DNA from: an uncultured Gemmatimonadales bacterium
GTDB taxonomy: Bacteria > Gemmatimonadota > Gemmatimonadetes > Longimicrobiales > Gaopeijiaceae
Direction: 5' to 3'
DNA: 64,000 bases
NCBI GenBank assembly: GCA_963809895.1
Contig: CAWELD010000003.1
Coordinates: 2,400,001 to 2,464,000, forward strand
Part shown: positions 1 through 64,000 of the stretch, piece by piece
Layout of the letters: every line of letters starts with the position of its first letter
Position numbering within the stretch: position 1 is the first letter of the stretch
Position numbers and translations under genes: made by a program
Notes under the pieces: model-generated
Told to the model about the DNA's origin: nothing
The model's database searches: none
What the model saw: only the letters and a program-made list of their open reading frames with translations

Positions 1-1677
1 CCCTTCGCGCGCATGCCGGCGGTGGCCCGGCCCCCGTGGGGCGCCGTCACCGAGCCCCTCGACGCGCGCCGATTCGACGGACGCCACTTCGTGGAGACGG
101 GCTTCGTGAGAAACGGCCGCGGCTTCGTGGCGAATCCCGGCGAGCCGCGCACCTGGGAAGCGGCCCAGATCTGGGTGCAGGAGCCCGGCGACACCACCAC
201 CAGGCGCATGATCACCGACACGCCCTATTCGCATCGGAGCGCGACGGTGTCACCCGATGGCCGCTGGATCGCCTTCGTGGCCGACCCCGAGCTGCGCACC
301 GACTCGGTCATCCAGGCCGAGCGGGACTCTCTTTCCGAGCTGCCCTACGACGCCGGACGCGACGAAGCGCCGCGCAACGACGCCGACATCTTCGTGATGC
401 CGGCGGCGGGCGGCGAAGCTCGACGTCTGACCCACCAGAACGGCAGCGAGGGGCGGCTGGTCTGGTCTCCCGACTCCCGACGCATCGCCTTCGTGTCGAG
501 CCTCCAGCGCACCACGTCCAACCGGATCTGGGTGGTGGCGGCCGATGGCGGCGAGCCGCGCAACATCCTGGGAGACTGGCAGTACGAGCCCTCGGGGGTG
601 GATTGGATGCCCAACGGCTCCATCGCCATGAGCGCCTCCATCGGTGGGCGCACGGCCCTGTTCAACGTCGATCCCGACGACGGCACCATCACCGAGGTCA
701 TCGGAGGTCGGCGTCGGATCAACGGCTTCACGTACGACGCCGATTACACGAAGGTGGCCTTCGTCGCCACGTCGGTGAATCGGCCCACCGAGCTCTACAT
801 CGCCGCCATCGACGGCAGCGGCGAGCGGCAGCTCACGGGATTCAACGACGACCTCAACGCCGAGATCGCCTGGCCCGAAGCGGAGCGCTTCACCTACCAG
901 TCGGTGGGTGGACTGGAGATCGAGGCCTGGCTCCAGTACCCGTACGGCTACGAAGAAGGCAAGAAGTACCCGCTCGTTCTCTACATCCACGGCGGACCCC
1001 ACTCGGCGTACGGCGAAGGGTGGTTCGACGAGTTCCACAACATCACCGGCGCGGGGATGTTCGTGCTCTACACCAATCCCCGCGGCTCGAGCGGATACGG
1101 AGCCGACTTCACGTACTCCACCCGGGGGCGTTGGGGGATGGAGGACTACGAAGACCTGATGAAGGCCGTCGACATCGCCATCCAGCGTCCAGACGTGGAC
1201 GCCGAGCGGCTCGGGGTGACCGGCGGCAGCTACGGCGGATTCATGACTGCCTGGATCACCACGAAGACCCATCGCTTCAAGGCTGCACAGACGGACCGTA
1301 TGATCAGCGACTGGTTCTCCTGGTACGGCTCGTCCGACGCCCAGGGGCTCACCGAGTTCGAGTTCTACGGCAAGCCCTGGGACAATCCCGAGCTCTACCG
1401 TGAGCTGTCGCCGGCGACCCACGTGGCCAACGTCGACACCCCGACCCTCCTGGTTCAGTCCGAAGAGGACCACCGGACGCCCATGACGGGCGCGGAAGAG
1501 TGGTTCGTGGCACTCCGCAAGCAGGGGGTGCCCGCCGAGTTCGTGCGCTATCCGCGGTCCACGCACGACCTGTCTCGCACCGGCGAGCCCTGGCTCCTGG
1601 TGGACCGGCTGGGACGTCTGAGACAGTGGTTCACCTACTGGCTCATGGACGGCGAGGCGACGACGGACCAGCCTTAG
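1..1677 (+). CDS. S9 family (prolyl oligopeptidase / acylaminoacyl peptidase-like) serine peptidase with PD40 beta-propeller; 5' end probably outside the window
   Basis: GGSYGG nucleophile motif, LYIHGGPH, NPRGSSGYG, catalytic D (EEDHRTP) and H (RSTHDLSR); SPDG/PD40 repeats. Confidence 0.92.
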   Translation, partial: PFARMPAVARPPWGAVTEPLDARRFDGRHFVETGFVRNGRGFVANPGEPRTWEAAQIWVQEPGDTTTRRMITDTPYSHRSATVSPDGRWIAFVADPELRTDSVIQAERDSLSELPYDAGRDEAPRNDADIFVMPAAGGEARRLTHQNGSEGRLVWSPDSRRIAFVSSLQRTTSNRIWVVAADGGEPRNILGDWQYEPSGVDWMPNGSIAMSASIGGRTALFNVDPDDGTITEVIGGRRRINGFTYDADYTKVAFVATSVNRPTELYIAAIDGSGERQLTGFNDDLNAEIAWPEAERFTYQSVGGLEIEAWLQYPYGYEEGKKYPLVLYIHGGPHSAYGEGWFDEFHNITGAGMFVLYTNPRGSSGYGADFTYSTRGRWGMEDYEDLMKAVDIAIQRPDVDAERLGVTGGSYGGFMTAWITTKTHRFKAAQTDRMISDWFSWYGSSDAQGLTEFEFYGKPWDNPELYRELSPATHVANVDTPTLLVQSEEDHRTPMTGAEEWFVALRKQGVPAEFVRYPRSTHDLSRTGEPWLLVDRLGRLRQWFTYWLMDGEATTDQP

Positions 1678-1737
1678 CGGCCCGCCGCTCCGGCCGGGGC
1701 GATCGCCGGCCTGTCCAGGGGCAGCTCGGCACGCGCG

Positions 1738-1771
1738 AAAGGGAGGGGGTGACGGCATCCCCCTCCCTTTT
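1738..1771 (+). terminator. Intrinsic terminator after the S9 peptidase
   Basis: AAAGGGAGGGGG-tgacggcat-CCCCCTCCCTTTT hairpin followed by a T-run. Confidence 0.7.
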
Positions 1772-1933
1772 GCGTTTGATCAGGCGAGTGCCCGCGAGGG
1801 TCCTTCGCCAATCCAGCCCATGTCGCCTATGTTGAGTCTCCCGGCGGATCCGCCGTCGGCGTGTCGACCGGACGCTCCCCCGATCTGGCTCCGTCCGGAC
1901 CGCGCGAAGGCTGTCTCGCTCGAATCTTGGCCC

Positions 1934-2563
1934 ATGGACGACGCCCGGGGTGAGATCACCCGCCTGGTTCAGCAGTGGAGCGAAGGAGACGAGTCGGCGC
2001 TGGACGGGCTCATCGAGCTCGCCTACGACGACCTGCGCGTCATCGCCCATCGGCACCTGCGCCGGAGCCGCGGTGACCAGACGCTCCAGACCACGGCCCT
2101 GGTCCACGAAGTCTACATGCGGCTGGCCGGCGTCGACGAAGGCGCCTGGGCCACCCGTGCCCACTTCTTCGCCTTCTGCTCCAAGGCGATGCGGCGGATC
2201 CTCATCGACTACGCCCGTCGCCAGCAGGCGGCCAAGCGCGGCGGCGATCGTGTCCGGGTGCCGCTCACGGATCAGGTGGCTTCTCTCGACGCGGAGATCG
2301 CCGAGGTTCTGGCGGTTGATCAGGCGCTGGAGACTCTGGCCAGGCACGACGAGCGCCTGGCACAGATCGTCGAATGCCGGTTCTTCGGTGGCCTCACGGT
2401 CCCGGAGACGGCGGAGGCGTTGGACCTCTCCACCCGCACCGTGGAGCGGGACTGGGTGCGCGCCCGTGCCTACCTCTACCGGATGCTTCGCACCGACGAG
2501 GAGGAGGGCGAGGCCGGCGCCGAAGGGGGCGCCCCCGGAGCCGACGTCAGCGGGTCACCCTGA
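1934..2563 (+). CDS. ECF RNA polymerase sigma factor (TIGR02999/Sig-70_X6 type)
   Basis: EITRLVQQW..GD..AL, TLQTTALVHEVYMRL, RRILIDYAR...AKRGG, VECRFFGGLT..ETAEAL..S.RTVERDW..ARA. Confidence 0.92.
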   Translation: MDDARGEITRLVQQWSEGDESALDGLIELAYDDLRVIAHRHLRRSRGDQTLQTTALVHEVYMRLAGVDEGAWATRAHFFAFCSKAMRRILIDYARRQQAAKRGGDRVRVPLTDQVASLDAEIAEVLAVDQALETLARHDERLAQIVECRFFGGLTVPETAEALDLSTRTVERDWVRARAYLYRMLRTDEEEGEAGAEGGAPGADVSGSP

Positions 2564-2585
2564 CGACCGCGCCCGGGAGCGCGGC

Positions 2586-2861
2586 GTGAATCACCGGAAT
2601 GATCCCACCTGGGATCGATGGGACGAGGTCGACGGGCTCTTCGCACGCGCCCTGGAGCAACCACCCCATGGGCGTCAGGCCTTTCTGGCCCAGGCGTGCG
2701 AAGGTGATCTCGCACTCTTCCGTGCCGTCCTGTCCCTGCTGGTGGATGCCGAAGCCGCCAAGCAGCGTCTCTCCGGTCCTGGAGCCGCCCTGGTGCGCGC
2801 CGCCTGGGCGCGGCACGGCGAGTCCGACGACGGCTCCAACGACTCCACGGGATCCGACTGA
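2586..2861 (+). CDS. Small protein resembling only the N-terminal segment of ECF-associated Ser/Thr kinases; no kinase domain
   Basis: GTG start; RWDEVDGLFARALE...RQAFLAQACEGDLAL..AVLSLL is the usual pre-kinase segment, then a stop after 91 aa. Confidence 0.65.
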   Translation: MNHRNDPTWDRWDEVDGLFARALEQPPHGRQAFLAQACEGDLALFRAVLSLLVDAEAAKQRLSGPGAALVRAAWARHGESDDGSNDSTGSD

Positions 2862-2865
2862 CGTC

Positions 2866-3996
2866 TCAACCGGCGCGCAGCTCGCCGAGCTCCTGCTCTC
2901 GCTGCACCCAGCGCGCCACGTCGCTGTTGGAGATGATCCCCAGGACCCGTGTGCCCCGCGCCACGACGACCCGCCCCGGACCCTCGCCGCCGAGTTGCTC
3001 CAGCACGCGGCTCATGGACTCGTCGGGATCGACGGTGACCTCGGAACCCGTGAGCATGACGTCACGGACACGCGTCTGGTGCCATCGATCACGAGGCGTC
3101 TGTTTGACCTGCTCCAGCGTCACGAGACCGACGAGCTCGCCGTACTCGGTCACCGGAAAGCCGTGATGTCGCTGGCGAAGCACATGCTCGTGCACCAGAT
3201 CGGCCAGGTCGAGGTCCGGCGGCACCGTGTTGGGGTCAGGCGTCATGAGGTCGTGCGCGGGAACGCCCTCGAGCATGCCGCGGAGCACATCCTGCTTGAA
3301 GGAGAAGACGGCCGCGGTCCTGAGGAACCATCCGATGAAGACCAGCCACAGGCCACCGAGGGCCGCACCACCCAGGGCCTGCAGGATCCCCAGGGCAATG
3401 AGCCCGTAGCCCAACCACTGCCCCCCCACCGAGGCCCAGCGGGTCGCCTTGGCCCGATCGCCCGTGGCACGCCAGGCCAGGGCCCTGAACACCCGTCCCC
3501 CGTCCAGCGGGAACCCGGGCAGGAGGTTGAAGAGCGCCAGGATCACGTTGACGAACGCCAGGTAACGCGCCACCGCCGCCACCGGCGCGGGCAGCGACAG
3601 CATGGTGCCGACCCACCAGATCGCCGCGAACAGGACGCCGAGGACGAGACTGGCCAGGGGTCCGACCCCCGCGATGAGCAGCTCGTCGCCAGGCGTCTCG
3701 GCCTCGCGACGCGTGTGCGCCATCCCCCCGAAGATGAAGAGCGTGATCCCGTCCACCGGCACGCCCTTGCTACGAGCCACCACCGAATGCGAGAGCTCGT
3801 GCGCCAGAAGTGACGCGAAGAAGAGCAGAGCGCCCACGGCGCCCATGGCCAGGTAGCTGGAAGGAGCCAGGCCGGGCACGGCCTGGGGGAACACGCCTGC
3901 GGAGAACGACCACAGGATGAGAAAGAAGATGATGAACCAGGAATAGTCCACCCGGATCTCGAAGCCCAGCACCGAACCGAGGCGCAGGCCGTTCAT
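2866..3996 (-). CDS. Site-2 protease (M50) with tandem CBS domains
   Basis: HELSH zinc motif, FNLLPGFPLDGG, C-terminal CBS pair; GGAGG RBS. Confidence 0.93.
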   Translation of the reverse strand: MNGLRLGSVLGFEIRVDYSWFIIFFLILWSFSAGVFPQAVPGLAPSSYLAMGAVGALLFFASLLAHELSHSVVARSKGVPVDGITLFIFGGMAHTRREAETPGDELLIAGVGPLASLVLGVLFAAIWWVGTMLSLPAPVAAVARYLAFVNVILALFNLLPGFPLDGGRVFRALAWRATGDRAKATRWASVGGQWLGYGLIALGILQALGGAALGGLWLVFIGWFLRTAAVFSFKQDVLRGMLEGVPAHDLMTPDPNTVPPDLDLADLVHEHVLRQRHHGFPVTEYGELVGLVTLEQVKQTPRDRWHQTRVRDVMLTGSEVTVDPDESMSRVLEQLGGEGPGRVVVARGTRVLGIISNSDVARWVQREQELGELRAG

Positions 3997-4105
3997 GGGA
4001 CCTCCCTCGTGGAAGCCCGCGCGTTCGGAACCTGCGTGGACCCGACGACGTGTGGGCTACCGAAGTCTCATCACGAGGCGGCCCCCCTGCAAGGGGGAAA
4101 AACCC

Positions 4106-4195
4106 CTACCACTGCATCAGATCGGTGCGCGCCATGCGGGAGATCCACGCCCGGATCTCCACGAGCCGGCGAATGCGTCGGATGACGGCCTTCAT
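4106..4195 (-). CDS. Putative 29-aa small protein MKAVIRRIRRLVEIRAWISRMARTDLMQW
   Basis: ATG preceded by AGGAG; first RBS-backed ORF downstream of the riboswitch terminator. Confidence 0.5.
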   Translation of the reverse strand: MKAVIRRIRRLVEIRAWISRMARTDLMQW

Positions 4196-4313
4196 GTCTC
4201 CTGTTCTCCGTTGAGCCTGTCGCTGTCGGTCTAGGTCCCGCAACGGGCAGGAGACGCGCACGCCGGGCGGCTTCGCCGGCCCGCCACGGGGAACCCGCGA
4301 CGGACCGGCGAAC

Positions 4314-4347
4314 AAAAATTACCCGGCACACATACATGCGCCGGGCA
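4314..4347 (-). terminator. Intrinsic terminator (probable riboswitch expression platform)
   Basis: Minus strand TGCCCGGCGCA-tgtatg-TGTGCCGGGTA followed by ATTTTTG. Confidence 0.7.
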
Positions 4348-4380
4348 GCCGGAGAGGCGGCCTCGTCAGGCTCGACCTCT

Positions 4381-4465
4381 CTTCCTGGCAGCTGGGCAAT
4401 CCGCACACGTGCGGACCCCTGGCTTTGCGTCCCACCGTTACCGATGGTTTGCCCTTTGCAGTTAT
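4381..4465 (-). promoter_or_regulatory. Cyclic di-GMP-I (GEMM) riboswitch
   Basis: Minus strand AAGGGCAAACCATCGGTAACGGTGGGACGCAAAGCCAGGGGTCC...AGCTGCC matches the GEMM core (GGCAAACC..GNRA..GGGACGCAAAGCC..GCTGCC). Confidence 0.88.
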
Positions 4466-4469
4466 ATCA

Positions 4470-4499
4470 ACGCTATTCCCTCTTCTCCCGCCCGGTCAA
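4470..4499 (-). promoter_or_regulatory. Putative sigma70 promoter for the riboswitch transcript
   Basis: TTGACC-18 nt-TAGCGT just upstream of the aptamer. Confidence 0.45.
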
Positions 4500-4520
4500 G
4501 CCTTTTCTTCCGCTGACGTC

Positions 4521-5384
4521 ATGACATCTTCACGCCCCGCCGGCCCGTGGTCGACGCTGGGCCGCCCGCTCGACCCGTCGTGGCCGACGAACCGGGCGAT
4601 CCTCATCGTCATGCCCACCGTGGGAGTGCTCGCCACCGTGCTGGCGCTCGCCCAGGGTTCCGCCGTTCTCGGCGCGGGAGTGCGAGGATTGGTGACCGCC
4701 GCCACCGCGCTGGGTGGATGGGCCCTGGCCCGGGAGCTGGCGCCCGACGACCAGGCGGCCGCCTTCGTCGCCATGGCCCTCGGGCTCGCGGCGCAAGCCC
4801 TGGTGCCGGTGGCCAGCCTGTGGCTCCTGTTCACCACCCTGCTCCAGGTGCGGCTGGTGAACCGCACGGTGGGGCCCCCGGCTCGGCGCAAGGACTCGGC
4901 CGCGGTGCTGGCCCTGACCCTGGCGTGCATGGTGGTCTTGAAGGCGCCCACGGTGGCCGTGGTGGGCGGGCTCGCCTTCGGGTTGGATGCACGGCTCGCG
5001 CCCCCCGGGCCCACTCGGCACCGCGTCCTGGCCCTGACCTGCATCGCGGTCGCGGCGGTCTACGCGGCTGCGGTGCCCGCGGCACACCCACATCTGGACT
5101 TTCCGAGCACGGCGATCGGGGGTGGGCTGGTCGTGGTGACGCTCCTCTTCCTGCGGGCGCTCGTCCGCACCAGCGAGGTGCGGGCCGTGGCCGACGCCAC
5201 CGGCGACCCGCTCCATGCTGCAAGGGTCCGGGCCGGCATGACGGTGGCACTCCTGGCGGCGGTGCCCTCACTGATCCCCGGATCACCGGATCCGCGTGAG
5301 GCCTCGCTGCTGTGGGCGGTACTGGCCGGGGTAGGGGTCTCGGCGCTCCGTCGGAGTCATCCGCGGCGGACAGCGCGTAGATAG
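4521..5384 (+). CDS. Hypothetical multi-pass membrane protein
   Basis: Several hydrophobic helices; N-terminal STLGRPLDPSWPTNRA segment; GC3-rich frame. Confidence 0.7.
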   Translation: MTSSRPAGPWSTLGRPLDPSWPTNRAILIVMPTVGVLATVLALAQGSAVLGAGVRGLVTAATALGGWALARELAPDDQAAAFVAMALGLAAQALVPVASLWLLFTTLLQVRLVNRTVGPPARRKDSAAVLALTLACMVVLKAPTVAVVGGLAFGLDARLAPPGPTRHRVLALTCIAVAAVYAAAVPAAHPHLDFPSTAIGGGLVVVTLLFLRALVRTSEVRAVADATGDPLHAARVRAGMTVALLAAVPSLIPGSPDPREASLLWAVLAGVGVSALRRSHPRRTARR

Positions 5385-5641
5385 CGCCGCGCGAGCTGCT
5401 CGACGCGGAGGTTGTCCTCCTCGGCCGCGCGCTCGAGAATGCCCTCCACGTGGTCCTTCAGGCGCGGCTCCCCCCAGCGGTAGCCGGTGGCCAGCTCCGC
5501 GCTGCGCGTGTTGCCGGCGTCCGCGCCCTGGATCAGCGCCCAGGCCGCGGCTTCGTCGTAGTACGGAGAGTCGCGCTCGGGCAGCGAGTAGCGCGGCTCC
5601 GGCTCCCGCCCGGCATCCTCGTTGACGAAGGCTCGCGACAT
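5357..5641 (-). CDS. Small hypothetical protein with an MSRAFVxED N-terminus
   Basis: 94-aa ORF with typical codon usage; the N-terminus resembles that of some GreA/GreB-family proteins but no Gre domain follows. Confidence 0.65.
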   Translation of the reverse strand: MSRAFVNEDAGREPEPRYSLPERDSPYYDEAAAWALIQGADAGNTRSAELATGYRWGEPRLKDHVEGILERAAEEDNLRVEQLARRYLRAVRRG

Positions 5642-5733
5642 ATGTGGCCCCGGCTGCTTGGCGACTGTGTGTTGCGAAAGGGGAGGGCCACGAGACGGCC
5701 CTCCCCATCCCTACCCACCAGAGCGCGGGAGGA

Positions 5734-6273
5734 TCACATGCCGTCGCCGCGCTTCAGGTCGATGGACACGCCGGCGACGATGCCGAAGAACTTGGTGTAT
5801 TCCGAGCCCATGAAGCGACCCTCCACCCAACCCAGGACGCCGCTCAGCGGAAAATCCAGTCCGGCGCCCAGACCGTACCCCAACTTGGTGTCGCTCTCCG
5901 AATCCTCCGTGTCGGAGCTGTATCTGTGCACGAGCAGACCGGCCTGGCCGAAGGCGTACAGGCCCGCTGTACCCGCGTCATGGAAGCGCATCCCGGCCCC
6001 GACCATGGCGCCCAGCGGGTTGGTCTTGTCGCCTTCCACGTCGTTGTGGTTATTCTGTCCGAAGAAGCCCTCGACCTGCCACCAGGCTCCCGAGTCACCG
6101 ACACTGACCAGCAACGCGGCCACCCCCAACCAGCCGGTGTCGGCGTAGTCGCCGTAGTCACCGGTGGGGAAGGTCGCGCCTCCCCCGAAGTAGAGATACT
6201 GGGCCGCGCCCGGAGACGGCGCGAGGAGAGACACCAGAGCCAGGATCGCACCCACGCCCAAGAACCGCTTCAT
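5734..6273 (-). CDS. Outer-membrane beta-barrel protein (OmpA/OmpW-like, 8-stranded)
   Basis: Signal peptide ending AAQ, alternating amphipathic strands (LGYGLGAGLDF, WVEGRF); GGAGG RBS. Confidence 0.75.
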   Translation of the reverse strand: MKRFLGVGAILALVSLLAPSPGAAQYLYFGGGATFPTGDYGDYADTGWLGVAALLVSVGDSGAWWQVEGFFGQNNHNDVEGDKTNPLGAMVGAGMRFHDAGTAGLYAFGQAGLLVHRYSSDTEDSESDTKLGYGLGAGLDFPLSGVLGWVEGRFMGSEYTKFFGIVAGVSIDLKRGDGM

Positions 6274-6373
6274 GACGGCCTCCCCGTGGAGTTGAGGAAA
6301 GCCACCTCCACGAGCCAGCAGGCCTTCCCCTACGGTCCATCGGTCTCTATATGGACCCGGTGCACGCTGCGGG

Positions 6374-7963
6374 TCAACGACCCTGTTGTCCGAGGGCGCG
6401 CCACCGGGCCCCGGCGCGCTTCAGCAGCTCGTCGCCGGCCGCCGGCCCCTCGCTGCCCGCAGCGTAGTTGGGGAAGTCGGTCGGGCGCTCCGACGCCCAC
6501 GCCTGGATCACCGGATCCACGACTCTCCAGGCCTCCTCGACCCCGTCGTCTCGAGTGAAGAGGGTGGCGTCGCCCACCATGGCGTCCAACAGAAGCGTCT
6601 CATAGGCGGAGTGCTCCGCTGCGCCGAAGGCCTCCGCGTAGGTGAAGTTCATGGTCGCCGAGGTCATGTGCAGGCCCGCGCCGGGAACCTTGAGGTTGAA
6701 GCACAGCGAGATGCCGTCGTCGGGCTGCACCTGGATCACCAGCGTGTTCAGCGCCATGCCGTCCTCGGCGTCGGGAAACACGAGGTGAGGCGGACGGCGA
6801 AACCGGATGGCGATCTCGGTGTCCCGGCGCGCCATGCGTTTTCCGGAGCGCAGGAAGAACGGCACCCCGTTCCAGCGCCAGTTGTCGATCATCAGCCGCA
6901 TGGCGGCCCAGGTGGGCGTGGCCGAGTCGGGCTCGACCCCGTCCTCGTGCCGGTAGCCGGGCACGGCGTCCCCGTCGACGGTCCCGGGGCCGTACTGACC
7001 GCGCACCGCCCAGGCGCTCAGATCTGCGGCATCCACCGGGCGGATGGCCTCGAGCACCTTCGCTTTCTCGTCCCGCACCGCATCGGCGCGAAACGCCGAG
7101 GGCGGCTCCATGGCGGTGAGCGAGAGGAGCTGCATGAGGTGGTTCTGAAACATGTCCCGCACCACCCCCGCCTCCTCGTAATACCCGGCGCGATGCCCCA
7201 CGCCGACCTGCTCGGCCGCGGTGATCTGCACGTGCTGGATGTGGGTGCGGTTCCACACCGGCTCGAAGATGGAATTCGCGAAGCGCAGCACCAGCAGATT
7301 CTGGACGGTTTCCTTTCCCAGATAGTGATCGATGCGGTAGATCTGGTGCTCCGCGAACCGCTTCTTCACGACCCGGTTGAGAGCCCGCGCCGTGTCGAGG
7401 CTGCGCCCGAACGGCTTCTCGATGATGATCCGCACCCAGGGCCGCTCGTCGGCGCTCTCATGTCTGGGAGCGATGCCGCTGGAGGCGAGCCCCTCGATGG
7501 CCGTCTCGTAGACGCTGGGAGGGACGGCCAGGTAGAACAGGCGACCTCCGGGCTCGGCCCGATCTCCCTCCACCTCGGCGAGACGCTGCTCCAGCCGCTC
7601 GAAGAGGCCCGGATCCGCCAGATCGCCCGAGACGTATCCGATTCGCGGCGCGAAAGCCTGCCAGGCGTCCTCGTCCAGCTCGCCAGGGCCGTTCACCTCG
7701 GCCGACTCGGTCAGCGTGGCCTTCATGTCCTGACGAAGCGACTCGTCGCTACCCTCGTCCCGCCCGACCCCCAGCACCGCGAAGCCCGGATCGAGAAGCC
7801 CGTCACGGTGCAGGTGGAACAGCGCCGGCATGAGCTTGCGGTGGGTCAGGTCGCCGCTGGCGCCGAAGATGACCATGGTGCAGGCCTCTCCCGTGCGCGG
7901 CGGTCGTGGGGTCGGGGCCCCGTCGTCGCCGAGGTGGACCGGGACCCGAAGCTGCTCGCTCAT
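6374..7963 (-). CDS. zwf: Glucose-6-phosphate 1-dehydrogenase
   Basis: IFGASGDL, EKPFG, RIDHYLGKE, RDMFQNH, WNGVPFFLRSGK. Confidence 0.97.
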   Translation of the reverse strand: MSEQLRVPVHLGDDGAPTPRPPRTGEACTMVIFGASGDLTHRKLMPALFHLHRDGLLDPGFAVLGVGRDEGSDESLRQDMKATLTESAEVNGPGELDEDAWQAFAPRIGYVSGDLADPGLFERLEQRLAEVEGDRAEPGGRLFYLAVPPSVYETAIEGLASSGIAPRHESADERPWVRIIIEKPFGRSLDTARALNRVVKKRFAEHQIYRIDHYLGKETVQNLLVLRFANSIFEPVWNRTHIQHVQITAAEQVGVGHRAGYYEEAGVVRDMFQNHLMQLLSLTAMEPPSAFRADAVRDEKAKVLEAIRPVDAADLSAWAVRGQYGPGTVDGDAVPGYRHEDGVEPDSATPTWAAMRLMIDNWRWNGVPFFLRSGKRMARRDTEIAIRFRRPPHLVFPDAEDGMALNTLVIQVQPDDGISLCFNLKVPGAGLHMTSATMNFTYAEAFGAAEHSAYETLLLDAMVGDATLFTRDDGVEEAWRVVDPVIQAWASERPTDFPNYAAGSEGPAAGDELLKRAGARWRALGQQGR

Positions 7964-8880
7964 GCCTTCTTCACCGCGTGTCCGCCGAACTCGTGACGGA
8001 GCGCGGCGATGACCTTGGCCGCGAAGGACTCTTCCTGGCGCGAGCGGAAACGCGCCTGCAGCGCCAGCGTGATGACCGGGGCCGGCACGTCCAGGTCGAT
8101 GGCCTCCTGCACCGTCCATCGGCCCTCGCCCGAATCGGCGACCCAGCCCCGGATGTCGGTGAGGCCACCGTCCTTCTCGAACGCGTCCTCGGCCAGCTCG
8201 TTGATCCAGGAGCGGATGACGCTGCCCCGGTTCCAGACCGCGGCGACCTGATGCAGGTCCACGTCGAAGCGGTCCGAGGCGTGGAGGATCTCGTAGCCTT
8301 CCGCGTAGGCCTGCAGCACCCCGTACTCGATACCGTTGTGCACCATCTTCACATAGTGGCCCGCGCCGGTGGGCCCGACGTGGGCGTAGCCGTCTTCGGG
8401 GGCGAGGGACCGGAAGACCGGTTCGACCTCGGCCACCGCCTCGTCGGGTCCGCCCACCATGAGGCAATACCCTATCTTCAGCCCCCAGACCCCTCCGCTG
8501 GTGCCGGCATCGAGGTAGTGTACGCCGCTCTTCTTCAGGGATTCACCACGCCGGAGGGTGTCGTGGAAGTTGGAGTTTCCGCCATCGATCACGATGTCGC
8601 CTGCCTCGAGATGTGCCTCCAGGGCGTTCAGCGTGGCATCGACGGGATCCCCGGCGGGCACCATCACCCAGATGATCCGAGGTGACGGCAGGCGCCGGCA
8701 CAGGTCGGCGAGATCGTCGGCGGGCTCGGCCCCTTCGTCGGCCAACGCGCGCACGGCGTCGGGATCGCGGTCCCAGACCACCAGGTCGTGGCCGTCGCCT
8801 CGCAGCCGGCGCACCATGTTTCCACCCATGCGCCCCAACCCGATCATGGCCAGGCGCTTCGTCTCTCGATCCATCGTCAT
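7960..8880 (-). CDS. gnd: 6-phosphogluconate dehydrogenase (decarboxylating, short form)
   Basis: IGLGRMG, IDGGNS, DAGTSGG, GHYVKMVHNGIEYG, ALRHEFGGH. Confidence 0.95.
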   Translation of the reverse strand: MTMDRETKRLAMIGLGRMGGNMVRRLRGDGHDLVVWDRDPDAVRALADEGAEPADDLADLCRRLPSPRIIWVMVPAGDPVDATLNALEAHLEAGDIVIDGGNSNFHDTLRRGESLKKSGVHYLDAGTSGGVWGLKIGYCLMVGGPDEAVAEVEPVFRSLAPEDGYAHVGPTGAGHYVKMVHNGIEYGVLQAYAEGYEILHASDRFDVDLHQVAAVWNRGSVIRSWINELAEDAFEKDGGLTDIRGWVADSGEGRWTVQEAIDLDVPAPVITLALQARFRSRQEESFAAKVIAALRHEFGGHAVKKA

Positions 8881-9509
8881 CTCTCCCGGGCCCCGGACCA
8901 GCGCACCCCCTCCTCGAGGAGAGCGTCCGCGAGTGCTTCGGGCCCTGTATAGTGAATGGTGCGCATGCCGAGCCTGCGGGCGGGCACCAGGTTCTGGTCA
9001 CGGTCGTCGATGAAGAGCGTGGCGGCCGGCTCCGCCTGCGCCACTGCCAGCGCCATCTCGTAGATGCGCCGGGCCGGCTTGGTCACGCCCAGGAAGCAGG
9101 AGCTGAAGAACGCCTCGAACACCGGTCGCAGCCCGAAGGCGCGAATGCGGTGCTCGTTGAGCTCCGCGGACTCGTTGTTGAGCGTCATGAGGCGGTAGTC
9201 CCCCGAGCGCGCCAGCCGCCGGGCCAGCGCGATGGTCTCTTCGTGGGGACGGCTCCGCCCCATCATGAAGCGCCAGAAGTCCTCCCGGGAAAAGTCCCGG
9301 GGGCGGTGGAACACGGTGGCGTCCAGGTACTCGTCCAGCGTCATCTCCCCTTGCTCGAAGGACCCCACAGCCTCGCGGTGGAGCTCGTCGTACACCTCGG
9401 CATCGAGGTCGAAGGTCTCCACCGCATCCGCCCGGGACACGTGGTCCCAGCCGTTGGTCCCCAACACGCCACCGACGTCGAAGAAGATGTGGGTCAGCTG
9501 CATGGTCAT
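8877..9509 (-). CDS. HAD family phosphatase
   Basis: FFDVGGVL motif I, TKP, FIDD; 4-bp overlaps with both neighbours. Confidence 0.9.
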   Translation of the reverse strand: MTMQLTHIFFDVGGVLGTNGWDHVSRADAVETFDLDAEVYDELHREAVGSFEQGEMTLDEYLDATVFHRPRDFSREDFWRFMMGRSRPHEETIALARRLARSGDYRLMTLNNESAELNEHRIRAFGLRPVFEAFFSSCFLGVTKPARRIYEMALAVAQAEPAATLFIDDRDQNLVPARRLGMRTIHYTGPEALADALLEEGVRWSGARER

Positions 9510-10492
9510 CCCTGTGGGTTCAGCGCCGCGACCGCCGCGCCCAACAGCCCGACGTCGGCGTTCATGATGACGTGGACGGGGGTGCGCTCCAGCATCTCGG
9601 AGAGGCGCCCCTTGGTTCGAAAGGCCTCGAGAAAGCCCAGTTCCACCAGATGGTCGGCCAGCCGCGGCACGATGCCTCCCGCGAGGTAGACGCCCCCGGT
9701 GGCCAGCACGGTGAGCACGAGGTTGCCCGCCTGGGAACCCAGGCTGCCCACGAAGATCTCCAGCGTCTTTCGACAGAGCGGGTCGTCGTCGGCCAACCCG
9801 TGCCGCGAGATGACCGCCGCCGGGTCGTCCGAGGACATCTCCCGGCGTACCGCGTCCCGCTCCGAAGCCCATTCCAGCGCGACCAACGCCCGATAGACGT
9901 GGCCGAGTCCCGGTCCGGAGACGATGCGCTCGTAGGACACGTGGGGATGCGACGCGCGCAGCCACGCCAACACGCGATCCTCGAGCTCGTTGCGGGGGCC
10001 GAAGCTCACGTGCCCTCCCTCGGAGTGGACGGGGATCCAGCGCTCGTTCCGGCGGACGACGAAGCCCTCGCCGAGCCCGGTGCCGGGACCGATGAGGGCC
10101 CGGGGAGCCGCAGGCGAAGACGCGCCCTCCTGCAACGTCGTCAGGTCGCCGGGCCCCAGATGCTCGACCGCGTATCCCACCGCCTCGAAATCGTTGATGA
10201 TGCGGGCCCCGGGCAGCCCGAGGCGCTGGGCCAATCCCTCCACCTTCACGCCCCAGGGCAGATTCGGCGCCCGGCACTCCCCTTCGCGGATGCGACAGGC
10301 GATGCCGAAGCACGCCGCTTGCGCCGCTCCGCCGGTCTCGCGGAGGAAGCGCGCCACCAGGGCTTCGAGACCATCGGCCTCGGCGCTGGCGTAGCTCGCT
10401 CGTTCCAGGATCCGGGGACCCGCGCCATCGGCCCCCTCCACCAGCGCGAGACGTGCGTGCGTGCCGCCGATGTCTCCGGCCAGGACTCTCAC
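9506..10492 (-). CDS. glk: Glucokinase
   Basis: LAGDIGGTHARL, INDFEA, GPGTGLG, SEGGH, ERIVSGPGL, GGVYLAGGI; GTG start. Confidence 0.93.
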   Translation of the reverse strand: MRVLAGDIGGTHARLALVEGADGAGPRILERASYASAEADGLEALVARFLRETGGAAQAACFGIACRIREGECRAPNLPWGVKVEGLAQRLGLPGARIINDFEAVGYAVEHLGPGDLTTLQEGASSPAAPRALIGPGTGLGEGFVVRRNERWIPVHSEGGHVSFGPRNELEDRVLAWLRASHPHVSYERIVSGPGLGHVYRALVALEWASERDAVRREMSSDDPAAVISRHGLADDDPLCRKTLEIFVGSLGSQAGNLVLTVLATGGVYLAGGIVPRLADHLVELGFLEAFRTKGRLSEMLERTPVHVIMNADVGLLGAAVAALNPQG

Positions 10493-11199
10493 GGGTCCCC
10501 TCCGGCGAGGCCGCTCGCGGCGGCAGCGTCGACGATCCAGATGCCTCGCCGTGCCAAGCGCGCCGGTGTTTCCGCAACGTCGCCCTGGGGAGCGAGCGCA
10601 GCCCGCACCGCCACCGCCTTGCTCGCCCCCCGGACCAGAACGAGAACCCGGCGGGCGGTCTCGATCACGGGGGGCGTCACGGTGAGACGGGCGCGCGGCT
10701 CGAAGGGCGCGTCCGCCGGCAGCACCAGCCGGGTCGTCTCGGACAGCGCCGCACCCCCCGGAAAGAGCGAAGCGGTGTGGCCGTCGGGCCCCACGCCGAG
10801 GATGAGCAGATCCAACCGCTCCGGAAGCGCAGCCTCGTAGGCCCGAGCCGCCCGGCGCCGGTCGGGGTCCTCGCCACGCATGCGGTGCACCTGCTCCGGC
10901 GGGACCGGTACCCGGTCCAGGAGCGTGGCCCGCGCCATACCGAAATTGCTGTCGCCATCCGCGGGGGGGACGCAGCGCTCGTCTCCGAAATAGACGTGCA
11001 CCCGGGACCAGTCCGCGGCCTGAAGGCGAGGCGACCGAGCCAGGGCACGGTAGACGGGCCGCGGGGTGGTGCCTCCGGCCAGTGCCAGATGGCACGCGCC
11101 ACGCTTCTCCCACGCCTGCTCCATGGCGTCGACGATCTCCCGGACCGCCTCGTCGACGAAGACCCGATCGGAGTCGAGCACACGGGTGTCGGGCTTCAT
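10489..11199 (-). CDS. pgl: 6-phosphogluconolactonase
   Basis: LAGGTTP, FGDERCVPP..DSNF, LGVGPDGHTASLFP. Confidence 0.95.
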   Translation of the reverse strand: MKPDTRVLDSDRVFVDEAVREIVDAMEQAWEKRGACHLALAGGTTPRPVYRALARSPRLQAADWSRVHVYFGDERCVPPADGDSNFGMARATLLDRVPVPPEQVHRMRGEDPDRRRAARAYEAALPERLDLLILGVGPDGHTASLFPGGAALSETTRLVLPADAPFEPRARLTVTPPVIETARRVLVLVRGASKAVAVRAALAPQGDVAETPARLARRGIWIVDAAAASGLAGGDP

Positions 11200-13898
11200 G
11201 CGTCGGCCGCCGGCTTCGAGTCGCGTCGCCGGGCCACGTCCTCCAGGCACCGCAGCACCAGGGCGGTCCAACCGGTCTGATGGCTCGCACCGAGGCCGCG
11301 TCCGGTGTCGCCGTGGAAGTGCTCGTAGAAGAGCACCAGATCACGCCACAGGGGATCGTCGCGGTAGCGCAGCTCGTCGCCGTGGCTCGGCCGCCGCCCG
11401 TCGGAGTCCGGAACGAACAGCCGTGTCAGTCGGCGATTGAGCTCGCCGGCCACGGCATCCAGGGTCATGCGCTTCCCCGAGCCCGTGGGGCACTCGACCT
11501 CCAGGTCGTCACCGTAGAAGTGGTGGTAGCGCTCCAGGGCCTCGATGATCAGGTAGTTGACCGGAAACCACACGGGCCCGCGCCAGTTGGAGTTTCCGCC
11601 GAAGAGGTGCGAGGTGGATTCTCCCGGCTCGTAGGCGACACGATGCTCCTCGCCACCCAGTTCCAGGACGAAGGGATCCTCGGCGTGGGCTCTGGACAGC
11701 GACCGGATCCCGTACGGAGAGAGGAACTCGTCCTCGTCGAGAAGGCGGGACAGGATGCGCTCCAGGCGGCCACGCGTGGGAACCGCCAGCAGGCGTCGCG
11801 GTGACGAGCGGGGTCCGCCGCGGGCCAGACAGGTGATGCGCTCCGCCAGCTCGGGCCTCACCCGCAGCAGCCACTCCCTGCGAGCCGAGAAGTCGGACAG
11901 CCGGGCCACGACCTCCTCGTCCATCACGTGGCAGGCCACCATGGGCAGGAGCCCCACCAGCGAACGCACTCGCATGGGAATCTCACGACCGTCCACGTAG
12001 AGTCGGTCGTAGTAGAAACCGTCCTCCTCGTCCCAGAGCCCGCTGCCGCCCAGGGTGTTGATGGCCTCGCCGATGGCCAGGAAGTGCTCGAAGAACCTGG
12101 ACGCCATGTCCTCGTAGACCGGATCACCGTCGGCCAGCTCCACGGCCATGGCGAACATGGTGAGGCAGTAGAAGGCCATCCACGCGGTGCCGTCGGCCTG
12201 TTCGAGCCGCCCACCGCCGGGTAACGGACGGGACCGGTTGAAGACCCCGATGTTGTCCAGACCGAGGAAGCCGCCGGCAAACAGGTTCTGGCCGTCGGGG
12301 TCCTTGCGATTCACCCACCATGTGAAGTCCAGCAGGAGCTTCTGGAAGGCACGGGCCAGGAAGGCCCGGTCCCGACCCCCGCGAGGCCCGGTCATCTTGT
12401 AGGCCCTCCAGCAGGCCCACGCGTGGACCGGCGGGTTCACGTCGCCCAGGGCGTACTCGTAGGCGGGAATCTGGCCGCTGGGGTGCATGTAGGATTCGCC
12501 CAGGAGCAGCAGGAGCTGCGACCGGGCGAAGTCCGCGTCCAACGAGGCGTGGAGGAGGCTCTGGAAGGCCAGATCCCAGGCGGCGTACCAGGGATACTCC
12601 CAGGTGTCCGGCACGGAGACGACGCCGCGGTTGTACAGATGCCGCCACTCCCCATTGCGGACCGCGCCCCGACCGGGGGGCGGCGACGGCTGGGCGGGAT
12701 CACCGTCGAGCCATTCTCGAACCACGTAGTGGTAGAAGCGGGTGGACCAGAGCAGGCCGGCCCGGGCCTGGCGGGCCACTCGCGCCTCGTCGTGTGTGGC
12801 CGCGGCAGGGGTGCGATGGGCGTGCTCGCGATCGGCCTCGGCCACGCGGCGGCGCACGACCTCGTCGAACCCGTCGCCGAAGGGCTCGGGGGGCGCGACG
12901 GCATCGGCGCAGAGCCGAAGCCGGAGCTGCACCTCGGCGCCCGCCCCGATGTCCAGGGAGTGGTGGAACGCCGCCCGGGTGCCTTCGAGGTCGGGATTCA
13001 CGGCATCGGCACGCCCCTCGATCAGGTGGTCGTGAAAGGCGTCCTTCACCCACGGCGAGCCGTTCGCGGCCCCGAACAGCCGCCGCGCATTGGTCTCGTT
13101 GTCGGTGAAGAGAGCGGCCGGAGCTCCGCCGGGCCCACGGTCTCCGTGCAGGTGGTAGCGTCCCAGCGCCGGGTGGTCGGCCACCATGTGCCCGGACCCC
13201 GCCAGCCGGATGGCAGGCTTGGCCCAGTAGCCCGTCTCGCCCTCCCGACCCCACGCCCACGTGTTGCGGAACCAGAGCATGGGCAGCACGTGGAGCGTCT
13301 CGCGCCGAGGCCCCTGGTTGCGCGCAGTGACGCGCACCAGGATGTCGTCGGGCGAGGCCTTGGCGTACTCCACCGTCACATCGAAGAAGCGATTGCCGTC
13401 GAAGATCCCCGTGTCGAGGAGCTCCAACTCGCGGTCGGCGAGGCCCCGGCGCCCATTCCCCTCCACGAGCGCCTGATAGGGAAACGCGGCCTGGGGATAG
13501 CGGTAGAGCGCCTTCAGGTAGGCGTAGCCCGGCGTCGCGTCGAGGTAGTAGTAGCACTCCTTGACGTCCTCGCCGTGGTTGCCCTCCTGCTCGGTGAGCC
13601 CGAAGAGGCGCTCCTTGAGGATGGGGTCGCGGCCGTTCCAGAGCGCCAGGCCGAAGCAGAGCACACAATCCCGGTCACACAGCCCCAGCAGCCCGTCTTC
13701 ACCCCAGCGATACGCCCGGCTGCGAGCGTGGTCGTGAGGGAGGTAGCTCCACGCCGATCCGTCCGCGGAGTAGTCCTCCCGGACCGTTCCCCACTGGCGC
13801 GCCGGAAGGTACGGCCCCCAGCGCAGCCAGCGTGTGCGCTCGTCGGCGTCCTCGGTGGGACGTCGGGATTCGGGCGGGTCCTCGGCCAGGTCATCCAC
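11196..13898 (-). CDS. MGH1-like / GH63 glycoside hydrolase (glucosidase)
   Basis: WGPYL..RQWGTVREDYS, WEYPWYAAWDLAF, GNSNWRGPVW, GLGASHQTGWT; start codon uncertain. Confidence 0.9.
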   Translation of the reverse strand: MDDLAEDPPESRRPTEDADERTRWLRWGPYLPARQWGTVREDYSADGSAWSYLPHDHARSRAYRWGEDGLLGLCDRDCVLCFGLALWNGRDPILKERLFGLTEQEGNHGEDVKECYYYLDATPGYAYLKALYRYPQAAFPYQALVEGNGRRGLADRELELLDTGIFDGNRFFDVTVEYAKASPDDILVRVTARNQGPRRETLHVLPMLWFRNTWAWGREGETGYWAKPAIRLAGSGHMVADHPALGRYHLHGDRGPGGAPAALFTDNETNARRLFGAANGSPWVKDAFHDHLIEGRADAVNPDLEGTRAAFHHSLDIGAGAEVQLRLRLCADAVAPPEPFGDGFDEVVRRRVAEADREHAHRTPAAATHDEARVARQARAGLLWSTRFYHYVVREWLDGDPAQPSPPPGRGAVRNGEWRHLYNRGVVSVPDTWEYPWYAAWDLAFQSLLHASLDADFARSQLLLLLGESYMHPSGQIPAYEYALGDVNPPVHAWACWRAYKMTGPRGGRDRAFLARAFQKLLLDFTWWVNRKDPDGQNLFAGGFLGLDNIGVFNRSRPLPGGGRLEQADGTAWMAFYCLTMFAMAVELADGDPVYEDMASRFFEHFLAIGEAINTLGGSGLWDEEDGFYYDRLYVDGREIPMRVRSLVGLLPMVACHVMDEEVVARLSDFSARREWLLRVRPELAERITCLARGGPRSSPRRLLAVPTRGRLERILSRLLDEDEFLSPYGIRSLSRAHAEDPFVLELGGEEHRVAYEPGESTSHLFGGNSNWRGPVWFPVNYLIIEALERYHHFYGDDLEVECPTGSGKRMTLDAVAGELNRRLTRLFVPDSDGRRPSHGDELRYRDDPLWRDLVLFYEHFHGDTGRGLGASHQTGWTALVLRCLEDVARRRDSKPAADA

Positions 13899-13964
13899 AT
13901 CGGATGAAACCGGCGACGGGCCCCCGTGTTCCAGGGGCGGCACGCCGACGCGCCCCCGAGAGGC

Positions 13965-14810
13965 CTACAGTCCTTCCCGGATGAGGCGGCCGAAGGCCCC
14001 GTCGCCCTGGGCGAGCGCGGCCCGGGCCCGCTCGTCCACGCGGAAATGCCGGCGCGCTTCCTCCAGCGGCAGCTCGGTGTCCAGAATGCCGTGCTCCAGG
14101 GCGAGGCGGTCGGAGTACCCGGGGAGCACCACGCCCCATCCCCAGGGAAGCGGATCCTCGAGCACGCGGTTGACGTGGGTGCGCAGATTCGTGGTGCAGT
14201 TGTCGAAGAAGGTATTGTAGAACTCCGGGTGTACGCGCACGGCCTCGGCTCGGTTGAGCATGTCGACGAACAAGGCCTGCGCCTGCTCCGGCGTCGCGCG
14301 GGACGGATAGAGAAAGAGCCGGTCTCCGCGCACCGCCCTGAGTCCGATGATGTCCTGCTCGGTGGCGACCACGTAGGTGACTTCGAAGCGCCGCAGCATC
14401 CCCCCGATGAGCGAGTACTCCTCGCCTCGCTCCCGGCGAGCCTCCACCGAGATCGCGATGAAGCGGTCGCCGGTCAGCTCGAAGCTGAGGAGGCTGTGCG
14501 CCAGGCCACGGAACCGGGACGCGAACGGCGCCAGCACGAACCAGACGCGGCGCACGTCCGCCAGCTTCACGGTCTCCTCCCGGTAGGCCACCGTGAACTC
14601 GCCCCCGGGACGATGGCGGAAATCCCGCAGATTCTCGATGCGCACCTCACCGTCACCGAAGACGATGCGGGCCGGCCGGGCCTGGTCCACCGCCCAGTCC
14701 CGGTCCGCCCGCGGCGTGCGGCGCGCCACGACCACCGCCGTGATCCCGGCGACCAGCACCAGGATCACGGCGGCCAGCGCCGCGAGCCGGGCTACCGTAT
14801 GCCCATCCAC
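13965..14810 (-). CDS. DUF4105 / Lnb N-terminal-like membrane-anchored protein
   Basis: N-terminal TM helix, AHSLLSF, SVEARRE.GE.YS, FYNTFFDNCTTN. Confidence 0.82.
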   Translation of the reverse strand: MDGHTVARLAALAAVILVLVAGITAVVVARRTPRADRDWAVDQARPARIVFGDGEVRIENLRDFRHRPGGEFTVAYREETVKLADVRRVWFVLAPFASRFRGLAHSLLSFELTGDRFIAISVEARRERGEEYSLIGGMLRRFEVTYVVATEQDIIGLRAVRGDRLFLYPSRATPEQAQALFVDMLNRAEAVRVHPEFYNTFFDNCTTNLRTHVNRVLEDPLPWGWGVVLPGYSDRLALEHGILDTELPLEEARRHFRVDERARAALAQGDGAFGRLIREGL

Positions 14811-17624
14811 CGGTCCTCGAGGACCGTGACGGTGGTCGACAGCTCACGGCCGTTCGCCGACAGCGTGACCCGGTAGACGCCCGGATCGGCGGTCGGCGCC
14901 CGGTTGCGGCCGAATCCGCCACCTCCCTGCCCCTGGCCCCGCTGCGGCGGATCGCCGCGCAGGTCCCAGCGCACCCGGTTGAGGCCCGCGCGCCCGCTGG
15001 CGTCCAGATGCCGGAACACCTCACCCGTGATCGGATCGGAGACGGTCAGGGACACGTCGCCCGAAGCAGCCTGCGGCAGATAGTAGTGGATGGCGGTACC
15101 CTCCGGCGCGTTCTCGCCCTCCCAGTTCTTGTTTCCGGTGACCGAGCGCGACTGCGTGATGTCGTTGTTCCACAGCACCGCGTCACGGGGATGGAAGAGG
15201 TGCGTGCCCGCGGACCGCACCGAATCGGTGAGCTCCTGGAGCGCCGTGACGTCGTCCATGATCCACACGCTCCTGCCATGGGTGGCGAGCACGAGATCGT
15301 CGTCGCGGGGATGCACCAGGACGTCGTCGACCCGAACCGTGGGCAGGCCGGGCATGAAGCGCTGCCAGTGGCCACCCTCGTCGCGAGAAACGAAGAACCC
15401 GAACTCGGTCCCCAGGTACAGCAGCCGGGGATTGCGCGGATCCTGGCGCACGGTGTGCACGTTGCCCGTCGCCGGAAGATCGGAGGCGAGGGAGGTCCAG
15501 CTGCGCCCGTAGTCCCGGGTCACGAACACGAACGGTGTCAGATCGTCGCTGCGGTGTCCGTCCAGCGACGCATAGGCGGTGCCGGGGTCCACGTGCGACG
15601 CCTCCACCCGCGACACGTAGTACTGGCGCGTGCCGCCGGGCACGTTGGCGCCCACTTCGGCCCAGGTCGCTCCGCCGTCACGGCTCACCTGGATGTTGCC
15701 GTCGTCGGTGCCCACCCACAGGAGACCCGGAACGATGGGCGACTCGGAGATCGTGGTGATGGTGCTGTAGCGGCTGACCCCGTCGTTGCGCGACAGGATG
15801 CAACGGGTGCCGCGCACGTCCTGGTCACAACGCGGCAGCGAGTTCGGGTAGCCCATGATCTCCACGGCGTCTCGATCGACATCCTTGGTGAGATCCGGGC
15901 TCATGGTCCACGTCTCACCCCGATCGGTGGAGCGGAAGAGGTGATTGCCGCCCACGTAGATCGTGCTGGGGTTGTGGGGCGAGAGCATGAAGGGCGTGTT
16001 CCAGTTCCAGCGCACCTGCGTGCCGGCGGGCGGAGCGGGCACGATGTTGGTCTCCGGATCGTCCTCGTCCGGCGGGCTCGGGCGGATGCTCTGCGACTCG
16101 CCGGTGCGCAGATTCAGCCTCCGGACGTTGCCGTTCTGGGACTCGGCGTACACCACCGTGTAGTCCGTGGGATCCACCGCCGAGTAGAACCCGTCGCCAC
16201 CGCCCACCCGGTACCAGTCCTGGGCCAGGATGGGCCCGCTCCGCACCGAGCTCGGTCCGCACCAGCTCCCGTTGTCCTGGAGGCCGGTGCACACGTAGTA
16301 GGGGCGCCGCATGTCCACCGACGCGTGATAGGGCTGCCCCACGGCCCAGCTGCGCAGGGATTCCCAGTTCTCCCCCTGATCCCAGCTCACGTCCACCGAG
16401 CCGTCGTTGCCGATCATGAGGTGGTCGTGATCGTCGGGGTCGACCCAGAAGGCGTGCTGATCCACGTGACCGTAGCCCTCGAGCTGCTCGAAGGTCACGC
16501 CGCCGTCCCGGGACTTGTGCACGTTCTGATCGACCACGTAGACCAGGTCGGGATCGCTCGGTGAGATCCGCATCTGGCTGAAATACATGGGGCGGCCGTT
16601 CTCGTTGCCGCGAAACTCCCAGGTGGCGCCGCCGTCGTCGGAGCGCCAGATGCCCGAGTAGTGCGGGTCGGGCGGGAGCGAGTCGGCGTCGTCCAGCCGC
16701 TCCCACTCCTCGCGCTCGGCGTCGGACAGGGGCTCGGCATCGTCGGCGGCCAGCCTCGATCTGGGCGTAGACCATGGCCGGGGCTGCCGGCGTCACCGCC
16801 AGGGAGATCCGGCCCATGGTGCCCTCGGGCAGGCCGTTCCCGCTGACGGGGCTCCAGGTGTCGCCCCCGTCGTCGGAGCGCCACAGCCCGCTACCCGGAC
16901 CACCGCCCACGAAGCAGCAGGCGGTGCGCCGACGCTGGTAGGTGGCGGCGAAGAGCACATCGGGATCGTCCGGACTCATGACCAGGTCCGTGGCACCGGT
17001 GTTCTCGTCCACGTACAGGACCTTCGTCCACGAGCGTCCGCCGTCGCTGCTCTTGAAGACGCCCCGCTCGGGGTTGGGGCCGAAGAGGTGCCCGTTGGCG
17101 GCGACCCAGACCACATCGGGATTGGTGGGGTGCACCAGCACGCGGGCGATGGACTGCGTCGCGTCGAGCCCCACGTTAGTGAAGGTCTCGCCGCCGTCGT
17201 CGGACCGGTACATCCCTCCACCGAAGGAGGAGCTCTGCCGGTTGTTGGACTCGCCCGTGCCCACGTAGACCCGCGACGGATCGGAGGGCGCGATGGCCAC
17301 GTCGCCCACCGAGTGGGTGCCGTGGGTGTCGAACACCGGGTGGAAGGTCACGCCCTGGTTGGTGGTCTTCCAGAGACCGCCGGTGGCGAAGCCCACGAAG
17401 AACGTGCGCGGATCACCCCGCACGGCTGCGATGTCGTCCACCCGCCCCCCTTGCCCCGCGGGCCCGATGGAGCGCCATCGGAAGGGCGACAGGATCGGAT
17501 CGTCGGTGGGATGGACCGTCGGTGCGTCCTCCATCTGTTGGCCGGCGGCCCGCAAGGGGCTCAGGGCCAGGAGGAAGAACGCGACGGTGGCGAGCGGTCG
17601 AAGGGTGAGGCTACGAACGTGCAT
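14792..17624 (-). CDS. Secreted BNR/Asp-box (VPS10/sortilin-like) glycosyl hydrolase, split by a +1 frameshift near 16753
   Basis: WRSIGPA..GGRV, repeated S.D.G.TW Asp-boxes across both ORF halves; removing one base after IE restores a continuous frame. Confidence 0.85.
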
Positions 17625-17725
17625 GGGCCGGTCCTCGTCCGGTGGGGGGCGGAGGGCACGGCCATAGTCGAACGGAGAAGGTCGGGGTGTCAAACGCGGG
17701 GCCCGACCCCGACCTCCCGTCGGCC

Positions 17726-18196
17726 TCAGCGCAGCGCTCGCACCAACACCCGATCCACCCTGCCGTCACGATTCACGTCGGTGAGCCGGGCCAGCGGACG
17801 CCCGCCTACCCGAACCTCCAGGGACAGTGCACGTCCCGCCGCCACCCAGCGGCCCTCGAGCGCTCCGCGTGCGGGGGCGTGACCGGCGACCAACAGACGC
17901 TCCAGCACCCGGCCCCCGAGCAGCGCGACCAGCCCGGCGTCGCGGTAGCCGGCGGCACAGCATGCCTCCCGCCGGAAGACCACGTCGTGCCAGACGACGC
18001 GACGCCAGAGCGACACCGGCGCCGGAGCGGGCCGGGGCGCCCAACCCTTCTGCACGCACCAGGCCCATCCGTGCGTCGGGTGTCCGGCGCCGGAGCGACA
18101 GAACGGAGGTCCGTTCCCGCGCCGGCCCTGGGCGGCGGCCGGCGCGTGCGACGCAAGGATCAACAGCGATGCGAGGATCACGGACGTGGCTTTCAT
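17726..18196 (-). CDS. Secreted hypothetical protein
   Basis: Signal peptide (AAAQ), GPPFCRSGAGHP..G..WC..KG motif, C-terminal DVNRDGRVD; GGAGG RBS. Confidence 0.65.
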   Translation of the reverse strand: MKATSVILASLLILASHAPAAAQGRRGNGPPFCRSGAGHPTHGWAWCVQKGWAPRPAPAPVSLWRRVVWHDVVFRREACCAAGYRDAGLVALLGGRVLERLLVAGHAPARGALEGRWVAAGRALSLEVRVGGRPLARLTDVNRDGRVDRVLVRALR

Positions 18197-18375
18197 GGGA
18201 CCTCCCGGCAATGGGGTTCGTCACCCCACCCACGCTCACGAACCGTGCCGGATCGGGTTGCCAGGCCCGGATTCCCGCGTCTCTTCTGGCATTTGGCCGT
18301 CACCGTCCGACGCCACAAGGCCCGCCGGAGCCGCGCTGGTGTCCTCTCGCGAGGACACCTCCGGGCCGGGGGTCG

Positions 18376-18813
18376 TCAGATCCTCTGGTGGTCCGCTCGC
18401 CACGCGCGCACGGCGCGCTTGATCGCTTTCGAATCCTGGATGCCCTCGTCGAGTACCCGGCGTGCCAGCTCGGGCAGCTCCTCGTCCGACGCGAAGCGGA
18501 GCGCGATGAGCTGGCGCACGGAAAGCTCCGGAATCCTGGACCGCAGGTCGTCGGGCAGGATCAGGTCGAGGCGGAGGCGCTCTTCCAGGCGGATGAGACG
18601 GTCCTGCACGCCCAGGGCGAACGTGCGCGCGAAGTACGCGGTCAGCGCGAGCGCCAAGAGCAGAAGCAGCGTGAAGAGACGATCCAGCGACGGGCCGTCC
18701 ACGAGGCGGTAGACCTGCCACCCCATGAGGACGAGGATCAGCGGCGAGGTGACGTAGTGGTAGAGCGGCACCATGCGCGCGTGGTTCGCGAAGGACTGGG
18801 CCGGTCGGCTCAT
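18376..18813 (-). CDS. DUF6526 family membrane protein
   Basis: QSFANH, QDRLIRLEERLR, QLIALRFASDEEL, IKRA..WRADH.R. Confidence 0.8.
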   Translation of the reverse strand: MSRPAQSFANHARMVPLYHYVTSPLILVLMGWQVYRLVDGPSLDRLFTLLLLLALALTAYFARTFALGVQDRLIRLEERLRLDLILPDDLRSRIPELSVRQLIALRFASDEELPELARRVLDEGIQDSKAIKRAVRAWRADHQRI

Positions 18814-18875
18814 GCGGGCTCCGGGGGATTCGGGAAAGGGACGGCCGCCATCGACATCATAGCGACGGGGCGCCG

Positions 18876-20268
18876 GTGCGGAAGACCCCGCCTCGCCTTA
18901 GCTTGCCGACCCCGATCAGCCCACGCGGGTCACCCCCACGTCTCCTGCACCCCCCTCGGCCCCTGCAGCGCCACACGCAACGCTCCATCGTCGCCTTCTG
19001 GGCACCCCTGGCCGCCACCTGGCTGATGATGTCGGTGGAAGGACCGTTCCTGGCCGCGGTCATCGCGCGCCTGGCGGACCCCACCTTCAACCTCGCCGCG
19101 TACGGGGTGGCGTTCGCCTTCGGCATCCTCACCGAGGCGCCGGTCATCATGCTCATGAGCGCCTCCACGGCCCTGGCGGAGGACGCCGACACCTACTACA
19201 GGCTCAGGAACTTCACCTGGGTCATCAGCGGCCTGGCGACCTCACTCCTGGTGCTCCTGGTCCTGCCGCCGGTGCACGAACTGGTCATGGTGCGCATCAT
19301 CGACCTGCCGCCCCGGGTGGCGGAGATCACCCACGGCGCGCTTCTCCTGCTCCTGCCGTGGCCGGCGGCCATCGGCATCCGGCGCTTCCTGCAGGGGCTC
19401 CTGATCCGGAGCGGGCGCACGCGATGGGTCGCCGCGGGAACCGTGATCCGGCTGACCGTGATGAGCTCCACGGCGCTGGCCCTCGCCACGCTCACGTCCA
19501 TGCCCGGCGCGTGGGTGGCCGGCGGCGCCCTGTCCGCGGGCGTGGTCTCCGAGGCCGTGGCCGCGCGGCTGATGACCCTGGGCACGGTGCGGTCCCTGCG
19601 CCGGCAGCACGGAGATCGCGAGCCCGGCGACGGGGACAGCTACCGGGGGATCCTCCACTTCTACATCCCTCTGGCCCTCACCTCCATGATCGGGCTCACG
19701 GTGCAGCCGGCGCTCACCTTCTTCATGGGGCGCGCCCGGGCACCGCTGGAGTCGCTGGCGGTCTTCCCCGTGGTCAACGCCCTGAGCTTCATCTTCCGCT
19801 CGTTCGGCCTGAGCTTTCAGGAGGCCGCCATCGCGCTCCTGGGTCGGCGCAACGAGCACCTGCGCGAGGTCGCGACCTTCGGCCTCGTCCTCGCCCTGGC
19901 GACGTCGGCGGGGCTGGCGCTGGTGGCCTTCACGCCCCTGGCCGGGGTGTGGTTCGAGACGGTGTCGGGGCTCACGCCCGACCTCACCTCCTACGCGCTG
20001 ATTCCCGCGCGCATCCTGGCGCCGCTGCCGGCGCTGTCGGTGGTGCTGTCGCTGCAGCGGGCCATCCTGGTCCAGGGCCGCCGCACCCGGCCCATCACCG
20101 GCGCGACCCTCACGGAGGTGACGGGCATCGTGCTCATCTTCGCCGTGTTCGGGTGGGGTCTCGATCTCGTGGGTGTCACCGCGGCCATCGTCGGCCTTCG
20201 TCGGTGGACGGCTGGGCGGCAACCTCTTCCTGGTGCCGAGCTGCCGCCGTGTTCTGGCGCGCCCCTGA
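18876..20268 (+). CDS. MATE-like multi-pass membrane transporter; frameshift near 20192
   Basis: FWAPLAATWLMM..EGP, duplicated helical halves; the +1 frame after 20192 gives AFVGGRLGGNLFL...* at 20268; start uncertain. Confidence 0.75.
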
Positions 20269-20295
20269 GACGTCGGTGCGGCCGGCGCCTCGGCG

Positions 20296-21835
20296 TCAGG
20301 AGGTCGCCCGACGCTCGGCGTGGATCTCCCTGCCCAGACGGGCCACGATGCCCGGAATCGCCTCCACATCGGCACGCGTGGTGTTGAAGTTGACGATGCA
20401 GGCGCGCAGGCAGTAGCGGCCTCCGATGACGGCGTTGGACACGAAGGCCTCGCCACCCCGCTCGAGCCGGTCCTGGACGGCCTGATTGAGCTCGTTCAGA
20501 TACTCCTCGACAGCGTCGGTTCCCAGGCCCTCCCACAGATCCCCGGGTACATAGCGGAAGACGGAGATGCTGAGGCCTTCGGTCACGGCTTCGATCTCCG
20601 GATGCGCGCTCGCACAGCGCGTGGAGATGCCTCGCCAGCCGGATGTCGTCGCTGATCATGCGCTCGTAGCCCGCGCGACCTGCCTGCCGGAGCGCCATCC
20701 ACACCTTCAGCGCCCGGAATCCCCGGGAGTTCTGCAGGCCGAAATCGACGTAGTTGGTGGCTTCCTCGCCGAAGTAGTAGTACGGGGGATGGTAGGCGAA
20801 GGCGTCGCGCAGGGCGTCGGCGTCCCGCACCAGCGCGCAGCCCGCCTCCAGCGGCGCGTACAGCCACTTGTGCGGGTCCACGGCCACCGAGTCCGCCACG
20901 GCGATCCCGGCGCGGAGCTCCGGCGGCGCTTCCGACGAGGCGGCGCCGAACCCACCGTAGGCGCCGTCCACGTGGAACCAGATCCCTTCGTCCCGACACA
21001 GCGCCGCCAGCTCCTCCAGGGGATCCACCGCGCCGGACATCACCGAGCCGGCGGTGCCCACCACGATCATGGGCGCGAGGCCCGACGCGCGATCCCTGGC
21101 CAGGGCCTCGCGCAACGCGCCCACGTCCATGCGCAGGCCTGAATCGGTGGGGATCCAGCGCACCTGATCGGTGCCCAGCCCGAAGAGGTCCGCGGCTTTC
21201 TGGATCCAGGTGTGGGTCTCGGCGGACACGTAGGCCACGAAGGGAGATCCCCCCGACGCCCGCAGCCCGGTCTCGCGCACGTTCCAGGACCGCCCGGCGT
21301 GGGCGCGGGCGGCGAGGAATCCCACGAAATTGGCCATGTTGCCCCCGCTCACCAGCAGCCCTCCGCAGGTCGTGGGGTAGCCGATGAGCTCGGCCATCCA
21401 GCGCACGGCCTGGCCCTCGATCTCGCTGGCCATGGGCGACAGGGTCCATCCACCGGTGTTGGGGTTCACCGCCGCGGCCAACAGGTCCGCCAGCATGCCG
21501 ATGGGCGTGGGAGACGCGGTGATGTAGCCGAAGAACCGGGGATGCCCGTTGTAGAGCGAGTGCTCCATGAGGAGCTCGGCCGCCTCCTCCACCACCACTT
21601 CGGGATCCGCCCCGACCTCGGGCAGGGTGGCATCGGCGCCCAGCGCCGCCCGGATCTGCTCCGGCGTCTCACCCGACGTCACCGCCCGCTCGGGCAGCTC
21701 CTCCAGGAGCCGGGCGATGCGGTCGACCAGCGCGTGGCCTGCCCGCCGGAAGGTCTCCGGTGCCATGCCCACCGGCACGTGTGGGCCCACCCTCTCGCTC
21801 CGCAGATTCTGCCCATCTCGCCGTTGGTCGCTCAT
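20296..21835 (-). CDS. PLP-dependent group II amino-acid decarboxylase; frameshift near 20608
   Basis: HPRFFGYI, SGGNMAN, HVDGAYG, DPHKWL, SRGFRALKVW; the C-terminal domain (LRACIVNF) continues in the next frame. Confidence 0.88.
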
Positions 21836-22659
21836 CCGGTCTCCTCGGTGCGGGGGGGGTGACGGAGACCTTCGAAGAGGTCCGTCTCTCGACGTCGTCC
21901 GCCGTTCACCAGGCTGAAGACCCGGTAGAACGCCTGCGAGCCCCACAGGGCCCGATGTTGCGATTCGTCCAATTCCCTGAGCGGACCGTACTGGCTCATC
22001 TGGGTCTGGTGGCACTGGACGGCCTGCCACACCACCCGCCAGAACTCGGCGGCGTCCACCCGGGTGGTGATCTCCCATTCCGGCCACGGCACCGCCTGCC
22101 GCTCCACGCCGTCGACGGTGCTGGTCAGCTTCTTGAAGGCCGACTGATAGATGTCCCAGTCCGTGCGGTCCCACGCGATGTAGTAGAACTTGGAGACGGC
22201 GTGCGGACGACCCGCCACCAGGCACCCCGGGTCGGGCGCACGCACCAGGGCCGCGGTCGCGAGCTGCGAGACGGCGATGTGGTCCGGGTGACCGTAGGCA
22301 CCGTCAGGTCCGAAGGTGACCACCACCTGGGGTCGGACCCTGCGGACCACCTCGACGATGCGGGCGAGAGCGTCGGCCGGGTCCACCTCGTCCAGCTTTC
22401 CGTCGGGGTAGCCGAGCACCTCGACGCTGCGAGCGCCGAGCCGGGTGGCGGCCGCTCGCAGCTCGGCCTCCCGGATGCGAGCCAGACCCTCCTTGCCCGG
22501 GTGAGGCCCCTCACCGTGCCGTCCCGCGTCTCCGGCCGTGGCCGTAAGCACGTGCACAGCCACGCCCTCCGCCGAATAGCGCGCGATGGTGCCCCCCAAT
22601 CCCAACGACTCGTCGTCGGGATGGGCGACAACGGCGAGCAGGGTCAGTTCTTCCTGCAT
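21832..22659 (-). CDS. PIG-L family deacetylase (MshB/BshB-like)
   Basis: AHPDDE, YGHPDH, HQTQ motifs; ATGA overlap with the decarboxylase. Confidence 0.9.
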   Translation of the reverse strand: MQEELTLLAVVAHPDDESLGLGGTIARYSAEGVAVHVLTATAGDAGRHGEGPHPGKEGLARIREAELRAAATRLGARSVEVLGYPDGKLDEVDPADALARIVEVVRRVRPQVVVTFGPDGAYGHPDHIAVSQLATAALVRAPDPGCLVAGRPHAVSKFYYIAWDRTDWDIYQSAFKKLTSTVDGVERQAVPWPEWEITTRVDAAEFWRVVWQAVQCHQTQMSQYGPLRELDESQHRALWGSQAFYRVFSLVNGGRRRETDLFEGLRHPPRTEETG

Positions 22660-22691
22660 GGGTTTCGGATGTCCTGGGACTGAGTGACGTC

Positions 22692-23789
22692 CTACGAAGG
22701 CATGCGCCGACAGGCTCGTTCGATCTCCACCCGGTACCGCGCCGGGCTGTCCAGAACCCGGTAGAAGGTCTCCAGGTAGTCCAGAGCCCGGCTCCGGCGA
22801 CCCTCGTCCAGCAGCTCGTAGCCCTGCCACAGCTGGGTGATGGCAGGGCGGCGCGAGCGGAAGAGCTCGATGAGGGCCTGCTGATCCACGTCGGGGCGGC
22901 AGAAGCCCCGGTAGATCCGGTCCCGCACGTCGCGGATGGGTAGCGAGGGGTCCGGGGCCGCGTACGGCGCGTCGACCATGCCCGAGAAATCGAAGTCGTA
23001 CGGCACCACCATGTAGCTGCCCTCGACGGTGCGAATCATGACCATGTTGTGGAACAGGGGCGCCGACCAGTCCGTGTTCCCGATCATGTACTGGAAGAGC
23101 GCCACCAGCGAGGCCTGGTTCCCGTCCATGTTGGCAGGGTGGAACTGCTCCCACTCCGAGACCACGCCCCGGTTGCGAATCGCCATCTGATCGTCGTCTT
23201 CGATGACGAAGCTGTGCGCGGTGAGGGGATCCTCCTCACCGGAGCTGTCCTCGAAGGTGATGTCCAGCATACGCACCCTGAATCCCACCGGAGTCAGGAG
23301 CAGGAGGGTCCTGTAGATGAGATACTCTTCGTAGACGAGTTGCTGGTAGTTGTCGCGGCCCGCGCGGCAGGGACTCACCAATTTCAGCTTGTCCTGGCCG
23401 TCCAGGACCGTGCCCTCCACGGCCTTCTTGGGCACGTTGAGGCGGATGGGCGGAAAGCTGCAGTTGCGCTTGTCGCGGCGGAAATTGCCGCGCGTGCGCA
23501 CCTTGACCGGGACCTCCGCCGGCCCGCCCCCCGGGTCGCCGAAGCGGAGAACGCCCTCGAGCTGCGCGCTGTCCGGGCGCTCGTCCACCAGCGTCTTCAT
23601 GTCCGCCACCAGCGTGATTCGAAGCGGGGCGTCGCTGGCGAAGAGGGGCGCAGCCTGAGCAGCCGCGGCCAGCGAGTCCAGCTCGGCCGACGGGGGAAAC
23701 TCCTGTCCGAAGGCGACGGCTGGGCGCAGCGCGGCAAGCAGCAGCGCCTCGACGGCGAAGGCGAAGAGGTTCCGGAATCCGACGCGCAT
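22692..23789 (-). CDS. Secreted hypothetical protein with a CotH-like atypical kinase fold
   Basis: Signal peptide, RTRGNFR, KLKLV, FQYMIGNTDWS..HN, VPYDFDFSG. Confidence 0.6.
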   Translation of the reverse strand: MRVGFRNLFAFAVEALLLAALRPAVAFGQEFPPSAELDSLAAAAQAAPLFASDAPLRITLVADMKTLVDERPDSAQLEGVLRFGDPGGGPAEVPVKVRTRGNFRRDKRNCSFPPIRLNVPKKAVEGTVLDGQDKLKLVSPCRAGRDNYQQLVYEEYLIYRTLLLLTPVGFRVRMLDITFEDSSGEEDPLTAHSFVIEDDDQMAIRNRGVVSEWEQFHPANMDGNQASLVALFQYMIGNTDWSAPLFHNMVMIRTVEGSYMVVPYDFDFSGMVDAPYAAPDPSLPIRDVRDRIYRGFCRPDVDQQALIELFRSRRPAITQLWQGYELLDEGRRSRALDYLETFYRVLDSPARYRVEIERACRRMPS

Positions 23790-23822
23790 GACGGGGCCTC
23801 CCGTGCGAGGTGGACCCCGGGG

Positions 23823-24410
23823 TCAGCCTCCCCGGGGTGGAACGATCATGATGTGCGCACCCGCCGTGCCCGGAAACATGAGCCAGGGAGCACCCGAGGT
23901 GGCCTGGATCGACAGGCCCGTGGACTCGGGCGTCGCGTTGGGCGTGTAGATGACCCAGCGCGTGAAGGGATCCTGGATCTCGTGGGTGGCCGGGTCGAAG
24001 CCGCTCCCGGTCATGATGTAGTTCACGGTCCCGTAGGGGATGGGCAGCGTGCCCGCCTCGAATTCCTTCCAGCGCGTGCTGATGCGCTCCTGCCCCTCGA
24101 TCCCCTGGGCGCTGAGCTCGCGCCCCCTGGCGAAGAACGGCTCCAGGCTGGCCGCGTGGCACGATACCTCGAAGCGCTCCGCCGCCGGATTGGGGGCCAT
24201 GCAGATCATGTCGCCGGTGCCCTCGCGCAGGACGACGAAGTTCCCGGACGCGTCGTAGCCCTGGACCGTGGCGTCGTCACGGTGATCCGGGGGTGCGGCC
24301 TGGATCGCGAGCGCGATCTGGACCTCGGCGGGAATCGGCTCGGCCTGCTGGGCAGCCACGGCCACGGGACACGCCAGGAGAAGGGCCAGGGTCGGGAGGA
24401 TGCACTTCAT
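23823..24410 (-). CDS. Secreted hypothetical protein
   Basis: Signal peptide, A..AAP....ATV, LREGT..MIC, PWLMFPGT..AHIM. Confidence 0.7.
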   Translation of the reverse strand: MKCILPTLALLLACPVAVAAQQAEPIPAEVQIALAIQAAPPDHRDDATVQGYDASGNFVVLREGTGDMICMAPNPAAERFEVSCHAASLEPFFARGRELSAQGIEGQERISTRWKEFEAGTLPIPYGTVNYIMTGSGFDPATHEIQDPFTRWVIYTPNATPESTGLSIQATSGAPWLMFPGTAGAHIMIVPPRGG

Positions 24411-24433
24411 GGAGCCTCGAGTCGGATGGGGTT

Positions 24434-25630
24434 TCACTGTGCGCCCTGCGGGTCGGGGCGCTCCGATGCCGGTCGTACGGTGAAACGCGTGGACATGCCG
24501 AGCACGAAATGGCCGGCTACGTGACAGTGGAAGAGCCAGGTGCCCGGATTGTCCGGGGCCATGTCGGCCGTGAGCATCATCATGGGATCGACGCTCACGA
24601 TGTCCATGCGCATGTGGTTCACCAACGCCGTCTGGCCGTGCCAGTGGGGCGTGTGGAAGTCGAAGTCATTCGTCCCCGACATGACGTACCAGCGAACGGT
24701 CTCTCCCTGGTACATCGTCAGCATGGGTCCGTTCCCGTACATGTACCCATTGATGTTCGGGGTGATGTTCGTGGTCCCGTACCCTGGCTGAGCCTTGACC
24801 TCCTCCACTGTCATGTCGGGAATGTACGCGGCGATGTTCTCGTCCAGGAGCCAGCTCGAGCCCTCTTCGAGGTCCTCGAAGCTCACGACGAACTCCCGGT
24901 CCACGTCACGGGGGCTGCCGTCTTCTCTCGCCATGCCGCGCGCGGTGACGACGATCGGGCCCATGAGCCCGGTGTTGATGTCCTGATGCTCGTGAACGTG
25001 CGAATGGTACATCCACATCACCGAGCTGGGATCACCGGGACCGGGGCCCGCCCGCTCGGGTACGGGCCACGTATAGACCCAGGTGGCGCCAGGCGCCACC
25101 CCGTCGTCCATCTTGTCGTCACCCCACGTACCGTCCTGATAGGGCGTGCCCTCCGACGCCTTGTCGTAGAAGACCCCGTGGGGATGCATGCTGTACGGGC
25201 GATCGGCGTGGTTCCGGAACACGACGCGAATGGTGTCCCCCACCTGGGCGCGGAGCAGCGGCCCCAGGAAGCCCAGATGCTCCCAATCGGGACTCCGCGG
25301 CTTCAGCTCGGAGAAGGTGGAGTCCGTGTATTCTCGGTAGAGAACCTTGTGGTACACGTGACCGATGCCCCGCACGGGTGCGCCTTCGTCGGTGCGGACG
25401 TTGACGTAGAGAGGCAGGCCATCCGCGACGCGGTCGCCCGCATTGGCGAACTCCTCTTCGCTGATCTCGTCGCGGCCCTGAGGCGTGTAGTCCCAGGCTA
25501 CCGGGTCCGCGGCCACGTAATAGGTGCGGGTCCTCGCACCCATGGAATCGGTGGGCGCGACGGCACATCCGTATGCCGCCACAAGGACGATGCCGGGCCA
25601 GCACCGCCGGACGGGGTCGGTACCGTACAT
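24434..25630 (-). CDS. Two-domain multicopper oxidase, ceruloplasmin-like
   Basis: SMHPHG and YHSH in domain 1; HTPHWHG and HCHVAGH...GM in domain 2; GAGGAG RBS. Confidence 0.88.
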   Translation of the reverse strand: MYGTDPVRRCWPGIVLVAAYGCAVAPTDSMGARTRTYYVAADPVAWDYTPQGRDEISEEEFANAGDRVADGLPLYVNVRTDEGAPVRGIGHVYHKVLYREYTDSTFSELKPRSPDWEHLGFLGPLLRAQVGDTIRVVFRNHADRPYSMHPHGVFYDKASEGTPYQDGTWGDDKMDDGVAPGATWVYTWPVPERAGPGPGDPSSVMWMYHSHVHEHQDINTGLMGPIVVTARGMAREDGSPRDVDREFVVSFEDLEEGSSWLLDENIAAYIPDMTVEEVKAQPGYGTTNITPNINGYMYGNGPMLTMYQGETVRWYVMSGTNDFDFHTPHWHGQTALVNHMRMDIVSVDPMMMLTADMAPDNPGTWLFHCHVAGHFVLGMSTRFTVRPASERPDPQGAQ

Positions 25631-25830
25631 GCGGATCTCCTCGGGGGGGAAGGAGGCGCGGCCAGTCGCTTCGCTCGGCCGCTGGGTCCGTTTCACGGGG
25701 CCGAGCCAACTCCCGCTTCGACGCACGAGAGCGCAATGCCTTCGGGCGACTTTCGGCCGTCGAAGGACCATTGCGCCGCGCGCGGTCGTCGTGTACCGAT
25801 TGCTTCCCGACAACCCCGCAGGAGGGTGCT

Positions 25831-26862
25831 ATGGGCACGACGTGGCGAAGGGCGAAGATCGGTGCGACGGGACTGCTGGCCGGGACAGCACTGCTCCAGG
25901 CCCCGACGGCAGCGCAGGCGCCGGAGGGTCTCCGCGGCACGGTGGTGGTGGTCAACAAGCAGGAAGCCACGGCGAGCTTCATCGACCTGGCCAGCGGCCG
26001 GGTCGTGGCCACCGCTCCCACCGGAGACGGACCCCACGAGCTGATCGTATCGAGCGACGGCCGCATCGCGGTGGTGTCGGACTACGGCGGCCGCACCGGC
26101 GGCCACACCCTGACGGTCCTCGACGTCCACGCCGCGAGGGTGGCGCGCACCATCGATCTGGGCTCCTATCGGCGCCCGCACGGACTCGTCTTCCTGCCGG
26201 GCGACTCGCTGGTGGCGGTCACCTCGGAGACCAACCGTGCGGTTCTGGTGGTCCGCGTGGCCGAGGGCGAGATCGTCCAGGAGATCCCCACCGAGGCCGG
26301 AGGCTCCCACATGGTGGCGGTCACCAGCGACGGACGCCGCCTGTTCACGGGCAACATCGCCGACGGAACGGTCTCCGAGCTCAGCCGGGCCCGCGGCGCC
26401 CGCATCGCGACCTTCGAGACGGCCCCGGAGCCGGAGGCCATCAACGTCACGCCCGACGGCGACCGGGTGTTCGCCGGGAGCAACGCCGAGGGCACCGTGA
26501 GCGAGATCCGCACGGACGACGGCCGACGGCGCGAGATCGCCGGCGGCTTCGGCTGGCCGTACCGGATCTTCCTCACTCCCGGGGTGGAGCAGATCATCGT
26601 CCCCGACCTCGGCGGCGAGAGCCTGCGCTTCTTCGACGGGGACAGCTACCAGGAACTGGGCCGCGTGGATTTCGCCGGGGCCTCTCCCCAGGGCCTCGCC
26701 CTGCATCCCGACGGCCGCCATCTCTTCCTGTCGCTCTCGGGACAGGACCGGATCGCCGTGGTGGATATCCTGGAGCGAACGGTGGTGGGGTACCTGCCCG
26801 CGGGCGATGGGCCCGACGGCATCGGATACTCGGTACTGTCGTCGGCATCCACGGGCGGGTGA
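25831..26862 (+). CDS. YVTN/YncE-type beta-propeller protein, secreted
   Basis: Signal peptide, repeated PHE/PHG/PEA..PDG blades; GGAGG RBS. Confidence 0.85.
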   Translation: MGTTWRRAKIGATGLLAGTALLQAPTAAQAPEGLRGTVVVVNKQEATASFIDLASGRVVATAPTGDGPHELIVSSDGRIAVVSDYGGRTGGHTLTVLDVHAARVARTIDLGSYRRPHGLVFLPGDSLVAVTSETNRAVLVVRVAEGEIVQEIPTEAGGSHMVAVTSDGRRLFTGNIADGTVSELSRARGARIATFETAPEPEAINVTPDGDRVFAGSNAEGTVSEIRTDDGRRREIAGGFGWPYRIFLTPGVEQIIVPDLGGESLRFFDGDSYQELGRVDFAGASPQGLALHPDGRHLFLSLSGQDRIAVVDILERTVVGYLPAGDGPDGIGYSVLSSASTGG

Positions 26863-26966
26863 GACGTCGGCCGAACTTAACGACGCCGGGTCCCAGGACA
26901 TCCCATCCACGAGGATTCGTACACAACCGCCGGACCCCTCCCTCCGGTCCTGAAGGGAGGCATCCC

Positions 26967-27518
26967 ATGAACAAGACGAGCCGCGCAGCGGCCCTGGCGC
27001 TGGCCTCGTTCGCTGCGGCGTGCGCAGGCGGTACCGCGGCCCCGTCCCAGACACCGGAGCCCTCGCACTCCGCGCCGGCAACGAGCCAGATGGCCACGGC
27101 GACGCAGGGACCAGCGGCGGACGACCTCGAGCAGGGAGCCGCCCTCTTCCGGGACATCTGCGCCCAGTGCCACACGACGGATCCACCGCCCAGGCTCGCG
27201 CCGCCCATGCGCATGGTCTCGATGCACCTGCGTGCTACCTACGCCACGCGCGCGGAGGCGGTGGAGCACGTGGTTTCCTACGTGCGGCAGCCCGACGCGG
27301 CACGGTCCATCCTGCCGGCGCATGCGGTGCAGCGCTTCGGGTTGATGCCGGCGCAACCCCTCCCGCCCGAGCTGCTCGCCAAGGTCGGCGCCTACGTCTG
27401 GACGCTGGCCGGGGACACGCCGGGTATGAGGCGTGGGCGAGGCCGCGTGGGAATGCGGGGCCCGAGGGGCGGCATGCGATCCAGCAGGACGCGGGTCCCC
27501 GCGTCTCCGGGCTCGTAG
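26967..27518 (+). CDS. Monoheme cytochrome c lipoprotein
   Basis: Lipobox-like AAAC, CAQCH heme motif, distal FGLMP; GGAGG RBS. Confidence 0.8.
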   Translation: MNKTSRAAALALASFAAACAGGTAAPSQTPEPSHSAPATSQMATATQGPAADDLEQGAALFRDICAQCHTTDPPPRLAPPMRMVSMHLRATYATRAEAVEHVVSYVRQPDAARSILPAHAVQRFGLMPAQPLPPELLAKVGAYVWTLAGDTPGMRRGRGRVGMRGPRGGMRSSRTRVPASPGS

Positions 27519-27637
27519 TATTGTAGATTGATGCATGCGGCGTTTTAACGATCCACAAGGCCGGGTCGTCTGACGATCAAGAATCCGATGGACGCCCTCC
27601 CCCATCGCGCCCGACACGTTGTAAAGGAGAGTCTCCC

Positions 27638-28426
27638 ATGAACCGCCTACGCGCACCAACCCTGGCCCTGGGCGCGCTGCTCGCCGTGGCCGCGTGTGAC
27701 AACGGGGGCACCGTGACCGCCCCCGAAAACTTCACCGAGCAGCTCGACGCCGCCGTGGCCGTGGTCGCGGCCGACGCCGCCCTCGAAGACCTCACCGCCA
27801 TGAACGACATGATGCCCGTGGGGGCGTTCGCGGCCCCGGGAATGCGCGGTGGTCCGGCAGGCATGGGCATGGGCGTCCGGGACAACCTGGTCCGTGAGCG
27901 CTCGGTGGCCTTCTTCGATGCCCAGGACAACGAGCAGGACGACTACGACGCCCTCCTCACCGCCTCCATCCACTACACCATGTCCATGGAAGGCGCGATC
28001 TCCCGCGACGGCTTCGAAGCCAGCCTCTCGCGCAGCCGCGACATGTGGGTGACAGGGCTCGCCGGCACGGAGACCACCCGCACCTTCAACGGCACCGGCA
28101 CGGAGTCCCACAGCTCCACGCGCGTGATCGACGACCTGGGCACGCGGACCTTCTCCATGGAGGGCACCGCCACCATCAGCGACGTCGTGCGGGCCGTGGA
28201 CCGGAACGCTCAACCCTGGCCGCTGTCGGGAACCATCACCCGGCACCTGGTCGTGACGATTGGCAACGGCCCCAACGGTGACGAAACCCGCGACCGAACG
28301 GTGACCATCACCTTCGACGGCACCCAGTACGCGCGCCTCGTGGTGGACGGCGAGGAGTACGAGGTCGACCTGGCGGCGCAGCCCAACGACCGACCCGTTC
28401 GACATCGTGGGGGCGCCACCGGCTGA
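27638..28426 (+). CDS. Hypothetical lipoprotein (beta-rich)
   Basis: VAAC lipobox, WPLSGTI C-terminal motif; AGGAG RBS. Confidence 0.75.
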   Translation: MNRLRAPTLALGALLAVAACDNGGTVTAPENFTEQLDAAVAVVAADAALEDLTAMNDMMPVGAFAAPGMRGGPAGMGMGVRDNLVRERSVAFFDAQDNEQDDYDALLTASIHYTMSMEGAISRDGFEASLSRSRDMWVTGLAGTETTRTFNGTGTESHSSTRVIDDLGTRTFSMEGTATISDVVRAVDRNAQPWPLSGTITRHLVVTIGNGPNGDETRDRTVTITFDGTQYARLVVDGEEYEVDLAAQPNDRPVRHRGGATG

Positions 28427-28583
28427 GACCGACTCGCCGGGAACGGATCTTACGATCGCCCGGTTCGCGTCTGGACGAGGGGCCGGTCCGGAGATCTCCG
28501 GGCCGGCCCCTCGCACGTCCTGGCACCGGCCTTGCTTCGCACTTCGGGACGGATGCGATGTGAGCCCCGAGGCCGGAGGACCC

Positions 28584-29239
28584 ATGAGCGACGTGGCGCG
28601 AGGCACCCTGCTTCTCGTGTTGACGCTGACCGCATGCGGCGGCGGCCAGGGCGATCACTCCGCGTCCGGGAACCCCAGCGGACGATACGATTCGCCAGGA
28701 GCTCGTGGCGCGCCTGGCCCAGTTGCGGAGTGGACTGGACAGTCTTCATCTCGACTCCCTGGACCTTCGAGGCCGATAGCCTCGACGGAGTACTGACCAG
28801 CCTGGACACCCTGTCCGTGGCCGAGCGCAAGCGGACCACGGACCGAGTCTCCGCGGAGCTCGATTCCCTCGAGCGCGTCGTCGCCACGGCGCGCTTCGGC
28901 GAACTGACCGACCCCGATCGCTTCGAGCAGGCAGCGGCATCGGCCCTCGATGGAGTGGCGACGCTGCTCCGCCACATCGACGCTCGTGTCCGGAATCCCG
29001 ACCTCACGTTTCCGGAAGGGTCCCGGGAGGTATGGGCCGAGCTGACGGGCGAGCTCGCGGAGCTCCACGCCGAGAGCGAGATCGCCGTCATCATGGCGCC
29101 CGGACGCTCCCTGGCCGCGTCCGACTCGGCGCGGCTGGCGTTCGCGCACGGGCTGGTCGCGCTCGACCAGGCACTCCACGCCCTGGCCCACGATGTCGGA
29201 GTTCCTCCGGATTCCATCCGTCCGGAGACCACGCCTTGA
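28584..29239 (+). CDS. Hypothetical lipoprotein, apparently split by a frameshift near 28725
   Basis: GGAGGA RBS plus LTAC lipobox in one frame; the helical body (DWTVFISTPW...) is in another frame without its own start. Confidence 0.5.
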
Positions 29240-30285
29240 CGGCTCTCCGCACGGGCGGAAGCGCCCTCCGAATGCTCGAGGCGACCCTCGTGGTCGGGGC
29301 GCTGGCGTATCTGGGGCGGCCCGTGCTGATTCCGGTCAGCATCGCGGCGGTGCTCGCGCTCCTGTTGGTGCCTCCCATGAAATGGCTCGAGCGCATGAGG
29401 CTGCCCAGGACGCTGGCCGCCTTCCTGGTGGTGGCCGGACTTCTCGGTGCGGTCGGCGTCACGGTCTGGCAGGTCTCCGGCCCGGCCATGCGCTGGGTGG
29501 ACCGGGCGCCCTCCGCCCTGGCGCAGGCCCGGGACCGGCTGCGCGAGCTCCAACAACCCATGGCTCAAATGGCGCAGGCCGCCGACCAGGTGGAGAAGCT
29601 CACCAGGCCCGGGGAGGAAGACGCGACCCGGACCGTGGAGGTGGCGGGCTCGCCGACGCTGTCGTCGCGCCTCCTCGGCGGCACCTGGAGCACTCTCACC
29701 TCGGGGGTCATCGTCACGGTCCTCACCTTTTTCCTGCTGGCGATGCGACCGGTCCTGTTCCGCAAGCTGGTACGCATGTTCGCCACCACGGAACAACGGC
29801 GCCGGGCCACGCGGGCGGCCCGGGGTGTGCGGCGACGTCTGAGCCGGCACTTCGGCACCGTCGCGGTGATCAACACGGTGTTGGGAGCCGCCGTCGGCGC
29901 TGCCTGCTGGGTGCTGGGCATGCCCAGCCCGGCGCTCTGGGGCGTCATGGCCGGAATCCTGAATTTCGTGCCCTACCTCGGCGCCATCACCGGCGTGTCC
30001 ATCGTGGCCCTGGCTGGACTCACCACCCTGGAGGGGGCCACTGGCTTCTTGCCGGCGCTGGCCTACGCCATGCTCACGGGAATCGAAGGCACGTTGGTGA
30101 CGCCGGCCATCCTCGGCCGCCGTCTCAGGCTCAACCCGCTGGCCATCGTCGTGGGAGTCCTGGTCCTCGGCCTCCTCTGGGGCCCCGCGGGGGTCCTTCT
30201 GGCCGTCCCTCTGCTCGTGGCGACCATGGTGGTGGCGGAGCATCACCCGAACGGACGTCGCATCCGCATGCTGCTGGGTCGTTGA
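29236..30285 (+). CDS. AI-2E family transporter
   Basis: LIPV..A..LALLL.P, WGVMAGILNFVPYLG, IEG.LVTP, LWGPAGVLLAVPL; start TTG 29236 or ATG 29272. Confidence 0.88.
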   Translation: MTALRTGGSALRMLEATLVVGALAYLGRPVLIPVSIAAVLALLLVPPMKWLERMRLPRTLAAFLVVAGLLGAVGVTVWQVSGPAMRWVDRAPSALAQARDRLRELQQPMAQMAQAADQVEKLTRPGEEDATRTVEVAGSPTLSSRLLGGTWSTLTSGVIVTVLTFFLLAMRPVLFRKLVRMFATTEQRRRATRAARGVRRRLSRHFGTVAVINTVLGAAVGAACWVLGMPSPALWGVMAGILNFVPYLGAITGVSIVALAGLTTLEGATGFLPALAYAMLTGIEGTLVTPAILGRRLRLNPLAIVVGVLVLGLLWGPAGVLLAVPLLVATMVVAEHHPNGRRIRMLLGR

Positions 30286-30346
30286 TCCGGCGTCCTCACG
30301 AAAAAGGGTCTGTACACGACCGAGACGAGGACGCCAAGTTGATGGG

Positions 30347-33292
30347 ATGCCGAACCCTCCTCATGCCAGCTCGGGCTCCGGCTCCACCCGGAATCCCGCG
30401 CCCGTCTTCGAAGCCTCTCTCGGGCGTGTCGCCCGTCTCGCCTGCGAGGTGCTCGGCACCCCCATCGCCTATCTGACACTCCTCCAGGACGGCGGCCTCC
30501 AACTCGCAAGCGTACGGGGAATCCCGCCCCTCGAGCCGCCCGACGGCTTCGAGGACGAGGAGTCCGTCGCCGGCGCTCTGGGTGTCTCGACCCGGGCCAC
30601 GGCACCGATCCGCGGCCGCGACGACAGCTGGCTGGGGTCCCTGTCCGTAGCCCATCGAGGGGCCCATGACTGGACTCCCGAGGAGCACGCTCTCCTCGAG
30701 GACCTGGCCACCGCTGCCGGGGCCGAGCTGCGACTGCGCGCCGAAACCGATGCCCTGGATCGCTCCCAGCGCTGGGCGCAATCCCAGAAGGACATCCTGG
30801 AGCTGCTGGCTCGCGACGCGGATACCGACGAGGTCCTGGACCGGCTCGCCCGCAGCGTGGAGGACAGACTCGACGACGTCGTGGTGTCCATCCTCCTCCT
30901 CAACAACGACGGCACCGAAGTCTTCCACGGGGCGGCCCCGAGCCTTCCGCGGAGCTTCGTGGACGCTGTGGACGGCGCCCGGCCCGAAGAAGGCGCCGGC
31001 TCATGCGGCACGGCCATCGCCCGACGAAGCGTCATCTACACCGAGAACATCGAGACCGACCCGCTGTGGAACCATTGGGGGCCGGTGGCCCTGGCCCACG
31101 GCCTGAAAGCGTGTTGGTCCTCTCCGCTTCTGCAGCCCGACGGCACCTGCCTGGGCACGTTCGCCCTCTACCGCGCGAGTCCGGGACTTCCCGGCGACCA
31201 CGAGAAGGAGGTCATCCGACAGGCCACTTCGGTGGCGGTGCTCGTCGTCGAGACCCACCGCGGCCGCCGGAGCCTGCAGTTGGAGCGTGAGCGACTGGCG
31301 CTGGCGCTGGAAGGGTCGCAGGCCGGGGTCTGGGACTACGACGTGGCGAGCGGCGAGGTCAAGCGGAGTCCCCTGATGGCGCAGGCGCTGGGGTACGACA
31401 CCTCCGAGCTGGAGGGGCGGATCACGGACTGGGAGAACCGGATCCATCCCGACGAGCGGGACGAGGTGCTGGCGTGTTTCCAGGCTCACCTGAGGGGAGA
31501 CACGCCCCTGTTCGAGTCGGAGCACCGCCTTCGCCACCGCTCGGGTGGCTGGGTCTGGGTCCTCGACCGCGGGCGCGTGGTGGAGCGTGACGCCGAGGGT
31601 CGTGCGCTGCGGGCCGTGGGCACCCTCGTGGACATCAGCGAGCGCAAGGACAGGGAGCAGCAGCGCATCGAATCGGAGCAGGAGCAACTGCGCCTCATGC
31701 GCGAGTTGGAGCAGCAGCAGGCACGACTCACGACGCTGCTGCAACAGCTCCCCGTGGGTGTGGTGCTGGCGGAGGCACCGTCCGGCGAGGTGGTCCTGTG
31801 GAATCACGAGATGGAGGCCATGACCCAGGGCAGCGACCTGTCGGCCCACACCGCGGCGGACTACGGCCGGTGGGAGGCCTATTGGCCCGACGGCAGCCCC
31901 CTGGCGGCTGGCGATTGGCCCCTGTCCCGCGCGCTCGAAGGGGAGATCGTACGCGGCGAGGAGTTCTGGTCTCCCGATCCGCTGGACCCGGAGCGCCAGC
32001 AATGGTGGCGGGTGAACGCGGCCCCCATCCGCGACCGCGAAGGCACGATCCGTTCGGCGGTGGTGACCAGCGAAGACATCACCCGGCACCGTACCACGGA
32101 GGAGGCGCTCCGGCAGAGTCAGGAACAGCTCCGCCACGCCCAGAAGATGGAGGCGGTGGGACGCCTGGCCGGGGGCATGGCCCACGACTTCAACAACCTC
32201 CTCACCGCGATTCTCGGGTACGGGGAGTTCCTCCTCGAACAGATGGAACCCGACTCCCGTTCACGCGAGGACGTCACGGAGATCGTGGACGCGGCCGTGC
32301 GGGGCCGCTCGCTGACCCATCAGCTCCTGGCGTTCAGCCGGAAGAGCAGCTGGCGACCCGAGATCGTGACCGTGAACGAGGTGGTGCGCGCCTCCGGTCG
32401 ACTCCTGGAGAGGGTACTGGGCGAAGGTGTGGTGCTGGACACGTCGCCCGATCCCGACGCCGGGACCGTGCGGGTCGACCGCAATCAGCTCGAGCAGGTG
32501 CTGGTGAACCTCGCCCTGAACGCCCGTGACGCCCTGGGCGAGTCGGGCGGGGCGATCCGCATCGCCTCCGCCACGGTGGACCTCCGCCAGCCCCGGGTCC
32601 GGGAGCCCGAAGCGGTGCCGGCGGGCCGGTGGGCCACCATCGCCGTGTCCGACGAGGGCGTGGGGATGGCCGACGAGGTGCGGGCCCACGTCTTCGAACC
32701 CTTCTTCACCACCAAGGAACGCGGCCGCGGCACCGGTCTGGGCCTGGCCACCGTCTACGGCATCGTGAAGCAGGCCAAGGGCTTCGTCACGGTGGAGTCG
32801 GAGCCCGGCCGTGGCAGCACCTTCACGGTCTACCTGCCCGTGGCTTCCCAAGCGGCCGTGGTCGACGACGACCCCGCACCGACCCGGGCCCTCCCGGCGG
32901 GCACGGGTCTCGTGCTCCTGGCCGAAGACCAGCAACAGGTGCGCTCGTTGATCGCTCGGCGGCTCCGCTCGGCGGGGTACGAGGTCGTGGAGGCGCGCCA
33001 CGGTCGAGAAGCGCTCCAGGCCTTCGAACGACTCGACGGCGAGGTAGACCTGGTGCTCACCGACGTGGTCATGCCCGAGATGGACGGGCGCGCGCTCGCC
33101 GCCGAGCTCCGAGCCAGGGCCCCGAACCTCCCCGTCCTCTACATGTCCGGCTACACCGGCGGCGACCGGGACCAGGACGCGCGCTCCGGGAGCGCCATTC
33201 CCGAGGTCGATCTGCTGCTGAAGCCCTTCGATGCGGAGGAGCTTCTGGCGCGGGTCGCCGAGCGCCTCCGGAGGGATGCCGTCCAGGATTGA
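30347..33292 (+). CDS. Hybrid sensor histidine kinase (GAF-GAF-PAS-PAS-HisKA-HATPase-REC)
   Basis: [47 protein letters not shown]. Confidence 0.93.
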
Positions 33293-33377
33293 TGCCTGCG
33301 ACCAGGGGCGGGGCTATCTTGGCCGGCACGGTCGACGGCGAGACGAAGTCGGAAGACGAGCGGAGGAGGTGTGACCC

Positions 33378-34151
33378 ATGACGAGCATTCCCCGAGGGCG
33401 ATTCTGCTGGTACGAGTTGATGACCACGGATCCGGGCGCGGCCGATGACTTCTACGCGGCAGTGGCGGGTTGGGGCACCGAGGAGTGGCAGGGGAGCGAC
33501 CCACCCTACACGTTGTGGAAGAACGGCCCCACGGCCCTGGGCGGCCTCATGGAGCTTCCCGGGGAAGCCGCGGCGGCTGGCGTGCCGCCGCACTGGATCG
33601 CCTACGTGTCGACGCCCGACTTCGACGCCTCGCTGCAGGAGGCCCGGGCGACTGGCGCCGAGCTCGTGTGGGGACCCCGGAGCCTGCCCGGCGTGGGACG
33701 GTTCGCCGGCATGCGGGATCCGCAGGGAGCCATGTTCGCCCTGTACGAGCCCGCCGGCGAGGCCCCGGGTCACGACGGCGTCGCCGGTCCGGGCGAGTTC
33801 TCCTGGCACGAGCTTGCCACCAGCGACTGGGAGCAGGCGTGGCGTTTCTACGCCGCCCTCTTCGACTGGCAGAAGGGCGAGGCCATGGACATGGGCGAGA
33901 TGGGCACGTACCAGATCTTCAACCGGGGTGCTCACCCCGTGGGGGCCATGTTCGACAAGCCGCCCCAGATTCCCGTGCCCAACTGGCTCCTCTACGTGAG
34001 AGTCCCCGATATGGACGCGGCGATGGAGGCCGTGCGGAATGGGGGCGGTCAGGTGCTCCACGGTCCGATGGACGTCCCCGGCGGCGACTCGATCACCCAG
34101 TGTCTGGATCCGCAGGGTGCGGCGTTCGCCCTGCACCACGTGGCTTCCTGA
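33378..34151 (+). CDS. VOC/glyoxalase family protein (two domains)
   Basis: GRFCWYELMT..A..FY, duplicated DPQGA.FAL; GGAGG RBS. Confidence 0.9.
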   Translation: MTSIPRGRFCWYELMTTDPGAADDFYAAVAGWGTEEWQGSDPPYTLWKNGPTALGGLMELPGEAAAAGVPPHWIAYVSTPDFDASLQEARATGAELVWGPRSLPGVGRFAGMRDPQGAMFALYEPAGEAPGHDGVAGPGEFSWHELATSDWEQAWRFYAALFDWQKGEAMDMGEMGTYQIFNRGAHPVGAMFDKPPQIPVPNWLLYVRVPDMDAAMEAVRNGGGQVLHGPMDVPGGDSITQCLDPQGAAFALHHVAS

Positions 34152-34152
34152 T

Positions 34153-36826
34153 TCACTCGCCCCGCATGGCCGTCACCGGATCCACGCGAGTGGCCCGAAG
34201 CGCCGGGACGAGGCTGGCCACCACCGCCACCGCGGCGAGGACACTGGTCACGATCCCGTAGACCACGGGATCCCGGGGACCGACGCCGTAGAGCTGGCTG
34301 GACAGGAAGCCGGCCAACAGCAGGGCGGCTGCGAGCCCCAGCAGGAGGCCCAGGCCCGCCACGGCGCCCCCCTCGCGGAGCACCATCCGCCGAACATCCG
34401 CCGCCGAGGCGCCCAAGGCCATGCGTATGCCGAGCTCGGAGCTGCGCTGCGCCACGGCGTACGCCAGGACGCCGTAGACCCCCACGGCGGCCAGGACGAG
34501 GGCCATCACCCCGAACGCCACCAGCAGCAGCGTGCTGAATCGGTCCCGCGCCATGGCGTCGCCCACCACGTCGTGCATGGCACGCACGCGGCTCATGGCC
34601 ACCTGCGGATTCACCTCCGCAAGTGCCGCCCGAGCGCCGTCGACCAGGGTCAGCGGGTCCCCGTCGGTGCGGAGCAGCACGGTCATTCTCCGCATGGGAC
34701 CCTGCCGGAAGCTGAAGTAGAAGGCCGGCTGCGCGGGTGTCCGGATTCCCTCGTAGGGCATGTCCTTCACCACGCCCACGATCTCGGCCTCGCTCATGAG
34801 GACCGCCCCCAGCGGTCCCCAGCGGTACGCGAGCCCGGCAAGGCGGTGCCCCACCGGGTCCTCGCCGGGAAAGAACCGCCGCGCCATGGCCTCGTTCACG
34901 ACCACCGCTCCCGGCGCGTCCAGGCGATCGGCCGCTTGCAGGGTGCGGCCCTCGTCCAACGGTGTGCCCAACGTCTCGAAGACCTCGGGACTGGCATGCC
35001 GGAAGAAAGCGCGCCGCTCCTGACCCGGCTGCGTGGGGTCGTCCACGATGGAGAAGGGTTGCGAGTAGTCGAGCCCCTCGCCCAGCGGCAGGGTCGACAC
35101 CGCCGCCGCGGAGCGCACGCCGGGAATCTCACGCACACGCGCCAGATAGCGGTCGTAGAAGTCGATGACCCCCTGGTCCTCCTCGGCGGCCCCCTGGCTC
35201 ACGTCCAGCTGCAGCGTCAGCAATCCGTCGGCCCGGAATCCCGTATCCACCGCCCGGAGCTGCATGAAGCTCCTCACCAGGAGACCGGCACCCACGACCA
35301 GGATCACGGCCAGCGCGAGCTGCGCCACCACGAAGGCGTTCTGGAGTCGGATGCCACGCACGCCCCGTGTGCCCCGGGCACCCTCCCGGAGCGCCGAAAA
35401 ACTGCCGGGGCCCAGGATGCGCACCACGGGCGCCAGACCGAAGAGGAGGCCGGTGAGGAGCGTCGCTCCGACCACCGCCAGCAGGATCCCCCCGTTCAGA
35501 CCCACCTCGTCCACCCGGGGCAGTCCGGCCGGCGCGATACGGCGCAGCGCGGCGATCCCCGCCCAGGCCAGGCCCAGGCCCGCCACACCACCCAGCGTGG
35601 CCAGCACCAGGCTCTCGGTGAGAAGCTGGCGGGCGATGCGCCGGCGTCCGGCACCGAAGGCCTGACGCACCGCGACCTCGCGGGCCCGGACCTCGGCCCG
35701 GGACAGGAGCAGGTTGGCGACATTGGCGCAGGCGATCAGTAGGATGAAGGCGGTGGATGCCAGCAGGATCCACAGCGCGCTCCTGGTGCTGCCGACCACC
35801 GTGTCCGCCAGGCCCTCCACCGCCACGCCCCAGCCGCGGTCCTCCTCGTGGATCTCGCCCAGCCGCGTGGCCACCGCCGCCATGTCAGCCCGGGCGCGCT
35901 CCACCCCGGCCCCGGGCTCCAGGCGTCCCACGACGCTCATCCAGCGCGCGATCCTGCCCTGGATGGTCATGGGCCAGTTCATGTTGATCCACAGGTCCGC
36001 CTCGGCGGGCCAGCGCTGACGGTCCGCCACGACGCCGACCACCTGGAAGTTGGACCCGTCGATGGTGATGTCGCGTCCCACCACCGCTGGATCGGCCCCG
36101 AAGGAGCTGCGCCACAACGCCTCGCTCAGAATCACGACCTGGGTGGACCCCGGGCCGTCACCGGCGCCGAAGGTGCGCCCGAGCAGAGGCGGCACGCCGA
36201 GCACGTCGAAGTAGTTCTCCGTGGTGAAGACCTGTGTGATCTGCTGCGCCACCTCGTCGACCCCGGTGAGCGTTCCGGTGGTGGGCCAGTAGGCGGACAT
36301 GCCCGAGAAGGTCGTGGCCTGCTCCCGCCAGTCGCCGAAGTCCTGGGGCGAGACGAAGTAGCGGTCCTGCCCCTCTTCCGGGTTGTGGGTCCACAGCAGC
36401 GCGAGCTGGTCCGGGTCCTTGAACGGCAGCGGCTCCAGAAGCACGGCGCGCACCACGGAGAAAATGGCCGTCACCCCGCCGATGCCCAGGGCCAGGGTGA
36501 GGACGGCGACCACCGTGAACAGGGGGTTCTTTCTCAGGGCACGAAGGGCGTAACGGACGTCCTGCACGGTGACCTCCAGATGTCTCGTTCCGCGGGCTTC
36601 GCGGGACTGTTCCTTGAATCGCTCGACGCCGCCGAACGCCACCAGGGCACGCCGGCGAGCCTCCTGCGGCGGCACGCCCCGGCGCAGCAGGCGCTCCGTC
36701 TCCATCTCGATGTGGAAACGCACCTCTTCGTCCAACTCCTCCTCCACCCGGTCCCGCCGCGCCAGCGATCGGAGCCGGAGCGTCACCGCCCGCAGGCGGT
36801 CGGCGAGCCCTGAGCAGGACCCTCAT
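34153..36826 (-). CDS. ADOP/MacB-type duplicated ABC permease with prefix domain; probable frameshift near 36814
   Basis: EELDEEVRFHIE, LTLALGIG, LLIACANVANLLL, ELGIRMALGA, DP..AMR.E; an ATG overlapping the PadR stop joins the frame if one base is removed. Confidence 0.9.
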
Positions 36827-37158
36827 GCGCGACGGGCCTGGAGGATGGCCTCCACGGCGCCGCTGAACAGATCCCACTGCGCCCGTTCCTCGCCCAATTG
36901 GGCGCGACCCAGCGCCGTGAGGCGATAGAACTTGGCGCGCCGGTTGTTTTCCGAGGATCCCCACTCGGACCGGATCCAGCCGCGGTGCTCCAGCCGGTGG
37001 AGCGCGGGATAGAGCGAGCCCTGGTTCACCTGGAGCACCTCGCTGGACATGTCCCGGATGCGCTGTGACACACCCCAGCCGTGCATGGGCTCGTCCAGCG
37101 ACAGCACCTTCAGAATGAGCAGCTCCAGCGTGCCCTGAAGGAGATCCGCCCGCGTCAT
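36823..37158 (-). CDS. PadR family transcriptional regulator (acidobacterial type)
   Basis: LLQGTLELLILK, GSLYPALHRLE, SENNRRAKFY. Confidence 0.92.
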   Translation of the reverse strand: MTRADLLQGTLELLILKVLSLDEPMHGWGVSQRIRDMSSEVLQVNQGSLYPALHRLEHRGWIRSEWGSSENNRRAKFYRLTALGRAQLGEERAQWDLFSGAVEAILQARRA

Positions 37159-37253
37159 GGCATGCACCTCACGAGTGACCTGTCGAAGCTTGAGGGGAAC
37201 GCGTCACGGTATTGGACGCCACGCTCCAGCGAAAGGTTGCGATGAGAAACCGA

Positions 37254-37292
37254 CCGGCCCCGGCACACCCGCGGAGGGCATGCCGGGGCCGG
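37254..37292 (-). terminator. Probable terminator after glutamine synthetase
   Basis: CCGGCCCCGGCA...TGCCGGGGCCGG hairpin. Confidence 0.5.
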
Positions 37293-37332
37293 GAGTCGCC
37301 GGCGTCTGCCGGCGGCGCCTACCGCCGCGTCG

Positions 37333-39519
37333 TCACTTCACGAACAGCATGTCCCGGTAGGTGGGGATGGGCCACAGGTCGTCGGGGATCACCTTCTCCA
37401 GGCGATCCACCACCGCCCGCACCGCGCTCATGGCCGGAACGATGTGGTCCCGCATGTGCCGCGCCTTGGAATCCAGTTCGTCACCGCCGAGCTCGGCGTT
37501 CTGCTCCACCAGGACGTCCAGCGTCTCCCGCAGCTCGTCGATGAGGCCCGCCAGCTCTCTGGCCGTCTCCTCGAGGCCCGCGCTCTTCACGCCGAGCCGG
37601 TCGCCCCGGTCCAGCGTGGTGAGCAGCTCCGACAGGTAGCGGGTCGCTGCCGGCAGGATCATGGTGCGCGCCATGTCGGCCGCGGTCTCGCCCTCGATGT
37701 TGATGGTCTTGAAGTACTGCTCCAGGAGGATCTCGTGTCGGCTCTCGAGCTCCCGGCGCGACAGCACGCCGTAGGTCTCGAAGAGCTCGGCGTTCTTGGC
37801 GTCCACCAGCGACGGAAGCGCGTCCAGCGTCGTGCGCTGGTTGAGCAGCCCGCGGCGCTCCGCCTCCTCCACCCACTCCGGCGAATAGCCGTCGCCGTTG
37901 AAGATGACCCGCTTGAACCCCTTGACCTCGCGACCCAGGAGCTCCCGGAGAGCGTCTCCCAGCTCCTCGCCCCGCTCGCACGCACCCTCGAGCTCCGTGA
38001 CCATCTCGTCGATGGCCTCGGCGACGATGGTGTTGAGGACCGTGGCCGGCATGGAGATGCTCTGGCTCGAGCCCAGCGCGCGGAACTCGAACTTGTTGCC
38101 CGTGAAGGCGAAGGGCGAGGTGCGGTTACGGTCGCCCGCGTGGCGCGGCAGATGGGGCAGCGTCTTGACCCCGAGCCCCAGCAGGCCGCCGGCCTTGCTC
38201 CCGCTGGCGCTCCCCACGTTCTCGATTTGCTCGAAGACGTCGGTGAGCTGATCCCCCAGGAAGACCGAGATGATCGAGGGCGGCGCCTCGTTGGCGCCCA
38301 GGCGATGGTCGTTGCCGGCGAAAGCGATGGACGCCCTGAGCAGGTCCTGATGCCGCTCCACGGCACGCAGGACCGCCGAGCAGAAGAAGAGGAATTGCAT
38401 GTTGTCGTGCGGGGTCTCACCGGGCTCCAGCAGGTTCTGGCTCTCGGTGCCGAACGACCAGTTGAGGTGCTTGCCGCTCCCGTTCACACCGGCGAACGGC
38501 TTCTCGTGCAGGAGGCACACCAGCCCGTACTTGCGGGCGACGCGCCGCAGCGTGCTCATGGTGAGCTGCTGATGGTCGGCGGCGATGTTGGAGTCCTCGT
38601 AGATGGGCGCCATCTCGTACTGAGCCGGCGCGACCTCGTTGTGGCGGGTCTTCACCGGCACGCCCAGTCGGTAGAGCTCCAGCTCCACCTCGTTCATGCA
38701 ATCCAGCACCCGATCGGGAATGGAGCCGAAGTAGTGGTCCTCGAGCTCCTGGCCCCGGGGCGGCTTGGCGCCGAACAGGGTGCGGCCCGTGGTCACCAGG
38801 TCGGGCCGCCGGTAGACGAACTCCTCGTCGACCAGGAAGAACTCCTGCTCGGGCCCCAGGGTGGCCCGCACCACCCGCGCCGGCGTCTCGAACAATGCCA
38901 ACGCACGCATGGCCTGATCGTTGAGCGCCTGGATGGACCGCAGCAGCGGCGTCTTCTGGTCCAGGGCCTCGCCGGTCCACGAGGCGAAGGCCGTGGGGAT
39001 GGCCAGGTACGCGCCGCCGGCCCCCTCCATGAGGAAGGCGGGCGACGTCGGATCCCAGGCCGTGTAGCCCCGGGCCTCGAAGGTGGCGCGCAGTCCGCCG
39101 GACGGGAACGAGGAGGCATCGGGCTCGCCCTGCACGAGCTCGAGCCCGCTGAACTCGGTGATGGCCCGTCCGTCGCCCGTGGGCGCCAGGAAGGAGTCGT
39201 GCTTCTCGGCGGTGAGTCCCGTGAGCGGCTGGAACCAGTGGGTGAAGTGCGTGGCGCCCTTCTCCAGCGCCCAGTCCTTCATGGCCACAGCCACCGCGTC
39301 GGCCACGGTCGGGTCCAGCTCGGTGCCACCCTCGATGGTCCGCAGGAGAGCCTTGTAGGCGGGCCGGGGCAGCCGGGCCTGCATCTGGGCCAGGTTGAAG
39401 GTGTTCTCGCCGAACACCTCTTCGAGGCTCACCTTCTTCTTCTTGCCGTTGGTGCCGGCGGGCGACTGCTTCACGGCCGCCAGGCTGTCGAATCTCCGGG
39501 GGGTCACGACGCGGGTCAT
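37333..39519 (-). CDS. glnA: Glutamine synthetase type III
   Basis: [68 protein letters not shown]. Confidence 0.96.
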
Positions 39520-39560
39520 GGCAGGGCTCCGAACGGGACGGGGGTACGGGCGACGGTCCC

Positions 39561-39589
39561 AAGATGCCGCGTCACATCGGGCCCTTCAA
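39561..39589 (-). promoter_or_regulatory. Putative sigma70 promoter of the GSIII gene
   Basis: TTGAAG-17 nt-CATCTT, with an AT-rich tract directly upstream. Confidence 0.45.
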
Positions 39590-39642
39590 GGCGCTTCGCC
39601 GTGATTATTGCATAATTTGTATTAGCCTAATTTATTTTCTTT

Positions 39643-41055
39643 ATGATAACACGAAAACTCATCGGACGCTCGCTGGAGCAGAAGCTCCTGGCGGATGTCC
39701 TGGACAACGCGGGGCCGGTCCTGGTGGTGATTCGCGGCGCCACCGGCGTGGGCCGCTCCACCCTGATCAGGGCCGCGCTGCCCCGACGCCGGGTCGCCTG
39801 GGTCCAGGGCGTGCCCCTCCCGGACGCGGTCCTGCGCCAGGTGGTTCTCGGCACGCTGGTGGAAGCCGAGGTGGTGGGTCCCGACGTGGAAGGGGATCCT
39901 CCGGAATGGCGCGCGCTCCTCGACGGTGTGGGTGAGCGCGTGGAGCGCACCCGGGAGCCCTGCATCCTGGTCCTGGACGACGTGGAGCACCTCGTGCGCG
40001 CTGGCGGTGGCCTCGCCGAAGCGCTGACCGACTTCTGGCGGGGGCTCCGCGCTCACGGACTCCCCGCCTTCGTGATCCTGACGTCGTCCGACCGCGACGC
40101 CCTGGACCACCTGGTGGGGCCCGAGGGGCCGTTGGCCGAGGCACCGGCGCTGGATCTGGAGCTCGAAGACCTGGAACTGGGAGCCGTCGCCGGGCACCTG
40201 TCCGCCTGGCCCGTCCGCGACCGTCTACTCGGGTGGGCAGCGTTCGGGGGCCGCCCCTCGCGGCTCAGGCACGTGGATCCCTCGCTGCAACTCGCCAGCA
40301 ACGTGCAGCGGCTCCTGCTGGACCCCGACGGCCCCCTCCATCGCGAGGGGCTGGAGACGTTGGCTCGTCACGTACAGAAACCCGAGCGCTACGCCGGCAT
40401 CCTCCGGGCGCTGGGCCGGGGTGCTCGGGACTGGGGGGAGATCCTGACGAGCGTGCAGGACTTCCAGTCCGGCAACCAGCTGGCGCCCTACCTGGCCACG
40501 CTCGACGATGCGGACCTCATCCGCACCGAGCGCTCCCTCGACGCCGGTCCCCGCTCCCGCAGCCGCCGCTACGAGATCCCCGACCCGTTTCTCGGCTTCT
40601 GGTTCGGCTGCGTGCTGGGCGAGCTCGGGGCCCTTCACCGCCGGGCTCCGGGTGACGTCTGGCGGCAGCGGGTCCGGGAATGCCTGGAGCGCCACGCTGG
40701 ACGCGTCATTCCAAGGGCGGTGCGTCGCTTCCTCCTCGAGCGGGGCGATACCGTGCTCCCCGCCAGGGCCCGGGAGGCCGGTGCCCTCTGGGGCACGGAC
40801 TACGAGGTGCCGGTGGCCGGCACGCTGCGAAACGGCGCCCCGGTCTACGGCGCGTGCGTCTGGGGCCGCACGGCACGCCCCGAAGACGACGAGCGACTCC
40901 TGGCGGCCATTCGCGAGACGCGGTACGGCTTCGGGCGGGAAGCCCGGATACGCATCGTGATCGCGCCCGACGGCGCCACCGATCAGCTCCTGCGGCGCGC
41001 GGCGCGCCACAACCTCTTGTGGGTCGTCACGCTGGAGGATCTGCTGGGATCCTGA
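39643..41055 (+). CDS. AAA/'archaeal' ATPase with DUF234-like C-terminus, degenerate motifs
   Basis: IGR..E, GATGVGRST, LVLDD, FGG.P, Y.I.DPF..FWF. Confidence 0.75.
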   Translation: MITRKLIGRSLEQKLLADVLDNAGPVLVVIRGATGVGRSTLIRAALPRRRVAWVQGVPLPDAVLRQVVLGTLVEAEVVGPDVEGDPPEWRALLDGVGERVERTREPCILVLDDVEHLVRAGGGLAEALTDFWRGLRAHGLPAFVILTSSDRDALDHLVGPEGPLAEAPALDLELEDLELGAVAGHLSAWPVRDRLLGWAAFGGRPSRLRHVDPSLQLASNVQRLLLDPDGPLHREGLETLARHVQKPERYAGILRALGRGARDWGEILTSVQDFQSGNQLAPYLATLDDADLIRTERSLDAGPRSRSRRYEIPDPFLGFWFGCVLGELGALHRRAPGDVWRQRVRECLERHAGRVIPRAVRRFLLERGDTVLPARAREAGALWGTDYEVPVAGTLRNGAPVYGACVWGRTARPEDDERLLAAIRETRYGFGREARIRIVIAPDGATDQLLRRAARHNLLWVVTLEDLLGS

Positions 41056-41158
41056 TGGCAGGACGCCGGAACGCCGCGCCGGGTGCGGGGGACAAGGGTG
41101 TCCGCCGACGCGGGGCGGCGCGGCCGCCCCCGACGTTCACCTTCAGGGAGCGAACGAC

Positions 41159-42016
41159 ATGGATTCGTTGGACCTTCCCGCACTCGTCTCCACCGTTCAG
41201 GGACTGTTGGCCACGTGGGGCCTCAAGGTCCTGGGTGCCCTCGCCATCGTTGTCGTGGGCCGCATCCTCGCCGGCTGGCTGCGCGGGCTCTCGGCCAAGG
41301 GCCTGCGCCGGGCGAGGATGGACGAGACCCTGGTCCCGTTCCTGGCCAACCTGATCTACGCCGGGCTACTCGCCTTCGTCATCCTGTCGGCGCTGCAGGT
41401 CCTGGGGATTCCCACGACGTCGGCGGTGGCGGTGCTGGGTGCCGCCGGCCTGGCCGTGGCTCTGGCCTTCCAGGGCACGCTCTCGAATTTCTCGTCGGGC
41501 GTCATGCTCCTCACCTTCCGGCCGTTCCGCGTCGGCGATTTCGTGGAGGCCGGCGGCGTGAGCGGCACGGTCAAGGAGATCGGCGTCTTCCTGTCGACAC
41601 TGGCCACGCCGGACAACGTTAGCATCGTGGTGCCCAACTCGAAGATCTCAGGCGAGATCATCAAGAACTACACCACCAACGACACCCGGCGCGTGGACCT
41701 GGTCATGGGCGTGGGTTACGACGACGACCTGGACGTCGCCATCCGCACCATCCACGAGGTCCTGGACGCCGACGACCGTGTCCTCGCCGAGCCAGAGCGG
41801 CTGGTGGCGGTGGACAATCTGGGTGCGTCGTCGGTGGACATCGTGGTGCGGCCCTGGGTGGCCACGCCCGACTACTGGGGCGCCAAGCGCGATCTGACCA
41901 AGGCGCTCAAGGAGGAGCTGGAAGCGGCTGGCTGCAACATCCCCTATCCGCAGCGCGACCTGCACCTCTTCTACGAGAACGCGCCGGTGACCGGCGACGG
42001 GCAAGCCACGGCCTGA
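41159..42016 (+). CDS. mscS: Small-conductance mechanosensitive channel
   Basis: GAAGLAVALAFQGTLSNF..G, RPFRVGD, RRVDL..GVGY, IPYPQ. Confidence 0.9.
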   Translation: MDSLDLPALVSTVQGLLATWGLKVLGALAIVVVGRILAGWLRGLSAKGLRRARMDETLVPFLANLIYAGLLAFVILSALQVLGIPTTSAVAVLGAAGLAVALAFQGTLSNFSSGVMLLTFRPFRVGDFVEAGGVSGTVKEIGVFLSTLATPDNVSIVVPNSKISGEIIKNYTTNDTRRVDLVMGVGYDDDLDVAIRTIHEVLDADDRVLAEPERLVAVDNLGASSVDIVVRPWVATPDYWGAKRDLTKALKEELEAAGCNIPYPQRDLHLFYENAPVTGDGQATA

Positions 42017-42054
42017 GGCTCGGCCTCGTGCCACCGGGGCGGCCGAGCCGATCC

Positions 42055-44304
42055 TCAGCGACGGATAGGCTCTGCGATCCGGCCGTCCACCCCGGTGGAG
42101 GGCACCAGCTCCAACGCGCGCCCCATGGGAGCGTGCAGAACCGCGTCGCCGCCCCGCGCGAACGCAACCACATGGCCGTTGGCCGCGTCTCTCACCACGA
42201 CGAGCGGGTTGTGCGCCGGGTCCCAGCGCAGCCGGACGCGCTCCCCGGGTAGACGCTCCACGGCGACCGCTGAAGGCGTCGCTGCAGCGGGGGCCCTTAT
42301 CTCGGTGGTCCGGACCCCGTCGCCGAGTCGAAGTGCTGCCAGTGCTCGCCCCGGATCTACCGGTACTGCGAAGGCGAACACGGCCGCTCCGTCGCCGACG
42401 TCGGCCACAGGCGTCGGCCGGAAACTCAGGTCGAAGACGCTGGCGCCGGTATCGTCCACGCCCTGGAGCCGGTACGGCCCCGCCTCGGCCGGGAGCGAGG
42501 GGGGCACCACCGCCCTGAACGCCGGCTCCAACACCAACGAGTCGCCCTCCGCCCGACCCCACACGATCAGCGATTCCGTCGGCTGACGAGAGGCGAGCGT
42601 CGCGGCCTCCGCCTCGGCGGCCCGGAACGCCAGCACGCCTTCGTACGTGTAGTCGCTGATCCAGAAGCGGTCGCCACAGTACGTGTAGGCCATGATGTCC
42701 GTGCGGTCCGGAAGCGGAATGCTGGAGTTCTTGATGTCGAAGCCGTAGATGCCGGTCGCCGCGTCGGCGTACGGGTAGTCTTCGTCCACACCTTCGGCTG
42801 TGCCGCACGGAGGATGACGACGCCCCCACGTGTGGCCCAGTTCATGGGCCACCAGAAGGGATTCCGTTTCCACCCCCACCGCCGCGGGCCCGCCCACCAT
42901 CCCCCATCCGCTCCACGCCGCGTTCTCCACGGAGGGCAGGACGCCGTAGTAGTAACGCTGGGATCCGTCGGCCACCCTGGCCGCCAGCACGCTGGCGACG
43001 ATGGGCGGGAAATCTTCGGACTGGCGGAGGTCGTACTCGCTGAGGTCCAGCGGCTCCCCCCTCACATCGCCGTCGATCTCGTCCAGCGGGTACATGCTCT
43101 CCACGTACCAGAGCATGAGCTCCGGGTTGTCGATGGCCCCCACCGCCCCGTTCACCAGGATCGGCACGAAGGTGACCTTGAACGGCGCGACCTCCTCCAC
43201 CACCGGCGACATGACCGCACCTCCACCGGGAAAGTCGTTGTCGCCCTCGTCGGTCTCCCCGATCTCGTCCTCGGGATCGACCTTCACCTCCACGCGGAGA
43301 CCGGGCGCCACCCACCGACCCTGCATCTTCAGGTTGTAGGAGCCGGGGGAGGACTCGCTCACTCCGGGTCCAGGAACGAAGTCCGGCGACGGAGCGAGGA
43401 TCTGGTCCACCAGGACCGCACCCCCGGCGTCGCGCAATGTCACTCGCACGTCCGGGCGTTGGCCGGTGGCGCGGCTCGCCTCGACGAACACCCTCAGCAA
43501 CCCGTCTCGCCCCGCCACCAGTGGCACGTCTCCGTTCCAGCGCTGGACACCCTGCACCAGATAGGCATTGGCCACCGTCAGATCGAGCGTAGTGGGATCG
43601 GCCACCGCGGAAAAATGAACCTCGCCCACCGACCCACCCGCCACGCGAGCCGTCGCCTCGGCAGCGCCCGCCTCTCGACCCATGCTCCAGGTGGCCGAGG
43701 CCACGCCGTCGGCGCCGGTGATGTCGTTCGCGCCTTGCAGGGTGCCGGCGCCCGCCGCCCACTCCACCTGGGCGCCCGCCACCGGATTCCCCCAGTGGTC
43801 CTCGACGCGCACGCTCAGCGGCTCGGGCAACGGCTCACCCGCCTCGGCGTGCTGGCCGTCACCCGAGAGCGCCACCATCTCTTCCGGCGCTCCGCCGACC
43901 GCCGTGGCCCTGACGGTTGCCGGAGGCACGCCGGAGACGCTCACGGTCGCGGCCACCTCGCCGGCCGCCGTGCCGAGCGTCCAGGTGGCCGAGGCCCGTC
44001 CGTCGCTGCCGGTCTCGGTCGATGCGGGCGAGAAGTCCCCTCCACCGGTCGGAACCGACCAGCTCACCACGACTCCCGGCACGCCTCCTCCCTCCTCGTC
44101 GGTCACCCACACCGTGACCGGCGCCGGCAGGGCCGTCCCCACCGTGGCCTGCTGCCCGTCACCCGACAGCACTCTCACCTCGGTGGGGACCGGAGGCGAC
44201 GACGCGTCTCCCCCGCAAGCGAGGGCGAGGGCGGTGAGGAGAAGGGCGGCCCCGGCGCGGGACGGGGAGATCCGACGGGCTCGAAAGAACCGTGAGGTGA
44301 GCAT
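42055..44304 (-). CDS. Lipoprotein with Ig-like (Big_1) domains and an M66-like zinc metallopeptidase domain
   Basis: LALAC lipobox, SGDGQ Big_1 repeats, VPLVAGRDGLLRVF, HELGHTWGRRH, DIMAY, WISDYTY; start uncertain. Confidence 0.78.
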   Translation of the reverse strand: MLTSRFFRARRISPSRAGAALLLTALALACGGDASSPPVPTEVRVLSGDGQQATVGTALPAPVTVWVTDEEGGGVPGVVVSWSVPTGGGDFSPASTETGSDGRASATWTLGTAAGEVAATVSVSGVPPATVRATAVGGAPEEMVALSGDGQHAEAGEPLPEPLSVRVEDHWGNPVAGAQVEWAAGAGTLQGANDITGADGVASATWSMGREAGAAEATARVAGGSVGEVHFSAVADPTTLDLTVANAYLVQGVQRWNGDVPLVAGRDGLLRVFVEASRATGQRPDVRVTLRDAGGAVLVDQILAPSPDFVPGPGVSESSPGSYNLKMQGRWVAPGLRVEVKVDPEDEIGETDEGDNDFPGGGAVMSPVVEEVAPFKVTFVPILVNGAVGAIDNPELMLWYVESMYPLDEIDGDVRGEPLDLSEYDLRQSEDFPPIVASVLAARVADGSQRYYYGVLPSVENAAWSGWGMVGGPAAVGVETESLLVAHELGHTWGRRHPPCGTAEGVDEDYPYADAATGIYGFDIKNSSIPLPDRTDIMAYTYCGDRFWISDYTYEGVLAFRAAEAEAATLASRQPTESLIVWGRAEGDSLVLEPAFRAVVPPSLPAEAGPYRLQGVDDTGASVFDLSFRPTPVADVGDGAAVFAFAVPVDPGRALAALRLGDGVRTTEIRAPAAATPSAVAVERLPGERVRLRWDPAHNPLVVVRDAANGHVVAFARGGDAVLHAPMGRALELVPSTGVDGRIAEPIRR

Positions 44305-44518
44305 TGCTTGCCTGGCAGGCGACCGCTTCACGAGCTGGTCGGCGGGTCGCATCCACGTCTGGAACCGGACCGAGACCGGGTCCACTGCGGATAAGGTACG
44401 TCGCTTGCGACCGTTCATTTCGGTCGAGCCGGACGTACCGGCACGTCGATTGCGATCTCCATCCTCGAAACATACAATGTAGTGATCGTAGCCCAGGTCA
44501 CCCCGACGGAGGCAGGTC

Positions 44519-44854
44519 ATGGCCCTCGGCGAACTCGAGCAGGTCGTCCTCTTTGCGCTCGCCCGCCTCGAAGGACAGGCCCACGGCGCCTCCATCTCAC
44601 GGGAGATCGAAGAGCGCGTCGACCGTGTCGTCGCGCCCGGCGCCCTCTACACCGTCCTGGACAGGCTCGAGAGCAAGGGGTTCGTCGAGTCGTGGATCGG
44701 TGACTCGACGCCCGAGCGGGGCGGCCGACGACGGAAGGAATACCGCCTTCTTCCGGAGGGCGCCCGGGAGCTGCGCGACTGGTACTCGGGAATCCGGAGG
44801 ATCGCCGAAGATGCGTTGCCGAACCTGGACGCCATCGCTGAGGGGGCGACATGA
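44519..44854 (+). CDS. PadR family transcriptional regulator
   Basis: LGELEQVVL, GALYTVLDRLE.KG, ERGGRRR. Confidence 0.9.
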   Translation: MALGELEQVVLFALARLEGQAHGASISREIEERVDRVVAPGALYTVLDRLESKGFVESWIGDSTPERGGRRRKEYRLLPEGARELRDWYSGIRRIAEDALPNLDAIAEGAT

Positions 44855-47574
44855 CGCGCGGTCCGGATCCGCGCCCCCGCCGGACGCTGCTCTCCGTGTG
44901 CCGCGGACTGACGCGCTGGGTGGCGGAGCGCCTCCTGCCCGACGACAGCCGGGAGTTCATCGTCGGCGACCTCGAGGAGCTGCATCGTACCTGGACGGAA
45001 CGTCACGGAAGGGCGGCCGCCGACCGGCGGTACATCAGGGCGCTCGGAGCCTCCGTCCTGGCTCGCCTGGGAAGGAGAGCGCGGCGGCCGGCGCGAGACG
45101 CGTGGCGCTCCCGGACGCGCCACACGGAGGAGTTCGTCACCGACCTCCGCCACGCCGCCCGCGACATACGGCGACGCCCCGGACTCGTGGCGGCCGTCTC
45201 GCTCACGCTGGGCATCGGCGTGGGCGGCGCCGCCACCGTGTTCGGCATGGTGGATCAGCTTCTGTTGCGACCACCGCCGGGTGTCCACGACGCGGGGACC
45301 GCTGCCTTCCTGGAATTCGCCACGCCTGACCGTGGCCAGGAGGGGGTCTCCATTCCCCTCGCTCGAGCGGTGCGGGAGGCGGCGGGCACCCTGAGCGGCC
45401 TCGCCACATTCGACTACCTCCAGGTCCATCTCTCGGCCGATGGCGGCCGGCCCCTGAACAGGCGCTCCTACACCGTGTTCGGCGACTACTTCGAGCTACT
45501 GGAGGTGCGACCGCGCGTGGGACGTCTGCTCGCGGCATCGGAGACGGGCCCGGGCTCGGACCCGACGCGCGCCGTCATCAGCGAAAGCCTCTGGGACGAT
45601 CTGTTCGCCCGGGACCCGGACGTCGTCGGTCGGCACTTCGAAGCGAACGGGAAGACGCTCACGGTCCTGGGAGTCGCGGCGGAAGGATTCCGTGGCACGG
45701 ATCGGAGCTGGGGCGTAGACCTTTGGGTGCCGCGGTCGGCATTCTCGCTGCTGACGAACTATCCCATCGAGCGACTCTGGCTCGAGAGCAATCGACTGAA
45801 TCAGGATTTCGTGGTGAGGGCCGCCGACGGCGCGAGCACCGATGCGGTCGCATCCGAAGTGAACGCGATTCTCCAGGGTCTTGCCCAGGTCCAGCCGGAC
45901 CAGGCGACGTACCTGTCGACTCTGAAGGCGGTGGTTCATCCCGGCGTGACCATCCCGGTCGGTCGTCGCTCCTACGTCCTGCCGGCACTCACGGTGTTCT
46001 CGGTGGCGGGGCTTCTGATCCTTCTCATCACCTGCGCCAACGTGACGAACCTGCTCCTGGTACGCGCATCCAGATCAAGCGGGGAAATCGCGGTGCGGAG
46101 GGCGTTGGGGGCATCGAAGTCGCGCATCGTGCGAGGAGCGCTCGTAAGGAGCCTCCTGTTGGCCACGTCGGGCGTCGTGGTCGGGTTCGGCGTGGCGTGG
46201 TTGATCGGCCGCGCGATCCAGGGAGAGAGTCTCTGGGGATTCCCGGGATTCGAGGGACTCGCATTGGATTGGAGCGTGGTGATCTTTGCCGGCGGCTCGA
46301 TCGTGGTGACGGCGCTGCTGTCGGGGATCGTGCCGGCGATGGTCGAAGCGCGCTTCAAGCCGGAGGCCGGCCTACGAGACGTCGCACCTCAGGCCACGCG
46401 CCGCCACGATCGGCTGAGACACGCCATGTCGGCGCTCCAGATCGGACTCTCTCTGAGTCTACTCATCGGGAGTATCCTTCTGCTCCGCACCGTCAGAAAC
46501 CTCTTCGACGTGGATCCCGGCTTGGACATGGCCGGTGTCTACGTGGCCTCGATCGATATGGGAACCGAGAGCCTGGAAGGTGACGCCCTGCGCGCATTCC
46601 ACCGCCGACTCCTGGATGGCCTGGCCGACGTGCCGGGTGTCTCGGGCGTAGCGCTGCAGTCGTTCTACGGCCCCTATGAAGGCGCCCTCTCCAGTCGAGT
46701 CACGACATCACCCGACGCGGACGAAGCGCCCGCCTGGCTCGGCACCCACTGGGTGACGCCCGGTTGGTTCGATCTGCTCGGGGTCGCGGCGGTGCGCGGC
46801 CGCCTGTTCCGGGCCGGTGAATCGGCATCCGCGACCCACACGTCCGTCGTGGTCACGTCCAAGCTGGCGAATCGCCTGTTCGGCGGGACCGATGTGGTCG
46901 GACGCGCACTGTGGATCGGGGGCAGAGATCTTCACGAGGCCCGCATCATCGGGGTCGTGGGTGACGTCCGCTTGATAGATCTCGCGTCACCCCCCGATGA
47001 AGCCCTCTTCCTGCCCTACCCTCCCGATCAGACCGATCCCGTCACCGCCCTGATCCGGGTGACCGACAGTGGAGCCGGCGCAGCCGAGCGGCTCCAGCGT
47101 GCCATCGCGGCGCTCGCCCCAGCGTTCCCCATTCCGCAGCTTCAACTGCTACGCTCACGCGTCGAGGAGGACTTCTCGGAACAACGGGTCCTCTCCCGTC
47201 TCCTCGGGGTCTTCTCCACCCTCGCGTTGCTGCTGGCGGGCGTGGGCCTCTACGGAGTCATCGCCTTCACTGTGGCTGGAAGGCGGCGGGAATTCGCCAT
47301 TCGCATGGCGTTGGGGGCCGACCGGGCCAGGATCTCGAAGCTGGCCCTTCGATCGGCCCTGTTCCCTGTCCTCGTCGGCACGGCGCTGGGCCTGGTGGGC
47401 GCGTACGGTCTCTCCAGGCTCCTGGAGAGCCACCTCTTCGGAATCGCCGCGCTCGACCCCGCATCCTATCTCGGAGCCGCCGCGCTGATGGCCACGGTGG
47501 CGATCGTCGCCGCGTGGCTACCGGCCCGCACCGCTGCCCGTACCGACTCCGTGACCACGCTGGCCAGCGAGTAG
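44851..47574 (+). CDS. ADOP/MacB-type duplicated ABC permease
   Basis: IVGDLEE prefix, LTLGIGVG, LLITCANVTNLLL, REFAIRMALGA; ATGA overlap with PadR. Confidence 0.88.
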   Translation: MTRGPDPRPRRTLLSVCRGLTRWVAERLLPDDSREFIVGDLEELHRTWTERHGRAAADRRYIRALGASVLARLGRRARRPARDAWRSRTRHTEEFVTDLRHAARDIRRRPGLVAAVSLTLGIGVGGAATVFGMVDQLLLRPPPGVHDAGTAAFLEFATPDRGQEGVSIPLARAVREAAGTLSGLATFDYLQVHLSADGGRPLNRRSYTVFGDYFELLEVRPRVGRLLAASETGPGSDPTRAVISESLWDDLFARDPDVVGRHFEANGKTLTVLGVAAEGFRGTDRSWGVDLWVPRSAFSLLTNYPIERLWLESNRLNQDFVVRAADGASTDAVASEVNAILQGLAQVQPDQATYLSTLKAVVHPGVTIPVGRRSYVLPALTVFSVAGLLILLITCANVTNLLLVRASRSSGEIAVRRALGASKSRIVRGALVRSLLLATSGVVVGFGVAWLIGRAIQGESLWGFPGFEGLALDWSVVIFAGGSIVVTALLSGIVPAMVEARFKPEAGLRDVAPQATRRHDRLRHAMSALQIGLSLSLLIGSILLLRTVRNLFDVDPGLDMAGVYVASIDMGTESLEGDALRAFHRRLLDGLADVPGVSGVALQSFYGPYEGALSSRVTTSPDADEAPAWLGTHWVTPGWFDLLGVAAVRGRLFRAGESASATHTSVVVTSKLANRLFGGTDVVGRALWIGGRDLHEARIIGVVGDVRLIDLASPPDEALFLPYPPDQTDPVTALIRVTDSGAGAAERLQRAIAALAPAFPIPQLQLLRSRVEEDFSEQRVLSRLLGVFSTLALLLAGVGLYGVIAFTVAGRRREFAIRMALGADRARISKLALRSALFPVLVGTALGLVGAYGLSRLLESHLFGIAALDPASYLGAAALMATVAIVAAWLPARTAARTDSVTTLASE

Positions 47575-47586
47575 ACGCGCCCGACC

Positions 47587-49533
<1,947 letters not shown>

Positions 49534-49566
49534 TCAGGGATGGGGTTCCGGGGAAGGGGCCGTGCC

Positions 49567-49875
49567 CTATCCTTCCTCCGACAGCACGAAAACCAGCTTC
49601 TCCAGGGGAGCGTCCTCGTGGCCCTCGTTGAGCCGTGAGAGGATCTCCCCCTTGATCATGTTCAGCTCCATCAGCCAGGCGCTGGAGCGCACCTCCACGA
49701 ACAGCGTGGCCTCGGCCACGGAGCGGGGCCGGGTCACCCCGGCGATGCGCTCCCCTACCCTGGCGGCCCACTCCTCCAACACCGAGGCCCGCTCGACCTG
49801 GCGGCGCATCCCCTTCTTGTCGAGGAAGTCGCCGAGCAGGTCACCCACCCGCGTGGGACCCCTCGAGCCCGTCAC
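49567..49875 (-). CDS. DUF721 / DciA family protein
   Basis: W...VGE.IA..T.P, L.V.V.SSAW..EL; lies between recF and gyrB. Confidence 0.85.
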   Translation of the reverse strand: MTGSRGPTRVGDLLGDFLDKKGMRRQVERASVLEEWAARVGERIAGVTRPRSVAEATLFVEVRSSAWLMELNMIKGEILSRLNEGHEDAPLEKLVFVLSEEG

Positions 49876-50990
49876 GTCTGGATCCTGCCACCGGCGATGT
49901 GCCAGCGCGGCAGCACGTCTTTCCGTAGGCGCACGTCGCTCTCCTTGGGCGCCGTGAGGATGACCTGTCCGGTCTCCTCACGCTCGATCAGCGCCAGGAT
50001 GCGCTCCCCCCGCCCCTGGTCCAGCTCGGCGAAGACATCGTCCAGCAGCACCAATGGCTCCTGGCCCCGGGCCTCACGAATGGTGCGAGCTTCGGTGAGC
50101 CGGAGCGCCAGCGCCGCCGTGCGCCGCTGCCCGCCGGACCCGAACTCTCGAACCTCGAGATCCCGCTCCCCCTCCAACGAGATGGAGAGCTCGTCGCGGT
50201 GCGGGCCCACGACCGTGGTACCCAGGCGCCGCTCTCGCCCCGCCGAGTCGGCCAGCGCCTCGCCGAAGGCCGTGGCCATCCCCTCCAGCGTCGTCTCTCC
50301 GTCGAGACGCACGCTGGGCTTGTAGCTCTGCACGGCGCCCTGGCCCCCGGACACCTCCACGTAGAACGCCGTGAAGGCGTCCCCCCAACCCTCGATCCAG
50401 CGGGCCCGCTCGTACATGACGCGTGCACCGGCGCGGACCAGACCGTCGTCCCACAAGCCAACCATGTCAGCCGACTGATCCTCCTTCAGAGCCGCGTTCC
50501 GCTGCGACAGGATGTGCCTGTATTCCTGGAGCGCGCCCAGATAGCCCTCCGCATTGAGCGAGAGAACGATGTCGAGGAAGCGCCTCCGCTCCGCCGGTCC
50601 CTCGTTGATGAGCGACACGTCGGCAGGTGAGAACACGACCGCGGCCAATCGGCCCAGAGCGTCGGACAGGCGTTCGGGCTCGCGCCCCTCCACGGTGACC
50701 TTCTTCCGCCTTCCGCTGCGCTGGAAGGCCGCCGTCAGCGTGGGTCGGGGCGCGCACTCCTCGTCCTCCAGCCCGGCCACGATCCGAAACGCCTCTTCGC
50801 CGAAGGCCACGAGCTGATCGTCCCGCGCTCCGCGGAAGGACCGGAAGGTCTCGAGATAGTAGATGGCCTCGAGGAGATTGGTCTTCCCCTGGGCGTTCTC
50901 ACCCACCAGGGCCGCACCTTCGGGGGGTACGGTCACCTCCTGGACGCCCAGGTTGCGGAAGTGCCGGAGGGACAGCTGTCTCAGGCGCAC
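49872..50990 (-). CDS. recF: DNA replication/repair protein RecF
   Basis: FRN, GENAQGKTNLLEAI, GP.ERRRFLD, GPHRD, GSGGQ, LLDDVFAELD; GTG start. Confidence 0.95.
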   Translation of the reverse strand: MRLRQLSLRHFRNLGVQEVTVPPEGAALVGENAQGKTNLLEAIYYLETFRSFRGARDDQLVAFGEEAFRIVAGLEDEECAPRPTLTAAFQRSGRRKKVTVEGREPERLSDALGRLAAVVFSPADVSLINEGPAERRRFLDIVLSLNAEGYLGALQEYRHILSQRNAALKEDQSADMVGLWDDGLVRAGARVMYERARWIEGWGDAFTAFYVEVSGGQGAVQSYKPSVRLDGETTLEGMATAFGEALADSAGRERRLGTTVVGPHRDELSISLEGERDLEVREFGSGGQRRTAALALRLTEARTIREARGQEPLVLLDDVFAELDQGRGERILALIEREETGQVILTAPKESDVRLRKDVLPRWHIAGGRIQT

Positions 50991-51237
50991 GCGCGCGCGT
51001 CGGGAGGGACTCCAATGGGCATGGAGAAAACTACCACATCCGGAGGTCCGGGACCACCCCGGCCGAGGGGCTGAAATGCCAGACGCCGCAACGATTTCGG
51101 GGCCATCCATCGGCAGACGGCTCAGCCCGGACTGACACCTTCGGAGGCCCATCGGCGTATTCATACCCGGAGCCATGATCGCGCTGGCGGCCGGGGGGAG
51201 CATCCGGCCGGACCCGCGACTCCCAGGGAGACCCGGA

Positions 51238-51636
51238 ATGCCCCTCTCGAAGACCCTTCGCCTGGCTGCGGCGGTGTTGTTCGCCGCAAGTCTGCCCTCG
51301 TGCGCCACCACCGCCCGCTATCCCGGGGATCGGCAAGCCAACGCGGTCACCATCGTCGTCAACAACAAGAGCTCGACGCTGAGCTCCATGACCGTGCACC
51401 TGCTGACTCCCGATGGCGTGCGCCAGCGCCTGGGCACGGTGAACCTGAACGAGTCCCGCTCCTTCACGGTCCAACGCGCGTACATCAGCGGCACCTACCG
51501 CCTCATGGCCGAGCCCCTGGGTCAGCGCGACCTCTACTCCCACGAGTTCACGCTCTCGGAAGGCGACCTCGTGGAATGGAACCTGAAGCAGAACTACGTT
51601 CAGCTTCGCGGGACGACGCGCACCTACGAGGACTGA
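51238..51636 (+). CDS. Hypothetical lipoprotein
   Basis: LPSC lipobox, V.N...M.V...RQRLGTV beta-sandwich pattern. Confidence 0.7.
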   Translation: MPLSKTLRLAAAVLFAASLPSCATTARYPGDRQANAVTIVVNNKSSTLSSMTVHLLTPDGVRQRLGTVNLNESRSFTVQRAYISGTYRLMAEPLGQRDLYSHEFTLSEGDLVEWNLKQNYVQLRGTTRTYED

Positions 51637-51665
51637 GGCCCGTCGACGCGGACCTCGACCAGGGG

Positions 51666-52451
51666 TCAGCCGCCGCCGAACTCCGGCTTCCGCTTCTCCA
51701 GGAACGCCGTCATCCCCTCCTTCATGTCGTCGGTGGAGGCGAGCAGGCCGAAGAGGGCGGACTCGAAGTCCAGCGCTTCGCGGGTCGAGCTGTCCATGGC
51801 GCGATAGATGGACTCCAGCGCCATGCGCACCGCCACCGGACCATTCTTGGTCACCCGGCGGAGGGACGCCTTGGCACGCTCCAGCAACTCGGCGCGGGGG
51901 ACCACCGCGGTGACGAGCCCCATGGCTTCGGCTCGCGCGGCGTCCACCATGTCGCCGGTGAGCGTCATCTCCACCGCGCGGCCCAGGCCCACGAGTCGGG
52001 CCAGGCGGATGGTCCCGCCGTAGCCGGGAATGATGCCCAGCCCGACCTCGGGGAGGCCGAAGCGGGCGTTCTCGCTGGCGATGCGCATGTGGCAGGCCAG
52101 CGCCAGCTCGCATCCGCCCCCCAGCGCGTAACCGCCCACCGCGGCCAGCACCGGCTTGGGAAAACGCTCGATGGCCAGGTACACCGCCTGGCCCGCGCGG
52201 CTGACGGAGACGCCGGACTGGGGCGTCATCACCGCCAGCTCGCCGATGTCCGCGCCCGCGACGAACGCCTTCTCGCCGGCGCCCGTGACGATGACGCCGC
52301 GCACGTCGTCGTCGCCGCGAAGCTCCTCGAACACCTGGCCGAGCTCGCCGATGACCTCGGCGTTCAGGGCGTTCATCTTCTCCTGCCGGTCCACGGTGAC
52401 GACGGCGAGGTCACCGTCCCAGTCCACCCGGATGTAGTTCAGATCGCTCAT
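51666..52451 (-). CDS. Enoyl-CoA hydratase/isomerase (crotonase)
   Basis: AFVAGADI, ALGGGCELALACH, FGLPEV.LGIIPG.GGT. Confidence 0.93.
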   Translation of the reverse strand: MSDLNYIRVDWDGDLAVVTVDRQEKMNALNAEVIGELGQVFEELRGDDDVRGVIVTGAGEKAFVAGADIGELAVMTPQSGVSVSRAGQAVYLAIERFPKPVLAAVGGYALGGGCELALACHMRIASENARFGLPEVGLGIIPGYGGTIRLARLVGLGRAVEMTLTGDMVDAARAEAMGLVTAVVPRAELLERAKASLRRVTKNGPVAVRMALESIYRAMDSSTREALDFESALFGLLASTDDMKEGMTAFLEKRKPEFGGG

Positions 52452-52615
52452 CGGATTCGGTCGATGGAAAGGCCACACGGAAGGGCCGGACGCGGGGTCG
52501 GACCCGGAGCGGGGAACGTAGAGGGTGGACGTCCCACACGGCAATGGAAAAAGCCGGTCCGACCCCTTACCTTTGGCGCCCGTGCATCCCTCGCAGAGCA
52601 AGGAGTCCCAGCGCA

Positions 52616-53086
52616 ATGAGCCGGTCCCTGAACAAGGTCACGCTCATCGGCAACGTCGGCAGCGACCCCGAGATCCGGGCCACGTCCGGAGGGTCCCGCG
52701 TCGCCAAGGTGTCCCTGGCCACCAACCGGAGCTTCCAGGACCGGACCGGCCAGCAGCAGGAGAAGACCGAGTGGCATCGCCTCACCTTCTTCGGTCGGCT
52801 CGCGGACATCGTCGAGCAGTACGTCAAGAAGGGCGACCGCCTCTACGTCGAGGGACGGATCGAGTACTCCCAGACGCAGGACGACTCCGGCAACACGCGC
52901 TACTGGACCGACATCGTCATCAACGAGATGATCATGCTCGGCTCCGGCGGCGGAGGCGACATGGGAGGCGGCGATCCGGGTGGCAGCTACGGTGGCGGCC
53001 GCTCGGGTGGATTCGGTGGGGGTGGCCAGGGCGGCGGACAGGGCGGCGGCTCGCTCTCCGAGCCGGACGACGACCTGCCCTTCTGA
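52616..53086 (+). CDS. ssb: Single-stranded DNA-binding protein
   Basis: LNKVTLIGN...DPE, TEWH, Gly-rich linker, DDDLPF tail. Confidence 0.97.
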   Translation: MSRSLNKVTLIGNVGSDPEIRATSGGSRVAKVSLATNRSFQDRTGQQQEKTEWHRLTFFGRLADIVEQYVKKGDRLYVEGRIEYSQTQDDSGNTRYWTDIVINEMIMLGSGGGGDMGGGDPGGSYGGGRSGGFGGGGQGGGQGGGSLSEPDDDLPF

Positions 53087-53103
53087 GGCTCACTTCGAAG
53101 AAA

Positions 53104-53145
53104 CGAAACCCCGCCGCGTCCGAATCGTGACGCGGCGGGGTTTCG
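53104..53145. terminator. Bidirectional intrinsic terminator between ssb and the cytochrome c gene
   Basis: CGAAACCCCGCCGCGTC...GACGCGGCGGGGTTTCG perfect 17-bp stem. Confidence 0.8.
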
Positions 53146-53167
53146 CACACTGCGGGGTCGTGGCGGG

Positions 53168-54064
53168 TCAGCCCTCGCCCCCCGTGGGACGCGGGGGCAG
53201 CGAACGCAGGAAGAGCCACACCGCCTGGAGCTCGTCGTCTTCCATGGAACGCGTGGAGCGCCACGGCATGACGTCCGACAGCTGGGTGCCGTCGGGCCGG
53301 CGTCCTTCCGTGAGTGCACGCTTGAAGTCCTCGAAGGCCCAGTTCCCCAGCCCCTCGTCGGGATTGGGCGTGAGGTTGGCCGAGCGAGGTGCGCCCGGCT
53401 GAATCTCGACGCCCCCGTTGAGCTCCTCGCCGTGGCAACCGGCGCACAACGTGGCGAGGTAGGCCCCGTATTCGCGGGTGGCGCCTCGGGCGGGCGCTTC
53501 GACCGGCGATGCGTGGTGATCGATGCGGTTCGCCTCGACGAGTCCCCCGCTCGTGATGATCATGCGCGCCACCGGACCCAGGGTGCGTGGCCCGAGGTCG
53601 TGGTCGACGGGTGGCAGCGTCTGCAGGTAGGCTACGATGCGGCCCAGGTCACCGTCCCCGAGCCTGGCGTACTCCGACGAGGGCATGATGACGAGCAGTC
53701 GGCCGTCGTGCCCGATCCCGTGTCGTAGCGCCCGGAACCAGTCCTCCGGCGCGTTGGTGGCACCGACGCCGCCCTGCCCAGGCGTCAGGTTGGGTGCCAC
53801 GATGTGTCCCATGGGCGCCGCGTCGATCAGCACCTGGCCGCTCAGGTCCGGCCCATGACATTCGGTGCACCCGAACGCCACCGTCAGACGCTTGCCTTCG
53901 GCGAGGGATTCGGGGTCCGTGGGGATCGGCGGAACCCGCACCTCCACATCGAACGACTTCGACAGTTTGCGTGCGCTCAGCGCGTACACGCCCCCCACCG
54001 CCACCACCAACACGAGCACCAGCACACCCACGCCCACGACCAACCACTTCAGGACTCGCTTCAT
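53168..54064 (-). CDS. Membrane-anchored diheme cytochrome c
   Basis: N-terminal TM helix, CTECH and CAGCH, APNLT/ANLT, two MP axial motifs. Confidence 0.88.
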   Translation of the reverse strand: MKRVLKWLVVGVGVLVLVLVVAVGGVYALSARKLSKSFDVEVRVPPIPTDPESLAEGKRLTVAFGCTECHGPDLSGQVLIDAAPMGHIVAPNLTPGQGGVGATNAPEDWFRALRHGIGHDGRLLVIMPSSEYARLGDGDLGRIVAYLQTLPPVDHDLGPRTLGPVARMIITSGGLVEANRIDHHASPVEAPARGATREYGAYLATLCAGCHGEELNGGVEIQPGAPRSANLTPNPDEGLGNWAFEDFKRALTEGRRPDGTQLSDVMPWRSTRSMEDDELQAVWLFLRSLPPRPTGGEG

Positions 54065-54068
54065 ACGC

Positions 54069-54416
54069 TCAACCTCCGGGATTGTCGACGTCCTCCTCCC
54101 ACAAGCCCATGAGATAGGTGTCGTAGAGATCGGGATGAGCCCGGTAGTCCTCGACCCACACCTCGAAGGGCGGAAGCACGACTCGCGCCGAGAGCCACTC
54201 CGTGGCCACCTGCATCATGCCCATGTATGAAACGTCGCCCACACCACCCCCTTCACGGGCGGCCTTCTGGGCAACGAGGTAGATTTCGTCCGGCGTGAGA
54301 TACAACAGCAGATCGGCGAGTTGGGCCGAACAGTAGTCCAGGTACTTCGCCCGGAGGATTCCCTCCGTCTCCTCACGACTCGGGTCGCGGGGCTTGGGCG
54401 GATCGGCGCCGTTCAC
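54069..54416 (-). CDS. Hypothetical protein, 'domain A' only (LRxxYxxY...LPPFEVWxxDY)
   Basis: GTG start; shares motifs with 55230-55838 and 57230-57940. Confidence 0.7.
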   Translation of the reverse strand: MNGADPPKPRDPSREETEGILRAKYLDYCSAQLADLLLYLTPDEIYLVAQKAAREGGGVGDVSYMGMMQVATEWLSARVVLPPFEVWVEDYRAHPDLYDTYLMGLWEEDVDNPGG

Positions 54417-54601
54417 GCGGTGCCCCCGGAAGCTCGATGGGTCAGTCCCGCCACAGGAGCCGACTGCGCGCATCCGCAATGCCGCACCCGGCCGAGAACC
54501 AACCTATGGATGTCGCGGGTCGCGCACCTGCGCAAGGGCGGACACGATCCCCGGGGGTTGCCCGGAGCCCTTCGCGGGTAGCGACTTGCGACGTTCGGGC
54601 T

Positions 54602-54805
54602 TCAGGTGGCCAGCGGCGACGCCGTGGCTTCGGAGCCGGTATCGTCACGCCGCTCGCGCAGGTGACGATAGATGGATCGGCGCGTGAGTCCGTACAGCAC
54701 CACCCGGCTCAGGAACTCCGGGTCGCTCTTCTGAACCTCTTCGGCCTCGGCCGCGATGTCTCGGGGCAGACGAACGTTCAGTTGCACGGAACAGGTCTCC
54801 CACAT
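54602..54805 (-). CDS. Small protein with a ribbon-helix-helix-like N-terminus
   Basis: MWETCSVQLNVRLPRDIA... (beta strand, LP, helix); GGAG RBS. Confidence 0.65.
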   Translation of the reverse strand: MWETCSVQLNVRLPRDIAAEAEEVQKSDPEFLSRVVLYGLTRRSIYRHLRERRDDTGSEATASPLAT

Positions 54806-55229
54806 GCGCCGACTCCGAAAGGAATTGTTGAAAAGTTGATAACTGGCAGATGTCCCGCGCCGCCGCCGGATCCCGGCCCGGGCGGCACTCGCACAGCCCA
54901 CTCTGCTGGCTGCGGGAACGAAGAATAGGGCGCTTCTTTCCGGGGCGCAAGGCTCGTCCAGGCAACAAGGCTGAGCCGAATAGAATACGTAAGTCCCTGT
55001 CCAGCAAACACTTACGATTATGGCCGTTTCGCCGAATTCAAGCGTTCCCTCGGCTGCGCGAGAGCGCGATTTTTTGAACTTTTTTTGGAGGATGTGCTTT
55101 GATTCCGGGATGTTCCGAGATCAAGGCATCGAGAAATGACCCCGGATCCGTCGCGCGAATTTTGCAAATAATTGGAGCGCGCCGCGTAACCGCGGTCGAG
55201 CGCCGATCGGCGCCGGGCGAGGCGCGGAC

Positions 55230-55838
55230 CTACGGCAGCGCCGAGCGGAGGAAGGCGCGCAGCGTGGCTTCATCGAAGCTGCGGAAACGCTCGCGGACCG
55301 GGGTCAGATGCTCTTCCCGGAAGATGTCGGCGGTGCGCACGGAGTCGCGCTCGGGCGGGCGATGGAACTGGATGGCGCCGCGCCATCCCTCCTCCACCGG
55401 ATGGACGCACAGGGCGGCGACCCATTCCGCCGACGCCACGACGAAGGTCCGCACGTCCACGGTGACGGGCTCACCACCCGGTACCGCGGGCCCTTCGGCC
55501 AGCGGCGGCTCCACATCCACCAGATAGGCGCCCCGATTGAGGTGGAAGTCCTCGAGCCACGCTCCGAAGGGGGGCAGCGGCAGAAGCTCGGCGCAGTGGG
55601 CGGCGAGCTGTTCAAGCGTCGGCTCTCCCCGCACGGCCTCCCCCTGTCCGGCCCGGAACTGGCGCACCAGGGCGCGCACGCCCTCCCTGGGCACAATGGC
55701 GAGCAGGTCCCGTCCCTGGCGTTGGCGATACGCCTCGTAGCGCGCGCGCAGGGCTTCTGTGGCCGGGTGACTCTCCGCGGGTCCCTGTCGGGGGATGTGG
55801 GCGTACCGGGCTCCACCGGCGCCGAGCTCGGTGGCCAT
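55230..55838 (-). CDS. Hypothetical protein, domain order A-B
   Basis: LRARYEAY...LPLPPFGAWLEDF followed by W..WRG..F..RTADIFREE..LRAFLRSAL; TGATG coupling to the upstream gene. Confidence 0.72.
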   Translation of the reverse strand: MATELGAGGARYAHIPRQGPAESHPATEALRARYEAYRQRQGRDLLAIVPREGVRALVRQFRAGQGEAVRGEPTLEQLAAHCAELLPLPPFGAWLEDFHLNRGAYLVDVEPPLAEGPAVPGGEPVTVDVRTFVVASAEWVAALCVHPVEEGWRGAIQFHRPPERDSVRTADIFREEHLTPVRERFRSFDEATLRAFLRSALP

Positions 55839-56725
55839 CAGTGCACCGTCCCCATCTCGGACACCACGGGAGCCACGCGCACGGTCCTGGCGGCCGGAAG
55901 TCGGTCCCTGAGGCGGGCCAGCGTCTCTCGCTTGCCGAAGGTTGCGACCACACCGTCCACGGCCTGGAAGCGTTCCGGCTCGAAGCGCGCCAGCAGGCCC
56001 GCCAGCCCCGCGCGCACCCGTCCCAACTCCTCACGCAGCTCCTCCATGGTGAGGGGCAGCGGGAACCGGACCTGGTACCCGCCGGCGGCCGCCGGCGACG
56101 CCGGCACCAGCCGACGAAGGTCGGTGCCCGGGAACACCTCGCTCAGGGCATCCTCCAGCGTGTGATCCGGCGCGGCCGTGGGTGTGCGGAGGAGGAGGGC
56201 GTTGTCGTCGTAGTCCAGGTGGGCCCTCACCAGGCGCCCGGGGGCGACCGAGATACGGACTGCCGTGCCGTCGTTCAGGTCGAGATCGCGACACACGTCC
56301 CGGAATCCCAGGCGGAGCAGCGAGGGGCGGGTGAGCGGACCGAAGCCCACGCGCTCCAGGACCGAGAGTGCCAGACGAAAGCAGAAGCGCGACAGGTCGC
56401 CCCGATCCCGGCCGCTGGCGGCGGCGCGCACCAGCTCGGCCACGTGCTCGAGCGTCGGCTCGTACACCCAGTCGAGCACCACGAGCTCGCCACTCAGGTC
56501 CAGGAGCTTCACGTCGGCGCTGCCGAGGTCCACCACTTCGGCCGACGAGGCGTAACGGCCCTCGAGGACCAATGCCACACCGATGTCCTGGATGCGGCCC
56601 CCGGGCACGTCCACTTCGTGCACGTCGCGGTACTGGACCACGGCGCGGGTCAGCGGCAACTCGCAGACGCCGGGCACGTCGGCCATGGCTTCCGGTCGAC
56701 TGTCGAGGTTGAGGCTCGTGTGCAT
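55838..56725 (-). CDS. Hypothetical 295-aa cytoplasmic protein
   Basis: Long ORF with typical codon bias, translationally coupled to the next gene; no recognisable motif. Confidence 0.7.
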   Translation of the reverse strand: MHTSLNLDSRPEAMADVPGVCELPLTRAVVQYRDVHEVDVPGGRIQDIGVALVLEGRYASSAEVVDLGSADVKLLDLSGELVVLDWVYEPTLEHVAELVRAAASGRDRGDLSRFCFRLALSVLERVGFGPLTRPSLLRLGFRDVCRDLDLNDGTAVRISVAPGRLVRAHLDYDDNALLLRTPTAAPDHTLEDALSEVFPGTDLRRLVPASPAAAGGYQVRFPLPLTMEELREELGRVRAGLAGLLARFEPERFQAVDGVVATFGKRETLARLRDRLPAARTVRVAPVVSEMGTVH

Positions 56726-56803
56726 GTCGTATTCCCCGTGGATTCGCGCGTGCGCGTCACGGGGAGAGCATGCGTCAGGATCGTCGGAGGGTACACGCCG
56801 ACC

Positions 56804-56833
56804 TTGACACCCGCTCGACGAGCCTTGTATCCT
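56804..56833 (+). promoter_or_regulatory. Sigma70-type promoter
   Basis: TTGACA-18 nt-TATCCT. Confidence 0.6.
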
Positions 56834-56837
56834 CTTC

Positions 56838-56919
56838 GATAGTCAATCGAATGGAAACGGGCTCGCCAGCCCGTGCCGCGCGGGAGTTCCGGTGCCAGCC
56901 GGAGCTCCCGCGTTTTTTT
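56838..56919 (+). ncRNA. Candidate ~80-nt small RNA or attenuated leader
   Basis: Bounded by the promoter above and a strong terminator CGCGGGAGTTCCGG-tgccag-CCGGAGCTCCCGCG-TTTTTTT; internal ACGGGCT-cgcc-AGCCCGT hairpin. Confidence 0.5.
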
Positions 56920-57229
56920 CAGGGGTGGCGACGCCGAGGCACCACCACGCTTTTCTTGTAATTTTCTCCCGCCCCACGAAGGGGCGACGCAGGCCCGGCA
57001 GACGCGGTGCCACCCGCATCGTCCGGGCCTGATGCGACGGGTCGTCTACCCCGTCTGCGCTACGATAACCAACTGTTTACGACCCCCGCAAGAAGATTCG
57101 CTGCAGCGGGCCCGGAACCGCGCATTCCCACGTCCGCGGCGATGCCAATCGCCAGGGTCGGGATCTCCCGGCGGGGACCCGCCAGCCTCCAGGTTGCCAC
57201 CGCCGCAGAAGCCGATCACCTTGCCGGAT

Positions 57230-57940
57230 ATGGTCACGCCCACCCCCGATCGCTCCGCGCCACCGGTGCCGGAGCACCGCATCCGCCGCCGCTCCGTCGG
57301 CTTCCTGGATCGCGAGGGCCAACGATGGGCCTGCTTCCTGGTGAGCTATCCCGATGGCGACGGCGCCTGGCGGGGGCATTTCGCGTTCCGCCCGTCCGGC
57401 GGGCACGGCGACGGCCATCAGGTGCGTACCACCGACATCTTCGTCGAGCCGTCCGAGGCGGAGATCCAGGTGAAGGCGCGCGGACTGGGGCGCCCCCTGC
57501 TTCGTGCCCTGCTGGACTCGGCCCTGCACGTGCGTTCGCGGGCCGACGACGACTCCCCGTTCCTCCGCCGCTGGTTCCGGGAGCTTCTGGCGGAACACTC
57601 TCGCATGCCCGACGGACCGGCCGAAGGCGGCGTGGGCGAAGCGTCCGATCTCGACGAGTTGAGATCGCTGTACGCGTCGTATCGGCTCGACCAGGTCGCG
57701 CACTTCATCGCCCTGGTGCGTCCCGAGGAGTTCGAAGGCGCGGTCGCGCACGTGCTCGAAGGCGAGCGTATCGACTTCGCCGCCCGCGATCGGCTCCAGC
57801 TCGCCATGCTGGTGGTGGAGTTCATCGAGGAGCGGCTCCCGCTCCCGCCCTTCGAGGTCTGGGTGCGCGACTATCTCGAGCACGCGGAGCGCTACCACAT
57901 CTACGCGCACACGCTGCACCGCGAAGGGCGGCTGCCCTGA
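57230..57940 (+). CDS. Hypothetical protein, domain order B-A
   Basis: W..WRG.F.F..RTTDIFVE..LRALLDSAL followed by LRSLYASY...LPLPPFEVWVRDY. Confidence 0.72.
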   Translation: MVTPTPDRSAPPVPEHRIRRRSVGFLDREGQRWACFLVSYPDGDGAWRGHFAFRPSGGHGDGHQVRTTDIFVEPSEAEIQVKARGLGRPLLRALLDSALHVRSRADDDSPFLRRWFRELLAEHSRMPDGPAEGGVGEASDLDELRSLYASYRLDQVAHFIALVRPEEFEGAVAHVLEGERIDFAARDRLQLAMLVVEFIEERLPLPPFEVWVRDYLEHAERYHIYAHTLHREGRLP

Positions 57941-57968
57941 GCGACGGCCACCGCCCCCACGCCGAGCC

Positions 57969-59534
57969 TCAGCTCACGAGGTAGCCCGCCGCCAGGGCAC
58001 GGAACTCCTCCACCTGGGCCGACTCCCAGTCGGCGTCGCGGCCCAGCTCCCCTGCCATGAGCTCGGCAGCGACGGGCGCGGCCTCCATGGCGGCCCGCGC
58101 GTCGAGAAGCAGCGAACGGGTGCGCCGTGACAGGACGTCGTCCAGCGTGCGTGCCATCTCGTGACGCGCCGCCCACACGACCTCGGCACGCAGCGCGGGC
58201 AACCGCGGATGCAACACGTCGCCCAGTCCCTCCTGAGACATGGCCAGACGGCGCACCTCGGGCGCGTCCGACCCGTGCACGGCCAACGCGCCGTCCGAGG
58301 GCTCCTCAGGCCAGTGGCCATGGATCGGCAGGTCCTTGGTCGGACACGGCACGGGCTCCAGGCCCGCCAGCGTCGCCGCGTGATCCACGGTGTCCTCGGC
58401 CATGCGCCGATAGGTGGTCCACTTGCCTCCGGTGATGGTCACGAGTCCCGACGACGAGATCTGCAGGGTGTGATCACGGGACAGGGCAGCGGTGTCGTCG
58501 CCCTCACCTCCGGCGGCCACCAGTGGGCGCAGCCCGGCGAAGGCGCACAGCACCTCGGCGGGGTCCGGGTCCCGGGTCAGGTAGCGGGCGGCGTGCCGGA
58601 GCACGAAGGCCACCTCTTCGTCCAGGGGACGGGGTTCCAGCGAAACGTCGTCCATCGGCGTGTCGGTGGTCCCCACCAGCACGCGGTCGTGCCAGGGCAC
58701 CGCGAACAGCACCCGGCCGTCGTCGGTCCTGGGCACCATGATGGCCGAATCGCCGGGCAGGAACGTCCGGTCCAGCACCAGGTGGATACCTTGGCTCGGG
58801 CGGATCATGGAGGACGCGTCGGGATCGTCCATGCGCCGAATCGAGTCGGCGAACACGCCGGTGGCGTTCACGACCACGCGAGCCTCCACCTCGAGCTCCG
58901 CCCCTCGCTCCAGGTCTGTGGCGCGCACACCGGTGACGAATCCGTCGGCGTCCCGGAGAAGGGCGTCCACGCGGGCGTAGTTCACCAGCGTCCCGCCGTG
59001 TTCGGCAGCGGTGCGCGCGAGGTGGATCAGCAGGCGGGCATCGTCGAATTGGCCGTCGTGGTAGACGACGCCGCCGCGGAGCCCGTCAGGCTCGATGGTG
59101 GGAAGCCGCTCCAGTGTCTCCTCGCGCGACAGCAGGCGCGATGGCCCGAAGCCGTACTTGCCGGCCAGGGCATCGTAGACCTTGAGCCCGATGCCGTAGA
59201 ACGGCGCCTCCCACCAGTCGTAGTTGGGCACCACGAAGGCCAGGTCGTGGACGAGGTGCGGAGCATTGCCCCGCAGGATCCCGCGCTCCCTGAGCGCCTC
59301 CATGACCAGGGGGATGTTGCCCTGCCGAAGGTATCGGACGCCACCATGCACAAGCTTGGTGCTTCGCGACGACGTGCCCTTGCCGAAATCGCTCGCCTCC
59401 AGGAGGACCACGTCGTAGCCCCGGGCCGCGGCGTCCACCGCCACGCCGACGCCGGTGGCTCCCCCGCCGATGACTGCCACGTCCCACGGCTCCGTTCTCC
59501 GCTCCAGGCGTTGCAGCATCTCGTCACGATTCAT
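57969..59534 (-). CDS. glpD: FAD-dependent glycerol-3-phosphate dehydrogenase
   Basis: IGGGATG, GTSSRSTKLVHGGVRYL, DGQFDDAR, GLRPL, ITGGKWTTYR.MAE. Confidence 0.93.
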   Translation of the reverse strand: MNRDEMLQRLERRTEPWDVAVIGGGATGVGVAVDAAARGYDVVLLEASDFGKGTSSRSTKLVHGGVRYLRQGNIPLVMEALRERGILRGNAPHLVHDLAFVVPNYDWWEAPFYGIGLKVYDALAGKYGFGPSRLLSREETLERLPTIEPDGLRGGVVYHDGQFDDARLLIHLARTAAEHGGTLVNYARVDALLRDADGFVTGVRATDLERGAELEVEARVVVNATGVFADSIRRMDDPDASSMIRPSQGIHLVLDRTFLPGDSAIMVPRTDDGRVLFAVPWHDRVLVGTTDTPMDDVSLEPRPLDEEVAFVLRHAARYLTRDPDPAEVLCAFAGLRPLVAAGGEGDDTAALSRDHTLQISSSGLVTITGGKWTTYRRMAEDTVDHAATLAGLEPVPCPTKDLPIHGHWPEEPSDGALAVHGSDAPEVRRLAMSQEGLGDVLHPRLPALRAEVVWAARHEMARTLDDVLSRRTRSLLLDARAAMEAAPVAAELMAGELGRDADWESAQVEEFRALAAGYLVS

Positions 59535-59669
59535 GGGCTCTCGTCCGGGGATTCGGGGTGCGGCACGCGGCCTCCACGGGGGTCATGGTACGGTGTCGCG
59601 GCCCGTCGCGTCACCCCGCGGTGCGTGTTATGCTTTTCGGCTCGCTCGCGTCCTTCGGCCGGCTGTATC

Positions 59670-60473
59670 GTGAACCCTACGCTCCTCGCCCTCGTCAGCG
59701 TCGCCCTGGTCAGCCTGCTGTCGCTGGCCGGGCTCCTGACGCTCTCGCGCAACACCGAGGTCCTGCAGCACCGCCTCCCGCTCCTGGTGAGCCTGGCGGC
59801 GGGGGTGCTCGTGGGGAGCGCGGTCCTGCACCTCCTCCCCGAGGGCATGGAAGCGCTGGGGCCGGGCCTGCGGCTGCCCCTGCTGTTCCTGGTCGGGTTC
59901 CTCGGGTTCTTCGTCCTCGAGCGCTACCTGTGGTTCCATCACCACGGCCCCGACGTCGGTCCGGCGGACCCCCGGGGCGAAGGCCACCGCTCGGGTCACG
60001 GGCTGGAGGAGAACTGTCCGGATCCCCACCCGGTCGTGGTGATGAACCTGGTGGGCGACGGGGTGCACAACCTCATCGACGGGATGGCCATCGGTGCCGC
60101 GTACCTGGTGGACCCCGCCGCGGGATTCGCGACGACCTTGGCCATCGTCCTGCACGAGATCCCCCAGGAGATCGGAGATTTCGCGGTTCTGGTCCACGGC
60201 GGCCTCTCCGTCCGGCGCGCCCTGGTGCTCAACTTCCTGTCGGCGCTGGCCGCGGTGGTGGGCACGGTGGCGGCCCTCCTGGTGGGGGGCTCCGTCAGCG
60301 GCTTCTCCGCCATGTTGTTGCCCGTGACAGCAGGGAGCTTCCTTTACATCGCCGCCGCCGACCTGATCCCCGAGATCCACCGCCACGGGGACCGGAGCCG
60401 GGCTGCCGCCCAGAGCTTCTTCCTCTTCCTCGGGGTCGCCGTCACCCTGGTGCTCAAGGTGACTCTGCCGTGA
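59670..60473 (+). CDS. ZIP family zinc transporter
   Basis: HLLPE, His-rich loop, DGVHNLIDG, LHEIPQEIGDF, FLYIAAADLIPE; GTG start. Confidence 0.9.
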   Translation: MNPTLLALVSVALVSLLSLAGLLTLSRNTEVLQHRLPLLVSLAAGVLVGSAVLHLLPEGMEALGPGLRLPLLFLVGFLGFFVLERYLWFHHHGPDVGPADPRGEGHRSGHGLEENCPDPHPVVVMNLVGDGVHNLIDGMAIGAAYLVDPAAGFATTLAIVLHEIPQEIGDFAVLVHGGLSVRRALVLNFLSALAAVVGTVAALLVGGSVSGFSAMLLPVTAGSFLYIAAADLIPEIHRHGDRSRAAAQSFFLFLGVAVTLVLKVTLP

Positions 60474-60519
60474 TCCGCACGGGCGCGGTCCCGACCCCAT
60501 GCCCCGCGCTCCTTCCAGG

Positions 60520-60549
60520 TTGACTGGTCGCCCCCGCGAGGGCTAGCTT
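60520..60549 (+). promoter_or_regulatory. Putative rpsU promoter
   Basis: TTGACT-18 nt-TAGCTT. Confidence 0.45.
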
Positions 60550-60596
60550 TCAGAGCTTTGTCGCTTTAGTTGGTTCAACCGAGGAGAGTGATTCTC

Positions 60597-60794
60597 TTGG
60601 AAGTCACCATCCAGGATAACGAGAGTCTCGAGCGGGCCCTCCGCCGTTTCAAGCGGAAGGTTCAGCGCTCCGGCCTCTACTCCGAGCTTCGCAAGCGGCG
60701 CTATTACGAGAAGCCCAGCGCGCAGCGGAAGCGGAAGAGAGAAGCGGCCATCCGGCGCGAGCGTCGGCGTCAGCGGCGAAACACCCGGCGCTGA
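60597..60794 (+). CDS. rpsU: 30S ribosomal protein S21
   Basis: [25 protein letters not shown] start after GAGGAG. Confidence 0.95.
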
Positions 60795-60827
60795 CCGACG
60801 GTCCGGGACACTCGTCCTCGGACGGAA

Positions 60828-60862
60828 GAAAGGAGCCCTTCCCAGCGGGAGGGGCTCTTTTC
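60828..60862 (+). terminator. Intrinsic terminator after rpsU (possibly bidirectional)
   Basis: AAAGGAGCCCTTCCC-agc-GGGAGGGGCTCTTTT. Confidence 0.75.
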
Positions 60863-60865
60863 GTT

Positions 60866-61657
60866 TCAGGCGGAGCGCCGCCGGAGGAACAGGCTGTCGA
60901 GGGAATCCCAGGCCTCCAGGGCCTCGGGCGCGCACAGCTCCGATACGAAGCGGATCAGGAGCCGTTCCCATCCCCCGGGCATGCGGAGCTCGGTGGGGGT
61001 GGAGCCGATCGTGGAGCTCAGATACCGACACAGGTTCGCGCTGGTCACCCACCCCAGCCGCTGGGCGGCGCGCAAGGTGGTGAAGCCACGCCCGCGGAGC
61101 ACGTGAGCCACGCTCAGGGCCCGGAACCAGCGCAGGTAGGAAAAGGGGGATTCCAGGGAACGGCGACGGAAGCGGGCCTTCAGGGCTCCCGCCGACAGTC
61201 CCGTGAGGCGTTCCAGTGCGCCCAGATCACCGTATCGATGGGGTAGCGCCATGGCACGGCGCCCCAGCCCGCGCAGCGCCGACGGCAGGGGGCGCCCGGC
61301 GATGCGATCCAGATCCCGCAGCGCCGTGTCGAGCCAGAGGCGCCCACCCTGCTGCCGAAGCCCGGGCTGGAGCCGGGTCGCCAGATAGGCCGGCCAGGAC
61401 CGGGGCAGGCCGTCCGTCTTCCAGCCGTCCCTCCAGATCGCGGACTCACGCTCCGAGATCGTCAGGATGGGCACCGACCGCCCGCTCCCGTCCTGTACCG
61501 CCCTGCGAACTTTCTCCGTGGTCACCGCCACCCGCGGGAACCCGAGGTGCAACGCGAGCTCGACCTCGTCGGCGTCCGCCAGAACGTCCTCTTCGGGCGA
61601 AGCCGCCAGGCGCACAGCGGCTCGCAGGCCGGGATCGGAACGAAGAATGACGATCAT
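60866..61657 (-). CDS. AraC-like helix-turn-helix transcriptional regulator
   Basis: L...GLS..AL.ARF.R..L.SP..YLRW.R, A..LG....NL.R.....G.TP.EL. Confidence 0.7.
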   Translation of the reverse strand: MIVILRSDPGLRAAVRLAASPEEDVLADADEVELALHLGFPRVAVTTEKVRRAVQDGSGRSVPILTISERESAIWRDGWKTDGLPRSWPAYLATRLQPGLRQQGGRLWLDTALRDLDRIAGRPLPSALRGLGRRAMALPHRYGDLGALERLTGLSAGALKARFRRRSLESPFSYLRWFRALSVAHVLRGRGFTTLRAAQRLGWVTSANLCRYLSSTIGSTPTELRMPGGWERLLIRFVSELCAPEALEAWDSLDSLFLRRRSA

Positions 61658-61660
61658 GCT

Positions 61661-61969
61661 CTAGTAGGTCGCTGAAGAAGGGGAGCACCCCGCGTTGGGA
61701 GCGCCACGGCCCCTCAACCTAGGCGAAGCGACGAAGGCATAGCCATAGCTACGTCGAGGAGCTTCAACGACGGAGGAGGGGCCGTGCCGCCCCAACCCAC
61801 TGCCGTCCAAGTTCATAGGCCACATACGGATGGGCGCATGGCGGTTCCGCGGTTGATCCATCGTCTCTCCTCCTCGCCGTAGCGCTGCTACGACTCGTCG
61901 TCGCTCCTTGCCTGAACGCGCGAAAGCGCCATGCGCGCGGGGTACTCCCCTTCTTCAGCGACCTGCTAG
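61661..61969. mobile_element. Non-autonomous MITE, 301 bp, with ~30-bp terminal inverted repeats and CTAG flanks
   Basis: Left CTAG-TAGGTCGCTGAAGAAGGGGAGCACCCCGCG; right CGCGGGGTACTCCCCTTCTTCAGCGACCTG-CTAG (2 mismatches); no transposase. Confidence 0.75.
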
Positions 61970-62018
61970 TATTGCGACTCGGGCACCGTTCCGGCCAGGG
62001 GTTGTGGACGGATCGGGC

Positions 62019-62897
62019 TCAGACCGGAAGGGGAACGGGCTCGTCGCCGGACCAGTCGTAGAACCCCTCGCCGCTCTTCCGCCCGTACCTTCCCAACGCC
62101 ACCATGCGTCGCAGGAGCGGCGGCGGTGCGTAGCGGGGCTCCCGGTACTCGTCGAACATGATCTCCGAGATACGCAGGAGCGTGTCCACGCCCACGAAAT
62201 CACACAGCCGGAAGGGCCCCATGGGGTGTCCGCAGCCCAACACCATGGCCTTGTCGATGTCCTCCAACGTGCCGACGCCCCGCTCGAGTTGGCGGATGGC
62301 GTCGAGCATGTACGGCACCAGGAGGAGGTTCACCAGAAAGCCCGACCGGTCCTGCGCCATCACGGGCTCCTTGCCCAGCGAGCGGGCGAACGCCAGCACC
62401 CCGCCGAGGGTCGCCTCGGAGGTGGCGATGGTTCGCACCACCTCCACCAGCGTCATCACCGGCACCGGGTTGAAGAAGTGGAGCCCGACGAAGCGATCGG
62501 GCCGCGAGGTGCGGGCCGCCATGTCGGTGATGGGGAGGGAACTGGTGTTGGACGCGAACACCGTGTGCTCTCCGCAGACACCGTCCAGCGTGCCGAACAC
62601 CTGGTGCTTGACCTCCGGATCCTCCACCACCGCCTCGATCACCAGGTCGCAGTCCGCGAGCTCCGGCAGCTCGGTGGTGAAGCTCATGCGGCCCAGAGCC
62701 GCATCCCGGTCATCGCGCGTCAGCTTCTCCCGCTCCACGCCTCGCGCGAGCGACGCCTCGACACGGGCACGTCCCGACGCCAACGAGCCATCGTCGACCT
62801 CTCTCACCCGCACCGGATACCCGGCACGGGCGATGACCTCGGCGATCCCGCTCCCCATGAGCCCACACCCCACGACGCCCACCTTGTCGATCTTCAT
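62019..62897 (-). CDS. 3-hydroxyacyl(butyryl)-CoA dehydrogenase
   Basis: GCGLMGSGIA, ASNTSSL, GLHFFNP, GHPMGP, GRKSGEGFY. Confidence 0.93.
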   Translation of the reverse strand: MKIDKVGVVGCGLMGSGIAEVIARAGYPVRVREVDDGSLASGRARVEASLARGVEREKLTRDDRDAALGRMSFTTELPELADCDLVIEAVVEDPEVKHQVFGTLDGVCGEHTVFASNTSSLPITDMAARTSRPDRFVGLHFFNPVPVMTLVEVVRTIATSEATLGGVLAFARSLGKEPVMAQDRSGFLVNLLLVPYMLDAIRQLERGVGTLEDIDKAMVLGCGHPMGPFRLCDFVGVDTLLRISEIMFDEYREPRYAPPPLLRRMVALGRYGRKSGEGFYDWSGDEPVPLPV

Positions 62898-62911
62898 GCT
62901 CGACTCCGTCG

Positions 62912-63802
62912 TCACCGTGAGCCTCCGGCAGGCCGGGGGCCCTCATCGTCGTCGTCCAGGTTGAGAAGCAGCCGGCGCGCACCGTGGAACTGGCGCTCGG
63001 CCCAGCGGCGCCAGGAGGCAGGGGGAGGCTCCAGAACCTCGCCGGTCTCCAGCCGGTCCAGCACGCCCTCGACCTCGGCGTGCACGTCCAGGAACTTGCG
63101 GCGGTGCCCCCGGCCTGCCAGGCGCACCGCCAGCCAGCCGACCAATCCCGCCACGACCCCTCCCGAGGCGACACCCAGCGCCACGGGAGCGACCATGGAT
63201 ACGAGGAACCCCACCCCCACCCCACCGGCCGCTGCCGCCAGCCCTCCGCCGAAGGCCATGCCCCCCACGTAGTCGCCCCGGATGCCCGGGTCCACGACGA
63301 ACTCCACCATGGTGCGGCCCGGATCCACCGGCTCCAGCGTCACCTCCACCGAGCGGGCGGAGGCCACGAAGTACTTCTTGGAGGTCGCGCTGGCCGCCCG
63401 TGCCAGCTGCGAGATCCAGTCCACCGCCGGCCGGTACTGCAGGAAGGTGGGAGATCGGCGCACCCGCTGCAGGAGTCGCCCCGCCACCATGAAGTCGTCC
63501 AGCTGAGCGGACAGCTCGTCGGTGGTCCCGTCGACGACGCGGGAGGCGTGCACCAGCTCGGGCCCCAGGAGCCGATCGAGAATCTTGCCGTCGGGGGCCG
63601 CGCCGGCGCGCACCTCGGCCAGGGCCTGTCTCACGTAGCGCTCGGGGAGGCCGACCTCACGGGCGATCCGGTAGACCTCCCCCTCACCGAGATCCCCCTC
63701 TCCCTGCTCCGCCTCGCGCGCGGCCAGCTCGGAGGCACGACGGATCACCTCGTCGAACTGTGTGCGGGTCAGGCTACTCCCCGGTTGCCGTTCGTTGGTC
63801 AC
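62912..63802 (-). CDS. Hypothetical membrane protein
   Basis: FDEVIRRASEL..IAREVGL N-terminal helical motif, two Gly-rich TM helices; GTG start. Confidence 0.7.
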   Translation of the reverse strand: MTNERQPGSSLTRTQFDEVIRRASELAAREAEQGEGDLGEGEVYRIAREVGLPERYVRQALAEVRAGAAPDGKILDRLLGPELVHASRVVDGTTDELSAQLDDFMVAGRLLQRVRRSPTFLQYRPAVDWISQLARAASATSKKYFVASARSVEVTLEPVDPGRTMVEFVVDPGIRGDYVGGMAFGGGLAAAAGGVGVGFLVSMVAPVALGVASGGVVAGLVGWLAVRLAGRGHRRKFLDVHAEVEGVLDRLETGEVLEPPPASWRRWAERQFHGARRLLLNLDDDDEGPRPAGGSR

Positions 63803-63816
63803 GGGTCAAACACCTC

Positions 63817-64000
63817 TCAGAGGACCTCCACCACCACGGCGCCGCCCTGGCCCCCGCCGATGCACGCCGAGCCGACGGCGTAGCGACCACCCCGGCGGCG
63901 CAGCTCGTGCAGCAGGTGCACGGTGATGCGCGCACCCGACGCCGCCAGAGGATGCGTGAGGGCGATGGCGCCGCCGTCCACGTTGGTCTTCTCGGGATCC
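63817..64000 (-). CDS. Acetyl-CoA C-acyltransferase (thiolase), 3' end only
   Basis: Minus-strand translation [19 protein letters not shown]...[10 protein letters not shown]. Confidence 0.9.

Follow-up and report, generated by a model that had tools for sequence, protein, structure and literature searches.

A vertically inherited locus beside ssb in Longimicrobiales-type Gemmatimonadota with two uncharacterized protein domains and a predicted small RNA

Five neighboring genes and a small RNA in the window (the whole 64,000-nucleotide stretch of uncultured Gemmatimonadales DNA that was analyzed) were read, with a probability of about 40%, as a lineage-specific regulatory island combining a small DNA-binding regulator, acidic helical partner proteins, and a small RNA, with binding and function predicted. 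The genes encode a 67-aa protein (R67), a 295-aa protein (U295), and three proteins built from two shared domains, A and B (A-only, A-B, and B-A). Literature searches found no description of the cluster.

Results

All five open reading frames (ORFs) described in the initial annotation (window positions 54069 to 57940) were present where it had placed them and carried the motifs that it quoted (Table 1). The order of all five genes was kept in 13 of the 22 loci fetched from relatives, and ssb adjoined the locus in 20/22, in agreement with the expectation that the genes co-occur in syntenic order across related Gemmatimonadota and that the locus is vertically inherited and nonmobile. No mobility signal, GC anomaly, or catalytic family was detected for the locus. 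Its neighbors were ssb, recF, dciA, and gyrB; dnaA and the GC-skew minimum were about 1.1 Mb away, so the description of a core locus beside ssb and recF/gyrB holds for its inheritance and not for closeness to the origin. An origin of replication at the locus was rejected.

Table 1. Positions of genes and sequence elements in the window
Feature	Position	Strand	Description
A-only protein	54069..54416	-	115 aa from a GTG start; domain A, all helical and acidic (mean net charge, -8)
R67	54602..54805	-	67 aa; pattern of one strand and two helices, of which the strand and helix 1 are RHH-like
Tandem DnaA-box-like 9-mers	54826..54842	-	R67 5' leader; only in a subset of relatives
Sigma-70-type promoter of R67-A	54922..54950	-	TTGCGC, 17 nt, TATTCT
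25-bp imperfect palindrome	54990..55014		TAAGTnnTTG-n5-CAAnnACTTA, 64 nt upstream of -35 box
GGAAC-n3-TGAATT box	55035..55048	-	Conserved in 19-locus alignment; A/T tracts precede
A-B protein	55230..55838	-	202 aa; A about 55515-55769, B about 55233-55475
U295	55838..56725	-	295 aa; TGATG-coupled to A-B
Sigma-70-type promoter of small RNA	56804..56833	+	TTGACA, 18 nt, TATCCT
Small RNA	56838..56920	+	About 85 nt; 5' hairpin, middle hairpin (CGCCA loop), terminator hairpin (TGCCA loop and T run)
Promoter/operator-like element for U295-(A-B)	57065..57092	-	Unusually conserved spacer
B-A protein	57230..57940	+	236 aa; B about 57278-57541, A about 57635-57937 (helical)

The conserved core consisted of R67 and A-only, which had identical presence across the phylum (39 of 201 genomes) and were adjacent in 36 of the 39 genomes and apart in 3. 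A-only had been proposed as a possible competitor; as the invariant partner gene of R67, it is more naturally regarded as a core partner. A-B, B-A, and U295 were patchier additions to this core, and each of them, like the small RNA, was absent from some lineages that retained R67-A. The R67-A pair lay away from ssb in the loci of families f6, f7, and f2. All 15 U295 genes found were ≤3.5 kb from R67 or A-only; one record (P0136) was from the cultured species Gaopeijia maritima. The reported TGATG coupling of U295 to A-B was present in the sequence, and the two genes overlapped or were separated by ≤5 nt in 11 of 16 loci (excluding L009, which was truncated).

Domains A and B were homologous between proteins and permuted in order, as had been proposed, on the basis of both BLASTP and profile comparisons. 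A-only aligned with B-A (pairwise BLASTP, E = 2e-11) and with A-B (E = 4e-6), and A-B and B-A aligned in two separate segments of swapped order (E = 1e-6 for A and 4e-6 for B). Profile-profile comparison of domain A among the three genes gave probabilities of 97.8 to 98.5 (E = 1e-12 to 2e-15), and that of domain B between A-B and B-A gave 98.3 (E = 2e-14), better than 40/40 block-shuffled controls. A-only, A-B, and B-A formed old, separate clades; these paralogues are not the product of recent duplication. Domains A and B, which had been proposed as interaction domains of a putative hetero-oligomer in a lineage-specific module, were not confined to this module but class-wide: domain A was present in 176 of the 201 phylum genomes and domain B in 133, for the most part in different architectures. 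Domain A was single copy in most of its 176 genomes.

The two domains were combined in three ways, as A-B fusions, as B-A fusions, and as consecutive R67, A, and B genes, the last in two of the three f7 loci examined, with a distance of 2.2 kb in the remaining one. One A protein (P0261) was fused to an EAL domain in a single record that may be an assembly artifact. In a search for longer A-domain fusions, the matches listed (at least 120) were all 220 to 278 aa and without a Pfam match. In other Gemmatimonadetes orders, the N-terminal ~95 residues of proteins resembling class I SAM-dependent methyltransferases corresponded to domain A (probability, 95.8; above 30/30 shuffles). These proteins, of which only one of eight reached a Pfam methyltransferase cutoff, had rho, ruvX, and mltG as neighbors, occurred without R67, and are likewise uncharacterized.

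Scans of the five genes against Pfam, NCBIfam, and PHROG returned no family at the cutoff or at an E value of 0.05, consistent with the earlier failure to recognize a family for A or B, and a PDB sequence search with five profiles had a best E value of 0.085. In the ESM Atlas, B-A matched uncharacterized clusters from Gemmatimonadota only, with no usable named match for domain B. Structure predictions were made for B-A and U295. In the B-A model, domain A was all helical and domain B comprised four strands and two helices. No Foldseek match of B-A to PDB or BFVD entries reached E ≤ 0.001, and the highest Z in the fold searches was 5.5; domain A was scarcely probed because matches to domain B filled the lists. 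Compared with PUR/PC4/WGR nucleic acid-binding domains, which have a four-stranded sheet plus a helix, domain B aligned with PURA (Z, 4.4; rmsd, 2.4; 49 aligned) and WGR (Z, 4.4), with the best Z of 5.5 belonging to unrelated folds; all fold matches fell below Z 8, the level set by the tool itself for a common arrangement. DnaA domain I (KH-like alpha/beta, PF11638) was rejected as an identity for domain A, given the all-helical model and a profile match at shuffle level (reached by 9/40).

R67 was the most conserved protein of the cluster (first ~52 residues). Ribbon-helix-helix (RHH) proteins usually have a G-x-S/T turn and a helix B in register. The N terminus of R67 (SVQLNVRLP) formed an alternating polar/hydrophobic strand followed by a helix, as in the strand and helix A of RHH proteins. 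Against a 12-sequence RHH profile (hhalign), R67 scored 18.6, better than 40/40 shuffles over the strand and first helix, with a probability of only 18.5 over ~20 columns and the second helix unaligned. The usual turn was replaced by D-P-E-F, and D-P and L-S-R were invariant. R67 missed the Pfam RHH_1/Arc cutoff (best of 21 members, one at an Arc E value of 0.13) and was not among the eight RHH_1 matches of the source genome. The RHH-like label given to this gene is thus apt for the strand and first helix and fails for the second helix, the turn, and the Pfam cutoff. With Arc, CopG, and MetJ, R67 shares a ~50-residue core of a polar/hydrophobic strand, L-P, and then a helix, but its turn is different and its fixed partner is an uncharacterized helical protein. 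The predicted complex of an R67 dimer with A-only scored 0.31 against a mark of 0.32, with controls not folded.

Of the two intergenic regions reported as structured, 56726 to 57229 was (folding z, -6.3), whereas 54806 to 55229 was a conserved promoter region, the promoter-proximal part of which (54806 to 54930) folded no better than shuffles (z, -0.19). The latter region thus carries a conserved promoter of the sigma-70 type, with a palindrome resembling an IHF site upstream of it, rather than a structured RNA. The promoter pattern of R67-A was found in 25/27 loci compared with 50/4704 upstream regions of the source genome, and the palindrome half-site in 20/27 loci compared with 8/4704; its distance to the -35 box was 64 to 66 nt in 18 of these 20 loci. 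In RNA run X1, no contig covered R67, the promoter region of R67, or B-A, a result that carries no weight either way. The palindrome, which we take to resemble an IHF site, was also common in phage contigs. The GGAAC-n3-TGAATT box is a possible activator site. The element preceding U295-(A-B) was seen in 17/17 aligned loci, and its pattern occurred in 18/24 further loci and once in the source genome.

The small RNA candidate of the initial annotation was upheld as a conserved RNA family with its own predicted promoter and terminator. The RNA model had a match in 37 of 121 family genomes (E ≤ 1e-4); further copies sat at this locus with U295 and A/B genes in 22/22 cases examined, as opposed to 0/2 of the weak matches examined from other orders. 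The loops of the middle and terminator hairpins read (G/A)CC(A/G) in 29/29 copies, with varying stems, and 8/15 pairs were compensatory (10 copies). Because stem lengths vary, RNAalifold returned the middle hairpin alone from the 29 copies. The RNA was absent from 13/17 aligned U295/B-A intergenic regions and had no strong match in the 19 other genomes of the genus; U295 was present in 12 fetched genus genomes. One genome had two RNA copies beside R67-A, with U295 absent within the 3 kb fetched. Rfam gave no family at the cutoff (best, BjrC68 at 24.8 bits versus 39) and nothing at E ≤ 0.1 for 10 further RNA loci. A short exact RNA pattern was discarded (14/121 genomes, a chance level similar to that of a reversed control). 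The starts of the five genes showed no excess of UGGC sites (2 to 8 of 17 to 24; background, 1135/4713).

Multihairpin small RNAs with repeated loop motifs include RsmY/RsmZ, cuckoo/alpha-r14, sX13, and EcpR1. Compared in their general features and through Rfam, these share with the small RNA an independent sigma-70 transcript of 80 to 90 nt with two or three hairpins, a repeated short loop motif, a last hairpin serving as the terminator, and tandem copies in some genomes. The small RNA differs from them in its GCCA loop motif and its tie to one locus. Its repeated GCCA loops may suit an RsmZ-like protein-sequestering mode, for which the cognate protein is a candidate only.

The U295 model contained an N-terminal SH3/KOW-like barrel with two helices and a C-terminal alpha/beta sandwich. 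Residues ~21 to 126 superposed on KOW/SH3-like domains (OapB, eL27, and Ski2/Spt5 KOW) and on MazF/PemK at Z 5.8 to 6.8, without sequence similarity and with scores tied across unrelated functions: OapB (Z, 6.8; rmsd, 3.0; 83/89 residues) tied with MazF/PemK (Z, 6.8; rmsd, 3.7; 82 aligned), Ski2 KOW, and eL27. No match reached E ≤ 0.001, and the best Z was 6.9. The second, alpha/beta domain, which sets U295 apart from KOW/SH3-like proteins, matched Atg10, the aminotransferase small domain, the MotA C-terminal domain, and T3SS chaperones (Z, 5 to 7). The N-terminal domain was acidic (mean, -8.6), which does not favor RNA binding. Identification of U295 as MazF by sequence (PF02452) was rejected (probability, 0.2; 15/40 shuffles as good).

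Discussion

The reading of the locus as a regulatory island builds on what was observed directly: the order of the genes and their joint inheritance, conservation of three promoter elements, and the RNA family with its structure. R67-A, U295-(A-B), and B-A, together with the small RNA, would be the four transcription units of this vertically inherited island of Longimicrobiales-type Gemmatimonadota. R67 would be a small dimeric DNA-binding regulator of the RHH type, its expression set by a host nucleoid protein at the upstream palindrome, and the acidic helical A-only protein, encoded on the same transcript, would modulate it by protein contact. A-B and B-A may serve as accessory adaptors linking domain A with domain B, which is predicted to be a small beta-sheet/helix module and which stands alone elsewhere in the class, often beside signaling genes. 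The GCCA loops of the small RNA may titrate an RNA-binding protein, for which KOW/SH3-like U295 is the local candidate, or pair with UGGC sites. It is quite improbable that the locus is a self-contained circuit of a new kind, with an atypical RHH regulator under the control of A/B adaptors (which in other members of the class would also connect to histidine-kinase modules) and with KOW-like U295 reading GCCA loops and being titrated by the RNA with its three hairpins, as an unrelated counterpart of Csr/Rsm. Provisionally, no known family or system fits the cluster after testing, and a new mechanism is not implied.

Alternatively, the locus may hold no single system. Duplication and fusion in place would then have brought together, next to ssb, ancient paralogues of two small domains of the Gemmatimonadetes that act separately, with R67-A as the only functional unit. 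The absence of A-B, B-A, U295, or the RNA from some lineages keeping R67-A, the four separate transcription units, the old clade of each paralogue, and the occurrence of A and B far beyond the locus are all in keeping with this, but the restriction of U295 (15/15) and the RNA (22/22 examined) to the locus, the translational coupling of U295 and A-B (11/16 loci), and the three arrangements joining A to B make it unlikely. A role as two-component or second-messenger adaptors, with B binding histidine-kinase or receiver domains and A coupling to R67 or an enzyme domain, is suggested by B-only genes followed directly by a stand-alone 60- to 66-aa HisKA gene (6/8 loci in other orders), by B followed by an OmpR-type regulator (2/3 f7 loci), by a second B-only clade two to three genes from HD-GYP response regulators, and by the EAL fusion of P0261. 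It is distinctly unlikely, since no kinase or receiver gene is present at this locus, the B-only gene of the source genome is flanked by mscS and an ABC permease gene, and the EAL fusion is a single, possibly artifactual record.

A DnaA-controlled replication or cell cycle checkpoint module acting on the replisome would explain the neighbors ssb, recF, dciA, and gyrB, the 9-mer TTTTCAACA, whose intergenic occurrences in the source genome were confined to this locus and the dnaA-dnaN interval, and the C-terminal L-P-x3-F-x2-W motif that domain A has in common with DnaA domain I (PDB 4tps_B, E = 0.28). Such a module is very unlikely given the shuffle-level DnaA_N profile match (9/40 reach the score), the lack of DnaA-box-like 9-mers in most leaders, the 1.1 Mb to the origin, and the f6, f7, and f2 loci in which R67-A is not beside ssb. 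The least probable reading is a domesticated toxin-antitoxin system with R67 as RHH antitoxin, U295 or A as toxin, and the RNA as antitoxin. A small RHH-like gene does lie upstream of a ~115-aa gene, and MazF/PemK was among the top fold matches of the U295 N terminus; against this, the MazF profile was equaled by shuffles, U295 and R67 are not cotranscribed, no cluster gene has a family match, and the module is single copy, fixed in position, and passed on vertically, in contrast to the true RHH and PemK genes, which are scattered in the source genome.

Gemmatimonadota abound in soils and sediments, and very little molecular work has been done on them. For this phylum, the locus defines two class-wide uncharacterized domains, a tightly co-inherited regulator/partner pair in R67 and A-only, and an RNA family that matches no Rfam family at the cutoff, with precise promoters and candidate operators. 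The U295 record from cultured Gaopeijia maritima makes tests feasible.

Gene content and domain homology

All five open reading frames (ORFs) proposed in the initial annotation were present in the window at the positions given there: A-only, A-B, and B-A, named for their arrangement of domains A and B, and R67 and U295, named for their lengths. As proposed there, domain A was common to three genes (hhalign probability, 97.8 to 98.5) and domain B to A-B and B-A (98.3; above 40/40 shuffled controls); at the level of sequence profiles, homology of both domains exceeds chance. None of the five proteins reached a Pfam or NCBIfam cutoff or had a match worth naming in PHROGs or among PDB sequences, in keeping with the view that A and B belong to no recognized family. 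Named relatives were Gemmatimonadota, mostly Longimicrobiales.

Coordinates of features in the window
Feature	Position	Strand	Length or content
Di-heme cytochrome c gene	53168-54064	minus	
A-only	54069-54416	minus	115 aa
R67	54602-54805	minus	67 aa
R67 upstream region	54806-55229		
Palindrome	54990-55014		TAAGTnnTTG-n5-CAAnnACTTA
A-B	55230-55838	minus	202 aa
U295	55838-56725	minus	295 aa
Second intergenic region	56726-57229		
Promoter of small RNA	56804-56833	plus	
Small RNA	56838-56920	plus	GCCA-loop hairpins
U295-(A-B) element	57065-57092		
B-A	57230-57940	plus	236 aa
Conserved neighbor	60866-61657	minus	AraC-like HTH protein, slightly below cutoff
Conserved neighbor	62912-63802	minus	296-aa protein without family

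The model of B-A (pLDDT, 78; pTM, 0.53) contained four strands and two helices in B and helices only in A, without a confident relative orientation of the two. All fold matches were below 8, the tool's caution level: B-A gave no clear match (best Z, 5.5), with domain A scarcely covered, while in the U295 model (pLDDT, 86) a predicted SH3/KOW-like N-terminal domain matched OapB (Z, 6.8; rmsd, 3.0; 83 aligned), MazF (Z, 6.8; rmsd, 3.7; 82 aligned), and Ski2 (Z, 6.6 to 6.7), and a predicted alpha/beta C-terminal domain had matches up to Z 6.9. Sequence profiles did not support identification of U295 as MazF or of domain A as DnaA domain I. The description of R67 as ribbon-helix-helix (RHH)-like was partly supported, by a weak match to the strand and first helix of an RHH profile of 12 genes from these genomes (probability, 18.5; above 40/40 shuffles), the rest of the profile being unmatched; in place of the G-x-S/T turn residues of Arc/CopG proteins, R67 has D-P-E-F. 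The A-only protein and domain A of B-A are acidic (mean charges, -8 and -7) and for that reason may be better suited to protein contact than to nucleic acid binding.

Inheritance of the locus

Among 22 loci compared (20 fetched around, and so selected for, a match, plus two more), 13 kept all five genes in order and orientation, and ssb lay within the fetched stretch in 20; GC content was flat. Across 201 phylum genomes sampled evenly, R67 and an A-only ortholog occurred in the same 39, ≤1 kb apart in 36, and U295 occurred in 15, each time ≤3.5 kb from R67 or A-only. Synteny and co-occurrence, which the initial annotation named as tests, were both found. By these presence and proximity counts, the core consists of R67 and A-only, to which the organism's own order has added A-B, B-A, and U295. 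The locus is real, conserved, and without an assigned family at every level tested. The cytochrome c gene, which begins 5 nt behind the A-only stop, was missing at this place in all 22 relative loci and was therefore regarded as a local insertion. The two conserved neighbors, with weak or no family, were syntenic in many relatives.

Promoter and palindrome upstream of R67

Two intergenic regions had been described as structured, which applied to the second (small RNA fold z, -6.3) and failed for the region upstream of R67, where the leader folded no better than shuffles. The length of this upstream region was kept (364 to 472 nt in 15 loci). Among the 27 loci where gene calling recovered R67, TTG(C/A)(G/C)-17/18-TAnnnT lay 130 to 164 nt upstream of R67 in 25 (background, 50/4,704 upstream regions of the own genome), a TAAGTnnTTG-type half-site occurred in 20 (8/4,704), and the full palindrome occurred in 15 (14/4,704). 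In 18 of the 20 loci with a half-site, the distance from its start to the -35 box was 64 to 66 nt. The palindrome, which resembles the IHF consensus, was common in viral contigs (at least 151 stretches, often several per contig) and is therefore a putative general host-factor site. In phage contigs (L149 to L228), clusters 1 to 2 kb apart were frequent, and a further copy was found at G000:C10:798958 in the own genome. The same contig carries, outside the window, 17 tRNA genes in a 2.1-kb array on one strand (G000:C10:356346-358464).

A small RNA family

The proposed small RNA proved to be a family. The sole consensus promoter of the second intergenic region belongs to the RNA, which ends in a terminator; the element for U295-(A-B) was present in 17/17 aligned loci and 18/24 further loci and once in the own genome. 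With a model built on four copies, more were found at the same locus in four family f3 genomes, two with tandem copies; its other matches were weak or terminator-like, and one in an unpublished genome (G286) was left out. TTGACA and a -10 box were present in 10/10 copies, and 8 of 15 consensus pairs showed compensatory change. A second model matched 37/121 family genomes, a count that includes three genomes used for training. Of its 25 loci, 22 were examined (three training copies were left out, and 17 weaker rows lay outside the count); U295 and A/B genes were ≤1.5 kb from the RNA in all 22 and the promoter pattern was matched in 19, one locus being mis-extracted and one identical to a training copy. 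In per-sequence predicted folds, (G/A)CC(A/G) occupied the middle and terminator loops of 29/29 distinct copies and the 5' hairpin loop of about half, with freely varying stems; RNAalifold retained the middle hairpin alone.

Distribution was patchy, with the RNA in 4/17 aligned intergenic regions, no strong match in 19 further genomes from the same genus, and only two strong matches among 141 class genomes. No Rfam family fit. Like RsmZ, cuckoo, sX13, and EcpR1, the RNA combines several hairpins with a repeated loop motif. Tandem copies ~280 to 300 nt apart were seen in three f3 genomes (L124/L146, L125, and L300/L307), each copy with its own promoter in the two genomes examined. Near-identical contigs from one metatranscriptome covered A-only, A-B, and U295 in part, and another contig stopped at the RNA terminator (56920), a weak hint of transcription from a single study with possible DNA carry-over.

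Domains A and B beyond the locus

A broadened A profile matched 176/201 genomes (counting unpublished G191), mostly once, and 0/17 genomes outside the class. In families f4, f5, and f8 (10 loci), A formed the N terminus of a protein of ~270 aa whose C terminus is methyltransferase-like (independent profile test of A homology: probability, 95.8; above 30/30 shuffles). A conserved, uncharacterized 55- to 58-aa gene lay directly downstream in other orders (L063:1971-2138, L068:2146-2313, and L078:4870-5046). The B profile matched 133/201 genomes; in examined loci outside this cluster, B stood alone as a ~95-aa protein. It lay 5.6 to 15.3 kb from the A-methyltransferase in 30 genomes selected from listed rows for both matches on one contig, which is not a rate. 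Two of three f7 loci had R67, A, and B-only in direct succession; the distance in the remaining one was 2.2 kb. A stand-alone HisKA gene directly followed B-only in 6/8 f4/f8 loci; such phospho-acceptor genes (63 to 66 aa) were seen in other class orders at L063:10490-10681, L064:9720-9911, and L067:3085-3285.

A fourth B-domain gene of the own genome, stand-alone between mscS and an ABC-2 permease (G000:C3:3194749-3195060, plus strand; L077:4750-5061), had orthologs in its own clade. Three ~78-aa proteins (G000:C3:451587-451820, plus strand; L081:4446-4682 and 4778-5014) resembled remote B relatives (probability, 10; above 30/30 shuffles), and by this likeness B may be part of a larger superfamily. 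One record, P0261, joined an A-only protein to an EAL domain, possibly through misassembly. Quick trees (82 to 93 columns; three rows mislabeled by gene calling) split A-only and the A domains of A-B, B-A, and the methyltransferase-fused protein into distinct old groups, with the same pattern for B; the trees, which do not fix the order of branching, fit both permutation and independent fusion.

Interpretation

Full-text searches of the literature, largely outside subscription journals, gave no match for the genes, for the palindrome, or for the RNA; supplementary ortholog tables of comparative genomics may list the genes as hypothetical. PMC11596202 treats Longimicrobiales and Palauibacterales as close relatives; in passages of that article, "ribbon-helix-helix" appears in a reference title only.

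Several readings can be weighed. Separate functions for the genes are doubtful but the strongest alternative. A role as signaling adaptors, to which the HisKA genes behind B-only would be relevant, is unlikely. A link to replication, for which ssb lies nearby, is slightly less probable still: DnaA-box-like 9-mers occurred in the R67 leader in a minority of loci only, and the locus (2.455 Mb) lies away from the origin, since dnaA and the GC-skew minimum are near 3.54 to 3.55 Mb of contig C3. An origin as a toxin-antitoxin system, hinted at by the partial RHH match and the MazF match of the U295 model, is very improbable.

We tentatively favor a regulatory island (probability, about 0.40), resting on the observed order of the genes, their co-inheritance, the promoters, and the structure of the RNA, in which the R67-A pair stands under a tightly conserved promoter. 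R67 would be a small putative DNA binder and A-only its acidic helical partner, all protein contacts being predicted; A-B and B-A would be adaptor-like paralogs, and the small RNA, with its repeated loops, may act on a protein or RNA target.
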